Virus record (IMG/VR): IMGVR_UViG_3300045988_061229
Coordinates: 1-39,111 of that record
Length of the DNA: 39,111 nt
Reading direction: 5' to 3' (one strand)
DNA from: a virus
Positions within the stretch are counted from its first letter, which is position 1. Every line of letters begins with the position of its first letter. The translations under genes and the position numbers were made by a program. The notes below the pieces were generated by a model. It was not told the origin of the DNA, did no database searches, and saw only the letters and a list, made by a program, of their open reading frames with translations. This document shows, piece after piece, positions 1 through 39,111 of the stretch.

Positions 1-48
1 TGAATGGGGTTCAAGAGGCCGCTGGTTCGATTCCAGTCACTCGGACCA
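1..48 (+). tRNA. tRNA-Pro(GGG), 3' portion only (end of anticodon stem to CCA). The gene's 5' part lies left of the window.
   Basis: Reads tga / ATGGGGT / TCAAG / AGGCC / GCTGG-TTCGATT-CCAGT / CACTCGG / A / CCA. The 7-nt loop has T33, anticodon GGG and G37. The T-arm is canonical. The acceptor implies C1:G72 plus A73, the bacterial tRNA-Pro signature. CCA is encoded. Confidence 0.7.
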
Positions 49-77
49 AAGAAAAGTCCCGTAACCGCAAGGGTTAC
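1..77. repeat. attL copy of the perfect direct repeat (at least 77 bp) flanking the prophage
   Basis: Bases 1-77 are identical to 39035-39111. The repeat runs into both window edges, so its true length may be greater. Confidence 0.9.
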
Positions 78-87
78 GGGATTTTTT
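57..87 (+). terminator. rho-independent terminator downstream of tRNA-Pro
   Basis: TCCCGTAACC / GCAAG loop / GGTTACGGGA, followed by TTTTTT. Confidence 0.7.
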
Positions 88-109
88 CTATTCTTCCCTC
101 AAAACGAAT

Positions 110-129
110 GAGAGTAACGAGAGAGTAAC
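110..129. repeat. tandem GAGAGTAAC x2, 11-bp spacing (putative integrase arm-type sites)
   Basis: GAGAGTAAC occurs at 110-118 and 121-129, between attL and the int stop. A related GTGTAACC x2 lies at 38907-38926. A GTAACC/GGTTAC inverted pair lies in the core terminator. Confidence 0.4.
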
Positions 130-134
130 CGAAA

Positions 135-1259
135 TTAAATTGCATCCGTGATTTTTCGGAGATCATCAAGGTTCACATCTTGATAATACCGCAGCATCTC
201 AGGGCTTGCGTGCCCGATCAGCTCCATTTTATCTTTCTCCGCTGCCTGTACATTCTTCATCAGCGTGGCAAACGTGTGGCGGCAGGTGTGCGGGGAATAG
301 GTGTGTTTTTCGTTTACAATGGGATTTTCAATGCCGGATTGCTCCAAGACCTGATAAAAAACGGCGTCTCGAAATCTGTCGTACCGAAAAAAATCTCCCG
401 CGTCGTTGCAGAAAAGAGCGCCGAAAATTCGGTCTGCCGCCAAGCGGTCGATGATTGGTTGTATCTTCGGGCTGATCGTGACGGTCCGATTTTTTCCTGC
501 CTCCGTTTTTGCGCCCCCAACCAGTGTTTTGGATTTTCGATCATAGTTTTTGACATCCAGCGCCAAAAATTCAGAAGGGCGAAAGCCAAGATAGCACATA
601 CAGTAAACATAGTCTGCGTAGGGGACTGTTCCGATTGCCCTGCGTAATTTTTCTATATGCTCGGCGGAGAAGCTGGTTCTTGCCTTGCTCTGCTCCCCGC
701 CGACAATCAGATATTGCGCGAGGTTCATATTGGCAAATCCGCGAGGAACAGCGTATTTATACATGAGGCCGCAGAGGGCTTTCATGTTTTCCTTGGTGCG
801 TTTCCCCTTCGGGCATTCGTCCATGCACTCTTGCAGATCGTCGATCTCGATGTCTTTCAGCTTCAAATATTCTACGGGATAGAAATATTTTTCTGCGGAT
901 TTATAACAGTCTATCGTTGATTTCCCTGCCCTGTGTGTGGGGAGCCATAGCTCATAAAGCTGCCGCCATGTATATGCCTGTTCCTGGCGCTGCTGCTTTT
1001 TGAGAGATGGCAAATATTCCAGCGCGTCTTTTTTGGTGCGAAACCCACCTTTTTTTGCAATCACGCGCTTTTTCTGATCCCCGACGATCCGATAGCCCTT
1101 CGTGACTTCGGCGACCCAGCGGTCTCCGCGTTTGTAAACCGTCCCTGTCCCGTTTCCGCGCTTGGTATGTTTTCTTTTTTCCTCTTCCTGCTTTTTCCTG
1201 CACATGGGGCAAAAAACGGCCCCATCGGGCAACATGGCATTGCACTTGATGCAGGTCAT
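135..1259 (-). CDS. int: tyrosine recombinase (phage integrase) with N-terminal zinc ribbon
   Basis: 374 aa. CxxC..CxxC at the N-terminus. C-terminal motifs HTCRHTFATL and LIGHASPEMLRYY. A GGAGGGGG RBS lies 5 nt before the ATG at 1259, so the track's TTG at 1292 is less likely. A TAATG overlap links it to the upstream gene. Adjacent to attL. Confidence 0.9.
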   Translation of the reverse strand: MTCIKCNAMLPDGAVFCPMCRKKQEEEKRKHTKRGNGTGTVYKRGDRWVAEVTKGYRIVGDQKKRVIAKKGGFRTKKDALEYLPSLKKQQRQEQAYTWRQLYELWLPTHRAGKSTIDCYKSAEKYFYPVEYLKLKDIEIDDLQECMDECPKGKRTKENMKALCGLMYKYAVPRGFANMNLAQYLIVGGEQSKARTSFSAEHIEKLRRAIGTVPYADYVYCMCYLGFRPSEFLALDVKNYDRKSKTLVGGAKTEAGKNRTVTISPKIQPIIDRLAADRIFGALFCNDAGDFFRYDRFRDAVFYQVLEQSGIENPIVNEKHTYSPHTCRHTFATLMKNVQAAEKDKMELIGHASPEMLRYYQDVNLDDLRKITDAI

Positions 1260-1675
1260 TACAGCCCCCTCCAAAATCCGTAATCTATACAATGAAAATC
1301 AATGTACACGCACCACACAGCGAGAAAAACGATGATGAGGAACATTATAGCAATCACGCCGTTTCGGATATGCACGCCGCGCCGCATGATCTCAATGGTA
1401 TCGGCCTTTGCGTCAACATGGCGTTCCAGCTCATCATTCCGCGCTTGCAAAGTTTCCTCGGTCGGTGTCAAGCGTTCGGAAATTCCGAACGCTTCATCAA
1501 GCGATATTCCAAGCGCTTTGCAGATCGGCGCGACGGTGTAGATCGACGGAGATTTAGAAAACTTGGAAAAGAAGTTCTGTACGGTGGACAGCGGCACGCC
1601 GGAATCGTCTGAAATGTCTTGATAGGTCAGCTTCAATTCTTCTTTACGGATTCTACACACTTCTTGAATGTTCAT
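1259..1675 (-). CDS. XRE-family HTH regulator with C-terminal transmembrane helix
   Basis: 138 aa. N-terminal HTH (LTYQDISDDSGVPLSTVQNFFS). C-terminal hydrophobic helix (VIAIMFLIIVFLAVWCVYI). AAGGTGG RBS. Confidence 0.75.
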   Translation of the reverse strand: MNIQEVCRIRKEELKLTYQDISDDSGVPLSTVQNFFSKFSKSPSIYTVAPICKALGISLDEAFGISERLTPTEETLQARNDELERHVDAKADTIEIMRRGVHIRNGVIAIMFLIIVFLAVWCVYIDFHCIDYGFWRGL

Positions 1676-1840
1676 TTACGCCACCTTAATTTTTTCCGAT
1701 TTTCGCGCCGCAAAGTCGCAAGATGAGGGCTTGTCGAGCCATGTCGAGCGCTGTTTTATTGCAAGGCTTCGGCATTGAATTACCAAGCCAAAGTGGGCTA
1801 CGGTAAAGACAAGCAGCGGCGACCGATCCCCGCCGGCTGC

Positions 1841-1878
1841 AAAAAGCCCTCGCCGTTGTTGCAGAGGCGGCGAGGGCT
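1841..1878 (-). terminator. rho-independent terminator for the minus-strand 156-aa/47-aa operon
   Basis: 11-bp stem AGCCCTCGCCG/CGGCGAGGGCT. On the minus strand it is followed by TTTTTG. Confidence 0.7.
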
Positions 1879-1882
1879 AACC

Positions 1883-2026
1883 TTACTTCATACCAAGGAG
1901 CTTGCCAAGTTTTCTTTGCCGCCCTGCTTTGGTCGTTGGGATCCCAGTTCCTTTTGAAATTTTCCTTTTCATCTTCGTGATTCCGAGCGCACGTTTCCAA
2001 CTAAAGGACAGGCCGGGGATCTTCAT
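1883..2026 (-). CDS. small, very basic hypothetical protein (47 aa)
   Basis: MKIPGLSFSWKRALGITKMKRKISKGTGIPTTKAGRQRKLGKLLGMK. The ATG overlaps the stop of the upstream gene (TAATG). Below the ORF-track length cutoff. Followed by a terminator. Confidence 0.4.
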   Translation of the reverse strand: MKIPGLSFSWKRALGITKMKRKISKGTGIPTTKAGRQRKLGKLLGMK

Positions 2027-2496
2027 TATTGATTCACCACCCTTTCAACTTTTTCAATCATCTTAGCACATAGATCGCGCCCATGCTTGAGACTTTCTTC
2101 CGGCATTTGGTCGGCATACTCGTCAACGATAGCCGCGATGCTTTGAGCCTTTTTTACCTGCCCGCGAGATAGGCCGAGAATATGCACAGTTTCTTTTTGG
2201 ATGTACCGAGAAAGAAAACTGTTTGTATGGGTAGCCTTTTCGTTTTGTAGCATTTCGGCGCATTCGTTCGGGGAAACCCTTCCACCAGCCATACACTTAG
2301 TATCGCCACCTGCGACCTCTGCGATCTGCGCTACGGTTTGCTCTGCAAGCTTGTACCGGGAAAAGTATGTTTCGATGTTGGTCGTATCTGCAATGATGCG
2401 AATGCAGTCCGCAAATATTTGCGATTGACGCTTAACAAAGGCAGTTTCCGCAGCGGTCATTTTTTTCTTGCCGAAAAGCGAGCCTAAAATACCCAT
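2026..2496 (-). CDS. hypothetical protein (156 aa), lysogeny-region accessory gene
   Basis: Clean ORF with no domain I recognise. Translationally coupled to the 47-aa ORF and shares its terminator. Confidence 0.65.
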   Translation of the reverse strand: MGILGSLFGKKKMTAAETAFVKRQSQIFADCIRIIADTTNIETYFSRYKLAEQTVAQIAEVAGGDTKCMAGGRVSPNECAEMLQNEKATHTNSFLSRYIQKETVHILGLSRGQVKKAQSIAAIVDEYADQMPEESLKHGRDLCAKMIEKVERVVNQ

Positions 2497-2600
2497 TTAC
2501 GCTTCCCCAATCTTTTGCAAAATATCATTTTGTTGCACAGCGCCGTGCAGCAAACCCCTGTTGTGGGAATAGGTATGAATACCGAAAAGGAGGTCGAAGC

Positions 2601-2753
2601 ATGGACGCACAGGTGCAAGCGGCGGCGGCTCTTTATCTGCTCCTAACGCCGAAGCAGAAAGACGAAATGCTCGCGCTGATTGAGCGCATCCTCGCGGAGG
2701 AGGCGCAAAAAATAGCCTTAGAGCTAAACGGAGGGACGCAAGATGTTGTGTAA
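2601..2753 (+). CDS. small hypothetical protein (50 aa)
   Basis: AAGGAGGT RBS 6 nt upstream of the ATG. MDAQVQAAAALYLLLTPKQKDEMLALIERILAEEAQKIALELNGGTQDVV. Below the ORF-track cutoff. Confidence 0.5.
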   Translation: MDAQVQAAAALYLLLTPKQKDEMLALIERILAEEAQKIALELNGGTQDVV

Positions 2754-2901
2754 TGACGCGAAATGTGATACAATAAGCAGAGCAGATGTTGAAATGCTGC
2801 GCGAAAAACTGGTATGCGCCGCGCTGGCGCTTCCGTATGAAGCAAAGCTTGAGCTTTTGAAATTTATCGAGGGGAGAGAGAAAAATGAAAGAGGCCGCTA
2901 A
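2743..2901 (+). CDS. small hypothetical protein (52 aa), apparent paralog of the preceding ORF
   Basis: GGAGGG RBS. Shares a motif with the preceding ORF: LPYEAKLELLKFIEG versus LTPKQKDEMLALIERI. Confidence 0.5.
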   Translation: MLCNDAKCDTISRADVEMLREKLVCAALALPYEAKLELLKFIEGREKNERGR

Positions 2902-3139
2902 GTTGTGGTACATCGACTCCAAAATGGTTAACGCGGTAAATCGGTGCATGGACGCCATTTCGGCCTGCGGACTTTCCGCGGACAGCGCGGAATATCTTCC
3001 CTTTTGCTTAGATCGTGCAATCAAAGCAAGCAATCAGATTTCCGCACAAAGCATCCCGTTCCGCGCAACGCCCGTAAAGGTCAATGAGGAAAACGGGGGC
3101 TGTGATGTCACGCCTTTGGCGCTATTATTTGTTCAATAG
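2885..3139 (+). CDS. hypothetical protein (84 aa)
   Basis: Track ORF, third in a chain of overlapping plus-strand ORFs. No domain recognised. Confidence 0.5.
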   Translation: MKEAAKLWYIDSKMVNAVNRCMDAISACGLSADSAEYLPFCLDRAIKASNQISAQSIPFRATPVKVNEENGGCDVTPLALLFVQ

Positions 3140-3178
3140 CTGCCGATGCGATCCCTTTTGAAATCGTTTCGATCACCG

Positions 3179-3523
3179 TTACGGTTTTTTCCTCTTGCTT
3201 TCCAAAAAATCAATATAGCGGTAAATCTCATCCAATTCCTCCGCAGATGCAGAGCGAATAAACTGAGCGATTTTACCATCCATGCCCTCGCCCTCTGTGG
3301 CGCGGGCTTCTTTTATGCCCGGGTCATCCGTTTCGCCACGGAGGTATTCAGGAGTGGTTTTAAGCTCTTTTGCGAGAATTTGCAACGGTTCATCGGCGAT
3401 ATTTGTGTTTTGCTTTTTGGCATCAATTAAATATCTCGATGAGAACCCCATTGCTTCGCTAAGGAAGCTTTTCTTTTTCCCGCAAAGATTTACAAGCTCT
3501 TGAATTCTATCATATCTTATCAA
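3179..3523 (-). CDS. HTH repressor-like protein (CI-like by position)
   Basis: Track ORF 3179..3622 trimmed to the TTG at 3523, which is preceded by a GAGGTG RBS. HTH (IQELVNLCGKKKSFLSEAMGFSSRYLIDAKK) with an acidic C-terminus. Divergent from the cro-like gene. Confidence 0.7.
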   Translation of the reverse strand: MIRYDRIQELVNLCGKKKSFLSEAMGFSSRYLIDAKKQNTNIADEPLQILAKELKTTPEYLRGETDDPGIKEARATEGEGMDGKIAQFIRSASAEELDEIYRYIDFLESKRKKP

Positions 3524-3542
3524 AACGCGCACCTCAATTTGT

Positions 3543-3559
3543 GGGTTTTGCCAAAACCC
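3543..3559. promoter_or_regulatory. perfect 17-bp palindrome GGGTTTTG-C-CAAAACCC (candidate operator or leader hairpin)
   Basis: 8+1+8 perfect inverted repeat between the repressor start and the 3581 promoter. A second inverted repeat, TGGGGTA-N13-TACCCCA (3567-3593), brackets the -35 element. Confidence 0.4.
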
Positions 3560-3580
3560 AAAAAAATGGGGTATCAAGTA

Positions 3581-3609
3581 TTGACTTACCCCACAAAGTG
3601 AGGTATCAT
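3581..3609 (+). promoter_or_regulatory. sigma-A-type promoter, rightward
   Basis: TTGACT, 17 nt, TATCAT. Confidence 0.45.
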
Positions 3610-3691
3610 ATAACCATGCCAACCGAAAAAATGGTACACAAAAACCAGCCCCCCCATAAAAGCGGCTTTTGCAATGTCTTTTGGCGATTTC

Positions 3692-3720
3692 ATTGTAATA
3701 CGCTTTCGGGGCGGTGTCAA
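3692..3720 (-). promoter_or_regulatory. sigma-A-type promoter, leftward toward the repressor gene
   Basis: On the minus strand: TTGACA, 17 nt, TACAAT. It faces the 3581 promoter; the inferred start sites are about 70 bp apart. Confidence 0.5.
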
Positions 3721-3771
3721 GTGTGATTTCTCATGTTTATGAGGTTTCGGCGGGCATTGACTGCGGCGGGG

Positions 3772-3810
3772 AAAAGAAAAAGCACCCGCGGTCTGTTCAC
3801 GGATGCTTTT
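3772..3810 (-). terminator. intrinsic terminator, better oriented for minus-strand transcripts
   Basis: Stem AGCACCCG/CGGATGCT with one mismatch and an 11-nt loop. The minus strand continues TTTTCTTTTC. The plus strand has only TTT followed by CCCCC. Confidence 0.45.
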
Positions 3811-3987
3811 CCCCCAGATTTGTTTACCAGAACGCACTGCACAGGATGATCGGACACGTTGCTTTGCATCCGTCCGAATTGATGGGTTTCTTTCCATCGG
3901 CTCGGCAATGCCATCCTGACGCAAAATCAGACTTGCGCTTCTATGGACGCGCCGCTCACTTTGGCAGTTCCGGTTCTGCCCCTTGCC

Positions 3988-4044
3988 CTATCGCATCGCG
4001 CCGTTTCTTTGGTCTGGAACGGGCAAAGTCAAAAGGTTGGTCAT
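3988..4044 (-). CDS. 18-codon ORF (MTNLLTLPVPDQRNGAMR) with a perfect Shine-Dalgarno sequence
   Basis: AAGGAGGTG lies 6 nt upstream of the ATG, about 34 nt downstream of the predicted start site of the 4085-4113 promoter. Confidence 0.3.
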   Translation of the reverse strand: MTNLLTLPVPDQRNGAMR

Positions 4045-4084
4045 GGAAACCACCTCCTTGAGATTGCCGCAAAGGGCTAATGGC

Positions 4085-4113
4085 AGTATAGCAAATCTCC
4101 CCGCCGCAGTCAA
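4085..4113 (-). promoter_or_regulatory. sigma-A-type promoter, leftward
   Basis: On the minus strand: TTGACT, 17 nt (gcggcggggagatttgc), TATACT. Its -10 overlaps a weaker plus-strand candidate, TTGCCG-17-TATAGC (4064-4092), that would drive the cro-like gene. Confidence 0.55.
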
Positions 4114-4145
4114 TGATAACTCACAATGAAAGGAGGACGCAAATT

Positions 4146-4337
4146 TTGACATTGAGAGAGCTGCGAGAACGCTCCGGACTGACCCGCGCGCAGGTGGCGA
4201 AGAAACTGAATGTTGACCTATCCTGCGTGACGCACTGGGAGCTGGGCGACTGGCGACCGCTGCGGAAGTACCACAAGAAACTGGCGAAAATGTACGGCGT
4301 GACCGTGGACGAGCTTTTGAAGCCCGATGAAAAGTAA
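4146..4337 (+). CDS. Cro-like XRE HTH protein
   Basis: HTH LTLRELRERSGLTRAQVAKKLNVDLSCVTHWELG. The AGGAGG at 4131-4136 favours the TTG at 4146 over the track's ATG at 4113. Confidence 0.7.
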   Translation: MTLRELRERSGLTRAQVAKKLNVDLSCVTHWELGDWRPLRKYHKKLAKMYGVTVDELLKPDEK

Positions 4338-4354
4338 AGGAGGAAGGAGAGAAC

Positions 4355-4720
4355 ATGAACTGGATTATCGTAATCGTTGCCGGCATCATCGGCATCTTCG
4401 TTTCACATTGGCTTGAGGGAAAGATAGATTTCTCTTTGTGCCTGTTGGCAGTAGAAGTAATCTCTATCATTTCCATAGTCACGGCGGTAGTGGTTATCCT
4501 TGTTGGCGTGCTCGAAACGCCACAGTCCATCAATAACTTTAACCGCCAGAAGGCATACATCGAAATGCACGAAGCGAAAAACGCCGTGGAAGATGCAGCG
4601 CTGACTTCCAAGAAAATCGAGCTGAATGAGTGGCTTTATGACGCACAGTGCAGCAAATCCCGATTTGGGGGTTGGAGCTTTTACCCCGACAGCATTTTTG
4701 ACTTGGAGCCGATTGAATGA
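4355..4720 (+). CDS. membrane protein (121 aa), hypothetical
   Basis: Two N-terminal hydrophobic helices. AAGGAGG RBS. Confidence 0.65.
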   Translation: MNWIIVIVAGIIGIFVSHWLEGKIDFSLCLLAVEVISIISIVTAVVVILVGVLETPQSINNFNRQKAYIEMHEAKNAVEDAALTSKKIELNEWLYDAQCSKSRFGGWSFYPDSIFDLEPIE

Positions 4721-4840
4721 AATGGCATAAGAAAAGCCCTGTTCAGCGTAGCAGGCCGAACAGGGCAACCGGACAAATCTCAGCACAGATATTGTGTCCT
4801 GCGGGCATTATAACAGCTCCGCGGGGGAAAGGCAAGAGGT

Positions 4841-5056
4841 ATGACACTAAAAGATATGATGAAATCGGACAGGCCGTTTCTCACGCCTGCGGAGGTCGCG
4901 CCGGTCTTGGAGTGCGACCCGCACGCGATAAGGCTTGCCGCGCGGAGCGCACCGGAGGGCCTCGGGTTCCCGGTCATCTGCATCGGCTCTCGTGTGAAGA
5001 TCCCGAGGCTCCCGTTTGTGGAGTTTATGACAAAGCTGAAAGGAGCCGAACCATGA
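4841..5056 (+). CDS. excisionase-type (MerR-like) HTH DNA-binding protein
   Basis: 71 aa. FLTPAEVAPVLECDPHAIRLAAR...KIPRLPFVEF pattern. AAGAGGT RBS. Confidence 0.5.
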   Translation: MTLKDMMKSDRPFLTPAEVAPVLECDPHAIRLAARSAPEGLGFPVICIGSRVKIPRLPFVEFMTKLKGAEP

Positions 5057-5148
5057 ACACCTTTTTCATTTTTGTCGGCGTCACGACCGTCTCGTGGCAG
5101 CTCGTGCGTCTGATCGTGTGGCTGGATACGCCGAGGGCAAAGCGATGA
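5053..5148 (+). CDS. small hydrophobic protein (31 aa)
   Basis: MNTFFIFVGVTTVSWQLVRLIVWLDTPRAKR. ATGA overlaps at both ends. Below the track cutoff. Confidence 0.4.
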   Translation: MNTFFIFVGVTTVSWQLVRLIVWLDTPRAKR

Positions 5149-5669
5149 GAAACGACCGACGCACCCGCGAGCAGCGCAAGGCCGACGCTTCGGCGCGCAT
5201 CGCCGCCGTCTGCCTGTTCCTCGCGGTGCTGCTTATTATCGTCGCAGCCCTGACGGTCAAGACCACCGGGCAGCCGTACAAGGGCGAGCCGCCGGTTGTC
5301 GAAGACAAGCTCCCCGGCGAGGACAAGCCCGCAGAGGGGAGCGCGGAACTTACCATCGGCGAACCGCTCGGCGAATTTAAGCTGACTGCCTATTGCCCGT
5401 GCTTCCGCTGTTGCGGCAAGACGGACGGCATCACGGCGACAGGCACGACCGCCGCTGAGGGACGCACCATTGCCGTTGACCCTCGCGTGATTCCTTACGG
5501 CTCCTCTGTCACGATCTACTTTGCCGACGGCACGAGCCACACATACACCGCCGAGGATTGCGGCGGCGCGATCAAGGAAAACCGCATCGACGTGTTTTTT
5601 GACGACCATCAGGCCGCGCGGGAATTTGGCGTACAAACCGCTTATGTTTACAAGGAGGTGTCGTCATGA
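5145..5669 (+). CDS. membrane-anchored 3D-domain (MltA-like double-psi barrel) protein
   Basis: Trimmed to the ATG at 5145. TM anchor followed by FKLTAYCPCFRCCGKTDGITATGT..GRTIAVDPRVIPYGS..YTAEDCGGAIKENRIDVFFD. Confidence 0.75.
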   Translation: MRNDRRTREQRKADASARIAAVCLFLAVLLIIVAALTVKTTGQPYKGEPPVVEDKLPGEDKPAEGSAELTIGEPLGEFKLTAYCPCFRCCGKTDGITATGTTAAEGRTIAVDPRVIPYGSSVTIYFADGTSHTYTAEDCGGAIKENRIDVFFDDHQAAREFGVQTAYVYKEVSS

Positions 5670-5977
5670 CGGACGATGCTTTGCGTTTGTTGTCTGCTCT
5701 CGGCGAGGGCGAGGACAATGCTATGACGCGCGGCGCCCTATGCGCCCTGCTCGGCTTGCCGGACCGCACCGTGCGCAAGCTCATCGAGGAAGCACGGCGA
5801 GAGGAAACGGAGGACGGCCCATTTATCGTCAACGCCTGCGAGGGCAAGGGATACTTCCTCGCCCGCAATGCGGACGAGATCGAGCGTCACTACCGCGGCG
5901 AATACTCCCGCGCGATGGCGATCTTGGTACGCACGAAGGGCGAGCGGAAATTTTTGAAGAAAGCGGGTCGGCTATGA
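5666..5977 (+). CDS. hypothetical protein, winged-helix-like
   Basis: 103-aa track ORF. ATGA-type coupling to both neighbours. Confidence 0.6.
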   Translation: MTDDALRLLSALGEGEDNAMTRGALCALLGLPDRTVRKLIEEARREETEDGPFIVNACEGKGYFLARNADEIERHYRGEYSRAMAILVRTKGERKFLKKAGRL

Positions 5978-6144
5978 TGTATCAATGCGAGAGCTGTCAC
6001 GCGATCTTTACGGATCCAGACACTTACATGGAGCGTGAAAACCTCGATGGGGAAAACGGCTGGTATTACGCCGAGCGGGCGGTCTGCCCGTACTGCGGCG
6101 AAGAATGGTTTACGGAGGTGGAAGACGATGCCGAATCTGGATGA
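5974..6144 (+). CDS. small zinc-ribbon protein (56 aa)
   Basis: MMYQCESCHAIF...CPYCGEEWF. Two CxxC pairs. ATGA overlap with the upstream gene. Confidence 0.5.
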   Translation: MMYQCESCHAIFTDPDTYMERENLDGENGWYYAERAVCPYCGEEWFTEVEDDAESG

Positions 6145-6370
6145 CGGCACTTCCGGCTATCTGAAAGGCACGGCGTCGGTAACGACCTATTTCCCAATCG
6201 ACCGCAAAGGCACAGCGTACATCGCCTGCGAAGCCTGCCGGTTTTACAGACGGTCAAGCAAGCGCTGCGGGCTGACGGATGAAGTCATTCCGTGGCCGGA
6301 CAAATACACCGGGCGAAACTGCCCGCTTACTTTGGAGGAAGAAGAAAATGGAGAACCTTGGAATTTATGA
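6128..6370 (+). CDS. hypothetical Cys-containing protein (80 aa)
   Basis: Track ORF 6035..6370 trimmed to the ATG at 6128 (MPNLDDG...). Confidence 0.45.
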   Translation: MPNLDDGTSGYLKGTASVTTYFPIDRKGTAYIACEACRFYRRSSKRCGLTDEVIPWPDKYTGRNCPLTLEEEENGEPWNL

Positions 6371-7013
6371 AAGCGTACGGCAAGTCCCGCCGTCCGCACA
6401 GCGCGAAATCCAGGCGGGGAGGCTGAAAGGCAAGACCGACATTAACCCCATGTGGCGCATTAAGGCGCTGACGGAGCAGTTCGGTCCCTGCGGGATTGGA
6501 TGGAAGTACGTTATCACGGATAAGCGGTTGGAGCAGGGCGCGAACAACGAGGTTTCCGCATTTGTGGACATCGATCTTTACATCAAGGTCGATGGTGCGT
6601 GGTCAGATGCGATCCCCGGCACAGGCGGCAGCGCGTTTGTCGCCAGTGAACGAAACGGCCTTTACACCTCTGACGAGTGTTTCAAAATGGCGCTGACCGA
6701 TGCTATCTCCGTTGCCTGCAAGGCGCTCGGGTTTGGCGCGGATGTGTATTGGGCGAAGGACGCGACCAAGTACACGCCAAGAACCGCAGAGCAGAAGCCG
6801 AGCAAGGAAGAAATGCAGTCCTTCAACCAGGCGTACAAGGAACAGTTTGACTACACCTGCCAAGACTGCAAACAGCCGATTACACCGCAGTCCTTTAACG
6901 GCAAGCTCTATCGTGTGAGCGACATCTCCAAAGGTGCGATGAAGAAATACGGTGTGCCGCTCTGCTGGGCTTGTATGGAAAAGAGGAAAGCCAATGAAAG
7001 CCCAACTGCATGA
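6348..7013 (+). CDS. putative single-strand annealing protein (Rad52/Sak-like) with C-terminal zinc ribbon
   Basis: Trimmed to the ATG at 6348. INPMWRIKALTEQFGPCGIGW resembles the Rad52-type core. Sits next to NinB-like, HNH and SSB genes. Confidence 0.5.
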   Translation: MENLGIYESVRQVPPSAQREIQAGRLKGKTDINPMWRIKALTEQFGPCGIGWKYVITDKRLEQGANNEVSAFVDIDLYIKVDGAWSDAIPGTGGSAFVASERNGLYTSDECFKMALTDAISVACKALGFGADVYWAKDATKYTPRTAEQKPSKEEMQSFNQAYKEQFDYTCQDCKQPITPQSFNGKLYRVSDISKGAMKKYGVPLCWACMEKRKANESPTA

Positions 7014-7521
7014 TCTATTTCTTGCGCGGGATGGTGGGTATTTACTCACCATCGCCACGCGGGAGAATATCGGGCCGCTGTTTGACGAGCTGCACGAGAC
7101 GGACGTTGACGTGACCGTGAAGAAGCACCGCGAAAAGCGTAGCTTGGATGCCAACGCTTACGCATGGGTATTGATGGACAAGCTCGCAGAAGTCACAGGG
7201 ACACCTACAAGCGAGGTTTACCGGCAGGCCGTGAAAGATGTCGGCGGGAACACGGAAACCGTCTGCGTGCGAGAGAAAGCCGTACAGAAGCTATGCGGCG
7301 GCTGGAACAAGAACGGTATCGGGTGGCAGACGGAAGTGATGGACAGCAAAATTGACGGCTGCAAGAATGTGGTGCTGTATTACGGTTCGTCCACCTTTGA
7401 CACAAAGCAGATGTCCCGCCTGATCGACAACATCGTGCAGGACTGCAAGGCGGTGGGCATCGAGACCTTGACCCCACAGCAGCTTGACGCGCTGAAGGAG
7501 GATTGGCGATGCACAAAATGA
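6994..7521 (+). CDS. NinB/Orf-like (or HNHc_6-like) recombination-associated protein
   Basis: Trimmed to the ATG at 6994. KRSLDANAYAW resembles the lambda NinB RSLDQN motif. Confidence 0.4.
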   Translation: MKAQLHDLFLARDGGYLLTIATRENIGPLFDELHETDVDVTVKKHREKRSLDANAYAWVLMDKLAEVTGTPTSEVYRQAVKDVGGNTETVCVREKAVQKLCGGWNKNGIGWQTEVMDSKIDGCKNVVLYYGSSTFDTKQMSRLIDNIVQDCKAVGIETLTPQQLDALKEDWRCTK

Positions 7522-7823
7522 CAAAGGCCACGTCCATCCCTAAAAGCGTCAAGGAGGTCGTATACGAGCGCGACGGCGGGCGCTGCATTCTCTGCGGGCG
7601 GAACAACGGAGAGCCTGTAGCGCACGTTATACGGCGCTCACAGGGCGGCAGAGGCATCGAGCAGAACATCGTGACGCTCTGCCCCTCCTGCCACCGAGCC
7701 TTTGACGAGGGGCCGCAGAGGACGTCGCTACACGCCTGCATCGTCGGCTACCTCAAAACGAAATATCCCGGCTGGACACGGGAGAACATGATTTACAGAA
7801 AAAACAGGGAGGAATTGAAATGA
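7509..7823 (+). CDS. HNH endonuclease
   Basis: CILCG...AHVIRRSQGGRG..NIVTLCPSCH. GAAGGAGG RBS 7 nt before the ATG at 7509. Confidence 0.8.
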   Translation: MHKMTKATSIPKSVKEVVYERDGGRCILCGRNNGEPVAHVIRRSQGGRGIEQNIVTLCPSCHRAFDEGPQRTSLHACIVGYLKTKYPGWTRENMIYRKNREELK

Positions 7824-8218
7824 GCTTGAACAGGATCAACGTCATGGGACGCATTGGAAAGGGCCTTGAGCTGCGCCGCACGCAGAGCGGCAAGGCGGTC
7901 ACCAGCTTTCCCATTGCCGTCGACCGCGACGGCAAAGACGCCGGAACGGACTGGTTTGATGTGGTCGCGTGGGAGCGCACGGCGGAGTTTGCCGCGCAAT
8001 ACTGCGCCAAGGGGCGCAAGGTAGTGGTAGACGGTCGCCTGCAGGCGCGAGACTGGACCGACAAGGACGGCAATAAGCGCCGCGCGGTCGAGATCATCGC
8101 CAATAGCGTGTACTTTGCCGACAGCAAGCCGCAGGAGGGAACCGCCGCATACAGTCCCGCACCAAGCAGCCCAGGCGAGTTTAGCGAGGTCGAGGACGAC
8201 GGGGACCTTCCGTTTTGA
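7820..8218 (+). CDS. ssb: single-stranded DNA-binding protein
   Basis: OB-fold SSB pattern (NRINVMGRIGKGLELRRTQSGKAV..F.IAV...WFDVVAWERTAEF). Acidic tail DDGDLPF. Confidence 0.9.
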   Translation: MSLNRINVMGRIGKGLELRRTQSGKAVTSFPIAVDRDGKDAGTDWFDVVAWERTAEFAAQYCAKGRKVVVDGRLQARDWTDKDGNKRRAVEIIANSVYFADSKPQEGTAAYSPAPSSPGEFSEVEDDGDLPF

Positions 8219-8230
8219 TGGAGGTGCAGC

Positions 8231-8377
8231 ATGAGATACGAGGTGCATATCGTTTCACCGCACGAAAAGGCGGTCATTGTCTTGCCCGAAGTGTCCGAGA
8301 GTGACGCGACCGATATCGCAGAGGTCATGACACGATACGGTGCGACGGTTTCCATGCTGGCAAAGCCGAAGGAGTAA
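8231..8377 (+). CDS. small hypothetical protein (48 aa)
   Basis: GGAGGTG RBS. MRYEVHIVSPHEKAVIVLPEV... Below the track cutoff. Confidence 0.4.
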   Translation: MRYEVHIVSPHEKAVIVLPEVSESDATDIAEVMTRYGATVSMLAKPKE

Positions 8378-8381
8378 AGCG

Positions 8382-8969
8382 ATGGAGCGTAATCAATTTA
8401 CTTTTTACCGAAGTTACAGGGACGCGCTGCGAGCGCTCAACGCAAAAGATTTCAAGGCCGTTGTGCTGGCAATCTGCGATTATGCGCTTGATGAAAGCGA
8501 GCCATGTCTTTCTGGCGTTCCCCACGCTGTTTTCACTTTGATTCGCCCAACGCTGGACAGCGGTCGAAACAAAGCGGCGAATCGGCAAAACAAAACGAAA
8601 ACAAAAGAAGAACAAAGTGGGAACAAATCGGAACAAACCAGCAAGGAGAAAGAGGGGGAGAAAGAGAGAGAGAAAGAGAACGATAGTTCTCTCTCTATAT
8701 CTCTCTCACGAAAGGCTCCCACGTTTGACGAGGTTGCCGAATATGCCAAGCTGCGCGGAGGGCTGATTGACCCCAAGCCATTCTACGAGTTTTACTCCGT
8801 CGCCGGTTGGAGGGATACCGAGGGCAAGCCGGTCTACAACTGGCAACAGAAATTCCAGCTATGGGAAAAGCGCGAGCTGGAGAAGAGAGGGGGCGCGATG
8901 AATGGACATGGTCACGATACTGGAAGAGATACGAAAAAATGGAACGTCCCCGGAGCCGTCAATCTCTGA
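8382..8969 (+). CDS. phage replisome organiser / DnaD-like helper
   Basis: Trimmed to the ATG at 8382. N-terminal MERNQFTFYRSY..., a K/E-rich linker, then C-terminal PTFDEVAEYA..GWRD..W. Sits upstream of the DnaC-like ATPase. Confidence 0.5.
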   Translation: MERNQFTFYRSYRDALRALNAKDFKAVVLAICDYALDESEPCLSGVPHAVFTLIRPTLDSGRNKAANRQNKTKTKEEQSGNKSEQTSKEKEGEKEREKENDSSLSISLSRKAPTFDEVAEYAKLRGGLIDPKPFYEFYSVAGWRDTEGKPVYNWQQKFQLWEKRELEKRGGAMNGHGHDTGRDTKKWNVPGAVNL

Positions 8970-9627
8970 CGAATGTCCACTCTGCGGCGGCGTGGGATAC
9001 ACCGTGCGGAGGTCAGCAGACGGAAACGCGGAGTATCGGGAGTGCGAATGCTCCATCCGCAAAAGGAATCTGCAACGCATCGAAAGAAGCGGGCTTAAAG
9101 AGCTTTTGCAGAGATGCACGATGGAAAACTATCGCGCGACTGAGCCGTGGCAGAAGCAGGCCAAAGAGGCAGCGGAACGCTATCTTGCCGATTGGCGCGG
9201 AAGATGGTTTTACGCCGGTGGAAGCCCCGGAAGCGGGAAAACGCATCTTTGCACGGCAATGTGCGGGAAGCTCATGGATGCCGGATTACCGGTGCGCTAT
9301 GTGCAATGGCGTGCGGATATTCCGGCCATCAAGGCAAAGGTTAACGATGCCGAGGCATATCAAGATGCCATTGATCCGCTGAAAAGCGTCAAGGTGCTGT
9401 ACATCGACGATTTTCTCAAGGGAACGGCGACAGAGGCCGATCGCAACATTGCGTTTGATTTGCTCAATGCTCGGTATATCAAGCCAAGCCTTTTGACAAT
9501 CATCAGCTCCGAGTGGACGATCTCGCGCGTGCTGGACTGGGACGAGGCGATAGGCTCGCGCATTGCGGAGCGGTCGAAAGGCTGCGTGCTGAATATTACC
9601 GGGGCCAAAAACTACCGGCTGAAATGA
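8902..9627 (+). CDS. DnaC/IstB-like AAA+ helicase loader
   Basis: Walker A GGSPGSGKTHL. Walker B VLYIDDF. N-terminal Cys cluster. GAGAGGGGG RBS. Confidence 0.8.
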   Translation: MDMVTILEEIRKNGTSPEPSISDECPLCGGVGYTVRRSADGNAEYRECECSIRKRNLQRIERSGLKELLQRCTMENYRATEPWQKQAKEAAERYLADWRGRWFYAGGSPGSGKTHLCTAMCGKLMDAGLPVRYVQWRADIPAIKAKVNDAEAYQDAIDPLKSVKVLYIDDFLKGTATEADRNIAFDLLNARYIKPSLLTIISSEWTISRVLDWDEAIGSRIAERSKGCVLNITGAKNYRLK

Positions 9628-9651
9628 AAGAATACCTGAGGGGGAAATGAA

Positions 9652-9882
9652 ATGACAGAAAAAGAGATCGTAGCAGCCCTGCGTGAGCACGCGGAATGGG
9701 CGCAAGCAAATGAGTGGGAAACGCCTATTACCCTGTGCGACGATCTGGAGGAAGCCGCTGACTTGATCGAGGCGCAGGTGAAAGAAATTGACGCCCTGCG
9801 GAACGAACTATGCCTGAAATGCGGAAACTACACGATGGCCCATGAGGGCGCCTGTGACGTGTGCAAATGGAGGGATATGTGA
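9652..9882 (+). CDS. hypothetical protein (76 aa)
   Basis: Track ORF with a C-terminal CxxC...CxxC. Confidence 0.55.
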   Translation: MTEKEIVAALREHAEWAQANEWETPITLCDDLEEAADLIEAQVKEIDALRNELCLKCGNYTMAHEGACDVCKWRDM

Positions 9883-10229
9883 TGGACGCTGTGAAGTTTA
9901 TCAAAGAACGCGACCGAATGTGCCGCTTTTACCACCATGCCGGGGGCTGCTATCAATGCCCCGCAAAAGACTGCGAGTGCAGTGCATTGGAAGGAATGGT
10001 TGATGATGACAACATTGTGACCATCGTCGAGGAATGGTCTGCTGCGCACCCGCGCAAGACGCGGCAGAGCGTGTTTTTAGAGCAGTGGCCTAACTGCATG
10101 ATGGGCAATGACGACGTTGTCGGGATGTGTCCAAGAAATGTTGACAAGATGCATGCCTGCAGCAATGCACAGCTCTTTAATGGGTGCACCGATTGCCGCC
10201 GTGAGTTTTGGATGCAGGAGGTGGAGTGA
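9882..10229 (+). CDS. hypothetical Cys-rich protein
   Basis: Trimmed to the ATG at 9882 (TGATG coupling). Confidence 0.55.
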   Translation: MDAVKFIKERDRMCRFYHHAGGCYQCPAKDCECSALEGMVDDDNIVTIVEEWSAAHPRKTRQSVFLEQWPNCMMGNDDVVGMCPRNVDKMHACSNAQLFNGCTDCRREFWMQEVE

Positions 10230-10232
10230 TGG
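10217..10232. repeat. 16-bp junction repeat GGAGGTGGAGTGATGG, copy 1
   Basis: Identical 16-mer at 10438-10453. Each copy contains an RBS, a stop and a start. Confidence 0.85.
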
Positions 10233-10450
10233 TTATCCCCAATTACATTCGCTCAAAGATGCACCTATGCGCCAGCCATGCCAGTCAGGCAGCAAAATAC
10301 GACCTTGAGGTTGCTAATTGGCTTGAGAAACACGGTGTTGATGTCGAGTCCATCAGCAATGGCGACGGTACATCATTCGATGAACTGTTGTATGGTAATG
10401 ACGTGACTGACGAACTGTGTCACCGCATTGAGAAAATGGAGGTGGAGTGA
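10229..10450 (+). CDS. hypothetical protein (73 aa)
   Basis: Trimmed to the ATG at 10229. Bracketed by the 16-bp junction repeats. Confidence 0.55.
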   Translation: MVIPNYIRSKMHLCASHASQAAKYDLEVANWLEKHGVDVESISNGDGTSFDELLYGNDVTDELCHRIEKMEVE

Positions 10451-10453
10451 TGG
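10438..10453. repeat. 16-bp junction repeat GGAGGTGGAGTGATGG, copy 2
   Basis: Identical to 10217-10232. Confidence 0.85.
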
Positions 10454-10875
10454 AACGACTGACATACCGCGATAAAGACGGATTCCCGATGATGAAAAAG
10501 CGTGGTGGATTCAAACAGGGAGGCGTTGAGCGCCTCGCCGCCTACGAGGACACGTGGCTGACGCCGGAGGAATTCGCGGCTTATTGGGTATTCATCCAAG
10601 ACTTGATTGGCGACCAGAAAGCCAGCGAGACTTTGTCACACCTCCGCCACCTCGCGCAGGCCGACAAAGCCGGTCGGCTGGTGGTGCTGCCGTGCGAGGT
10701 TGGAACCGCGACATATTATATCCATTATCCGATTGCGGTTTACCCAGATGAAAGCGAACCGGAAATTAAGAGGGGTATCTTTACCTTGTGCGATTTGGAT
10801 CGTGTTGGGCACTCCGTTTTTCTCACCCGCGAGGAGGCGGAGAAAGCATTGGAGGCGATGAAGGATGGCAATTAG
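10450..10875 (+). CDS. hypothetical phage protein (141 aa)
   Basis: Track ORF trimmed to the ATG at 10450. Confidence 0.6.
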   Translation: MERLTYRDKDGFPMMKKRGGFKQGGVERLAAYEDTWLTPEEFAAYWVFIQDLIGDQKASETLSHLRHLAQADKAGRLVVLPCEVGTATYYIHYPIAVYPDESEPEIKRGIFTLCDLDRVGHSVFLTREEAEKALEAMKDGN

Positions 10876-11227
10876 CAAATCAAAGCGCGAAGCGGTCTAT
10901 CGAAAGTATGACGGCCATTGTGCGTATTGTGGGCGTGAAATCGCCTACAAAAATATGCAGGTAGACCATTTTCAACCATTGAGGGCGTGGGGGATTGAGG
11001 ACGCTGGAACAGATGACCTTGACAACCTCATGCCAGCCTGCCGGATGTGCAATCATTACAAGAGAGCAAATTCGCTCGAGACATTCCGCCGCTATATCGC
11101 AGAAATTCCGCGAAAACTGCGCGAGAATTATATCTACAAGGTCGGAATTGTGTACGGCGAGATTGCAGAGCAAACACACCCGGTCAAGTTCTATTTTGAG
11201 CAACAGGAGGGGATGAAAAATGAGTAA
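10865..11227 (+). CDS. HNH endonuclease
   Basis: CAYCGREI...VDHFQPL...DNLMPACRMCNHYK. Confidence 0.8.
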   Translation: MAISKSKREAVYRKYDGHCAYCGREIAYKNMQVDHFQPLRAWGIEDAGTDDLDNLMPACRMCNHYKRANSLETFRRYIAEIPRKLRENYIYKVGIVYGEIAEQTHPVKFYFEQQEGMKNE

Positions 11228-11804
11228 GGCTGTCATGCTGAGCATTCGCCCGAAGTGGTGCGAGAAGATCGTCAACGGCAATAAGACGATTGAAGTGCGC
11301 AAGACGCGCCCGAAGATGAACACGCCGTTTAAGTGCTATATCTACTGCACCATCGGAGGGCAGGACTTAAATATTCCGATTTCTCAGGAACGGCTTATGC
11401 GCGACTATCTGGAAAGCGGCTCGATGAAATCATTGAACTGCCCGCTTGGGAACGGTAAGGTCATCGGCGAGTTTACCTGCGACCGGATCGACTGGATCAC
11501 GCACATCGGGTACACGGGCATTCCGAATTTAGTGGAGACTCGCATTTGTGACGCCGCCACCATGCGCACATCGCCCGTCGGCGGGCTGCTCAATGCAGCC
11601 TGCTTGACGCCTAAAATGCTGAATGATTACCTCGCGTGGGGCGATGGTTACGGCTGGCACATCTCCGATCTGCGCATCTACGACGAGGCGCGCGAACTGA
11701 GCGAGTTTACCGGACTGCGCAATACGAGATTCGGCGCAGCGCCATATGACATCAAGCGCGCGCCGCAGAGCTGGTGCTATGTGGAGGCGATGGACAATGG
11801 CTGA
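11220..11804 (+). CDS. ASCH-domain protein
   Basis: N-terminal AVMLSIRPKWCEKIVNGNKTIEVRKTRPK is typical of ASCH/PUA-like folds. Confidence 0.55.
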   Translation: MSKAVMLSIRPKWCEKIVNGNKTIEVRKTRPKMNTPFKCYIYCTIGGQDLNIPISQERLMRDYLESGSMKSLNCPLGNGKVIGEFTCDRIDWITHIGYTGIPNLVETRICDAATMRTSPVGGLLNAACLTPKMLNDYLAWGDGYGWHISDLRIYDEARELSEFTGLRNTRFGAAPYDIKRAPQSWCYVEAMDNG

Positions 11805-11806
11805 AT
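11792..11806. repeat. 15-bp junction repeat GGACAATGGCTGAAT, copy 1
   Basis: Identical 15-mer at 11997-12011. It spans a stop (TGA) and a start (ATG) in AATGGCTGA. Confidence 0.85.
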
Positions 11807-12009
11807 TGAAACGCTGCCCTGAGTGCGGTTGAGTTGCAACCGTTATCCATATGTACGATACCTACGATAGAGCAGATTTTAGGTGGGCTGCCGGTTGTGG
11901 GAGATATAGGGCTGGTGATGGCCTCCACACAAAGAAGATGAAAGTATCTGGGCTGCCCAGCAAAGAAAAAGCAATCGAAGCATGGAACAGGAGGGCGGAC
12001 AATGGCTGA
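11797..12009 (+). pseudogene. Lar-family (restriction-alleviation-like) gene interrupted by an in-frame TGA at 11830-11832
   Basis: MAELKRCPECG*VATVIHMYDTYDRADFRWAAGCGRYRAGDGLHTKKMKVSGLPSKEKAIEAWNRRADNG. The CPxCG start and AIEAWNRRA end are typical of Lar-like proteins. Confidence 0.55.
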
Positions 12010-12011
12010 AT
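11997..12011. repeat. 15-bp junction repeat GGACAATGGCTGAAT, copy 2
   Basis: Identical to 11792-11806. Confidence 0.85.
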
Positions 12012-12313
12012 ACATTGAGCGTGAAAAAACGGTTGAACTGCTCAGAAGTCTCGGTAATAGAGAATACCGCAAAGAAAAGGGAACTATTCAGGATGCAATC
12101 AAGATGATTTCCTACCCAGAGTATACGCCCACCGCTGTCGACGCCGTAGTCGTGACGCGGTGTAAGGACTGCGCGCATTACGAAATGGGCGTATGCCTGA
12201 AAATCTACTCGGACGGAAGCGTACATTCGGCAGCGTGGCAGAGCCGCAAGCCGGAGGACTTTTGCTCCTACGGAGAGAGAAAGGACGGAGGTGACAACGG
12301 TGCGGATGATTGA
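12002..12313 (+). CDS. hypothetical protein, paralog A (RCKDC...DFCSYGERK)
   Basis: 103-aa track ORF. Confidence 0.6.
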   Translation: MAEYIEREKTVELLRSLGNREYRKEKGTIQDAIKMISYPEYTPTAVDAVVVTRCKDCAHYEMGVCLKIYSDGSVHSAAWQSRKPEDFCSYGERKDGGDNGADD

Positions 12314-12572
12314 CGCGGACGAACTGGAAAACCAGTTTGGAGTATCCGATGAAGACCTTCTTGCACTGGACGAAATTCGACGCGTCCCCACCGTGGATGC
12401 CGTGCCGGTGGTGCGGTGTAAGGAATGCGCCGAGTTCCAGCAAAAAGGGAAATATTATAATGGGACGCCATTCGGTTATTGCTATCACTGGGATTATGAA
12501 GAAGGCTCATCTCCAAACAAAGTGGATGGTAACGATTTTTGCAGCTACGGTAAGCGGAGGGAGGACGCATGA
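12300..12572 (+). CDS. hypothetical protein, paralog B (RCKEC...DFCSYGKRR)
   Basis: GGAGG lies 8 nt before the GTG at 12300. The ATG at 12306 is an alternative start. Shares PTVDAV.VVRCK(D/E)CA...DFCSYG with the preceding gene. Confidence 0.6.
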   Translation: MRMIDADELENQFGVSDEDLLALDEIRRVPTVDAVPVVRCKECAEFQQKGKYYNGTPFGYCYHWDYEEGSSPNKVDGNDFCSYGKRREDA

Positions 12573-12697
12573 TTCGCATCATCATCGACATCGAAGACCA
12601 CGGCGACAAGATGGCGACCAAGGAGGCCGTGGCAATGGTGCTTGAGCAGTTCGGCAAGGTGCGCGTGGTCATGGTAACAGACGGGAGGGAGAAATGA
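12569..12697 (+). CDS. small hypothetical protein (42 aa)
   Basis: ATGA-type overlaps at both ends. Below the track cutoff. Confidence 0.4.
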   Translation: MIRIIIDIEDHGDKMATKEAVAMVLEQFGKVRVVMVTDGREK

Positions 12698-13104
12698 GCC
12701 TGACGGCATCTGACCTTGCGCGTCTTGGGCCTGCGGCACAAAAACAGGTGGTCGAAAAGGTGCTTGCTCAGAAAACGGGCAAGTACCACAACCGCAAAAC
12801 CGTGCGGCATGGCATCACGTTTGACAGCAAGCACGAGGCCGACCGCTATGATGAGCTGCGGCTGCTTCTGAAAGCAGGGGGAATACACGATTTGAAGCTA
12901 CAGCAGACATACAAGCTCGTGGGGGCGCAGAGAACGCCCGCAGGAGCCGCTGTGAGGGCAGTTACATACATAGCTGACTTTGTGTATTATACCCGTGACG
13001 GAAAAACAATTGTAGAGGACGCAAAGGGCTTTAAGACAAAGGACTATATCATCAAGAAAAAACTGATGCTGGAGCGATTCGGCATTTGGGTGGAGGAAGT
13101 GTAA
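12694..13104 (+). CDS. DUF1064-family protein (PD-(D/E)xK-like nuclease fold)
   Basis: KYHNRKTVRHGITFDSKHEADRYDELRLL...YIADFVY...VEDAKG pattern. Confidence 0.7.
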   Translation: MSLTASDLARLGPAAQKQVVEKVLAQKTGKYHNRKTVRHGITFDSKHEADRYDELRLLLKAGGIHDLKLQQTYKLVGAQRTPAGAAVRAVTYIADFVYYTRDGKTIVEDAKGFKTKDYIIKKKLMLERFGIWVEEV

Positions 13105-13326
13105 ATGGCAGAACAAAGTTCGACGCTGTGTTGGTCGTGCAAATACGCCTGCGGGAAATGCCCTTGGTCGGGATGCGACAAGGAAACGCGGAAGCTGAAG
13201 TGGCGGCCGGTGGAAGGTTGGCGCGCGATCAGAACAAAGGTTTTGATGAATTCTTGCGGCGGCGCTCGCAGACATTACGAAACAAGCTACATTGTCACGG
13301 CCTGCCCGCAGTACGAGGTGGGATGA
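13105..13326 (+). CDS. Cys-rich hypothetical protein (73 aa)
   Basis: CWSCKYACGKCPWSGC cluster. GGAGGAAG RBS. Confidence 0.6.
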   Translation: MAEQSSTLCWSCKYACGKCPWSGCDKETRKLKWRPVEGWRAIRTKVLMNSCGGARRHYETSYIVTACPQYEVG

Positions 13327-13327
13327 C

Positions 13328-13516
13328 ATGAGCTGCTTTAACTGTCAGGAGCGGCACGTCGGCTGTCATTCGACCTGCGAGCGATACGCTGCGTGGCTGC
13401 GAGAAAAGAAAGAGGCAAAAAGCAACGAAACGGCCAGCATAGCCGAAGAAAGCGCGATGATCAATTACATTCAGAGGTCAAAAGACCGATACAAACGGAG
13501 GGTGGGGAGAAAATGA
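13328..13516 (+). CDS. Cys-rich hypothetical protein (62 aa)
   Basis: Trimmed to the ATG at 13328. CFNCQERHVGCHSTCERY. Confidence 0.5.
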   Translation: MSCFNCQERHVGCHSTCERYAAWLREKKEAKSNETASIAEESAMINYIQRSKDRYKRRVGRK

Positions 13517-13728
13517 TTGAATTTCCCTATTGCGTCTATCCGGCGCTGAAAAAGGTTTTCTGCGAGCGGCAATATACGCGCCGCCAGCTTGCCGATGCGG
13601 TAGGCATTTCCAAAAGCAACATCTGGTGGTGGCTGTCGGGCAACAATCAGCACACCATCGACGTGATCAAAGGCATCCTCAGAGAGAGCGGCCTGACGTT
13701 TGAGGAAGCGTTCGGAGGTGCGGAATGA
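13513..13728 (+). CDS. small HTH protein (71 aa)
   Basis: Trimmed to the ATG at 13513. YTRRQLADAVGISKSNIWWWLSG. Confidence 0.55.
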   Translation: MIEFPYCVYPALKKVFCERQYTRRQLADAVGISKSNIWWWLSGNNQHTIDVIKGILRESGLTFEEAFGGAE

Positions 13729-13928
13729 AGGTAGGCGACAAGGTGCGGGCGCAATTTATGACGGTGCCGGAGGAGTTTCCGGGAAAGGCGCGAGGCGAAA
13801 AGCTGTACCCGATCCGCACCGGCGTGGTGACGTACATTCATCCGCAGAGACGCTATGTGACCGTGGCGATCATGGTAGACGGCAAGGAGATCAAAGAGAG
13901 TTTCCGATTGGAGGAGGTGCTGGCATGA
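13725..13928 (+). CDS. hypothetical small beta-rich protein (67 aa)
   Basis: Track ORF, coupled to both neighbours. Confidence 0.6.
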   Translation: MKVGDKVRAQFMTVPEEFPGKARGEKLYPIRTGVVTYIHPQRRYVTVAIMVDGKEIKESFRLEEVLA

Positions 13929-14164
13929 GCGCATTTCCCGAGCGCTTGAAGCGCTTACGGGAGAGAAAGAGAATAAAGCAATATGTACTATCTGAACTGT
14001 GCGGTCTGCACCGTGATGCGGTGAGGCGGTACGAGGCGGGGGAGGCTACGCCCACAACGGACGCATTGGAAAGCATTGCCGACAAGTTTGGGGTATCGGT
14101 CGATTATCTGCTCGGACGGACGGATAACCCGATGACCGTGGACGATTATCTAAAAAAATTTTGA
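13925..14164 (+). CDS. XRE-family HTH protein (79 aa)
   Basis: Trimmed to the ATG at 13925. LKRLRERKRIKQYVLSELCGLHRDAVRRYEAGEATPTTDALESIADKFGVSVDYLLG. Confidence 0.75.
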   Translation: MSAFPERLKRLRERKRIKQYVLSELCGLHRDAVRRYEAGEATPTTDALESIADKFGVSVDYLLGRTDNPMTVDDYLKKF

Positions 14165-14210
14165 AAATTCCCCTTTTAAGGGGAAAAATAAGAAAAACCT
14201 ATGCAAAAAT

Positions 14211-14252
14211 AGAGGCGTGATGGGGCGAGGCTCTTCACGCCTCTGCTTTTTC
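14211..14252 (+). terminator. rho-independent terminator ending the early operon
   Basis: Perfect 10-bp stem AGAGGCGTGA/TCACGCCTCT, followed by GCTTTTTC. Confidence 0.75.
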
Positions 14253-14254
14253 AT

Positions 14255-14812
14255 CTGTTTCCTCCTCCCTTGATAGCCCGCCCTTAGGGGCGGGCGGTTG
14301 AGGGCAAAAATGACAGGACTCCCCGCACCTCTCAACGATGTGGCCCAGGGGAGACATACGCAGACGTAGCTCAGTTGGTAGAGCACCGAACTTCGAGAGC
14401 CGGTATGTCGTGGGTCCGTGCCACACCGTCTGTGCCAGTGGCCGGGTAGCGCCCGGACAATGTGAGACCGTTGTCGTCATGGCTCACATGGAAATGACAA
14501 CGCTCGCTGAAAACTGCACCGTGGGAGGGAAACGCCTCAGCGTAATGGTGCTGCACTTGTAAAGCAGCAATCGGTGATGTGACAATCTAAGCGGGAAGAC
14601 GGCCAATTTGCGGCATAGGTGTCCCGTAAGGGGAGACCACAGCGAGTGACGGGGACTTTCCCTGAAGCGCTAAAGCAGGGCAGGGCTGCAATGCCGTACC
14701 AAAAGAGGAGAGCCGCTGCCCTGAGAGTGCGGCACGTTGTAGCCCCTCGGGGCGGGTAAAGTCTGCTATGTAAGGCCAAGGGGCGGGGGCTGGTAGCAAA
14801 TAAAGGTGCGAG
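14255..14812 (+). ncRNA. candidate large structured non-coding RNA (family unassigned; ROOL/GOLLD-like in size and context)
   Basis: About 560 bp with no credible ORF, lying between the early terminator and the terS RBS. It is packed with perfect GC-rich helices, two H-type pseudoknot arrangements, a GUAA-loop hairpin and an embedded tRNA-like element. Confidence 0.35.
14360..14437 (+). ncRNA. tRNA-like element with encoded CCA and a non-canonical anticodon arm and T-loop
   Basis: 7-bp acceptor GCAGACG/CGTCTGT followed by G and CCA. Canonical TA-GCTC-AGTTGGTA-GAGC D-arm. The anticodon arm has only 4 bp and a 12-nt loop. The T-arm GTGGG/CACAC has one mismatch and the loop TCCGTGC. Confidence 0.45.
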
Positions 14813-14821
14813 GTGGTGACA

Positions 14822-15244
14822 ATGGCTGCGCGTCTGACAGACCGGCAGAAAAAGAAAATACTGGCGGACTATGTGCAGACGAACAACTATTGCGCCACAG
14901 CGAAAATAAACGGCGTGTCCGCAACGACGGTTAAGAACCTTGTGCGGGCGAATGCCGACATTGTGGAAAAGTGCGAACAAAAAAAGGAAGAGAACACCGC
15001 CGATGTGATGGAATACATGGATAAGCACACAGAGCTTGTGTGTTCATTTATCGGCAAGGGGCTTGAAATGCTCAACGACCCGGAGAAACTGGCCGCGGCG
15101 AACCTTAGCCAGATCACAACGGCAATGGGAACGCTGATCGACAAGTGGGCGATGATCGGCGGAAGTCCTGCCGACGCGGTGAGAGAAGACGCGCTTAGTC
15201 AGAGCCTAAAGGAAATGGCAAAGGAGCTTGAGAGCGATGAATGA
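14822..15244 (+). CDS. terS: terminase small subunit
   Basis: GAGGTGG RBS before the ATG at 14822. N-terminal HTH-like LTDRQKKKILADYVQTNNYCATAKINGVSATTVKNLV. Lies upstream of terL. Confidence 0.6.
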   Translation: MAARLTDRQKKKILADYVQTNNYCATAKINGVSATTVKNLVRANADIVEKCEQKKEENTADVMEYMDKHTELVCSFIGKGLEMLNDPEKLAAANLSQITTAMGTLIDKWAMIGGSPADAVREDALSQSLKEMAKELESDE

Positions 15245-16091
15245 AAAAACGTTTTTGTTTGAAGACAATGCAGAATATGACGCATTTGTCGAAAAGTTCA
15301 AGCCAAAGAAAACAACGGATGATTGCTATACTCCGCCACTTGTATATGATGCGATACGAGGTTGGGCTTGCAATGAATACGAAATTGATCCCGATTCCAT
15401 CGTAAGGCCGTTTTATCCTGGCGGCGATTATGAGCGTCACGAGTATTCGGACGGATGCGTTGTTTTGGACAACCCTCCGTTTTCAATTCTATCAAAAATA
15501 ATTCGCTTTTATAACTCAAGAGGCATAAAATTCTTTCTTTTTGCTCCTGCGCTTACCCTTTTGTCTCCGGTTTGCGATGGGTATTGCGGAATTGCGGTTG
15601 GTGCATCAATTACATACGAAAACGGTGCTAAAGTTTCCACATCGTTTGTAACAAACCTTGAAAACAATGTGGCAAGAACAAGCCCGAACCTATACAAAAT
15701 CATAACGGAAGAAAATAAAAAGAACGAGCGAAAGTTACACAGAGAACTTCCGAAATATGATTATCCAGATAATGTAATTACCGCTACATTCTTGCAAAAA
15801 TTAAGCAAGTACGGAATTAGTTTTTCAGTTCCAAAAAATGAATCTGTAAGAATTTCAGCGCTTGATATGCAAAAAGAGAACAAAAAAACTATCTTTGGGA
15901 AAGGCTTGCTTTGCTCGGATAGAGTTGCGGCAGAAAAGGCAGCGGCAGAAAAGGCAGCGGCAGAAAAGGCAGCGGCAGAAAAGGCAGCGGCAGAAAAGGC
16001 AGCGGCAGAAAAGGAAAACAAAGTTATTTGGTCTATTTCCGAAAGGGAAAGAAAAATTATAGAGGATTTTGTTAATGCCGATAAGCGATAA
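15237..16091 (+). CDS. orphan DNA methyltransferase (N6-adenine/N4-cytosine type, DNPPF motif IV) with an (AAEKA)n C-terminal repeat
   Basis: TDDCYTPP and VVLDNPPFS motifs. Visibly A/T-rich compared with its neighbours. Inserted between terS and terL. Confidence 0.6.
   Translation: MNEKTFLFEDNAEYDAFVEKFKPKKTTDDCYTPPLVYDAIRGWACNEYEIDPDSIVRPFYPGGDYERHEYSDGCVVLDNPPFSILSKIIRFYNSRGIKFFLFAPALTLLSPVCDGYCGIAVGASITYENGAKVSTSFVTNLENNVARTSPNLYKIITEENKKNERKLHRELPKYDYPDNVITATFLQKLSKYGISFSVPKNESVRISALDMQKENKKTIFGKGLLCSDRVAAEKAAAEKAAAEKAAAEKAAAEKAAAEKENKVIWSISERERKIIEDFVNADKR
15927..16014. repeat. perfect 15-bp tandem repeat GCGGCAGAAAAGGCA, 5 full copies plus a 13-nt partial copy
   Basis: Read directly from the sequence. 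Encodes AAEKA repeats in frame within the methyltransferase. Confidence 0.95.
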
Positions 16092-17298
16092 ACAGAAAAA
16101 AATATTGGCGTTTCCGTACAGCCGCTATGATGCCTTGATATGCGACGGCGCTGTGCGTTCCGGCAAAACCTCCATCATGATGTGGGCGTTCGTCCGCTGG
16201 GCGATGGAGAATTTCAGCGGTCAGCGCTTCGGCGTGTGTGGCCGCACGGTAGATAGCTGCACAAAAAACATCATCGTTCCATTCACGGCGATGAGCCTTG
16301 CCAAAGAGCGCTATATTATCCGCTGGCGGCGCGGCGACAAGGTAATGGAAGTACGGCGCGGCGCCGTGACGAATTACTTTGAAGTGTTCGGAGGCAAGGA
16401 CGAGGCAAGTTATACGCTGATTCAAGGCCGCACGCTGGCGGGGGTGTTGCTGGACGAAGTGGTGCTGATGCCGCGCTCGTTCGTAGAACAGGCCTTGACC
16501 CGCTGCTCGGTAGACGGGGCAAAGCTGTGGTTTTCCTGCAACCCAGGAAGCCCGCAGCATTGGTTTTACACAGAATGGATACAGCGGCATAGTGAGCGGA
16601 ACGCGCTGTATCTGCATTTTGAAATGACGGACAACCCCGGCTTGTCTCAAAAGACGCTGGAACGCTATCAGGCAATGTTTTCCGGCGTGTTCTACGACCG
16701 ATACATTCGCGGTTTGTGGGTGGTGGCCGAGGGGCTGATCTATCCCATGTTTGACGAGAGCTGCATTGTGGACGAGCTGCCGGAAAAGGGAGAATACTAT
16801 GTTTCCTGTGACTACGGCACGCTTAACCCGTTTTCCGCAGGGCTGTGGCGCTGGGACGGCAAGACGGCTACGCGCATCCGCGAGTATTACTATTCCGGGC
16901 GCGAGAACCAGAAGAACAAGACGGACGAGGAATACGCCGACGAGATCGAAAAGCTCATCGGCGAAGCAGACGTCAAAAGCGTCATCGTCGACCCGTCTGC
17001 TGCCTCGTTTATCGAGGTTTTGCGGCGGCGCGGTTATATGGTGCGAAAGGCCAACAACGACGTAACCAATGGCATTATGACTACGGCGCGATTTTTGCAG
17101 GACGGCGTAATCAAGATACGCCGAAATTGCAAAGACTGCATTCGGGAGTTTGGGCTGTACCGGTGGGATGAAAAAGCTGCTGATGACAGACCGATCAAGG
17201 AAAACGACCACGCAATGGATGAAACACGGTATTTTGCTTATACGGTCCTGAAGAACAAGGCGTATCGGCGCGATTATACACCACTTTGGAACGGATAG
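16075..17298 (+). CDS. terL: terminase large subunit (PBSX-like)
   Basis: Walker A CDGAVRSGKT, LLDEV Walker B-like motif, and a C-terminal nuclease region (VDPSAASF...NDHAMDETRY). Confidence 0.9.
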   Translation: MPISDKQKKILAFPYSRYDALICDGAVRSGKTSIMMWAFVRWAMENFSGQRFGVCGRTVDSCTKNIIVPFTAMSLAKERYIIRWRRGDKVMEVRRGAVTNYFEVFGGKDEASYTLIQGRTLAGVLLDEVVLMPRSFVEQALTRCSVDGAKLWFSCNPGSPQHWFYTEWIQRHSERNALYLHFEMTDNPGLSQKTLERYQAMFSGVFYDRYIRGLWVVAEGLIYPMFDESCIVDELPEKGEYYVSCDYGTLNPFSAGLWRWDGKTATRIREYYYSGRENQKNKTDEEYADEIEKLIGEADVKSVIVDPSAASFIEVLRRRGYMVRKANNDVTNGIMTTARFLQDGVIKIRRNCKDCIREFGLYRWDEKAADDRPIKENDHAMDETRYFAYTVLKNKAYRRDYTPLWNG

Positions 17299-17333
17299 GA
17301 CGGTGAGCGGCTATCAAAACATATAACGATCTT

Positions 17334-18689
17334 GTGGCGGTCGGTGAAAACGAGCAGGCGCGCATTGAGTTTGTTCGCAGCACGATCAATGAGCACCGCG
17401 AGAGCGCGGCGTATAAAACGGCGGTGGATGCGGAGGCGTACTATGACGGCTTGAATCCGACCATTAACCGCTATGAAAAGATCATCTATGATATGCAGGG
17501 GCGCAGCCACGCGGATATGTGGACGGCAAACCACAAGCTTGCAAGCCGGTTCTTCGGTCTGGCGGTGGATCAGGAGGTTTCCTATCTGCTGGGAAACGGT
17601 GTGACTTTCGCGGAGAAGGAAACGCCAAACAAGCTATGTCCGGACTTTGACCAGGAAGTCATGGATGCGGCGCGTGAAGCGAAAATCGCAGGCGTTTCGT
17701 TTGGCTTTTGGGATTTGACGCATCTCCGCGTGTTCTCCCTGCTGGAGTTCGTTCCGCTCTACGATGAAGAGGACGGCGCATTGAAAGCCGGTATCCGTTT
17801 CTGGCAGGTGGCGCAGGATAAGCCCCTGAGAGCGACGTTGTACGAGATCGACGGCTTTACCGAGTATTTCCAGCCAAAAAACAAGAGCATGGAAGTGATG
17901 CAGGAAAAGCGCAGCTACAAGCTCGTTATCCGCAAGGCCGAAGTCGGTGAAACCGAAATCTATGACGGCGGGAACTATCCGAGTTTCCCCATCGTGCCGC
18001 TGAAAAATAACAAGCGGTGTTTATCCGAAATTGTCGGTAAGCGCAACACCATCGACGCACTCGATCTTGCGTCCTCGAACATGGTCAACAACGTGGATGA
18101 GGGCAATTTGATCTATTGGGTGCTGTCCAACTACAATGGCATGGACGATCTTGACGATGCAAAGTTTGTGGAGCGCTTGAAAACCACGCACGTTGCCCAC
18201 GCCAACGGCGACGACGGCGCGAAGGTGGAGAGCAAGACCATCGAGGCCCCGTATGAGGGCACCAGCAGCACCATTGATATGCTCAAGAAAAAGCTGTACG
18301 AGGATTTCCAGTGCTTTGACGCTGCGGCGGTATCTGCCGGCAACCAGACGGCGACGGCAATTAAGGCCAGCTATGCGCCGCTGGATCTGAAAACGGACAA
18401 GTTTGAATCCGAGGTCACGCGGTTTATTATTGAGATCCTGCGTCTGGCAGGCATTGAGGACAAGCCGAGCTACACGCGCAATCAGATCATCAACAAGAGC
18501 GAGGAGACGCAGAATATCCTTTTGGGCGCGGCATATTACGATGACGAGTACATCACAAAGAAGCTGCTAACCATCAACGGCGATATTGACCAGTACGAGG
18601 ACATGGCAAAGCGGAAGGCGGCAGAAGAGATTGACCGCAGCTTTGCGGAACCGGATGCGCCGGAGGTGAACGGCGATGGCGAACAGTGA
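17334..18689 (+). CDS. portal protein (SPP1 gp6-like)
   Basis: 451 aa, immediately after terL. Typical N-terminal region (FVRSTINEHRESAAYKTAVDAEAYYDGLNPTI). GTG start. Confidence 0.8.
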   Translation: MAVGENEQARIEFVRSTINEHRESAAYKTAVDAEAYYDGLNPTINRYEKIIYDMQGRSHADMWTANHKLASRFFGLAVDQEVSYLLGNGVTFAEKETPNKLCPDFDQEVMDAAREAKIAGVSFGFWDLTHLRVFSLLEFVPLYDEEDGALKAGIRFWQVAQDKPLRATLYEIDGFTEYFQPKNKSMEVMQEKRSYKLVIRKAEVGETEIYDGGNYPSFPIVPLKNNKRCLSEIVGKRNTIDALDLASSNMVNNVDEGNLIYWVLSNYNGMDDLDDAKFVERLKTTHVAHANGDDGAKVESKTIEAPYEGTSSTIDMLKKKLYEDFQCFDAAAVSAGNQTATAIKASYAPLDLKTDKFESEVTRFIIEILRLAGIEDKPSYTRNQIINKSEETQNILLGAAYYDDEYITKKLLTINGDIDQYEDMAKRKAAEEIDRSFAEPDAPEVNGDGEQ

Positions 18690-20394
18690 CCTCGGCCACA
18701 AGCTGACCGACAAGGAGCTTGCAAAGCTGGAACGGCGCATTGTGAAGCTATACCGTGAGGCTGGGAAAGAACTGCAAGCTACCATCGACGCATATTTTGA
18801 GCAATTCAAAAAGCGCGACGAGGAAATGAAGGCTCTGATCGGCACCGTGCAGAACGGTAAGGAATGGACGGAGGCCGACTATAAGCAATGGCGGCTCAAC
18901 CAGATCGGGCGCGGAGAACGCTATCAGGCCATGCGTGACAAGGTAGCGCACCGTGTGACCGACGCAAACGCTGTGGCGGTGTCCTACACCAACGATGCAA
19001 CGCCCGGTATCTACTCCCTTAACCGCAACTATGCGGCCTATACCATCGAACAGGTCGCGGGAAACGTCGGCTTTGACCTGTGGGACGAGCAGACGGTAAA
19101 GCGGCTTATGGTCGAGCAGCCGGATTTGATGCCATATTACCCGCCAAAGCGTGCGCTGAAACGCGGCATTGACCTTGCGTATGGGAAAAAGCAGATCACG
19201 GCCAGCGTCACCAGCTCCATCTTGCAGGGAAAGAGCATCAAGCACATGGCGGACGATTTGCAAACGCGGATCACCACCATGAGCCGAGACAGCGCCATCC
19301 GCACCGCCAGAACCGCCGTGACCGGCGCGCAGAACGCCGGACGCATGGACAGCTACGCGGCGGCAGAAAAGATGGGCATTAAGCTCAAAAAAGAATGGTT
19401 GGCTACACTGGACGCGCGTACACGCCACTCTCATGCCATGATTGACGGCGAACAAGTGGCGCAGGACAAGAAGTTTTCTAACGGTTGCCGCTTTCCCGGC
19501 GACCCGCAAGGCCCGCCGTGGGAGATATATAACTGCCGTTGCACGCTTGTTGCCGCGTTAGACGGGATAGACACCTCATCAGCGCAGAGACGCGCCAGAA
19601 ACGCCGCTACGGGGCAAACAGAGGTTATTTCGAATATGACCTATGCGGAATGGGCGGGGTGGAAAAAAGATACAAAGCAAGTTGCAAGTGCGGCAAAATC
19701 TGATATAATTAAAGCAAAACCCGAAATAAAGCCAGTAACTTTAAGCCTTTCCAACTTAGAGGAATTGGAGAAGTGGCAAAACGAATATTATGCGACAAAC
19801 TCGAGCGTCGAGTTTACCAAAAAAGCGAATCCGAATATATCCAAGTATTCCGGCGGTGCGTATAGCGCAATTAACGCCATAGAGCGCGGCGGCGCGGCGT
19901 ATGAAAAGGCGCTGCGTTGCTATGGGAACCTCGACGGGTACAAGGAGATAAGCGACGGCGTTTCTGCGGAAATATCAAAGTTCAAGCTTTCAACGGACTT
20001 GAACGTGAAGCGTGTTGTCGGGGATGTTGGGTATATTACGGGAGGCGGTTCATCTGTTGATGATATGGTCGCGAGTATCGGAAAGCTATATACAGAAAAA
20101 GGATTTACAAGCACGACAATAGCGCAAGACGCGCAACTCCCGTTTGGAGGGCACAAAGATACGCAGACGGTTCTTGATATTATCGTGCCAAAATCAACAC
20201 GCGGCGCTTATATTTACAAAATGGCAGATAACCCCGCGGAATTTGAATTTCTGATAGACAGAGGCACAACATATAAAGTCCTTGATGCAGGGGAAAGAAC
20301 TGTTAAAAAAAGCATTTTCGACCTAAAATCAAGAGAGTTTGTAGAGAAAGAAGTCCCCGAACGATATATGAAATTGGAGGTTGTTTCGCAATGA
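18676..20394 (+). CDS. minor head protein (SPP1 gp7/Mu F-like) fused to a C-terminal ADP-ribosyltransferase domain
   Basis: N-terminal gp7-type region ending in NCRCTL. The C-terminal domain has an R-S-E triad: NVKRVVG (R), GFTSTT (STS-type motif) and AEFEFLIDRG (ExE). Confidence 0.75.
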   Translation: MANSDLGHKLTDKELAKLERRIVKLYREAGKELQATIDAYFEQFKKRDEEMKALIGTVQNGKEWTEADYKQWRLNQIGRGERYQAMRDKVAHRVTDANAVAVSYTNDATPGIYSLNRNYAAYTIEQVAGNVGFDLWDEQTVKRLMVEQPDLMPYYPPKRALKRGIDLAYGKKQITASVTSSILQGKSIKHMADDLQTRITTMSRDSAIRTARTAVTGAQNAGRMDSYAAAEKMGIKLKKEWLATLDARTRHSHAMIDGEQVAQDKKFSNGCRFPGDPQGPPWEIYNCRCTLVAALDGIDTSSAQRRARNAATGQTEVISNMTYAEWAGWKKDTKQVASAAKSDIIKAKPEIKPVTLSLSNLEELEKWQNEYYATNSSVEFTKKANPNISKYSGGAYSAINAIERGGAAYEKALRCYGNLDGYKEISDGVSAEISKFKLSTDLNVKRVVGDVGYITGGGSSVDDMVASIGKLYTEKGFTSTTIAQDAQLPFGGHKDTQTVLDIIVPKSTRGAYIYKMADNPAEFEFLIDRGTTYKVLDAGERTVKKSIFDLKSREFVEKEVPERYMKLEVVSQ

Positions 20395-20699
20395 AAGAGA
20401 CGGTTCTTGACTGGCTTCCGATGTTTGCGGAGTTTGTGAAAGACCCAACATCTGATTTTTCTGTTGGGGATTTTGCGGAAATTGAAAAATCGGCTACACC
20501 GAAGGCAAAAAACGCTTACAGGAAATACATCAAATTTATTTCTCACGGATTGCAGAGCTGGGATGATCTGATTATTGAAAATCGGCGTATTGTTGGCATT
20601 GCTAAAACTGCAACGGGAAAATCAAAAGAGCAATGCGAGATAGTTTTGCAGCTCATTGCAGATGGATGGATTGATAATGAACCATTCATTAAGGGGTAA
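20391..20699 (+). CDS. hypothetical protein (102 aa), candidate immunity or partner of the ART domain
   Basis: ATGA overlap with the ART stop. Same A/T-rich composition as the ART domain. Confidence 0.6.
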   Translation: MKETVLDWLPMFAEFVKDPTSDFSVGDFAEIEKSATPKAKNAYRKYIKFISHGLQSWDDLIIENRRIVGIAKTATGKSKEQCEIVLQLIADGWIDNEPFIKG

Positions 20700-20702
20700 C
20701 GT

Positions 20703-21107
20703 ATGAGCGTTGAAATCCAGGACAACAGCAAAGAGGTTTCCGCTGCGATCAAGGCGGCGCTGCTGCGCGGGCTTGAAAAATGCGGGCTGGTGGCAGAGGG
20801 ATATGCGAAAAAGCTATGCCCCGTTGACACCGGCAATCTGCGCAATAGCATTACCCATGTGGTAGACGAGCAGGAACCCGCGGCAATCATCGGGTCGAAC
20901 AATTCTTACGCCGCGTACGTTGAATTAGGCACGGGCATTTACGCCGAAGGCGGAGGCGGACGGCCTACACCGTGGGTGTATCAGGACGCAAAGGGCAACT
21001 GGCATTACACGCGCGGCAACAAGGCACAGCCGTTTTTGAAACCGGCTGCCGCCGACCATGCGGGACAGTATCGGGACATCTTGGAAAGCGAGCTGAAAAA
21101 TGGATAA
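20703..21107 (+). CDS. HK97 gp10-family head-tail joining protein
   Basis: CPVDTGNLRNSI motif and AQPFLKPA. Confidence 0.65.
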   Translation: MSVEIQDNSKEVSAAIKAALLRGLEKCGLVAEGYAKKLCPVDTGNLRNSITHVVDEQEPAAIIGSNNSYAAYVELGTGIYAEGGGGRPTPWVYQDAKGNWHYTRGNKAQPFLKPAAADHAGQYRDILESELKNG

Positions 21108-21231
21108 CGAGACCATCAAGGCCATTGAAGCCATTATCAAGCGCGGCAACGATGCTGAAATACGCCGAAAAGGCGACGGGTACATTGTCTTAGAGGTCAA
21201 GAAAACAATCAAATACACAGCTTCCGCGTAA
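21100..21231 (+). CDS. small hypothetical protein (43 aa)
   Basis: MDNETIKAIEAIIKRGNDAEIRRKGDGYIVLEVKKTIKYTASA. Below the track cutoff. Confidence 0.4.
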   Translation: MDNETIKAIEAIIKRGNDAEIRRKGDGYIVLEVKKTIKYTASA

Positions 21232-21254
21232 TTGGGCGTGGGAAAGGGCAATAG

Positions 21255-21298
21255 GAGCCAACTTGTAAGGATTTCTTACAGGTTGGCTCTTTTTCTTT
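21255..21298 (+). terminator. rho-independent terminator inside the head module
   Basis: 15-bp stem GAGCCAACTTGTAAG/CTTACAGGTTGGCTC (one G-T pair), followed by TTTTTCTTT. Confidence 0.75.
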
Positions 21299-21311
21299 CA
21301 GGAGGCAACGC

Positions 21312-21677
21312 ATGGCTAACAGCAAAGTCAACATTTTAGGCACGGATTACGAAATTGTCGTTAAAAAGTACGTCGACGATGAGGCGTTTGAGCGCAGGAG
21401 CATTGACGGATATTGCGACCACCTTTTGAAGCAAATCGTAATTTGCGACATGACAACCTATAAGGGGTGGGAAAACGAGCCGGTAGAAACAGCAAAAGAA
21501 GCTCAAAAGCAAACGCTACGGCATGAAATCGTACACGCATTTTTCAGCGAAAGCGGCCTTTCGGATAGCGGGCTTTCTTACGAAGGAGCGTGGTGCAAAA
21601 ACGAAGAGCTTGTTGACTGGATCGCATGGCAAGGGCCGAAAATCCAAAAGGCATGGGAAACGGCAAACGCAATTTAA
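21312..21677 (+). CDS. small HExxH metallopeptidase-motif protein (121 aa)
   Basis: TLRHEIVHAFF motif. AGGAGG RBS. Confidence 0.6.
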   Translation: MANSKVNILGTDYEIVVKKYVDDEAFERRSIDGYCDHLLKQIVICDMTTYKGWENEPVETAKEAQKQTLRHEIVHAFFSESGLSDSGLSYEGAWCKNEELVDWIAWQGPKIQKAWETANAI

Positions 21678-21688
21678 AACAGGTAAAC

Positions 21689-21710
21689 ACCGCGAGGTAC
21701 AGCGGTTTTA
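21689..21710 (+). terminator. weak terminator-like hairpin
   Basis: ACCGC/GCGGT stem with an 8-nt loop, followed by TTTTATAC. Confidence 0.3.
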
Positions 21711-21761
21711 TACAATCTATCGCCGCGACGGACTGCGGACAAGGGAAAGGAAGATAGAACA

Positions 21762-22367
21762 ATGGCACTGACACGCAAACTTTTGAAGGGCATGTGTCTC
21801 ACCGACGAACAGGTGGATACCATCATCGAGGCACATACCGACACCGTGGACGGCTTAAAAGCTGATGTCAGCAAGTACAAGGCCGACGCGGAGAAGCTGT
21901 CCAGCGTCCAGAAGGAATTGGACGACCTCAAGGCAGCGGGTGACGGCGGTTACAAGGAGAAGTACGAGAAGGAACACTCGGCCTTTGAAGCCTTTAAGAC
22001 CGACATCACGGCAAAGGAGAGCAAGGCGGCAAAGGAAAAGGCCGTGCGTGCTTACTTTGAGAGCAAAAACATCACCGGCGCGAATCTCGACCTTGCAATG
22101 CGCGGCTGCGGCGAGGAAATGGCCGCATTGGAGCTAGACGGCGAGAAGATCAAGGACACCAAGAACCTTGATGCGCTCGTAGACGGCACTTACAAGGGGC
22201 TGGTCTCCACCACGCAGACAAAGGGTGCAAATCCCGCCACTCCCCCGGCGAACACTGGCGGCGGCGCAATGACTAAAGACCAGATCATGCAGATCAAGGA
22301 CAGAGCGGAGCGCCGCGCGGCAATCGCTGCAAACATCAATCTTTTTGAAAATAAGAACGGAGGCTAA
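21762..22367 (+). CDS. scaffolding protein
   Basis: 201 aa, K/E/A-rich and predicted helical. Immediately upstream of the capsid gene. Confidence 0.6.
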   Translation: MALTRKLLKGMCLTDEQVDTIIEAHTDTVDGLKADVSKYKADAEKLSSVQKELDDLKAAGDGGYKEKYEKEHSAFEAFKTDITAKESKAAKEKAVRAYFESKNITGANLDLAMRGCGEEMAALELDGEKIKDTKNLDALVDGTYKGLVSTTQTKGANPATPPANTGGGAMTKDQIMQIKDRAERRAAIAANINLFENKNGG

Positions 22368-22369
22368 TT

Positions 22370-23509
22370 ATGGCTGCTGAAACCAATCTGATCAAGAAAA
22401 ATGACCTCGCCCGCGTGCGCGAGATCGAATTTACCGAAATGTTCGGTTACTCCATCAAGAAGCTGATGGAGGCCCTGGGCGTGACCCGCAAGATCGCCAA
22501 GCAGGCCGGTACTGTGCTTAAGAGCTACAAGGCGACCGGCACGCTCGAGAGCGGCGTTGTGGCCGAGGGTGACACCATCCCTCTTTCCCACTACAAGACC
22601 GAGGCCGTGAACTACAAGGAGATCACGCTCAAGAAGTGGCGCAAGGCTACCTCTGCTGAGGCGATCACCGACCGCGGCTACGATCAGGCGGTGGAAATGA
22701 CCACCGATGAAATGCTCAAGGACGTCCAGAAAGGCATCCGCAAGAGCTTCTTTGACTTCCTCTCGACCGGCACCGGCGCGGTGAGCGGTAAGAACTTCCA
22801 GACTGTTCTTGCGCAGGCGTGGGGCAATCTTCAGGTCCTTTTCGAGGACGACGAGATCGGCGCGGTCTACTTCATGAACCCGCTGGACGTTGCGGACTAC
22901 CTGTCCACGGCCAACATCACCGTGCAGACCGCTTTCGGCATGAGCTACGTCGAGAACTTCCTCGGCCTCGGCACGCTCATCATGAACGCCAGCGTCCCGA
23001 AGGGCAAGATTTACGCCACGGCAAAGGATAACATCGTTCTCTACTACATCCCCGTCAACGGCGCGGATCTGCAGGAGGTCTTCACCTTTACCACCGACGC
23101 GACCGGCTACATCGGCATCCATGAGGAGCCCGATTACACCAACATGACCGCATCGGACACCGTCATTAACGGCATGGAGCTGTTTGCCGAGCGCATTGAC
23201 GGCGTGGTCGTTGGCACCATCGACAACGGCACGCTCGGCTCTTTGACGGTCACCTCTGCCGCAGGCTCCAAGAGCGGCGATACCAAGCTGACCGTGTCTC
23301 CGGCAAAGGCCGCTGCGGGCAACAAGTATAAGTACACGTCCGGTTCTTCTGCCGCGACCGTTGCTTACGGCGACAACGTCGCCGGTTGGAACGATTGGGA
23401 CGGCAAGAGCGACCTGACTATTGCGACCGGCCAGACCGTGACCGTGGTCGAGTGCGACGGCAACTATCATGCGCTCAAGAGCGGCAACGCGAGCGTGACC
23501 GCAAAGTGA
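22370..23509 (+). CDS. major capsid protein with C-terminal Ig-like domain
   Basis: 379 aa at the position after the scaffold gene. The C-terminal ~90 aa are beta-rich (LTVTSAAGSKSGDTKLTVSPA...). Confidence 0.7.
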   Translation: MAAETNLIKKNDLARVREIEFTEMFGYSIKKLMEALGVTRKIAKQAGTVLKSYKATGTLESGVVAEGDTIPLSHYKTEAVNYKEITLKKWRKATSAEAITDRGYDQAVEMTTDEMLKDVQKGIRKSFFDFLSTGTGAVSGKNFQTVLAQAWGNLQVLFEDDEIGAVYFMNPLDVADYLSTANITVQTAFGMSYVENFLGLGTLIMNASVPKGKIYATAKDNIVLYYIPVNGADLQEVFTFTTDATGYIGIHEEPDYTNMTASDTVINGMELFAERIDGVVVGTIDNGTLGSLTVTSAAGSKSGDTKLTVSPAKAAAGNKYKYTSGSSAATVAYGDNVAGWNDWDGKSDLTIATGQTVTVVECDGNYHALKSGNASVTAK

Positions 23510-23525
23510 TAAGGAGGGCGGCGTA

Positions 23526-23957
23526 ATGCTTGAACAGGTCTTACGGCACTTGAACAACTGGTTCCTTGTGGAGATCCACGAGGGCACGTTCACCGTGGAG
23601 AATGGCGGCATTACGCTGCCCTTTCTCCTGACCCATCAATATTTCCGCATCTGCGGCTCTGTGTTTAACGACGGCCTGCATCAATATCCGGCGGTCGATT
23701 TAACGGACGAGACGTTTACCGGCTCTGTGTGGGCGCTTGCCGTGCCAAAGGCGGTTGTGGCGCTTTCCGAGGATATCGCCGCATGGGAAGAAAAGAACGG
23801 GGAGGCCGTTGCAAGCCCGTATCAAAGCGAGAGCTTCGGGGGCTACTCCTACACCAAACGCAGCGCAGGAAACGACAGCGGCACGTTAAACGGCTGGCAG
23901 GACGCTTTCAGAGGCCGGTTAAACGACTGGCGAAAGCTCAAGGGGGTGGAACCGTGA
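23526..23957 (+). CDS. head-tail connector/adaptor protein
   Basis: Assigned by position and size. AAGGAGGG RBS. Confidence 0.45.
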   Translation: MLEQVLRHLNNWFLVEIHEGTFTVENGGITLPFLLTHQYFRICGSVFNDGLHQYPAVDLTDETFTGSVWALAVPKAVVALSEDIAAWEEKNGEAVASPYQSESFGGYSYTKRSAGNDSGTLNGWQDAFRGRLNDWRKLKGVEP

Positions 23958-24313
23958 GTTTACTGGACGATTTCGCAAGCAAATGCGTGCTGATGGAAAA
24001 GACGCGAACGCCGGACGGCGCAGGCGGCTACATCGTCGCATGGGCCGAGGGCGCGGAATTTCTCAACTATCAGGCGCTCGACACCTCGATGGAAGCGCGC
24101 AGAGCGGAAAAGGAGGGCGTGACCTCGGTATATTCCGCACTGGTCAACAAAACAGTTCCCATCGAGTATAACGATTATTTCCGCGATACGTCCACCGGCA
24201 ACACCTACCGCGTGACCTCAAACCCGGAAGAACGGGCTGCGCCGCGGTCGGCAGGCCCGACGATCCGGGCGCTGAAGTTTTTTACCGCCGAACGAAAGGA
24301 GCTGCCGAAATGA
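23954..24313 (+). CDS. head closure / head-tail adaptor protein
   Basis: GTG at 23954 (GTGA overlap). TPDGAGGYIVAWAEG...YRVTS pattern. Confidence 0.5.
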   Translation: MSLLDDFASKCVLMEKTRTPDGAGGYIVAWAEGAEFLNYQALDTSMEARRAEKEGVTSVYSALVNKTVPIEYNDYFRDTSTGNTYRVTSNPEERAAPRSAGPTIRALKFFTAERKELPK

Positions 24314-24678
24314 CAAAGGATAAGGCGCTCCATGCGTGGTTTTCTCAATTCCTCCCGGCCTATCCGACCTCCAACGTGCCGGATGACGCGGTTTTTCCGT
24401 GGCTGACCTATGAGCTGATTACCGGATCGTGGGAGAGCGGTGAGATCGCGCTGACGGTCAACCTCTGGTATTACACCGAGAGCGAAGCGACACCCAATGC
24501 CAAGGCGCAGGAGATCGCCGATGCAATCGGCATGGGCGGCTGCATGGTCGCCTATGACGGCGGCGCAATGTGGATCAAGCGCGGCTCCCCGTGGTGCCAG
24601 AATATCGCGGACGAGAGCGATAAAAACATCAAGCGGCGGTATCTCAACATTACGGTTGAGTTCCTGTCGCAAAACTGA
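24310..24678 (+). CDS. tail terminator/completion-like protein
   Basis: Assigned by its position directly upstream of the major tail protein. Confidence 0.4.
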   Translation: MTKDKALHAWFSQFLPAYPTSNVPDDAVFPWLTYELITGSWESGEIALTVNLWYYTESEATPNAKAQEIADAIGMGGCMVAYDGGAMWIKRGSPWCQNIADESDKNIKRRYLNITVEFLSQN

Positions 24679-24693
24679 TGAAAGGACAACGAC

Positions 24694-25281
24694 ATGAAAT
24701 TTACCAAGATTCCTTCTGATGCGTTTCAGAAGCTGCAGATCAACGCCGGTATCCTGACGACCGATTTCACACCTGCGACCGGCACCATCGGCGAGGCGGG
24801 GCAGATCGGCGCGACGACCGGAGGCGTGACCTTTACCGCAACGCCGACCTATTCGGACTTTGGCGAGGATATCGACAACTGCCCGAAAAACATGAAGGAG
24901 CTGAAAAAGCTCGATTCGTGGGAGGCCAAGATGACCGGTACGTTTGTCAATGCCGATACCGCCATTGCAAAGCGGTTGTGCGGCGCGGCGGACATCGGGA
25001 CGACCGACACGACCAAGGTCACACCGCGCAACGACCTCAAGGACGCGGACTTTGACGATATCTGGCTTGTGGGCGATTACTCCGACAAGAACGGCGAAAC
25101 CAACGGCGGCTTTATCGCTATCAAGCTGCTCAACGCGCTTTCCACAGGCGGCTTCCAGCTCAAGACGGCGGACAAGGCCAAGGGTCAGTTTGCGTTCGAG
25201 TTTACCGGCCACTATTCCATGAGCGCACAGGACACCGTTCCCTTTGAAATCTACATCAAGGCCGGCACGGCGGAGGCGTAA
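24694..25281 (+). CDS. major tail protein
   Basis: 195 aa, positioned before the chaperone/TMP pair. Confidence 0.6.
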   Translation: MKFTKIPSDAFQKLQINAGILTTDFTPATGTIGEAGQIGATTGGVTFTATPTYSDFGEDIDNCPKNMKELKKLDSWEAKMTGTFVNADTAIAKRLCGAADIGTTDTTKVTPRNDLKDADFDDIWLVGDYSDKNGETNGGFIAIKLLNALSTGGFQLKTADKAKGQFAFEFTGHYSMSAQDTVPFEIYIKAGTAEA

Positions 25282-25677
25282 ATGAGACTTTCCGACATTC
25301 AGGGCGAGCGCGTCTTTGACGTCATCGCGGATATCATCGACCCCATCGCCAACATTGCGGAGGATGAACAGGCTTCCGCGCTGTTCAAGCGCGAGAAGCT
25401 GCCCGAGGGCATGACGGTGAAGCAGTTTGCGACGCAGAGGGCGCGAAAAGCGCTCCCTGCGCTGCTCAAGGGGCACAAGGGCGATATCATCGCAATTCTT
25501 GCCTCTATTGAGGGCGTGAGCGCGGAGAGCTACAAGGGCGCTCTAAACCTCGTCAAGCTGATGCGAGACGCAACGGAACTTTTGACCGATGAAGCATTCG
25601 ACGCGCTTTTTCTCTCAGCGCAGAGCGGGAAATCCTCTGGCTCTGCGCAGGAGAATACCGAGGGCAAAGAAGAATAA
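25282..25677 (+). CDS. tail assembly chaperone (gpG-like)
   Basis: Lies between the major tail protein and the tape measure gene. Acidic C-terminus. Confidence 0.55.
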   Translation: MRLSDIQGERVFDVIADIIDPIANIAEDEQASALFKREKLPEGMTVKQFATQRARKALPALLKGHKGDIIAILASIEGVSAESYKGALNLVKLMRDATELLTDEAFDALFLSAQSGKSSGSAQENTEGKEE

Positions 25678-25697
25678 AGCCGTTCCTGCGGTACTGT

Positions 25698-25925
25698 GTG
25701 GCGCGGCTCAATGAGAAAGCAAAAAACGACGCATACCGCATTTATGTGACTGACGCGCTGCGCGTGGTTGCGGAAAATACGGCCAGATTTGCGAGCGGGA
25801 ACTACATCAAGGCGCGATACGCGGACATTATTGAGCCGAAAAAACAGGACAACCGGACGTGCGAAGAAATCACCGCCGATATTGTCGCGCGGTGCGGATT
25901 GGTGGTGAAACATGAATCTACTTGA
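25698..25925 (+). CDS. gpT-like ORF (free-standing from the GTG at 25698, or a -1 frameshift extension of the chaperone)
   Basis: This reading frame is open from 25593 and lies in the -1 frame relative to 25282..25677. Confidence 0.4.
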   Translation: MARLNEKAKNDAYRIYVTDALRVVAENTARFASGNYIKARYADIIEPKKQDNRTCEEITADIVARCGLVVKHEST

Positions 25926-27681
25926 TTTATTCGTCAAAATCAGCGTAGACGATCAAGCAAGTTCCAATTTGGGCGGGATTGCGTCAAAAATTGGAAGCGG
26001 GCTGAAAACGGCGGCAAAAATCGGCACGGCGGCAGTTGCCGCCGCTGCCGGGGCCGTGTCCCTCTTAACAAAACAATCTTTGGACGGTTACGCGGAATAT
26101 GAACAGCTTGTCGGCGGCTTGGAAACGCTGTTTAAGCAGTCCGCCGATCAAGTGATAGAGTACGCAAATCGCGCCTACGAAACCGCCGGATTGTCTGCCA
26201 ACGAGTACATGGATACCGTTACATCTTTTTCGGCGTCCTTGCTGCAAGGTCTTGGCGGAGACACGGAAAAGGCGGCAGAGGTCGCCAATCAGGCCGTCAT
26301 TGACATGGCAGATAATGCCAACAAGATGGGCACAAGTATGGGAATGATCCAAAATGCCTATCAGGGTTTTGCCAAGCAGAACTATACCATGCTTGATAAC
26401 CTCAAGCTTGGCTATGGCGGCACGGCGTCCGAGATGGCGCGCCTTATTAACGATTCTGGGGTGTTGGGCGACACCGTTGAAGTTACAGCGGACACAGTCA
26501 ATAGCGTTTCTTTCGACAAGATGATTGAAGCAATCCATGTGATCCAAGATCAAATGGGAATCACCGGAACAACGGCGGAAGAGGCAGCCAGCACCATCGA
26601 AGGCAGCGTCAACATGATGAAATCCGCTTGGGCAAACCTTGTGACCGGAATTGCAGACGATAACGCGGACCTTGACAAGTTGATCGAAAACTTTACCTAT
26701 TCGGTCAGCAAGGCCGCAGAAAACATTATTCCGCGCATTGAAAAGATTTTCACGGGATTTGGCGATCTTATTGTAAAGCTTGCTCCGGTTATTTCTGAAC
26801 AACTGCCGTCGCTTGTAAGCTCTGTTTTGCCGTCGCTTGTAGATGCTGCCACAGCATTAGTGCAAGGCGTGGTAGACGCAGCGCCAGGCATCGTTTCGGC
26901 GCTTGCTGATATGGCGCCGCAAATCACCGGAGCGATTCTGTCAATTATACCCCAGCTATTAGATGTAGGCGTCCAAATGCTGATCGCATTAGTGCAAGGA
27001 ATTGCATCGGCTATGCCGGAAATTGCTCCGCAGTTAGCAAATTGCGTGGCACAGATTGCGGAAGTGTTGACACAACCAGACACGCTTGTTGCTCTTGTTG
27101 AAGCAAGTACGCTGTTTATCGTCGCGCTTGTTGAGGGGCTTGTTGATAATCTGCCCACGCTTTTGGCGGAAGCACCCAAGATTGTCAAAAATCTTGCGTC
27201 TGCATTTATCCAGTCTCTTAGCTATATCGGAGAAGCGGCAATCGAAATCGGCGTCGCTCTTGTCCAAGGCATTTGGGATGGCATTAAAAGGATGGGCGAC
27301 TGGCTTAAAAGCATGGTCGAGGGCTTTTTTGACGGTATTGTAGACGGCGTAAAATCAACGCTCGGCATCCACTCTCCGTCTCGCGTATTTGCGGGGATCG
27401 GCGCAAACATGGCGTTGGGTCTCGGAGAAGGATGGGACAGCGAGTTCGGTTCCATTAAGCGCGACATCTCGAAAAACCTTGACTTTGGAACCGCATCTAT
27501 TGATTTTGGAGCTTCCGGCGTTGCGGCTATTGGGAACTCTATCGCGTCCGGGATTGGCTCTATGGCAGCAGGAAAAGAAGGCCAAATCATCATCAACCTG
27601 ACGACCGAACTGGACGGCACCGTACTGGCTCGGAAAATGGTGCCTTACAATGAAGCAGAAGCGGTGAGGAGTGGAGCATGA
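25912..27681 (+). CDS. tape measure protein
   Basis: 589 aa, A/G/I-rich helical protein following the chaperone pair. Confidence 0.8.
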   Translation: MNLLDLFVKISVDDQASSNLGGIASKIGSGLKTAAKIGTAAVAAAAGAVSLLTKQSLDGYAEYEQLVGGLETLFKQSADQVIEYANRAYETAGLSANEYMDTVTSFSASLLQGLGGDTEKAAEVANQAVIDMADNANKMGTSMGMIQNAYQGFAKQNYTMLDNLKLGYGGTASEMARLINDSGVLGDTVEVTADTVNSVSFDKMIEAIHVIQDQMGITGTTAEEAASTIEGSVNMMKSAWANLVTGIADDNADLDKLIENFTYSVSKAAENIIPRIEKIFTGFGDLIVKLAPVISEQLPSLVSSVLPSLVDAATALVQGVVDAAPGIVSALADMAPQITGAILSIIPQLLDVGVQMLIALVQGIASAMPEIAPQLANCVAQIAEVLTQPDTLVALVEASTLFIVALVEGLVDNLPTLLAEAPKIVKNLASAFIQSLSYIGEAAIEIGVALVQGIWDGIKRMGDWLKSMVEGFFDGIVDGVKSTLGIHSPSRVFAGIGANMALGLGEGWDSEFGSIKRDISKNLDFGTASIDFGASGVAAIGNSIASGIGSMAAGKEGQIIINLTTELDGTVLARKMVPYNEAEAVRSGA

Positions 27682-28049
27682 GAAAAACGATCAAGATCAA
27701 TAACGTTGACTTCACTGCGTACTTTACTCCGGTTGGCTATAAGGTAACGCACAAAAAGATCAAAGGTCCGAACGAAGGCTATATGCTCGATGGGAGCTTT
27801 ACCGAAGACATTTTGGCAATTAAAGCAGTCATCACCTGCACCTGTATGCCGCTGACCGAAACGCAGCTAAATGCGTTGCTGGCCCAGCTTTATAGCGGGA
27901 CGCTCAACGTCTACTTTTTTGATCCTAAAACGGGAGATTACCGCACGGCTGCAATGACTTGCGAGCCGCCCGAAAGCGTAGATCGGGGGCAGGGGACAAA
28001 CGCGGCGGAATACTGGACGGGCACGGTGCTCGTGTTGACGGAGAAGTAA
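27678..28049 (+). CDS. tail component (at the distal tail protein position)
   Basis: Assigned by its position after the tape measure gene. At 123 aa it is short for a Dit. Confidence 0.35.
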   Translation: MRKTIKINNVDFTAYFTPVGYKVTHKKIKGPNEGYMLDGSFTEDILAIKAVITCTCMPLTETQLNALLAQLYSGTLNVYFFDPKTGDYRTAAMTCEPPESVDRGQGTNAAEYWTGTVLVLTEK

Positions 28050-28051
28050 GC

Positions 28052-30184
28052 ATGAAGATCACCTATAAAAGCTGGACATTTCTTTTTTCGCAAACCGAAA
28101 GTGCCAAGCCGACGCGCGAACAATCGTTAAGCTGCGAAAGCATTTCGGCGGATACGCTGACTGCGGTCGTCCGATGCAATGATCCGACCATTATGGCATT
28201 TGCCAAGAACGACCCGATCCGCGTTTGGGAAAATGATTCCGACGCATCCATGCAGACCTATTATCTCCGGTCAATTACACGCACCGGCGCAACCTCGTAT
28301 CGGCTCGTTGCGTGGTCTGCGGTCGGGCTTTTGGCGGCAATGGCGCACAAAGGCGGCATCTATACCGGGCAAACTGTGGCAGAAGTCGTTAAAGAAATCT
28401 GCGGAAATGTACCTGTTGTTGTAAAAAGCGTATTTGCCAATACCAAGTTATATGGATGGCTGCCGTATTGCCAGCCAAAAGCAGATAGGCGGGGGAAAAG
28501 CGCAAGAGACAACCTTGTGCAGGTGCTGTTTGCTATCGGAGCGTATTTGACGACCGATTTAAACGGCGTTTTGCACATTGATGCGCTATGGGATGGTGTC
28601 TCGTCCACGATTGGCAGCAACCGAATGTATGCCAGCGGTGGGAAAGTGAGCTATAGCGACCCCGTCTCCGCCGTTACCGTCACGGAGCATCAGTACATCG
28701 CGGGAACCGACGAAAAGGAACTGTTTTCCGGCACATCTCAGCAGGGCGATATCATCACTTTCTCCGAACCGATGCACTCACTCACAGCGACAGGCTTCAC
28801 CATTTTGGAGAGTGGAGCGAACTACGCCAAAATCTCCTCCGGCTCCGGCTCGCTCAAGGGAAAGACGTACATCCACAACACGCGCCTCGTGACGCAAACC
28901 GTCACAGAGAACGCGGCGGAAAACGTCAAGTCCGTCACGGACGCCACGCTCGTCTCCCTTGTCAATTCCTCCGCTGTCGCCAAAAGGCTGGCAGACTATT
29001 ATAAGTGCCGAGAGGCCATCACCAATGGCATTGTGAGCGGGCAGGAGAAGCCCGGACATGTGGTCAGCGTCTATCACCCCTACGATAAGCAAATGGTCTC
29101 TGCGTGCATCGTGAGCCTTGACACGACCATGAGCGGCACACTCAAGAGCGAAATGACGGCGCTTGTCGGTTTTCTGCCCCCGCAGCCGGAAACCACGGAA
29201 TACTACGACGAGCGCGTGCTGCTTACCGGCTCCGGCGAGTGGGAATCAGTAATAGACGGTGAAATTCGTGTTGTGGTTATTGGCGGCGGCGAAACGGGCG
29301 CAAGCGGAAGCGCGGGCAGCTCGGCAGGCATTTCTTCGCAGTCCAAAAGCGGGTCATCCGGCTCCTATTCCGGTTCGTCCGCCGGTCAAGGCGGCGAAGG
29401 CGGCGAGGGTGGCTCCGGCGGAAAAATTTTAATCGCATCGCTAAATGTAATAACCGGGCAAAAATTTCAATATGCGGCTGCACAGCCTGCCGGAAACAGC
29501 ACATTTGGGGAATTGTCAAGCGCGTCCGGTGAAACCTCAGTCGATGGCTATTATGATTTGGTGACGCAAACTTTTTTCGGTCGAAAAGGCGCGAACGGTA
29601 TAAAGGGCGGAAACGGAGGTTCCCCCGGAAATAACGGTCAAGCAGTCGGCGATTATCTCGGAGGCTACGGGATCAACAGCAAAACGGTAAGCCAAACCAA
29701 GTATGGGACATCGGGAACTGTAACGGCAAACGGATGGGGCGGCGGCGGTGCTGCACAAGGAGCAAACGGCGCGACTTCGGCAGGAGAAGTCTATATCAAC
29801 CTATACGGCGAGTTCGATTCGAATGATCCCTCTCAAAGCGTTGTTACGCTTAGCGGCAACTGTTCAGGCGGCGGCAAAGGCGCAAACGGAGCCAACGGAA
29901 ATGACGGCGAAAACTATGGCGACGGCGGAGACGGCGGTCACGGCGGCGGTGGTGCCGGTGCAGTCGGTACGCTCAGCATGTCGTTTTCGCCATCCGGCAA
30001 AAATCCGAAAACAGAAACGGGCGGAGCATGGGCGACCGGCGGCTCTGCGGGCGCAGGCGGCGCAGGCAAGCCGGGCTGCATCATTATCTACTACCGCAAG
30101 AAAAAAGAGCTTCAGTCCGGCCCGCTCGTGACCAGCAACAACCTTGGCCTGCTCGATTCCCTCGGGCGGAGAATGATCGTTTAA
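28052..30184 (+). CDS. tail tip/baseplate protein with Gly/Ser-rich C-terminal region
   Basis: Trimmed to the ATG at 28052 (711 aa). The C-terminal ~270 aa are rich in GG/GxG runs and end in GKPGCIIIYY. Confidence 0.5.
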   Translation: MKITYKSWTFLFSQTESAKPTREQSLSCESISADTLTAVVRCNDPTIMAFAKNDPIRVWENDSDASMQTYYLRSITRTGATSYRLVAWSAVGLLAAMAHKGGIYTGQTVAEVVKEICGNVPVVVKSVFANTKLYGWLPYCQPKADRRGKSARDNLVQVLFAIGAYLTTDLNGVLHIDALWDGVSSTIGSNRMYASGGKVSYSDPVSAVTVTEHQYIAGTDEKELFSGTSQQGDIITFSEPMHSLTATGFTILESGANYAKISSGSGSLKGKTYIHNTRLVTQTVTENAAENVKSVTDATLVSLVNSSAVAKRLADYYKCREAITNGIVSGQEKPGHVVSVYHPYDKQMVSACIVSLDTTMSGTLKSEMTALVGFLPPQPETTEYYDERVLLTGSGEWESVIDGEIRVVVIGGGETGASGSAGSSAGISSQSKSGSSGSYSGSSAGQGGEGGEGGSGGKILIASLNVITGQKFQYAAAQPAGNSTFGELSSASGETSVDGYYDLVTQTFFGRKGANGIKGGNGGSPGNNGQAVGDYLGGYGINSKTVSQTKYGTSGTVTANGWGGGGAAQGANGATSAGEVYINLYGEFDSNDPSQSVVTLSGNCSGGGKGANGANGNDGENYGDGGDGGHGGGGAGAVGTLSMSFSPSGKNPKTETGGAWATGGSAGAGGAGKPGCIIIYYRKKKELQSGPLVTSNNLGLLDSLGRRMIV

Positions 30185-30194
30185 GGAGGTTTTT

Positions 30195-30368
30195 ATGCCG
30201 AACGATTATTACACCATGCTCTACACCGGCGAGAAGACCGACGAGCTATTGCGGCGCGTGGACGAGGGCGAGATCATCATCCCCTCCTCGACGGCGGGCA
30301 GCACGAAAAAATTCAAGCTGACGGTGGACGACACCGGCGCCGTCAGCGCAACGGAGGTGACGACGTAA
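30195..30368 (+). CDS. small hypothetical tail-module protein (57 aa)
   Basis: AGGAGG RBS. TAATG coupling to the next ORF. Below the track cutoff. Confidence 0.45.
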   Translation: MPNDYYTMLYTGEKTDELLRRVDEGEIIIPSSTAGSTKKFKLTVDDTGAVSATEVTT

Positions 30369-30664
30369 TGGTACAGGGCGACGCTTACTCCATCGACGTG
30401 GAAATCACCAACGAGGGCCAGGCACTCAGCCCCTCCGCCGTCTCTCTGGTCGAGATTGCGCTGCTGAACCTCGTCAAGACCTATCCGGGCGATGTCACGT
30501 TTTCCGACGGCAAATTTCACTTTCCCCTCACGCAGACGGAGACCTTCGGGCTGCCGACCGTCTGCCCCATGCAGGTGCGCGTGAAGTTCCCGAGCGGCGA
30601 CGTGATCGGCTCGGAAATGCAGCGCCTTGACGTCAAGCGTGCGCTGAGTAGGAAGGTGATCTGA
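30368..30664 (+). CDS. hypothetical tail-module protein
   Basis: 98-aa track ORF. Confidence 0.55.
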   Translation: MVQGDAYSIDVEITNEGQALSPSAVSLVEIALLNLVKTYPGDVTFSDGKFHFPLTQTETFGLPTVCPMQVRVKFPSGDVIGSEMQRLDVKRALSRKVI

Positions 30665-30912
30665 TGGTCACGTTTGAGTTAACGCAGAAAACGGCGCTCT
30701 CGGTAGCGTTTGACGTCACCATCCGCGGGGGCAGCGGCGGCGAGCCGTATGACGGCCCATATACCGTGACGCCCAGCTTTGAGACGCAGGAGCTTGCCAC
30801 AAAGGACAAGATTCTGAAAGACAATGTGACCGTTGATCCCATTGCAGTCGCCCGTGTGGAAAACCCCTCGGGCGGAAAAACAATTTTTATCGGAGGTATT
30901 TTCAATGGCTGA
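30664..30912 (+). CDS. hypothetical tail-module protein
   Basis: 82-aa track ORF. Confidence 0.55.
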   Translation: MVTFELTQKTALSVAFDVTIRGGSGGEPYDGPYTVTPSFETQELATKDKILKDNVTVDPIAVARVENPSGGKTIFIGGIFNG

Positions 30913-31492
30913 AAAGTACAACAGCAAAATCGTACTCTCGAGCGGCGAAGTCCTCATGGACCTCACCCAGGACACCGTGGTCGCGGACAAGCTCCTCAAG
31001 GGCTTTACCGCGCACGGCAAGGACGGTGCGCCCATTACCGGCTCCTGCGAATTTGACGCGGACACCGGCGACGCCACCGCAGGCGCGGCGGAAATTCTGG
31101 CTGGCAAGACAGCCTATGTCACCGGCAGCAAGGTCATTGGCACCATGCCAAACAACGGGGCAAAGACGCTCAATATCACGGAAAAGGGCAAGCCGGTCAC
31201 CATCCCCCAGGGCTACCACGACGGAAGCGGCAAGGCTCAGATCGACGCAGCCGAAGAGGCGAAGCTGATCCCCACCAACATCCGCGAGGGCATCACCGTC
31301 CTCGGCGTGCTCGGCACGATGTCCGGCAGCGAGGGCATGAAGCCGCAGGCCAAGAGCGTCACGCCCACATTTGCCTCGCAGGAGGTTCTGCCCGACGAGG
31401 GGTACAACTGCCTCAGCTCCGTCACGGTGGCGGCGATCCCGATTGCCTACACCGACAACGCGCAGGGAGGCAAGACGGTCACCATCGGCTAA
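30905..31492 (+). CDS. putative tail fibre/receptor-binding protein, paralog 1
   Basis: Trimmed to the ATG at 30905. Its N-terminus aligns with the next gene. Confidence 0.5.
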   Translation: MAEKYNSKIVLSSGEVLMDLTQDTVVADKLLKGFTAHGKDGAPITGSCEFDADTGDATAGAAEILAGKTAYVTGSKVIGTMPNNGAKTLNITEKGKPVTIPQGYHDGSGKAQIDAAEEAKLIPTNIREGITVLGVLGTMSGSEGMKPQAKSVTPTFASQEVLPDEGYNCLSSVTVAAIPIAYTDNAQGGKTVTIG

Positions 31493-31503
31493 GGAGGTAC
31501 GGC

Positions 31504-31920
31504 ATGGCCAACAACAAAGTCCAGCTCAGCGACGGAACGGTCCTGCTCGACCTGACCGGGGACACCGTAACGCCGGAGACGCTTTTGTCCGGGGCCACCG
31601 CCCACAATGCCACGGGGGAGAAGATCACAGGCGTTATCAAAGCCGAGCTGCCCAAGTCCTGCCTCGTCACCCTCTCCGCCTCCGGCTGGGACGCATCCAA
31701 CCAGCAGACCGTCACCGTAAACGGCATCATTGCAGACGAGGCGACGGTGCGCGTGCTCCCTGCGCCCGCACCGTCCAGCGTCCTCGCGTATCGCGACGCC
31801 AACGTGTGGTGCATTGCACAGGCGGCGAATGCCGTGACCTTTGTCTGCGACACCGTGCCGAGTGCGGATCTCAAGGTGTATGTGACGTGGGAAATGGTGG
31901 AGGATGTAACATTGTCGTAG
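31504..31920 (+). CDS. putative tail fibre/receptor-binding protein, paralog 2
   Basis: KVQLSDGTVLLDLTGDTVTPETLLSGATAHNATGEKITG aligns with KIVLSSGEVLMDLTQDTVVADKLLKGFTAHGKDGAPITG in the preceding gene. Confidence 0.5.
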   Translation: MANNKVQLSDGTVLLDLTGDTVTPETLLSGATAHNATGEKITGVIKAELPKSCLVTLSASGWDASNQQTVTVNGIIADEATVRVLPAPAPSSVLAYRDANVWCIAQAANAVTFVCDTVPSADLKVYVTWEMVEDVTLS

Positions 31921-31930
31921 GAGGTGCGTC

Positions 31931-32230
31931 GTGATCTACAATCTGCCGAGAAAGAAAGCGAAGTTTGAGGAAACGTGGGTTATCAAACAATACCCAGACC
32001 TTGCGTTCGGCTCAATAACAATGGAGATTCCTTTCGAATCTAATTCTACGAATTTTCAAAAAATTGAAGTGCGCGGAAACTTTTTTCCTGGTTCCGGTAT
32101 ATATTATGACGCAATTAATGCTTGGAACACCGACGATTGGGTTAACGAGGCATATCGCACCATCACATTTTTTGAGCCGCCGACCGGTGACCTGCTCACA
32201 TGGTTACAGGCAAACGCTGTGAAACAGTAA
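31931..32230 (+). CDS. hypothetical protein (99 aa), A/T-rich
   Basis: AGGAGGTG RBS before a GTG start. Confidence 0.5.
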   Translation: MIYNLPRKKAKFEETWVIKQYPDLAFGSITMEIPFESNSTNFQKIEVRGNFFPGSGIYYDAINAWNTDDWVNEAYRTITFFEPPTGDLLTWLQANAVKQ

Positions 32231-32591
32231 GGAGTGCAATATGTACAACTTTAGCATGCTAAAATCCGGGGGGCAGCTCCTAACGTTGCTTCGTCGCATT
32301 TCACAAAAGGCGGTGCGGCATAATCTTCAATCCAAATGTCATGCCCTCTGCGGGCGCAGCTCGAGGACGCAGAACACGCCGCGAAAATTCTTTTGATGGA
32401 GGAGAAGTGACATGAAGAAAACCTACGCCGAACGCGCACGCGAACATGTGGCGGAGACGCGGAACGCGCTGCAAACCTTTTTGACGAGCTGAATCATGGT
32501 CAGCAGAAGAAAATCCAGCATCAAGGAGATCACCGGCGAGAAATACGCTGCTGATAAATAAATTTTGAACAAAGAAAAGGAGAACAAAACT

Positions 32592-32849
32592 ATGGCTACT
32601 ACTCGTATCGCATCCGACGGCAAGCCCATCAAAGTCACCGATACCCCCGCGGGCCTGAGCGAAAACTCGGGCGTCAAGAACAGCATCGTGCAGCCCGTTA
32701 TGGCGCGCGACCTTTCCCGCGCCGGCACGGAGATCTATGTCGCCCCCTGCTACAAGCTCACCTACGACGAGGACGGCTACTGCGTCAAGATGACGACCTG
32801 CGCCATCCCCGAGGACATCGCGGAAAAGCTCGCGGAGCTGAACAAGTAA
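32592..32849 (+). CDS. hypothetical protein (85 aa)
   Basis: Trimmed to the ATG at 32592, with an AAAGGAG RBS. Confidence 0.55.
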   Translation: MATTRIASDGKPIKVTDTPAGLSENSGVKNSIVQPVMARDLSRAGTEIYVAPCYKLTYDEDGYCVKMTTCAIPEDIAEKLAELNK

Positions 32850-32872
32850 AAAAAGCCGCCCGGGTGGTCGGC
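32848..32872 (-). terminator. minus-strand intrinsic terminator (candidate 3' end of the antisense RNA)
   Basis: On the minus strand: GCCGACC/GGGCGGC stem (one mismatch), ACCC loop, then TTTTTTT. The plus strand has no U-tract. Confidence 0.5.
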
Positions 32873-32875
32873 AAA

Positions 32876-32905
32876 TTGACAAAGCGCGGCAGACTGTGCT
32901 ATAAT
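32876..32905 (+). promoter_or_regulatory. near-consensus sigma-A promoter for the toxin mRNA
   Basis: TTGACA, 18 nt, TGcTATAAT (extended -10). Confidence 0.6.
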
Positions 32906-32959
32906 TCGCCTGCCGGTAAGAACGGCAAGGTTGTCCACTTCCTGCAAAGGGGGTGCGCG

Positions 32960-33049
32960 ATGGTTACATACGCTGATATGTTCACATATTCGCTTGTGCT
33001 CATCGGTCTTGCGTCTCTGATCTTTACGGTCACAAGACATAAGAAATAA
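32960..33049 (+). CDS. holin-like toxin family peptide (29 aa)
   Basis: MVTYADMFTYSLVLIGLASLIFTVTRHKK. Single TM helix with a basic tail. AAGGGGGTG RBS. Below the track cutoff. Confidence 0.6.
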   Translation: MVTYADMFTYSLVLIGLASLIFTVTRHKK

Positions 33050-33143
33050 CCGCCCACCATAGCGGTAAGCGGCGTTTCCTTCGAGCTATAAACTCACTGA
33101 GGGACGACCGCCACCAGCAATGGCAGCCGTTCTTACTGGCCTA

Positions 33144-33173
33144 AATATAGCACACCTAAAGCCGCTTTGTCAA
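33144..33173 (-). promoter_or_regulatory. near-consensus sigma-A promoter, leftward (antisense RNA)
   Basis: On the minus strand: TTGACA, 18 nt, TGcTATATT. Its -35 is embedded in the plus-strand terminator hairpin. Confidence 0.55.
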
Positions 33174-33194
33174 GCAAGACAAGGCGGCTTTTTT
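33161..33194 (+). terminator. rho-independent terminator of the toxin mRNA
   Basis: 11-bp stem GCCGCTTTGTC/GACAAGGCGGC, followed by TTTTTT. Confidence 0.75.
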
Positions 33195-33222
33195 CGCGCC
33201 GCCGGAAAGAGAGACAACGCCT

Positions 33223-33528
33223 ATGGAAAGTTTATCAAAATTGGCGGCGCTGTGCTCGGAGGTGACGGTCATCCTCGCGGCGGTCGCCATGCTCGTCAAG
33301 CCGCTGCGCAACAAGCTGCTTGGACTGGACAAGCTGACCGACGCGCTCAAATGCCAGCTCCGGCACGATATGCTGCACACCTACTACCGCCACAGGGAGG
33401 ACCGCACCATCCGGCAGTACGAGCTGGAGGATTTTCTCTATCTCTACCGCGGGTACAAGGCCCTCGGCGGAAACAGTTTCATTGACCGCATCAAAAGCGA
33501 GATCGACGAGTGGGAGGTAATGTCATGA
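33223..33528 (+). CDS. single-pass membrane protein, lysis-module associated
   Basis: N-terminal TM helix (LAALCSEVTVILAAVAMLV). ATGA coupling to the next gene. Confidence 0.55.
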   Translation: MESLSKLAALCSEVTVILAAVAMLVKPLRNKLLGLDKLTDALKCQLRHDMLHTYYRHREDRTIRQYELEDFLYLYRGYKALGGNSFIDRIKSEIDEWEVMS

Positions 33529-34232
33529 AAGACGTCAAGGGCTCAACCTCGGAGGAAATCCGCATGATAAAGGCCATCCAGCGCGCCGTTGGGGCGCTTG
33601 ACAACGGCTGGATCGGCAACCAGACCTTGAGCGACATCGCCGCCAAGCTCGGCGCGGACTGCTGGCCCCTTAACGTCGAACTGTACGGCCAGCCCTGCAT
33701 CCTCGCGCGGGACATCGAGCCTGTCAACATGAGCGGGCCGCTGCCGAAGAATGCGATCTCGGGGGGCTTTTCTTGGCAGGGTCAGCCGTGCAGCATTCTT
33801 GTGCGCGGCGGCAAGGTCGTGCGCGGCATGAGCTGTCACTACCCGACGCCCGAGAGCGTGCTCTACAAGATCCCGGGCGGCGCGGTGCGCATCGCCCGCG
33901 TGTCCTCGGCGGCGGCGCTGGGCGGCGTCGTGTGGGCGGTCGGTGGTATGGGATTGCTCGGCAATTATAACCCTGCCGCAGAGGGCTTCACAGGGGCGTT
34001 CAGCGACGTGCTGCGCAAAACCAACCACACCGTCCTCGGCTGCAAGGGCGGGCTGCTCTACGGCGTCTACTGCCGCAGCATGACCGCGCAGCAGGTCAAC
34101 GCCTTTTGTCGGGACAAGCTCAAGCTCACCCACGCCGTCATGCTCGACGGCGGGCACGTCGCCGCCATCCACGGCGCGTGTAACAAAATCAACACACAAA
34201 CGCGGCAATTCTATGCCGTTCGGTTTTTGTAA
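33525..34232 (+). CDS. putative cell-wall hydrolase (PG-binding-like N-terminus, phosphodiester-glycosidase-like C-terminus)
   Basis: Trimmed to the ATG at 33525. The IKAIQRAVGALDNGWIGNQTLSDI and ...AVMLDGGH patterns support a tentative family call. Confidence 0.4.
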   Translation: MKDVKGSTSEEIRMIKAIQRAVGALDNGWIGNQTLSDIAAKLGADCWPLNVELYGQPCILARDIEPVNMSGPLPKNAISGGFSWQGQPCSILVRGGKVVRGMSCHYPTPESVLYKIPGGAVRIARVSSAAALGGVVWAVGGMGLLGNYNPAAEGFTGAFSDVLRKTNHTVLGCKGGLLYGVYCRSMTAQQVNAFCRDKLKLTHAVMLDGGHVAAIHGACNKINTQTRQFYAVRFL

Positions 34233-34243
34233 AGGAGGCAAAA

Positions 34244-34432
34244 ATGCAAAATCGACTTGCAAACCTTCTCACGGTCAAGAGCATCGTGACCATCGCGCTC
34301 ACGGCGGTTTTCTCGGTGCTTGCCTTGCGCGGCAGCATCAGCGGGACGGAGTTTTTGACGATCTTCACGACCATCATCGCCTTCTACTTCGGCACCCAGA
34401 CCGAAAAGAAGAAAAATGAAGAGGTTTCTTGA
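34244..34432 (+). CDS. holin (two TM helices, charged C-terminus)
   Basis: 62 aa. AAGGAGG RBS. KKKNEE tail. Lies between two wall hydrolase genes. Confidence 0.6.
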   Translation: MQNRLANLLTVKSIVTIALTAVFSVLALRGSISGTEFLTIFTTIIAFYFGTQTEKKKNEEVS

Positions 34433-35078
34433 GACCTTGACCGCGTGGGAGGGCGCGGTGCGCGGCGACGCGGTGCACAAGAGCATTGTGGACGCCTACA
34501 ACAGCTACCTCCCGCATCCGCGCGGCTACAAGCTCACCTACACCGACGACTACTGCGCGGCGACCGTCAGCGCGGCGGCGATCCTCTGCGGCCTGACAGA
34601 GGTCATTCCCATCGAGTGCAGCTGCGGCGAGCAGATGCGGTGGTATCAGGCGCGCGGCCAATGGATCGAGGACGACGCGCACATCCCAACGGTCGGCGAG
34701 CAGGTGTTTTACCACTGGAACGACCGCAAGGACTACGCCCTCACGGACTGCACGGGCGCGCCCAACCACACGGGCATCGTGACCGCCTGCGACGGGCAGA
34801 GCTTCACGGTGTTCGAGGGGAACAAGGGCAAAACCCATGAGTGCGCGTACCGCGTCATCCCCGTCAACGGGTGCTATATCCGCGGCTTTGGCGTGCCGAA
34901 ATATCCAGCGGACAAGACCGTGCTTGTGCGCGGCGACAAGGGCGAGGCGGTCGGGAAGCTGCAAGAGTTCCTAAACGCCTGCGGCTACGCGCTGGATGTG
35001 GACAACTCGTTCGGCCCCGCGACGCAAAGGGCGTGGGGGGAATATGTTTACGCATACCTCGGAAAAATTCTAAAATAA
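34416..35078 (+). CDS. CHAP/NlpC-P60-type amidase endolysin with C-terminal PG_binding_1 domain
   Basis: DDYCAATVSAAA (Cys) and NHTGIVTACDGQSFTVFEGN (His) motifs. C-terminal LVRGDKGEAVGKLQEFLNACGY..DNSFGPATQRA. Confidence 0.7.
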   Translation: MKRFLETLTAWEGAVRGDAVHKSIVDAYNSYLPHPRGYKLTYTDDYCAATVSAAAILCGLTEVIPIECSCGEQMRWYQARGQWIEDDAHIPTVGEQVFYHWNDRKDYALTDCTGAPNHTGIVTACDGQSFTVFEGNKGKTHECAYRVIPVNGCYIRGFGVPKYPADKTVLVRGDKGEAVGKLQEFLNACGYALDVDNSFGPATQRAWGEYVYAYLGKILK

Positions 35079-35145
35079 CGAAAGGAAAACGGGCGGGAGG
35101 CATGCCTCCCCTCGCGTGAGCGCTCTGCAAGCCCCGGCGCACAGC

Positions 35146-35382
35146 ATGGACAAGCAGCACCGAGCGATCCGCGCAAAATTATCCTCTATGGCCCCGCGGC
35201 GGGCCGTGGCATACATTCGGTCCTTTGAGCTTCCGCCCGACGAAATGGCGTGCCTCGTCGAGTGCGACGTGCGGGGCCGCTCCTGCGTACAGGTGGCATT
35301 TGAAATGAACCTGTCGCCGGATACGGTCAAAAAGTATCGCCGAAAGGCGTACCACAAAATCGCATCGGAAGTCTTTGAATAG
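35146..35382 (+). CDS. sigma-70 region-4-like HTH protein
   Basis: ELPPDEMACLVECDVRGRSCVQVAFEMNLSPDTVKKYRRKAYHKI. The start is uncertain (GTG 35116 or ATG 35146) and there is no clear RBS. Confidence 0.5.
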   Translation: MDKQHRAIRAKLSSMAPRRAVAYIRSFELPPDEMACLVECDVRGRSCVQVAFEMNLSPDTVKKYRRKAYHKIASEVFE

Positions 35383-35420
35383 GAAAAGAGCTTCACCAAA
35401 CGGTGAGGCTCTTTTCCTTT
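35382..35420 (+). terminator. rho-independent terminator
   Basis: 16-bp stem GGAAAAGAGCTTCACC/GGTGAGGCTCTTTTC C (one G-T pair), followed by TTT. Confidence 0.7.
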
Positions 35421-35526
35421 ATGGGGGGGTATGAATGACGCATGGAGCACGTCGTGACAAAAATAGCATATTCCGTCAGAATCTGCAAGCGCAATCGTTC
35501 GACAAATTTCGCCGTACACTTTTCAT

Positions 35527-35562
35527 CCCCTTTTCCGGCACTTTGGGAAAGGGGTTTTCTTG
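35527..35562 (+). terminator. rho-independent terminator
   Basis: 10-bp stem CCCCTTTTCC/GGGAAAGGGG, followed by TTTTCTT. Confidence 0.6.
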
Positions 35563-35593
35563 TACCATAGGGGCAGAAAAGGAGGTGCGCTGT

Positions 35594-35716
35594 ATGTACG
35601 AACGGCTTTTGGCATTGGGATTCACCGAGCAGATGGCGAGGGATATTTTGGTGCTGTTCCCCGAGCCGGACGAGCTGCGCACCTATGTTTATTTCGCGGA
35701 GCTGCTGCATGTATAG
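35594..35716 (+). CDS. small hypothetical protein (40 aa)
   Basis: AAAAGGAGGTG RBS. MYERLLALGFTEQMARDILVLFPEPDELRTYVYFAELLHV. Confidence 0.5.
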   Translation: MYERLLALGFTEQMARDILVLFPEPDELRTYVYFAELLHV

Positions 35717-36089
35717 CTATTATAATCCGTCGCCTTATGGTAAGAACGTGGGCGACTGCACCGTCCGGGCGATCTCCAAAGCGACCGGGAAAGACTGGGG
35801 TGAAACGTATCTCGCGCTTGCCATACAAGGCTACTTAGACGGTGACATGCCGTCGGCCAATGCGACCTGGGGCGCGTATCTGCACTCCCTTGGCTATCGG
35901 CGATACATCGTTCCGGACTCCTGCCCGCTGTGCTATACCGTCGGGCAGTTTGCGGACGAGCATCCGGCAGGCACATATATTTTAGCCCTGTCCGGTCATG
36001 TGGTGTGCGTGCAGGACGGGACGATCTTTGATTCGTGGGACAGCAGCAATGAGACTGTGATTTATTTTTGGGTAAAGGAGACTGAATGA
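35709..36089 (+). CDS. hypothetical protein with a papain-like Cys/His pattern (126 aa)
   Basis: NVGDCTVRAIS ... GHVVCV ... DSWDS. Confidence 0.5.
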   Translation: MYSYYNPSPYGKNVGDCTVRAISKATGKDWGETYLALAIQGYLDGDMPSANATWGAYLHSLGYRRYIVPDSCPLCYTVGQFADEHPAGTYILALSGHVVCVQDGTIFDSWDSSNETVIYFWVKETE

Positions 36090-36090
36090 C

Positions 36091-36522
36091 ATGGCTTTTA
36101 ATCCGTACTATCAAAACCCTTATTATCCACAGCCGATGCCGGATAACCTTATGCAGATGCGGCAGCAGCAGATGATGCAGCCCGCTCCGCCTCCCGTGCC
36201 GCAAAATCCTGTCGCGACCGGCGGCGTGCAGTGGGTGAGCAGCGAGCAGGAAGCGAGAGGCTACCTGATCGCGCCCAACTCTGCCGTAGCGTTGTGGGAT
36301 TCCACCGCCCCCACCGTGTACCTCAAGCAGTCCGACGCAAGCGGCAAGCCAACGCTCAAGATTTATGACCTCGTAGAGCGCATAGAAACGGCCTCTAACG
36401 CGTCGCAAAAGCCGGGAGTGGAATTTGTCACACGCGAGGAATTCGACCGTCTGGCGGCGCTTGTGGGCGAAATAAAGGGCAAGAAGAAGCGCAAGATCGA
36501 GGAGGACGAGGACGATGAGTAA
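36091..36522 (+). CDS. hypothetical protein with Q/P-rich N-terminus and K/E/D-rich C-terminus
   Basis: 143-aa track ORF. AAGGAG RBS. Confidence 0.6.
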   Translation: MAFNPYYQNPYYPQPMPDNLMQMRQQQMMQPAPPPVPQNPVATGGVQWVSSEQEARGYLIAPNSAVALWDSTAPTVYLKQSDASGKPTLKIYDLVERIETASNASQKPGVEFVTREEFDRLAALVGEIKGKKKRKIEEDEDDE

Positions 36523-36733
36523 TCCCTTTATGACCGCGCTTGGCGGCGGGCAAATGCCCGGACCGGTAGGCCAGTTCCAGCGCATGATGCAGCAGTTCCA
36601 GCAATTCAAGGCAAATTTTCATGGCGACCCCAAAGCGGAGGTCGAAAAGCTTTTGCAGAGCGGTAAACTCAACCAGCAGCAACTCAATCAGCTACAGCAG
36701 ATGGCAAAGCAGTTTCAAAGCCTGATGCAGTAA
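36515..36733 (+). CDS. Q-rich hypothetical protein (72 aa)
   Basis: Track ORF. GAGGAGG RBS. Confidence 0.6.
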   Translation: MSNPFMTALGGGQMPGPVGQFQRMMQQFQQFKANFHGDPKAEVEKLLQSGKLNQQQLNQLQQMAKQFQSLMQ

Positions 36734-36746
36734 TCATCAACATAAA

Positions 36747-36785
36747 TCAACATCGTGGCCACGATTTGATGAATAAAAATTTTTC
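36747..36785 (+). terminator. terminator-like hairpin
   Basis: TCAA(C)ATCGTGG/CCACGATTTGA hairpin, followed by ATAAAAATTTTT. Confidence 0.4.
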
Positions 36786-36799
36786 AAAGGAGTGATACT

Positions 36800-37516
36800 A
36801 TGTCTCTTTCTGACGGCGGCGTTCAGGCCACTATGCCTGTTGCGCCCGTAAATTCCAGCAACGGCGGCTTCGGCTGGGGCGGAGAAGGCAGCTGGTTTAT
36901 TATTATCTTGTTCCTTTTCGCATTTCTTGGTTGGGGAAATGGCGGCTGGGGCAACAACGCTGGCAATTCCGGCGGCGTGGTCGACGGCTATGTGCTGACC
37001 TCTGATTTTGCCAATGTCGAGCGCAAGATCGACAGTGTAAATCAGGGCCTTTGCGACGGGTTTTACCAGCAGGCGCAGCTTGTCAACGGCACCAACATGG
37101 CGATGGCAAACGGCTTTGCACAGGCCGAGCTTTCCCGCAGCAACCAGCAGGCGGCGCTCATGCAGCAACTCAACGCCATGCAGATGCAGGCCGCTAATTG
37201 TTGCTGCGAAAACCGTGCAGCTATCGCCCAGGTGCGCTACGACATGGCGGCGCAGGCGTGCGACACGCGCAACACCGTGCAGAACGCCACGCGCGACATC
37301 ATTGACGCGAACAACCAGAACAGCCGCGCCATCCTCGACTTCCTGACGCAGAGCAAGCTCTCTGACCTCCAGGCCGAGAACCAGGGTTTGAAGCTGGCGG
37401 CAAGCCAGGCGGCGCAGAACAGCTATCTGGTCTCGCAGTTGCGCCCCTCTCCCATTCCGGCCTACACGGTGCAGAACCCCTATTGCTGCAACCAGTTTGC
37501 CTGTTGCGGCTGCTGA
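36800..37516 (+). CDS. membrane-anchored coiled-coil protein with G/W-rich N-terminus and Cys-rich C-terminus
   Basis: 238 aa. TM helix WFIIILFLFAFLGW flanked by GGFGWGG/GNGGWGNN. Internal CCC. C-terminal YCCNQFACCGC. Confidence 0.65.
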   Translation: MSLSDGGVQATMPVAPVNSSNGGFGWGGEGSWFIIILFLFAFLGWGNGGWGNNAGNSGGVVDGYVLTSDFANVERKIDSVNQGLCDGFYQQAQLVNGTNMAMANGFAQAELSRSNQQAALMQQLNAMQMQAANCCCENRAAIAQVRYDMAAQACDTRNTVQNATRDIIDANNQNSRAILDFLTQSKLSDLQAENQGLKLAASQAAQNSYLVSQLRPSPIPAYTVQNPYCCNQFACCGC

Positions 37517-37548
37517 CAACTGCATAGCATAGCTTTTTGTTGGCGATG

Positions 37549-37568
37549 TTTTGTTGACGTCAACAAAA
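37549..37568. promoter_or_regulatory. perfect 20-bp palindrome TTTTGTTGAC/GTCAACAAAA (candidate operator)
   Basis: Read directly from the sequence, in the intergenic region upstream of 37654. Confidence 0.4.
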
Positions 37569-37653
37569 TGTTCGGCCCCGTGCCGATACTGACAACAACG
37601 CGGCGGGGCTATTGCCTCGCCGCTGTATTTTAATTGCCTCGATTTCGAGGCAT

Positions 37654-38094
37654 ATGAAAGGACTGATTATTTTGGCAGAGTACACAAACGCGAATATTGT
37701 GAGCGTAGCCGCAGGCCAGAACGTTCCCTTGACCGAAACGGCGGTCAATAGCAAGCCCTGTATCGTGCATCGCCAGGGCGCGGGCATTGTCACGCTGCGC
37801 GGCATCACCAATCAAAACCGCGCTCTGTTTCGGGTCTCCTTTGGCGGCAACATCGCTATTCCCACCGGAGGCACGGTTGAGGCCATCACGGCGGCGCTTG
37901 CCATCAACGGAGAACCGCTGACCAGTGCAACGGCTACCGTCACGCCTGCGGCGGTAGAGAACTACTTTAACATTTATGTTTCCGCGCAGGTCTGCGTCCC
38001 GAAAGGTTGCTGCCTGACGGTCGCAATGGAAAACACCAGCACTCAGGCCGTCAACTTCGCCAACTCGAACCTGACGGTTGAGAGAATCGCGTGA
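37654..38094 (+). CDS. BclA-C-terminal-domain-like / C1q-TNF-like jelly-roll protein (tentative)
   Basis: Trimmed to the ATG at 37654. The beta-rich pattern ending NSNLTVERIA resembles BclA C-terminal domains. There is no collagen-like repeat. Confidence 0.35.
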   Translation: MKGLIILAEYTNANIVSVAAGQNVPLTETAVNSKPCIVHRQGAGIVTLRGITNQNRALFRVSFGGNIAIPTGGTVEAITAALAINGEPLTSATATVTPAAVENYFNIYVSAQVCVPKGCCLTVAMENTSTQAVNFANSNLTVERIA

Positions 38095-38107
38095 AAGGAG
38101 AATGGAC

Positions 38108-38551
38108 ATGAGTAAGAAAGCAATGTATGATCTGCGCAATATGCTTTGCGAAGAACTCGACGAGCTGGCGCGCAAGGGCGATCTGGGCGCGGGCGACCTT
38201 GAGATCGCGCACAAGCTGACCGACACCATCAAGAACATCGACAAGATCGAGATGATGGAGGACGACGGTTACTCTCGCGACGGAGACTATTCGCGTCGCT
38301 ATTTTCGTGATGGCGATTATTCCCGCGACGGTGATTATTCTCGCGGCGGCGACTGGCAGGCCGATATGCGCGGCACTTACGGGAGGGGCAGCTCCTATGC
38401 TCGCCGCGGCACGCATTACGTTCGCGGGCACTACAGCCGCGCCGACAGCATGGAGCACCTGCGCGAGCAGATCAACGACATGATGCGCGAGACGGACGAC
38501 GACCGCGTAAAGGAAGCGCTGCGGCGTGCCGCGAGCCTGATGGAGGAATAA
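38108..38551 (+). CDS. hypothetical protein with a DGDYSR repeat core
   Basis: AAGGAG RBS 8 nt before the ATG at 38108. DDGYSRDGDYSRRYFRDGDYSRDGDYSRGGDW. Confidence 0.6.
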   Translation: MSKKAMYDLRNMLCEELDELARKGDLGAGDLEIAHKLTDTIKNIDKIEMMEDDGYSRDGDYSRRYFRDGDYSRDGDYSRGGDWQADMRGTYGRGSSYARRGTHYVRGHYSRADSMEHLREQINDMMRETDDDRVKEALRRAASLMEE

Positions 38552-38566
38552 AGGGGGTGCAACCCC

Positions 38567-38902
38567 GTGGTAGACGAAAACGAGGTCAGGCTGTGGATAT
38601 CGCGGCTTGAGACGGAGGAATCGAGCTGGCCCAATTACCAGAAGCTGGCGGCGCTGTACATCATCCAAAATCAAAACGCGCCCAAAGAACCGGAAAGGCC
38701 GATGCTTTACTCGGCAGCTCCGGCGCCGGTCAAAGCCTATGCGTCTGAAAAAGTAGGCAGCTACGGCGACAGCGATTTTTTGCAGGCCGTCTCTGACATG
38801 GCTCCGGCAAGAGCGTGGGAGGTTATGGACGAGCTGATGGACAGCCTTAAAATCGTCAACGAGCGCGTGTACAACAGCGTCATGCGGAAACTCGAAGCAT
38901 AA
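38567..38902 (+). CDS. hypothetical protein (111 aa)
   Basis: AAGGGGGTG RBS before the GTG at 38567. Confidence 0.55.
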   Translation: MVDENEVRLWISRLETEESSWPNYQKLAALYIIQNQNAPKEPERPMLYSAAPAPVKAYASEKVGSYGDSDFLQAVSDMAPARAWEVMDELMDSLKIVNERVYNSVMRKLEA

Positions 38903-38906
38903 ATGG

Positions 38907-38926
38907 GTGTAACCATGAGTGTAACC
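38907..38926. repeat. tandem GTGTAACC x2, 12-bp spacing (putative integrase arm-type sites, right arm)
   Basis: GTGTAACC occurs at 38907-38914 and 38919-38926. Related to GAGAGTAAC x2 at 110-129. Confidence 0.4.
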
Positions 38927-39034
38927 CGAGAAAACTTTTCAGCACCTTTCGGCACTATTGCAATTATTATAATCTAAAAAGTGCTGATTTATTGCGATAA
39001 GTGTCGAAAAATCAAACTTCCGCGCTTGGGGTTC

Positions 39035-39111
39035 TGAATGGGGTTCAAGAGGCCGCTGGTTCGATTCCAGTCACTCGGACCAAAGAAAAGTCCCGTAACC
39101 GCAAGGGTTAC
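39035..39111. repeat. attR copy of the direct repeat (duplicated tRNA-Pro 3' fragment plus half of its terminator)
   Basis: Identical to 1-77. The preceding bases (gttc) do not complete the anticodon stem, so this copy is a gene fragment. Confidence 0.9.

Follow-up and report, generated by a model that had tools for sequence, protein, structure and literature searches.

An orphan abiF-type hairpin in a recombining array of small structured RNAs ahead of the late genes of a temperate siphophage

Analysis of the window, the whole 39,111-nucleotide stretch of viral DNA, showed that the interval 14255-14812 is composed of the modules S0, B, C, DF, G, I and H, which recombine freely among related phages, and that B, DF, G and H each retain their own covarying secondary structure on the + strand. 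Module B is near-identical to the cis-encoded ncRNA hairpins of Abi_2/AbiF genes elsewhere and shares with them the abiF-motif architecture, the flanks and the exact loop core. The tRNA mimic G, the DF domain and the late-operon leader H are supported by covariation and match no Rfam family. Judged from its sequence, B is probably an anti-AbiF decoy and thus a possible device of phage counter-defence.

In this temperate siphophage of Oscillospiraceae type the interval marks the passage from early to late genes, and comprises or adjoins the following features.

14211-14251, + strand: intrinsic terminator; 10-bp stem AGAGGCGTGA (14211-14220)/TCACGCCTCT (14235-14244), then GCTTTTT; core located by the terminator scan at 14227-14243
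14276-14295, + strand: module S0, stable hairpin GCCCGCCC-UUAG-GGGCGGGC without a U-tract, present in about 16 homologous loci
14313-14357, + strand: module B, orphan abiF-type (AbiF antitoxin-like) hairpin, by RF03085 alignment and covariation; hairpin proper 14319-14353
14360-14437, + strand: module C, degenerate tRNA-like element; acceptor GCAGACG/CGUCUGU, discriminator G, encoded CCA
14438-14609, + strand: module DF, structured RNA domain of about 170 nt, 55 distinct copies
14610-14701, + strand: module G, 92-nt cloverleaf tRNA mimic, by covariation in 73 distinct copies
14702-14737, + strand: module I, spacer with SD-like AAAGAGGAG and hairpin GCCGC (14712-14716)/GCGGC (14729-14733), found behind a tRNA or behind G in about 16-26 loci
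14738-14800, + strand: module H, conserved late-operon leader RNA, 97 distinct copies
14806-15244, + strand: RBS GGUGCGAGGUGGUG and first late ORF (ATG 14822, 140 aa), from the ORF list

The terminator ends the upstream early/regulatory operon and is the 5' limit of the island; both edges named in the original prediction, a strong terminator upstream and the RBS of the first late ORF downstream, were found. The interval was also correctly said to lack a credible ORF, to lie in a prophage and to adjoin a tRNA-like element; the only ORFs crossing it are short + strand frames of 74 aa and 46 aa, which span module junctions that homologs do not keep joined. No Pfam or PHROG family was detected for the first late ORF, whose name terS is owed to its position alone, and terL (Terminase_6N/6C) lies downstream of it at 16069-17298. 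Downstream of the bounding terminator the + strand scan gave no further one as far as the first late gene, and no sigma-70-like promoter was seen between the bounding terminator and module B. The MFE z-score of the region is −2.3 on the + strand and −2.2 on the − strand, near-equal values that make helix density alone weak evidence; the predicted structured RNA on the transcription strand is instead borne out by module-wise comparison.

Related gut-phage contigs, more than 250 of them, have a mosaic in this place, drawn from about 40 modules that shuffle freely. Its blastn coverage across the relatives is blocky, 87 distinct upstream arrangements lie behind one 21-mer, and minimal forms of the island are S0-G-H, B-tRNAGln-H and B-N5-H. 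The skipping-rope motif (RF02924) is an interchangeable cassette in three relatives (L016, L025 and L040; 45-51 bits, cut-off 36.7) and was absent from the window's own island in the Rfam scans. The helices proposed originally are all present at their coordinates, except that GTTGAG starts at 14297 rather than 14298, and on comparison three of the pairings were contradicted or unsupported. Covariation among homologous intergenic regions favours helices within modules and not those between modules: the proposed long-range pair CAGGGCAG/CTGCCCTG (14676/14716) is not conserved, as it joins modules G and I, which occur independently.

The sole recognisable element of the interval is the abiF-type hairpin at 14319-14353, which had been overlooked. 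Its outer stem pairs 14319-14324 with 14348-14353, its inner stem pairs CAC (14326-14328) with GUG (14340-14342), the 11-nt loop is CUCUCAACGAU (14329-14339), and the flanks are ACAGGAC...ACAU. It aligns end to end with Rfam RF03085, the abiF motif (positions 1-37 of 37), with the stems paired and the 13-nt core CCUCUCAACGAUG identical. The abiF-motif RNAs are the type III antitoxins of Abi_2/AbiD-F HEPN toxins. Like the known members (RF03085, RCd22 and the AbiFr of Prevotellaceae AbiF), B has a 6-bp outer stem, a 1-nt 5' bulge, a 3-bp inner stem, an 11-nt loop with CUCUCAACGAU and flanks of the form ACAGRAC...GACAU, the RCd22 motifs of phiC2 carrying ACAGAAC...GACAU. The 3' internal loop, by contrast, is GKCCCAG in B and CUCAAAUC in the motif; this loop and the differing stem sequences account for a score of 17.2 bits against a gathering threshold of 37 (E = 0.41 in a 76-nt search). 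Among 42 distinct copies of B, double changes occur in all six outer pairs (37 cells), a level reached by none of 500 shuffles, a control that here and below ignores phylogeny, and 92% of cells are paired compared with 33-57% when the alignment is slid.

In six viral loci a promoter (TTGATT-17-TATAAT), a hairpin 1 nt different from the B of the window, U7 and an RBS precede, in this order, a gene for an Abi_2 protein of 283 aa (Pfam E 6e-57), which shares 39.6% identity with the AbiF of C. difficile phiC2/CD2301. Hairpins within 0-2 nt of B lie directly upstream of Abi_2 genes in L256-L261 and L265-L270, and AbiFs at 41-53% identity are likewise preceded by diverged B-type hairpins. In the window B is not directly upstream of such a gene and is followed by the tRNA-like and other RNAs; neither a Pfam search of 10 candidate ORFs nor tblastn against the window and loci L001-L190 revealed an Abi_2 homolog, and the window has no second abiF-type core. 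B occurs in more than 100 gut-phage contigs without a toxin gene, and many unrelated phages have it ahead of late genes, including terS and HNH; in one locus, L141, it stands beside a decayed abiF remnant of 23 codons. RCd22 is a tandem pair and B a single copy in a phage without an abiF gene, placed, unlike the hairpins of abiF loci, inside a multi-RNA array ahead of late genes and without its own promoter or terminator. The pairing GTTGAG/CTCAAC (14297-14336) proposed earlier would tie up the conserved loop of B and is unsupported (p = 0.14 by shuffle for the window type; 26 independent upstream contexts). A pseudoknot between the upstream sequence and the B loop was rejected, being at chance level across the 26 contexts.

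The abiF-motif RNAs RCd22 of C. difficile and AbiFr bind and neutralise AbiF, by direct binding to this HEPN RNase toxin that is effective in cis as well as in trans (PMC12373285; PMC12737573; PMC13064643). A hairpin of the cos region of phage sk1, just upstream of terS, also inhibits AbiF (PMC13064643, citing Rince 2000 and Zilberzwige-Tal 2025). It shares its genomic place with B, but is reportedly unlike the AbiF ncRNA, which B resembles.

Module C scores 32.8 bits with the Rfam tRNA model (RF00005, cut-off 29), and ARAGORN calls neither it nor G. Its T stem has a mismatch, its T-loop is UCCGUGC and its anticodon arm has 4 bp with a loop of at least 10 nt. Its identity to a set of 78-nt elements called as tRNA-Thr(cgt) by ARAGORN is about 95%, but it departs from them by substitutions that break pairs in its anticodon arm and T arm; these relatives have two anticodon-stem mismatches themselves, their consensus showing a poor anticodon stem and C55. 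The slot of C is taken by other tRNAs in homologs. Module G has an acceptor stem (14610-14616/14691-14697), a GUAA-loop arm (14618-14638), a long arm (14641-14671) with a 3-nt apical loop in place of the anticodon loop, a 4-bp arm with a 7-nt loop (14675-14689; T-loop GGCAGGG) and a terminal A + CCA (14698-14701). It is thus a cloverleaf with an NCCA end and no anticodon loop, and the tRNA model does not match it. The predicted GUAA hairpin is supported by compensatory changes and its GNRA loop. Pairing holds in 98.2% of cells over the 73 distinct copies, and double changes fall in six pairs, which none of 500 shuffles reached, although these changes, as in H, represent few independent events in closely related sequences. 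Homologs place the edges of G exactly at its 5' base and CCA, and it stands alone with its own terminator in L206 and L218.

With phage tRNA clusters and tRNA mimics (viral TLS, bacterial YrlA) C and G share 7-bp acceptor stems, NCCA ends and the cloverleaf, and relatives of the window bear genuine tRNAs in these slots. G differs from them in the missing anticodon loop, the GNRA-capped extended first arm and the non-canonical T-loop, and C in being mutated. A scan for an acceptor stem plus CCA is uninformative alone, as 37 such configurations arise by chance in the window. HDV-like/theta ribozymes, nested double pseudoknots that start at the tRNA 3' end, lie beside phage tRNAs; such a ribozyme was rejected here, with no HDV-family match at E ≤ 10 and, by eye, no P1 partner for the sequence at 14438 that comes after the CCA.

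DF contains a hairpin (14442-14456), the stem UGUGAG (14461-14466)/CUCACA (14483-14488) and a long-range helix, CUCGCU (14503-14508)/AGCGGG (14590-14595), which encloses the variable insert E (14516-14577), itself closed by CACCG (14517-14521)/CGGUG (14572-14576). The 55 distinct copies hold three unrelated insert types; by RNAalifold consensus and pair counts 98.6% of their cells are paired, with double changes in five pairs reached by at most 1 of 500 shuffles. The H-type pseudoknot proposed at 14461-14502 stood in its first helix, TGTGAG/CTCACA, which is paired in 50-51 of 51 sequences and fully compensated as TGTCGG/CCGACG in L207; the partner CGTTGTC/GACAACG (14469-14475/14496-14502) is compatible with most sequences, but its two central pairs are deleted in about half. 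A second interleaved pair, CGCTGA/TCAGCG with GCACC/GGTGC, is contradicted, since CTCGCT pairs with AGCGGG in all insert types, with CG/GC/UG covariation. In L186, the one informative E-type variant, both of those helices are broken and CACCG/CGGTG is compensated. A closing helix GGCCG/CGGCC around DF was discarded, with only 57-71% of cells paired. The acceptor-like ends, the H-type pseudoknot and a conserved GCUGAAAACUGC as possible tag start had suggested a tmRNA. Neither ARAGORN nor Rfam returned one, the putative tag of the window is not that of L002 and has a different end, and GCUGAAAAC is instead the 3' flank of a covarying DF helix.

At the 5' end, the predicted S0 helix CCCGCCC/GGGCGGG is supported by compensatory CCCTCCC/GGGAGGG in L095, L021 and L048; weak CRISPR-DR9 matches to S0 on both strands (18 bits, cut-off 45) are probably chance. 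The stem of module I is invariant, so comparison neither favours nor disfavours its pairing. H is always the last module, directly 5' of the RBS of at least nine different first genes. It comprises P1 (GCCC 14742-14745/GGGC 14750-14753), the single strand GGGUAAAGUC, P3 (UGCUAU 14764-14769/GUAGCA 14793-14798) and P4 (GGCC 14774-14777/GGCU 14788-14791) with the purine-rich loop AAGGGGCGGG, for which a G-quadruplex and an SD-mimic are further candidate readings. Its cells are paired in 99.3% of cases against 21-69% when slid, and pair types include CG/UG/UA and GU/AU/GC. The originally noted GCCC-CTCG-GGGC at 14742-14753 is upheld by its freely varying loop and a 46-nt insertion variant, and in the L201 type both stems are wholly replaced (UGUGCC/GGCACA, GCGC/GCGC). 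G-U pairs fill 161 of 970 pair cells, which shows that it is the + strand that folds. In a scan of a genome collection H gave one match, an Oscillibacter MAG.

On balance, and with slightly more than even confidence, we read the interval as a co-transcribed cassette array of independent small structured RNAs in which B serves as an AbiF decoy. Transcription of the array would accompany that of the late operon or come shortly before it, and the tRNA-shaped units (C, G and the real tRNAs of relatives) could supply RNase P/Z cleavage sites, so that cleavage would free the individual RNAs and set the 5' end of the late mRNA. The freed B hairpin would then bind the AbiF of the host or of a resident prophage and hold it inactive, blocking abortive infection as the pseudo-ToxI of phage PhiTE reportedly does. 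G, an anticodon-less tRNA mimic, and DF may be further trans-acting RNAs, perhaps also decoys, and H would remain attached to the late mRNA, where it would form a 5' leader with the role of a stabiliser or of an antitermination/translation element. Candidate B would resemble known phage RNA decoys (pseudo-ToxI, the sk1 hairpin and RNA anti-CRISPRs, which are solitary repeat units) as a phage-borne copy or mimic of a defence protein's RNA partner, and would differ from them as one cassette among many unrelated structured RNAs, known here from sequence. The abiF genes with B-type hairpins are all in contigs of lower GC (0.39-0.46) than the prophage (about 0.52-0.59 locally) and the sole genome match is the Oscillibacter MAG, so a matching AbiF in the phage's hosts is a prediction. 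Further points count against this reading: a decoy should be needed early in infection, but B is at the head of late genes; some orphan copies could be relics, as the remnant in L141 illustrates; B is under the Rfam threshold (17.2 against 37); and the stretch from the terminator to B showed no sigma-70-like promoter. An extension of the decoy reading, which we regard as possible but rather unlikely, would make the whole interval a hypervariable RNA-only anti-defence locus, with decoy RNAs collected, exchanged and cut from one transcript at tRNA-like punctuation. Its cassettes would include B as AbiF-antitoxin mimic, G, skipping-rope, DF and others, and also tRNAs, real or variant, in which a single acceptor stem is combined with many anticodons.

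The original prediction was of one large structured RNA, matching ROOL and GOLLD or else new. Its size of about 560 nt, prophage context, adjoining tRNA-like element and many local helices, with the MFE z-score of −2.3, speak for such an RNA, and the island resembles ROOL and GOLLD in total length, prophage context and neighbouring tRNAs. The ROOL covariance model has six multistem junctions along with three pseudoknots, whereas the island has no fixed multi-junction architecture and consists of independently inherited modules of 20-170 nt. Neither ROOL (RF03087) nor GOLLD (RF01998) was found at the gathering threshold in the window and 14 homologous loci, nor at E ≤ 10 with permissive filters in 801 nt (14100-14900). 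Instead, the Rfam check that had been suggested returned the weak tRNA as the gathering-level match in the window, with abiF below threshold; over the window, its parts and the 14 loci the scans gave tRNA, sub-threshold abiF, skipping-rope in relatives only, and FuFi-1 elsewhere in the window. The last two, reportedly sRNA motifs from Weinberg's 2017 work, are likewise structured sRNAs of Firmicutes prophages, but in Rfam usually have their own terminators. Since the homologous intervals combine the modules as mosaics, in many orders and subsets, without a conserved global architecture or conserved inter-module helices, and since the opposite strand is about as stable, a single large RNA, known or new, is extremely improbable; what survives of the claim to novelty is that most of the interval has no Rfam family.

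The remaining alternatives concern what the modules do. B could be a cis-acting element of the late transcription unit (for example an attenuator, a processing or stability signal, or a site bound by a phage or host factor) that AbiF systems copied from phages, in which case the toxin would sense, or be held by, phage-like RNA. That many unrelated phages have it at the head of late or packaging genes, often with a U-tract or a separate terminator behind it, agrees with this, as does the attenuator-like leader of hairpin and U7 in AbiF loci, where riboswitch-like premature termination has been reported (PMC12373285). The B loop is, moreover, conserved far beyond the needs of a generic stabiliser. 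However, the B of the window has no U-tract after it, its position relative to tRNAs and other modules varies, many islands such as S0-G-H lack it, and AbiF is the only experimentally established partner of the motif, so that we hold this reading unlikely. Still less likely is functionless debris, a decaying tRNA cluster with the leader of a lost abiF module and recombination scars: the mutated C, the abiF remnant of L141 and a mosaicism as extreme as illegitimate or homologous recombination between phages yields would fit, but pairing in B, DF, G and H is held by compensatory and G-U changes over dozens of distinct copies with near-invariant loops, H is kept before its many different genes, and size-limited phage genomes rarely keep non-functional DNA. 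H and the sequence around it, the conserved 3' part, might work as DNA, as a cos/pac or small-terminase site or a late promoter. The location immediately upstream of packaging genes is classical for such sites, the G-rich direct repeats GGGGCGGG (14749-14756 and 14783-14790) recall cos ends, and no sigma-70 promoter was seen for the late operon. Against it, H precedes different terS families, ParB-like and unrelated genes, whereas cos/pac specificity should follow the terminase; its G-U cells would be A-C mismatches on the other strand or irrelevant in duplex DNA; the L201 type keeps the fold with both stems replaced; and the distance from motif to locus start, 51-130 nt, indicates no fixed cut site, a weak point as the stored sequences are chunked. 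In view of the G-U content and the variety of downstream genes the cos-site reading of H was rejected, and a DNA role in general seems very unlikely.

If B inhibits AbiF, it would be a natural and widespread RNA counter-defence, present in toxin-less gut phages. The AbiF toxin family is thought to be the ancestor of Cas13. Conflicts between phages and prophage-borne AbiF in the gut would become directly testable, and B would offer a compact RNA inhibitor scaffold. Whatever B does, G, DF and H are three covariation-supported RNA classes outside Rfam, and a recombining small-RNA array at the early/late boundary is an unusual genome organisation, one that could account for the clustering there, in prophages, of large RNAs, tRNAs and sRNA motifs, skipping-rope among them. 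Should the whole interval be an anti-defence locus, it would be for RNA what anti-defence islands are for proteins.

The window represents a prophage of a temperate, siphovirus-like phage, in which protein-family matches identify, after the integrase, an exonuclease, a DnaC-like loader, a Holliday-junction resolvase and then small HTH proteins. The gene order around the gene-free interval at 14255-14812 places this island at the classical early/late boundary. The features referred to below are as follows.

135-1292, minus strand: integrase, by protein-family matches
3776-4001, minus strand: full-length FuFi-1 RNA (RF02986), Rfam 102.5 bits (cut-off 59.6), in the lysogeny/early region
14211-14220/14235-14244 and T-run, plus strand: strong terminator preceding the gene-free interval
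14360-14437, plus strand: module C, with a 7-bp acceptor stem, discriminator and encoded CCA
14438-14609, plus strand: module DF, a conserved core interrupted by a variable insert
14610-14701, plus strand: module G; the flanks of its homologs switch exactly at its first base and after CCA
14738-14800, plus strand: module H, with three paired elements, P1, P3 and P4
14822-15244, plus strand: first late ORF (140 aa), directly after the gene-free interval
15228-16091, plus strand: PHROG 21498 protein of no known function, between the putative terS and terL
16069-17298, plus strand: large terminase, Terminase_6N/6C by Pfam

The 140-aa ORF matched no Pfam or PHROG family, and its name, terS, is a guess from position only; relatives have various genes at this position, among them recognisable small subunits of the Terminase_2 type and a ParB-like gene. 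The PHROG 21498 protein has only a weak HC2-like Pfam match and carries, near its C-terminus, six tandem AAEKA(A) repeats (GCGGCAGAAAAG units, approximately 15909-16014, plus strand). FuFi-1 is a second structured RNA, its function not known, in the same prophage as the island.

The original prediction proposed the interval as a candidate large structured RNA, either of the ROOL or GOLLD kind or else new. All of its helices were found in the sequence at the positions it gave and, as it had stated, there is no credible ORF, only short ORFs running across the interval. The MFE z-scores against shuffles were -2.3 on the plus and -2.2 on the minus strand, hardly distinct from shuffled sequence, and the case for structure must therefore be comparative. 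At the gathering threshold, the sole Rfam matches in the window were a tRNA at 14360-14434, weak at 32.8 bits (cut-off 29), and the distant FuFi-1. Scanned permissively, up to E = 10, positions 14100-14900 gave no ROOL, GOLLD, tmRNA, ribozyme or riboswitch; the proposed kinship, for which a match to these models is the defining test, was thus not borne out.

Two patchy matches to the interval were present in the GenBank phage collection, both from human faecal viromes, and their alignment revealed near-identical blocks with unrelated sequence and genuine tRNA genes between them. A 21-mer from the 3' block is found in at least 119 IMG/VR contigs and one GTDB genome, an uncultured Oscillibacter MAG, and the 700 nt upstream of it display 87 distinct arrangements; along the window's interval, blastn coverage rises and falls in steps. 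Using a greedy module library, each locus was written as a string of cassettes. The window reads S0-B-C-D-E-F-G-I-H, and its relatives read S0-G-H, B-tRNAGln-H, B-N5-H, G-D-E-F-N5-I-H and dozens of others, N5 being a module absent from the window. One alternative cassette in relatives, N29, is the Rfam sRNA skipping-rope (RF02924; 45-51 bits, cut-off 36.7), without its own terminator in these islands:

L016, 1603-1697: skipping-rope, Rfam
L025, 3667-3761: skipping-rope, Rfam
L040, 1982-2076: skipping-rope, Rfam

Such free order and content sit badly with a single RNA with a global fold; the shuffling fits an array of autonomous units. At least four RNA structures in the island are autonomous and supported by covariation, and they form a recombining array together with a decayed tRNA-like unit. 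A terminator scan gave no plus-strand terminator between the upstream terminator and the late genes, and a promoter scan from that terminator to B identified no sigma-70-like promoter for the array. Of the smaller cassettes, S0, the predicted CCCGCCC/GGGCGGG hairpin, has one compensatory stem variant among relatives and I is invariant.

The RNAalifold consensus of 51 distinct DF cores comprises a hairpin at 14442-14456, a UGUGAG/CUCACA stem and a long-range helix between CUCGCU (14503-08) and AGCGGG (14590-95), in which pairs vary as CG40/GC7/UG2, UG28/CG13/UA9 and CG37/UG12. Overall, 98.6% of cells (base-pair positions times sequence copies) are paired with double changes in five pairs, equalled by at most 1/500 shuffles. 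The window has insert E, where other loci have N18 or N25, which are unrelated to it. Of the pseudoknot predicted here, the UGUGAG/CUCACA stem holds and is fully compensated in one locus (L207), whereas its partner, CGUUGUC/GACAACG, is compatible in most sequences but has two central pairs deleted in about half. The second interleaved pair is contradicted: its CGCUGA strand is taken up by the long-range helix, and the sole informative E variant (L186) breaks both helices and compensates CACCG/CGGUG. Neither did two other proposed pairings survive comparison, since GTTGAG/CTCAAC showed no enrichment across 26 independent upstream contexts (if formed, it would mask the abiF-type loop of B) and CAGGGCAG/CUGCCCUG bridges G and I, which occur independently of each other.

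In relatives, ARAGORN calls tRNA-Thr(cgt) on elements with which module C shares ~95% identity. Two anticodon-stem mismatches and C55 are already present in these elements, the window copy has further substitutions breaking pairs in the anticodon and T arms, and ARAGORN made no calls on the window. Other relatives have, in this slot, tRNAs with anticodons for Gln, Trp, Ile(AAU), Ala(GGC), Gly, Cys, Met, Ser and Asp(AUC); across many anticodons, these tRNAs (e.g. L054, L081, L033) keep an encoded CCA and nearly the same acceptor stem (GCAGRCG), and this variety suggests rapid anticodon-arm turnover. Among them are A34 anticodons (Ile AAU, Asp AUC, Ser AGA), which are rare in bacteria.

The consensus fold of G is a cloverleaf with a 7-bp acceptor, an extended first arm capped by GUAA/GCAA, which is the GUAA-loop hairpin already predicted, a long middle arm (internal loop, 3-nt tip), a 4-bp arm bearing a 7-nt loop, and an NCCA end. 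The 73 distinct copies have 98.2% of their cells paired and double changes in six pairs, which 0/500 shuffles equal. G, shaped like a tRNA, lacks an anticodon and is overlooked by tRNA finders. A standalone G with its own terminator (L206/L218) lies outside any island; it is diverged, has no CCA and shows a compensated acceptor pair (G-C for A-U), and a calcineurin-like metallophosphoesterase-type ORF (...VSDVHLGS...) follows 78 nt downstream.

In the permissive scan, a sub-threshold match to abiF (RF03085), the RNA antitoxin motif of AbiF/Abi_2 HEPN toxins, coincides exactly with B (14313-14357). The alignment is end-to-end (model positions 1-37): the outer stem agrees, the 3-bp inner stem is CAC/GUG for AGC/GCU in the model, and the 11-nt loop is common to both, the 13-nt core CCUCUCAACGAUG being identical; the score is only 17.2 bits against a cut-off of 37 because the 3' internal loop differs. 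Among 42 distinct copies the 6-bp stem varies (CUCCCC/GGGGAG, CCCCGC/GCGGGG, CCCUCC/GGAGGG, CCCCUC/GAGGGG, CCUCAC/GUGAGG, CCGCCC/GGGCGG and others) around a near-invariant loop, with double changes in 6/6 pairs (37 cells; 0/500 shuffles equal it) and 92% of cells paired vs 33-57% with a slid partner strand.

A scan with the loop 18-mer located B hairpins within similar islands; alone, often with their own sigma-70 promoter and terminator, before late genes (terS, HNH or others) of unrelated phages; and directly upstream of a 283-aa Pfam Abi_2 protein (E 6e-57) with 39.6% identity to the AbiF of C. difficile phiC2/CD2301. Six such loci read promoter TTGATT-17-TATAAT, a hairpin one base off the window's B, U7, RBS and abiF. 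B-type hairpins also precede AbiFs of 41-53% identity and have the flanks ACAGAAC...GACAU in common with the phiC2 RCd22 motifs, whereas more distant AbiFs have unrelated leaders, so that B is, judged from these contexts, the cognate RNA of one AbiF subfamily. No Abi_2 was found in the window by Pfam on 10 candidate ORFs, no homolog by tblastn and no second abiF core by search; the first cassette is a structural member of the AbiF-antitoxin family with the toxin gene absent.

In L141, the TTGACA/TATAAT promoter of a B hairpin (1827-1844, minus strand) is perfect and a U-tract is present; of abiF, only the final 23 codons remain downstream (tblastn remnant 1705-1637), an apparent snapshot of toxin-gene loss leaving an orphan antitoxin RNA. 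In L166 the B hairpin is preceded, at a distance of 45 nt, by another core that is B-like but diverged (CACACCTCTCAATGACGTGGCCCACG), a pair that would resemble the two tandem abiF motifs of RCd22.

Module H is always the last cassette, and at least nine different first genes, several terS types and a ParB-like gene among them, have it directly before their RBS. P1 is the predicted GCCC-CTCG-GGGC hairpin, in which the loop varies freely, one variant has a different stem (CCCAUG/CAUGGG) and one a 46-nt insertion; P3 is UGCUAU/GUAGCA, and P4 is GGCC/GGCU around the purine-rich loop AAGGGGYGGG. Pairing holds in 99.3% of cells over 97 distinct copies, vs 21-69% when slid. The substitutions run C-G, U-G, U-A and G-U, A-U, G-C, and the G-U cells (161/970) identify the folding molecule as plus-strand RNA. 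Double changes affect only one pair within the main alignment, and support for H is therefore moderate; in a divergent H (L201), both stems are wholly replaced (UGUGCC/GGCACA; GCGC/GCGC) around a similar loop. Elsewhere in four loci with weak H matches (L040, L171, L008, L144), a second sequence ends like the 3' half of H, in ...CCAAGGAGCAGGGGCCGGUAGCAAAA, and leads into an RBS; it could mark a recombination junction or represent a half-H element. The apical loop of H (14778-14787, AAGGGGCGGG; GAGGUG in the L201 type) is Shine-Dalgarno-like and complementary to CACCUC (14327-14332) in the B loop, which resembles the 16S anti-SD; many loci have H without B, and this complementarity may be coincidence.

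A terminase-specific DNA site at H is argued against by the one position that H keeps before such varied genes, which speaks instead for a late-mRNA leader. For B, the literature has abiF-motif RNAs binding the AbiF HEPN RNase and neutralising it, in cis as well as in trans (PMC12373285; PMC12737573), and a cos-region hairpin of lactococcal phage sk1 is reported to inhibit AbiF (PMC13064643). An orphan antitoxin hairpin maintained by selection would most simply be read as an anti-AbiF decoy, although B lies at the head of the late, not early, genes and matching AbiF genes so far lie in contigs of lower GC than this phage.

Taken together, we infer that the modules would be co-transcribed, with tRNA-type processing at C and G, B acting as the decoy, G and DF in trans-acting roles and H serving as the leader. 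The island is different from the large RNA originally proposed.

Follow-up and report, generated by a model that had tools for sequence, protein, structure and literature searches.

Between positions 32848 and 33194 of the window (the whole stretch of viral DNA that was analysed, 39,111 nucleotides), two promoters face each other across a reading frame of 29 codons, accompanied by several hairpins (Table 1). A preliminary description, read from the letters alone, had placed the promoters, the frame, a strong outer terminator and a 15-bp complementarity here, and all of them are where it put them, far beyond what chance would provide. The start of the sense mRNA is judged from the position of the -10 element; similarly, the start of the antitoxin RNA is judged from the -10 of P- and its end from the terminator. 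The ATG is preceded, at a distance of 4 nt, by GGGGGTG. Two other reading frames can be set aside: a 61-aa frame that begins with an upstream GTG, a start that precedes the inferred start of transcription, and a 53-aa frame on the minus strand (33060-32899), which has no SD sequence and is absent from other classes of the cassette.

Table 1. Features of the cassette, in window coordinates
Feature	Position	Strand	Sequence, size or remark
P+ promoter	32876-32905	+	TTGACA-18-TGcTATAAT; 12/12 consensus match plus TG extension; would drive the peptide mRNA
P- promoter	33144-33173	-	TTGACA-18-TGcTATATT; 11/12 plus TG; would drive the antisense RNA
Predicted sense (toxin) mRNA	32912-33194	+	~283 nt, ends at outer terminator
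5' arm of closing helix	32912-32926	+	GCCGGUAAGAACGGC
Anti-SD/SD hairpin	32936-32955	+	CACUUCCU-GCAA-AGGGGGUG, 8 bp
29-aa ORF and stop	32960-33049	+	MVTYADMFTYSLVLIGLASLIFTVTRHKK; ATG 32960, TAA 33047-33049
Predicted antisense intrinsic terminator	33040-33073	-	10-11-bp hairpin plus UUAUUUCUU
Predicted antitoxin RNA	about 33038-33137	-	~100 nt, complementary to mRNA 3' UTR and last three codons
3'-UTR stem-loop	33075-33105	+	UUCCU...GAGC-loop-CUC...GAGGGA, within antisense target
3' arm of closing helix	33126-33140	+	GCCGUUCUUACUGGC; complement of the antisense RNA's first bases
Outer (right-boundary) terminator	33158-33194	+	14-bp stem 33158-33191, U6
Left-boundary terminator-like hairpin	32848-32872	-	GCCGaCC ACCC GGgCGGC, then U7

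Sites that match the promoter consensus in at least 11 of 12 positions number three in the entire window. Two of these are P+ and P-, the only ones with the TG extension; random sequences from a first-order Markov model of the window yield 0.23 such sites per window, and the TG extension appears in none of them. The -35 hexamer of P- lies inside the stem of the outer terminator. That terminator is strong (-22.8 kcal/mol, z -5.4) and would shield the downstream genes from P+. A consensus scanner missed it, probably (this is a guess) because the maximal stem consumes part of the T-run. At the left boundary, where a terminator of the minus strand had been described, a hairpin is indeed present, as it is in nearly all cassettes examined, but the window's copy is weak (-9 kcal/mol, z -1.5), being one base off the perfect 7-bp GCCGCCC/GGGCGGC stem of its relatives. 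Its role would be to halt antisense transcripts that read on towards the tail genes.

Relatives of the cassette were gathered through degenerate DNA patterns and the neighbouring gene. There are 153 of them, 88 distinct, falling into 21 clusters at 97% identity, and they come from viral contigs of the gut and from genomes of Oscillospiraceae/Dysosmobacter. A cultured isolate, Oscillospiraceae bacterium CM18GR_63, has a related cassette as well. All 21 clusters possess P+, P-, the SD hairpin and the 5'-3' complementarity, the last amounting to -38 to -59 kcal/mol, where shuffled sequences give -21 to -33. P+ is kept as TTGACA-17/18-TAnnAT in all cassette classes, and in all of them the -10 of P- is kept at the right spacing; the entire P- is kept in those cassettes retrieved by a search pattern that does not contain it. 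Eleven further, divergent cassettes, found through a central motif that contains neither promoter, keep P+ and P- (TTGACA/TTGACT, a spacer of 17/18, TATAAT-like) and keep the closure with new arm sequences. Throughout, the promoter hexamers are retained while the flanking bases diverge. The preliminary description had staked itself on finding convergent promoters and 5'-3' complementarity in homologs, and both are conserved across more than 150 cassettes.

None of the cultured phage records in INPHARED carries the cassette, as judged by a DNA search in distant mode and by tblastn with two of the peptides, neither of which gave a match. Rfam yielded nothing relevant, either for the whole window at gathering thresholds or for the region at E<=10; what appeared was noise, such as a model of the plasmid R1162 antisense RNA at E 8.3. 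A scan of viral sequences with GTAAGARCGK...GGTTGTNNNNYCC, too restrictive a pattern, returned one known cassette and otherwise unrelated sequence, namely five near-identical coding-like copies and one other stretch.

The first bases of the sense RNA, GCCGGTAAGAACGGC (32912-32926), are complementary to GCCGTTCTTACTGGC (33126-33140) over 15 bp with a single G-U pair. The RNA from 32912 to 33196 folds at -119.6 kcal/mol, compared to -79.6 +/- 4.6 for shuffled sequences (z -8.7), and the 15-bp closure appears in its MFE structure. At least eight different sequences serve as arms of the closing helix across the family and yet retain pairing, so the closure is kept by compensatory change; columns 91:309 and 84:316 of the alignment alternate amongst A-U, G-C, and G-U. 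In 73 type-A sequences (the window's scaffold), 99.1% of cells are paired, as against 92.1% in shuffles (none of 500 came up to the real alignment) and 40-55% once the partners are displaced relative to one another, and eight pairs have changed on both sides, although sequences within a clade are closely related and the cell counts therefore overstate the number of independent events. Covariation is seen as well in the 3'-UTR stem-loop, in all three pairs of the inner helix, and the U-G pairs of its outer helix are valid only on the plus strand. The closure and the 3'-UTR helices alike make use of G.U pairs that work only on that strand. Covariation of the 15-bp pairing had been suggested as a check, and its presence in homologous loci supports a structure in the sense RNA. 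Against a role in RNA pairing, the inverted-repeat ends could be conserved as DNA, for example through gene conversion or because a protein binds there. The anti-SD/SD hairpin, found in all classes, shows a compensatory change (C-G/U-A at 109:122, in 29 sequences), and the predicted pairing probability of both SD and AUG is about 1.0.

The antisense RNA had been thought to extend some 290 nt, overlapping the ORF, its RBS and its promoter. This is unlikely to be the main product. Directly after the stop codon lies a conserved terminator-like hairpin of the minus strand (33073-33049), absent from the preliminary description. The scanner detected it, and its stability is -19.9 kcal/mol (z -3.9) when read as minus-strand RNA but -12.1 as plus-strand RNA, an asymmetry that arises from G.U pairs. 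The advantage of the minus strand is about 7-9 kcal/mol in type A and about 5 in most of type B, and the bias holds in 19 of the 21 clusters. On the minus strand the hairpin is followed by UUAUUUCUU, the complement of AAG AAA TAA (Lys-Lys-stop). A minus-strand-stable hairpin with a U-tract at this position makes an antisense RNA of about 100 nt probable in place of one of 290, confined to the 3' UTR and the final codons. Such an RNA is predicted to fold at -42.9 kcal/mol (z -4.45) and would form a perfect duplex of about 100 bp with the mRNA. The predicted overlap, 33040-33137, amounts to about 98 nt and takes in the 3' arm. That arm would be the first sequence met by the antisense RNA, as had been foreseen: 33126-33140 complements its first bases, and its inferred 5' end is about the same sequence as the 5' arm of the mRNA. 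At the level of sequence, there is an antisense gene with its own promoter overlapping the toxin transcript.

Type I toxins are recognised by a length under 60 aa, hydrophobicity, a predicted transmembrane segment and a charged C-terminus (PMC6563280). The 29-aa peptide has all of these, with one predicted transmembrane helix, a hydrophobic core YSLVLIGLASLIFTV and a basic tail RHKK. The identical peptide occurs on 448 public contigs, where most sources label it 'hypothetical protein'; one record bears a spurious MotB label. Its reported resemblance to the Hol-Tox family survives in the form of repeated weak hits by relatives, all below threshold, while the window peptide itself has no hit in Pfam at E<=1 or in NCBIfam at E<=10, nor does its T9A variant in Pfam at E<=10. 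On the Hol_Tox model (PF16935), the best relative, MVTYESLFAYSLVIIGLVGLIVQICKRK, scores 17.3 bits (E 0.0045), below the gathering threshold of 23.3 bits, and other cassette relatives give E 0.017-0.7. BsrG, TxpA and BsrE score 31-48 bits on the same model (TxpA, in the sequence used here, 31.3 bits). A profile of nine cassette peptides aligned by hhalign with BsrG (sequence verified in SPbeta), TxpA and BsrE gives a probability of only 59% and P 9.3e-5, over 24 columns from residue 1.

The cassette adjoins lysis genes, as the preliminary description observed, the nearest endolysin being 1.2 kb downstream, but that position is incidental. In related phages the corresponding site is empty, and elsewhere the cassette sits between head or tail genes and beside other genes, at times in tandem copies. 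Empty sites and differing flanking genes mark it as an autonomous unit, a moron and not part of a lysis cassette. A holin or other lysis component would be expected to keep a fixed place in the block of lysis genes and to share a transcript with the endolysin; this identity was rejected in view of the cassette's own promoter and terminator, the empty sites and the varied contexts.

Among known type I systems, bsrG/SR4 of the B. subtilis prophage SPbeta is a close match for the cassette. In the bsrG mRNA (296 nt), nt 1-35 pair with nt 232-262 to form helix P1, which has been experimentally mapped, the SD lies in a GC helix, and the terminator comes directly after P1; by binding the 3' half of P1, SR4 releases the 5' arm (PMC3834814). 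More generally, toxin mRNAs of B. subtilis sequester their RBS, and the 3' ends of these mRNAs overlap the antitoxins by 100-140 bp (PMC6562991). The cassette is likewise prophage-borne, and its predicted mRNA of about 290 nt is closed by a 5'-3' helix just before the terminator. [quoted passage not shown] The closure, the RBS helix and a convergent 3' overlap of about 100 nt are thus all present, given transcript ends inferred as above. Both systems would place the antitoxin's terminator just past the stop codon, the Lys codons doubling as its U-tract. For SPbeta, the 3' end of SR4, calculated from its predicted promoter and published length of 183 nt, falls on the A-run that the Lys codons of bsrG provide, and the U-tract of SR4 would therefore be the complement of that run.

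The two differ in several respects. The antisense promoter of the cassette precedes the toxin terminator and reaches into it; the antitoxin would therefore be about 100 nt, with its first base right at the closure's 3' arm, and would lack both the non-complementary 5' part of SR4 and its complement to the terminator. The promoter-leader modules of the cassette form an inverted repeat of about 70 nt, so that the two RNAs begin nearly alike. The closing helix has 15 bp in the window, 25-30 bp in type B relatives and 35 nt in bsrG. The toxin has 29 aa, not 38, with the window's version below the Hol_Tox threshold, and the host clade is Oscillospiraceae. Finally, SR4 has a second function, extending the sequestration of the SD upon binding, and no such extension of the SD helix appears in the prediction. 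With the antisense target blocked in constrained folding, the modelled pairing of SD and AUG (about 1) is unchanged from that of the free mRNA. No SR4-like effect on translation is predicted, since SD and AUG are already paired in both states. Forced duplex folding had hinted at a switch between anti-SD and pseudo-SD segments of the leader and the 3' UTR; constrained folding does not support it, and the segments are invariant.

I propose, with a probability of about 0.68, that the cassette is a toxin-antitoxin (TA) module of type I with the architecture of bsrG/SR4 (TxpA/BsrG), carried as an autonomous moron by a siphophage-like prophage of Oscillospiraceae. The type I character claimed for the locus at the outset is well supported computationally by the promoters, the SD hairpin, the closure and the Lys-tailed ORF across more than 150 cassettes. 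According to this model, P+ would produce an mRNA of about 283 nt encoding a 29-aa membrane peptide, closed by the 15-bp helix between its first bases and a segment of the 3' UTR. SD and AUG, buried in hairpins, would leave the mRNA compact and poorly translated. P-, situated between the 3' segment and the mRNA terminator, would produce an antisense RNA of about 100 nt that ends just past the stop codon. This RNA would pair with the 3' UTR, its 5' end, so similar to that of the mRNA, competing for the 3' arm of the closing helix. The helix would then open, a long duplex would form, and RNase III might cut it, destroying the mRNA. Should the supply of antisense RNA fail, for example upon loss of the prophage, the structured mRNA would be expected to outlast the antisense RNA, and the peptide could then damage the membrane.

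An alternative view is that the peptide is no toxin to its own host, that the moron serves the lysogen or the phage, for example through superinfection exclusion, modulation of a membrane protein or the timing of lysis, and that the antisense RNA keeps expression low. A self-contained unit of promoter, gene and terminator between phage genes is the classic layout of a moron, and very tight translational sequestration would suit any dose-sensitive peptide. The peptide classes differ widely, and one scaffold bears a non-hydrophobic ORF, MRITLHIGRFTVTIIVKSRNRHSAK, which does not look like a pore-forming toxin. Moreover, at least one candidate type I peptide is reported to be non-toxic on overproduction (Fozo et al., PMC2887945). 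I nonetheless consider this view unlikely. Closing helix, SD hairpin, 3'-end antisense and overlap of Lys tail with terminator agree point by point with a proven toxin system; the repeated weak hits are to Hol_Tox and to no other family; and the cassette is not tied to lysis genes.

Very improbable is the idea that the products are RNA alone, a structured sense RNA and/or a trans-acting small RNA, the short ORF being incidental. The strong folds (z -8.7 sense, -4.45 antisense) would be accounted for, as would the observation that the noncoding scaffold is more conserved between classes than the ORF, but no Rfam family matches. Changes within the ORF are 14 synonymous and 19 nonsynonymous, a synonymous excess over the 23% expected (p=0.012), and the replacements are mostly conservative: the ORF is under purifying selection. 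An ORF with a start codon and well-spaced SD is found in every class, and in all cassettes but one, a variant in which no start was found. Even where peptides have been swapped for very different small ORFs, length and the hydrophobic, Lys-tailed character are retained.

Equally hard to credit is a mobile or recombinational DNA module (MITE-like, or a bidirectional insulator) whose motifs are by-products without TA function, for despite terminal inverted repeats of about 70 nt, presence/absence polymorphism, several insertion contexts and tandem copies, comparison of filled with empty sites reveals resident sequence replaced by the insertion with no target-site duplication, a reason for rejecting transposon-style insertion; selection acts on the internal ORF, the SD hairpin and the strand-specific hairpins, and promoter hexamers are kept amidst diverging bases. 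The repeats are evident when the minus strand of the right end is compared to a model of the left end (nhmmer, E 7.6e-4 to 6.5e-5). RNAalifold, applied to the full cassette, paired the two ends, but the columns concerned are promoter and terminator DNA outside the transcripts, so the signal was rejected as RNA structure and reread as a terminal inverted repeat.

The preferred reading, a type I module of the bsrG/SR4 kind, can be set against other known systems. The preliminary description called the closure hok-like. Long-range 5'-3' pairing of the toxin mRNA is indeed shared with hok/sok of plasmid R1 and with aapA1/IsoA1, where it keeps the full-length mRNA compact and translationally inert. 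Activation of hok needs trimming of the very 3' end, and in the cassette the 3' arm is internal, 18 nt upstream of the 14-bp terminator stem (33158-33191), which would block trimming. The antisense RNA of hok is directed against the 5' leader, the mok region (PMC6562991). The cassette has no leader ORF overlapping the start of its ORF, P- is on the 3' side and so is the antisense target; hok is thus the wrong analogue, and helix P1 of bsrG is the near counterpart.

Convergent genes overlapping at their 3' ends are found as well in txpA/RatA (B. subtilis skin element) and EF3263 (Enterococcus faecalis), whose antitoxins act through degradation. TxpA has 59 aa and RatA 222 nt. Toxins of this type start M-[ST]-[TV]-Y-E-S-L, similar to the MVTYADM or MVTYESL of the cassettes, though neither TxpA nor the EF3263 toxin gives a significant sequence match to the window peptide. 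Type I modules in prophages of C. difficile, for example CD0956.2-RCd10 and CD2517.1-RCd8, likewise belong to Clostridia, and their toxin and antitoxin genes overlap convergently. Their toxins are reported to have a hydrophobic N-terminus and a Lys-rich C-terminus, to be 50-53 aa long and to lack homology to other type I toxins; these modules are proposed to help maintain the prophage (PMC6563280; PMC7699646). A likeness to par of pAD1 (Fst) was rejected on two grounds. The Fst/par genes share a bidirectional terminator and have complementary repeats at the 5' ends of both RNAs. In the cassette, the central hairpin strongly favours the minus strand, and the two 5' ends are nearly identical.

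Type I TA systems are hard to find by sequence, and the best-characterised ones come from Enterobacteria, Bacilli, Helicobacter and C. difficile. With its more than 150 relatives, the cassette would bring to them a large group, so far without annotation, housed in the prophages of Oscillospiraceae that abound in the human gut. It would also mean that the design of bsrG, where P1 closes the mRNA and the antitoxin is aimed at one of its arms, reaches far beyond Bacillus. The conserved RNA scaffold (facing promoters, closing helix, SD hairpin, a terminator that reuses Lys codons) offers a much better basis for searches than the peptides do, and a covariance model built on it could be applied to gut viromes. 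Such modules may affect prophage stability or phage resistance in gut commensals. The two very strong, insulated promoters could serve as genetic parts in poorly tractable bacteria.

A bolder extension, which I offer tentatively and with more doubt than confidence, regards the scaffold as a portable chassis for antisense-guarded micro-ORFs. The two RNAs would share their first 13-15 nt or so, the antitoxin acting as a mimic of the mRNA's 5' end that displaces the 5' arm, and very different ORFs would repeatedly be exchanged within a module that could serve addiction or protection against phage. Within such a chassis, the inverted pair of terminator-promoter-leader modules would give both RNAs their shared start. 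At least six classes of ORFs of 25-31 aa occupy it, one of them non-hydrophobic, and it would spread in single or tandem units among phages of human-gut Oscillospiraceae and other Clostridia.

There are few places in the window where transcription signals are as strong as those around the small ORF, which lies where the preliminary description put it, with GGGGGTG 4 nt 5' of its ATG. Two near-consensus promoters face each other there, again as described: P+, for the peptide mRNA, and P-, for an antisense RNA. They are the only sigma-70-type sites that a consensus scanner reports in 31.5-34.5 kb, and two of the three sites of at least 11/12 that my own scan finds in the whole 39-kb window. First-order Markov sequences give 0.23 such sites per window and none with TG. 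The outer plus-strand terminator is as strong as claimed. The left minus-strand terminator is present but weak in this copy, because one base departs from the perfect stem seen in relatives. The third promoter, TTGACA-17-TACAAT (3720-3692, minus strand), stands directly downstream of a full-length FuFi-1 RNA on the same strand (3776-4001; Rfam RF02986, 102.5 bits, E 2.5e-21).

Features of the cassette and of its surroundings in the window
Feature	Position	Strand	Details
Tape-measure protein	25912-27681		followed by tail-region proteins, then the cassette
Left terminator	32848-32872	-	-9 kcal/mol, z -1.5
P+	32876-32905	+	TTGACA-18-TATAAT; 12/12, TG before -10 (consensus scanner)
ORF	ATG 32960 to TAA 33047-33049	+	product MVTYADMFTYSLVLIGLASLIFTVTRHKK
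Post-stop hairpin	33073-33049	-	then UAUUUCUUAU; directly 3' of the stop codon (scanner)
P-	33173-33144	-	TTGACA-18-TATATT; 11/12, TG before -10 (consensus scanner)
Outer terminator		+	14-bp stem in MFE fold of sense RNA; alone -22.8 kcal/mol, z -5.4
101-aa protein	33223-33528	+	phrog_4105, function unassigned; N-terminal hydrophobic segment; first gene after the cassette
240-aa protein	33510-34232	+	weak NAGPA-like Pfam match, E 0.0068
Endolysin	34416-35078		

Folding the inferred sense RNA (32912-33196) gives -119.6 kcal/mol, and folding its dinucleotide shuffles -79.6 +/- 4.6 (z -8.7). The MFE structure includes the 15-bp pairing noted earlier between the 5' end (32912-32926) and the 3' UTR (33126-33140), here called the closure, and an 8-bp hairpin (32936-32955) that buries the Shine-Dalgarno sequence (SD). 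The cassette family has two leader scaffolds, types A and B, the window's being type A. Covariation was judged on 73 distinct type-A cassettes (alignment A1; RNAalifold was also run) over five helices: the closure, the SD hairpin and three helices of the 3' UTR. In that structure 99.1% of cells are paired, compared with 92.1% in shuffles (0/500 as high) and 40-55% with slid partners, and eight pairs are altered on both sides, compared with one to three in slid controls; as the sequences come from a few clades, there were fewer independent events than such counts suggest. More informative are the wobble pairs. G.U or U.G is frequent in the closure and in the outer 3'-UTR helix, and each would be an A.C mismatch on the opposite strand. 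These helices have thus been selected in the plus-strand RNA, and the sense transcript must run through the 3' UTR.

Relatives were sought with a degenerate pattern covering codons 1-10 plus the downstream 101-aa protein (119 viral loci), and by a scan with the conserved right end (101 viral loci and 10 genome loci). The latter ten, nine MAGs or uncultured-genome assemblies and one isolate, are all Oscillospiraceae, Dysosmobacter or unclassified Clostridiales. The total came to 153 cassettes, 88 of them distinct, in 21 clusters at 97% identity; neither cultured-phage records, by DNA or protein, nor any Rfam family matches the cassette. It had been suggested that the convergent promoters and the 5'-3' complementarity be sought in homologs, and both are kept in 21/21 clusters. 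P+ has TTGACA, a spacer of 17 or 18 and a TAnnAT-like -10 (TAGAAG in one copy), mostly with TGn before it; P- has TATATT, TATAAT, TATACT or, in one copy, TATAAC, 16-18 nt from TTGACA. When the 5'-most 45-60 nt of the sense RNA are paired with the 58 nt that end at the antisense start, the closure duplexes range from -38 to -59 kcal/mol (shuffles, -21 to -33).

Since the -35 of P- belonged to the right-end pattern, the search was repeated with a central motif, Lys-Lys-stop and the following hairpin, that contains neither promoter. It found another eleven cassettes, all divergent and some low in G+C, with P+, P- (TTGACA or TTGACT, 17/18 spacer, TATAAT, TATACT, TAGAAT or TATCCT) and a closure with new arm sequences (e.g. 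AAUCAAGAGAGGCGGC, GCAAGAGGGG, GUUAAGAGGGGC). Both scans together give at least eight distinct arm sequences, and a closure kept through so many can be maintained solely by compensatory change. Four divergent cassettes on low-G+C viral contigs (L198, L219, L221, L225) lack the outer plus-strand terminator. The P- of L198 (TTGACT-17-TATACT) overlaps the RBS of a gene lying downstream, which starts MAKTKAEIQRDYEKR; the other three have similar downstream sequence without an ATG at that position. The sense RNA of such cassettes may continue into the downstream gene, a wiring unlike the window's.

The identical peptide occurs on 448 public contigs, labelled 'hypothetical protein' in most sources and, in one record, spuriously MotB; it has no Pfam or NCBIfam match. 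The start codon, a well-spaced SD and a frame of 25-31 aa are kept in all cassettes but one, a variant in which the start-finder detected no start. Within classes, unique substitutions are 14 synonymous and 19 non-synonymous (23% synonymous expected, p=0.012), and replacements are mostly conservative (V/I/L, A/V, R/K). There are at least nine peptide classes, among them MVTYESLFAYSLVIIGLVGLIVQICKRK, MGNGRWARAFRFAVCFIIILAVMIYISPKAC and the non-hydrophobic MRITLHIGRFTVTIIVKSRNRHSAK, and most keep a hydrophobic core and Lys/Arg tail even with the sequence replaced. The last-named ORF, in a type-B scaffold (L122:3190-3508, plus strand), does not fit the picture of a membrane toxin, and its cassette lacks the usual post-stop hairpin (minus-strand fold just -1.5 kcal/mol).

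The resemblance to Hol-Tox claimed for the peptide survives only as a weak likeness in relatives. On the Pfam model Hol_Tox, the TxpA/BsrG type I toxin family (cut-off 23.3 bits), the window peptide has no match and the best relative scores 17.3 bits (E 0.0045); BsrG, TxpA and BsrE score 31-48 bits, the BsrG query being 100% identical to the translation in SPbeta. Profile-profile comparison with these three toxins gives 59% probability, aligned from residue 1. With such scores the peptide's family membership is unproven. The main rival to a toxin-antitoxin reading concerns this same peptide: the cassette would be an antisense-controlled moron whose product is not toxic, which I consider unlikely.

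The toxin-antitoxin reading needs an antitoxin, and here the preliminary description, which proposed an antisense RNA of ~290 nt, had not mentioned the post-stop hairpin. This hairpin is strand-asymmetric: -19.9 kcal/mol on the minus strand and -12.1 on the plus in the window, -16.5 to -17.2 and -8.2 to -9.6 in type A, with the same bias in most type-B cassettes. Downstream of it on the minus strand comes UUAUUUCUU(U), which complements AAG AAA TAA. It is a predicted intrinsic terminator, which would make the antisense product ~100 nt long (about 33137 to 33040; fold -42.9 kcal/mol, z -4.45). The 290-nt form would be at most read-through, halted by the left terminator.

The RNA architecture matches bsrG/SR4 closely. 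In the probed bsrG mRNA (296 nt), nt 1-35 pair with nt 232-262 as helix P1, the SD lies within a GC helix, the terminator begins one nucleotide after P1, and the 5' arm of P1 turns single-stranded on antitoxin binding (PMC3834814). In the type I pairs of B. subtilis the 3' ends have 100-140 bp in common, the RBS is hidden by 4-5 GC pairs and degradation goes through RNase III (PMC6562991). The SPbeta sequence has a visible CCCC/GGGG SD hairpin, and counting 183 nt from the predicted promoter would put the SR4 3' end in the A-run of the bsrG Lys codons. (The bsrG ORF carries no annotated feature in the SPbeta RefSeq record, NC_001884 12342-13255, locus positions 401-517; small type I toxins are overlooked even in reference phage records.) There are differences. 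The antisense promoter of bsrG/SR4 lies beyond the toxin terminator but that of the cassette inside, giving a shorter antitoxin that would start exactly at the 3' arm; the cassette's promoter-leader modules form an inverted repeat; its predicted toxins are smaller; and constrained folding predicts that binding of the antisense RNA adds no SD sequestration, since both the SD and the AUG are paired beforehand at a probability of about 1. The closure had been called hok-like, yet hok/sok is the poorer analogue, as the cassette has no leader ORF, places its antisense RNA on the 3' side and has an internal 3' arm. A par/Fst layout was rejected in view of the strand asymmetry of the central hairpin and of RNA 5' ends that are identical, not complementary.

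I propose that P+ yields a compact, closed mRNA that is poorly translatable, and P- the short antisense RNA. As between SR4 and bsrG, the two RNAs would probably touch first at the loops of 3'-UTR hairpins, after which the antisense RNA would zip along the 3' UTR, its 5' end competing against the mRNA's own 5' arm for the closure's 3' arm. As a substrate for RNase III, the resulting duplex of ~100 bp would lead to degradation of the mRNA. With both promoters very strong, the outer terminators would keep their transcription out of the tail and lysis genes. I put a mechanism of the toxin-antitoxin type at roughly 0.7. The sequence elements are shown, together with their conservation, covariation and strand asymmetry; transcript ends, translation, toxicity, nuclease and relative half-lives are inferred, as is a biological role, whether prophage addiction or the exclusion of phages. 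Within the reach of sequence analysis, the type I reading first advanced is supported, with the antisense length and the hok analogue corrected. The cassette would then be a new and widespread member of the bsrG/SR4-type class that has so far gone unannotated, rather than a system of a new kind. Its value would lie in a large family among phages of gut Oscillospiraceae, an RNA scaffold that is a good RNA-level search handle, and a P1-targeting design extended beyond Bacillus.

The window is a siphophage-like prophage, and the two genes after the cassette may encode a holin and a second lysis enzyme. At 14360-14434 (plus strand) Rfam reports a tRNA that scores 32.8 bits, slightly over the gathering score of 29, and contains an unusual insertion of 12 nt; ARAGORN finds no tRNA in the entire window. 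The match could be spurious, or it could mark a phage tRNA that is atypical or degenerate. In related phages the site 5' of the 101-aa gene holds either a cassette, with the window peptide or very different ones (MSTEATIALLMLVIAAIKLGIDLKK, MTTMEVLTLLLLLAAVIFGILGYIKK), or just a short hairpin. Comparison of filled with empty sites shows resident sequence replaced and no target-site duplication. Five empty sites (L071, L082, L096, L098, L113) have a short GC-rich hairpin (e.g. GAGCGGGGGCTATCCCCCGCTC) in the cassette's place, some 60-110 nt 5' of the gene homologous to the window's at 33223; L084, L095 and L107 retain a similar hairpin (GGCCGGAGGCAACTCCGGCC), with the cassette right after it. Elsewhere cassettes lie between tail genes, close to head genes or behind an unrelated gene of 464 aa. 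The position upstream of lysis genes is true of the window, but because flanking genes differ between loci the cassette is an autonomous unit, not tied to them.

Profile search finds one cassette in the window. The left end of the type-A profile (model positions 8-84) also matches the right end, 33194-33126, on the minus strand (E 7.6e-4 in the window, 6.5e-5 in relatives), so that the cassette is bounded by an inverted pair of terminator-promoter-leader modules. It is because of this inverted repeat that both RNAs would start with nearly the same ~15 nt, GCCGGUAAGAACGGC and (GGCC)AGUAAGAACGGC. In L214 (IMGVR_UViG_3300029928_000132, ~2434, minus strand) a type-A cassette (MSTAETIALL... peptide) runs in tandem straight into the promoter and leader of a type-B cassette, and that promoter stands where the type-A outer terminator usually is.
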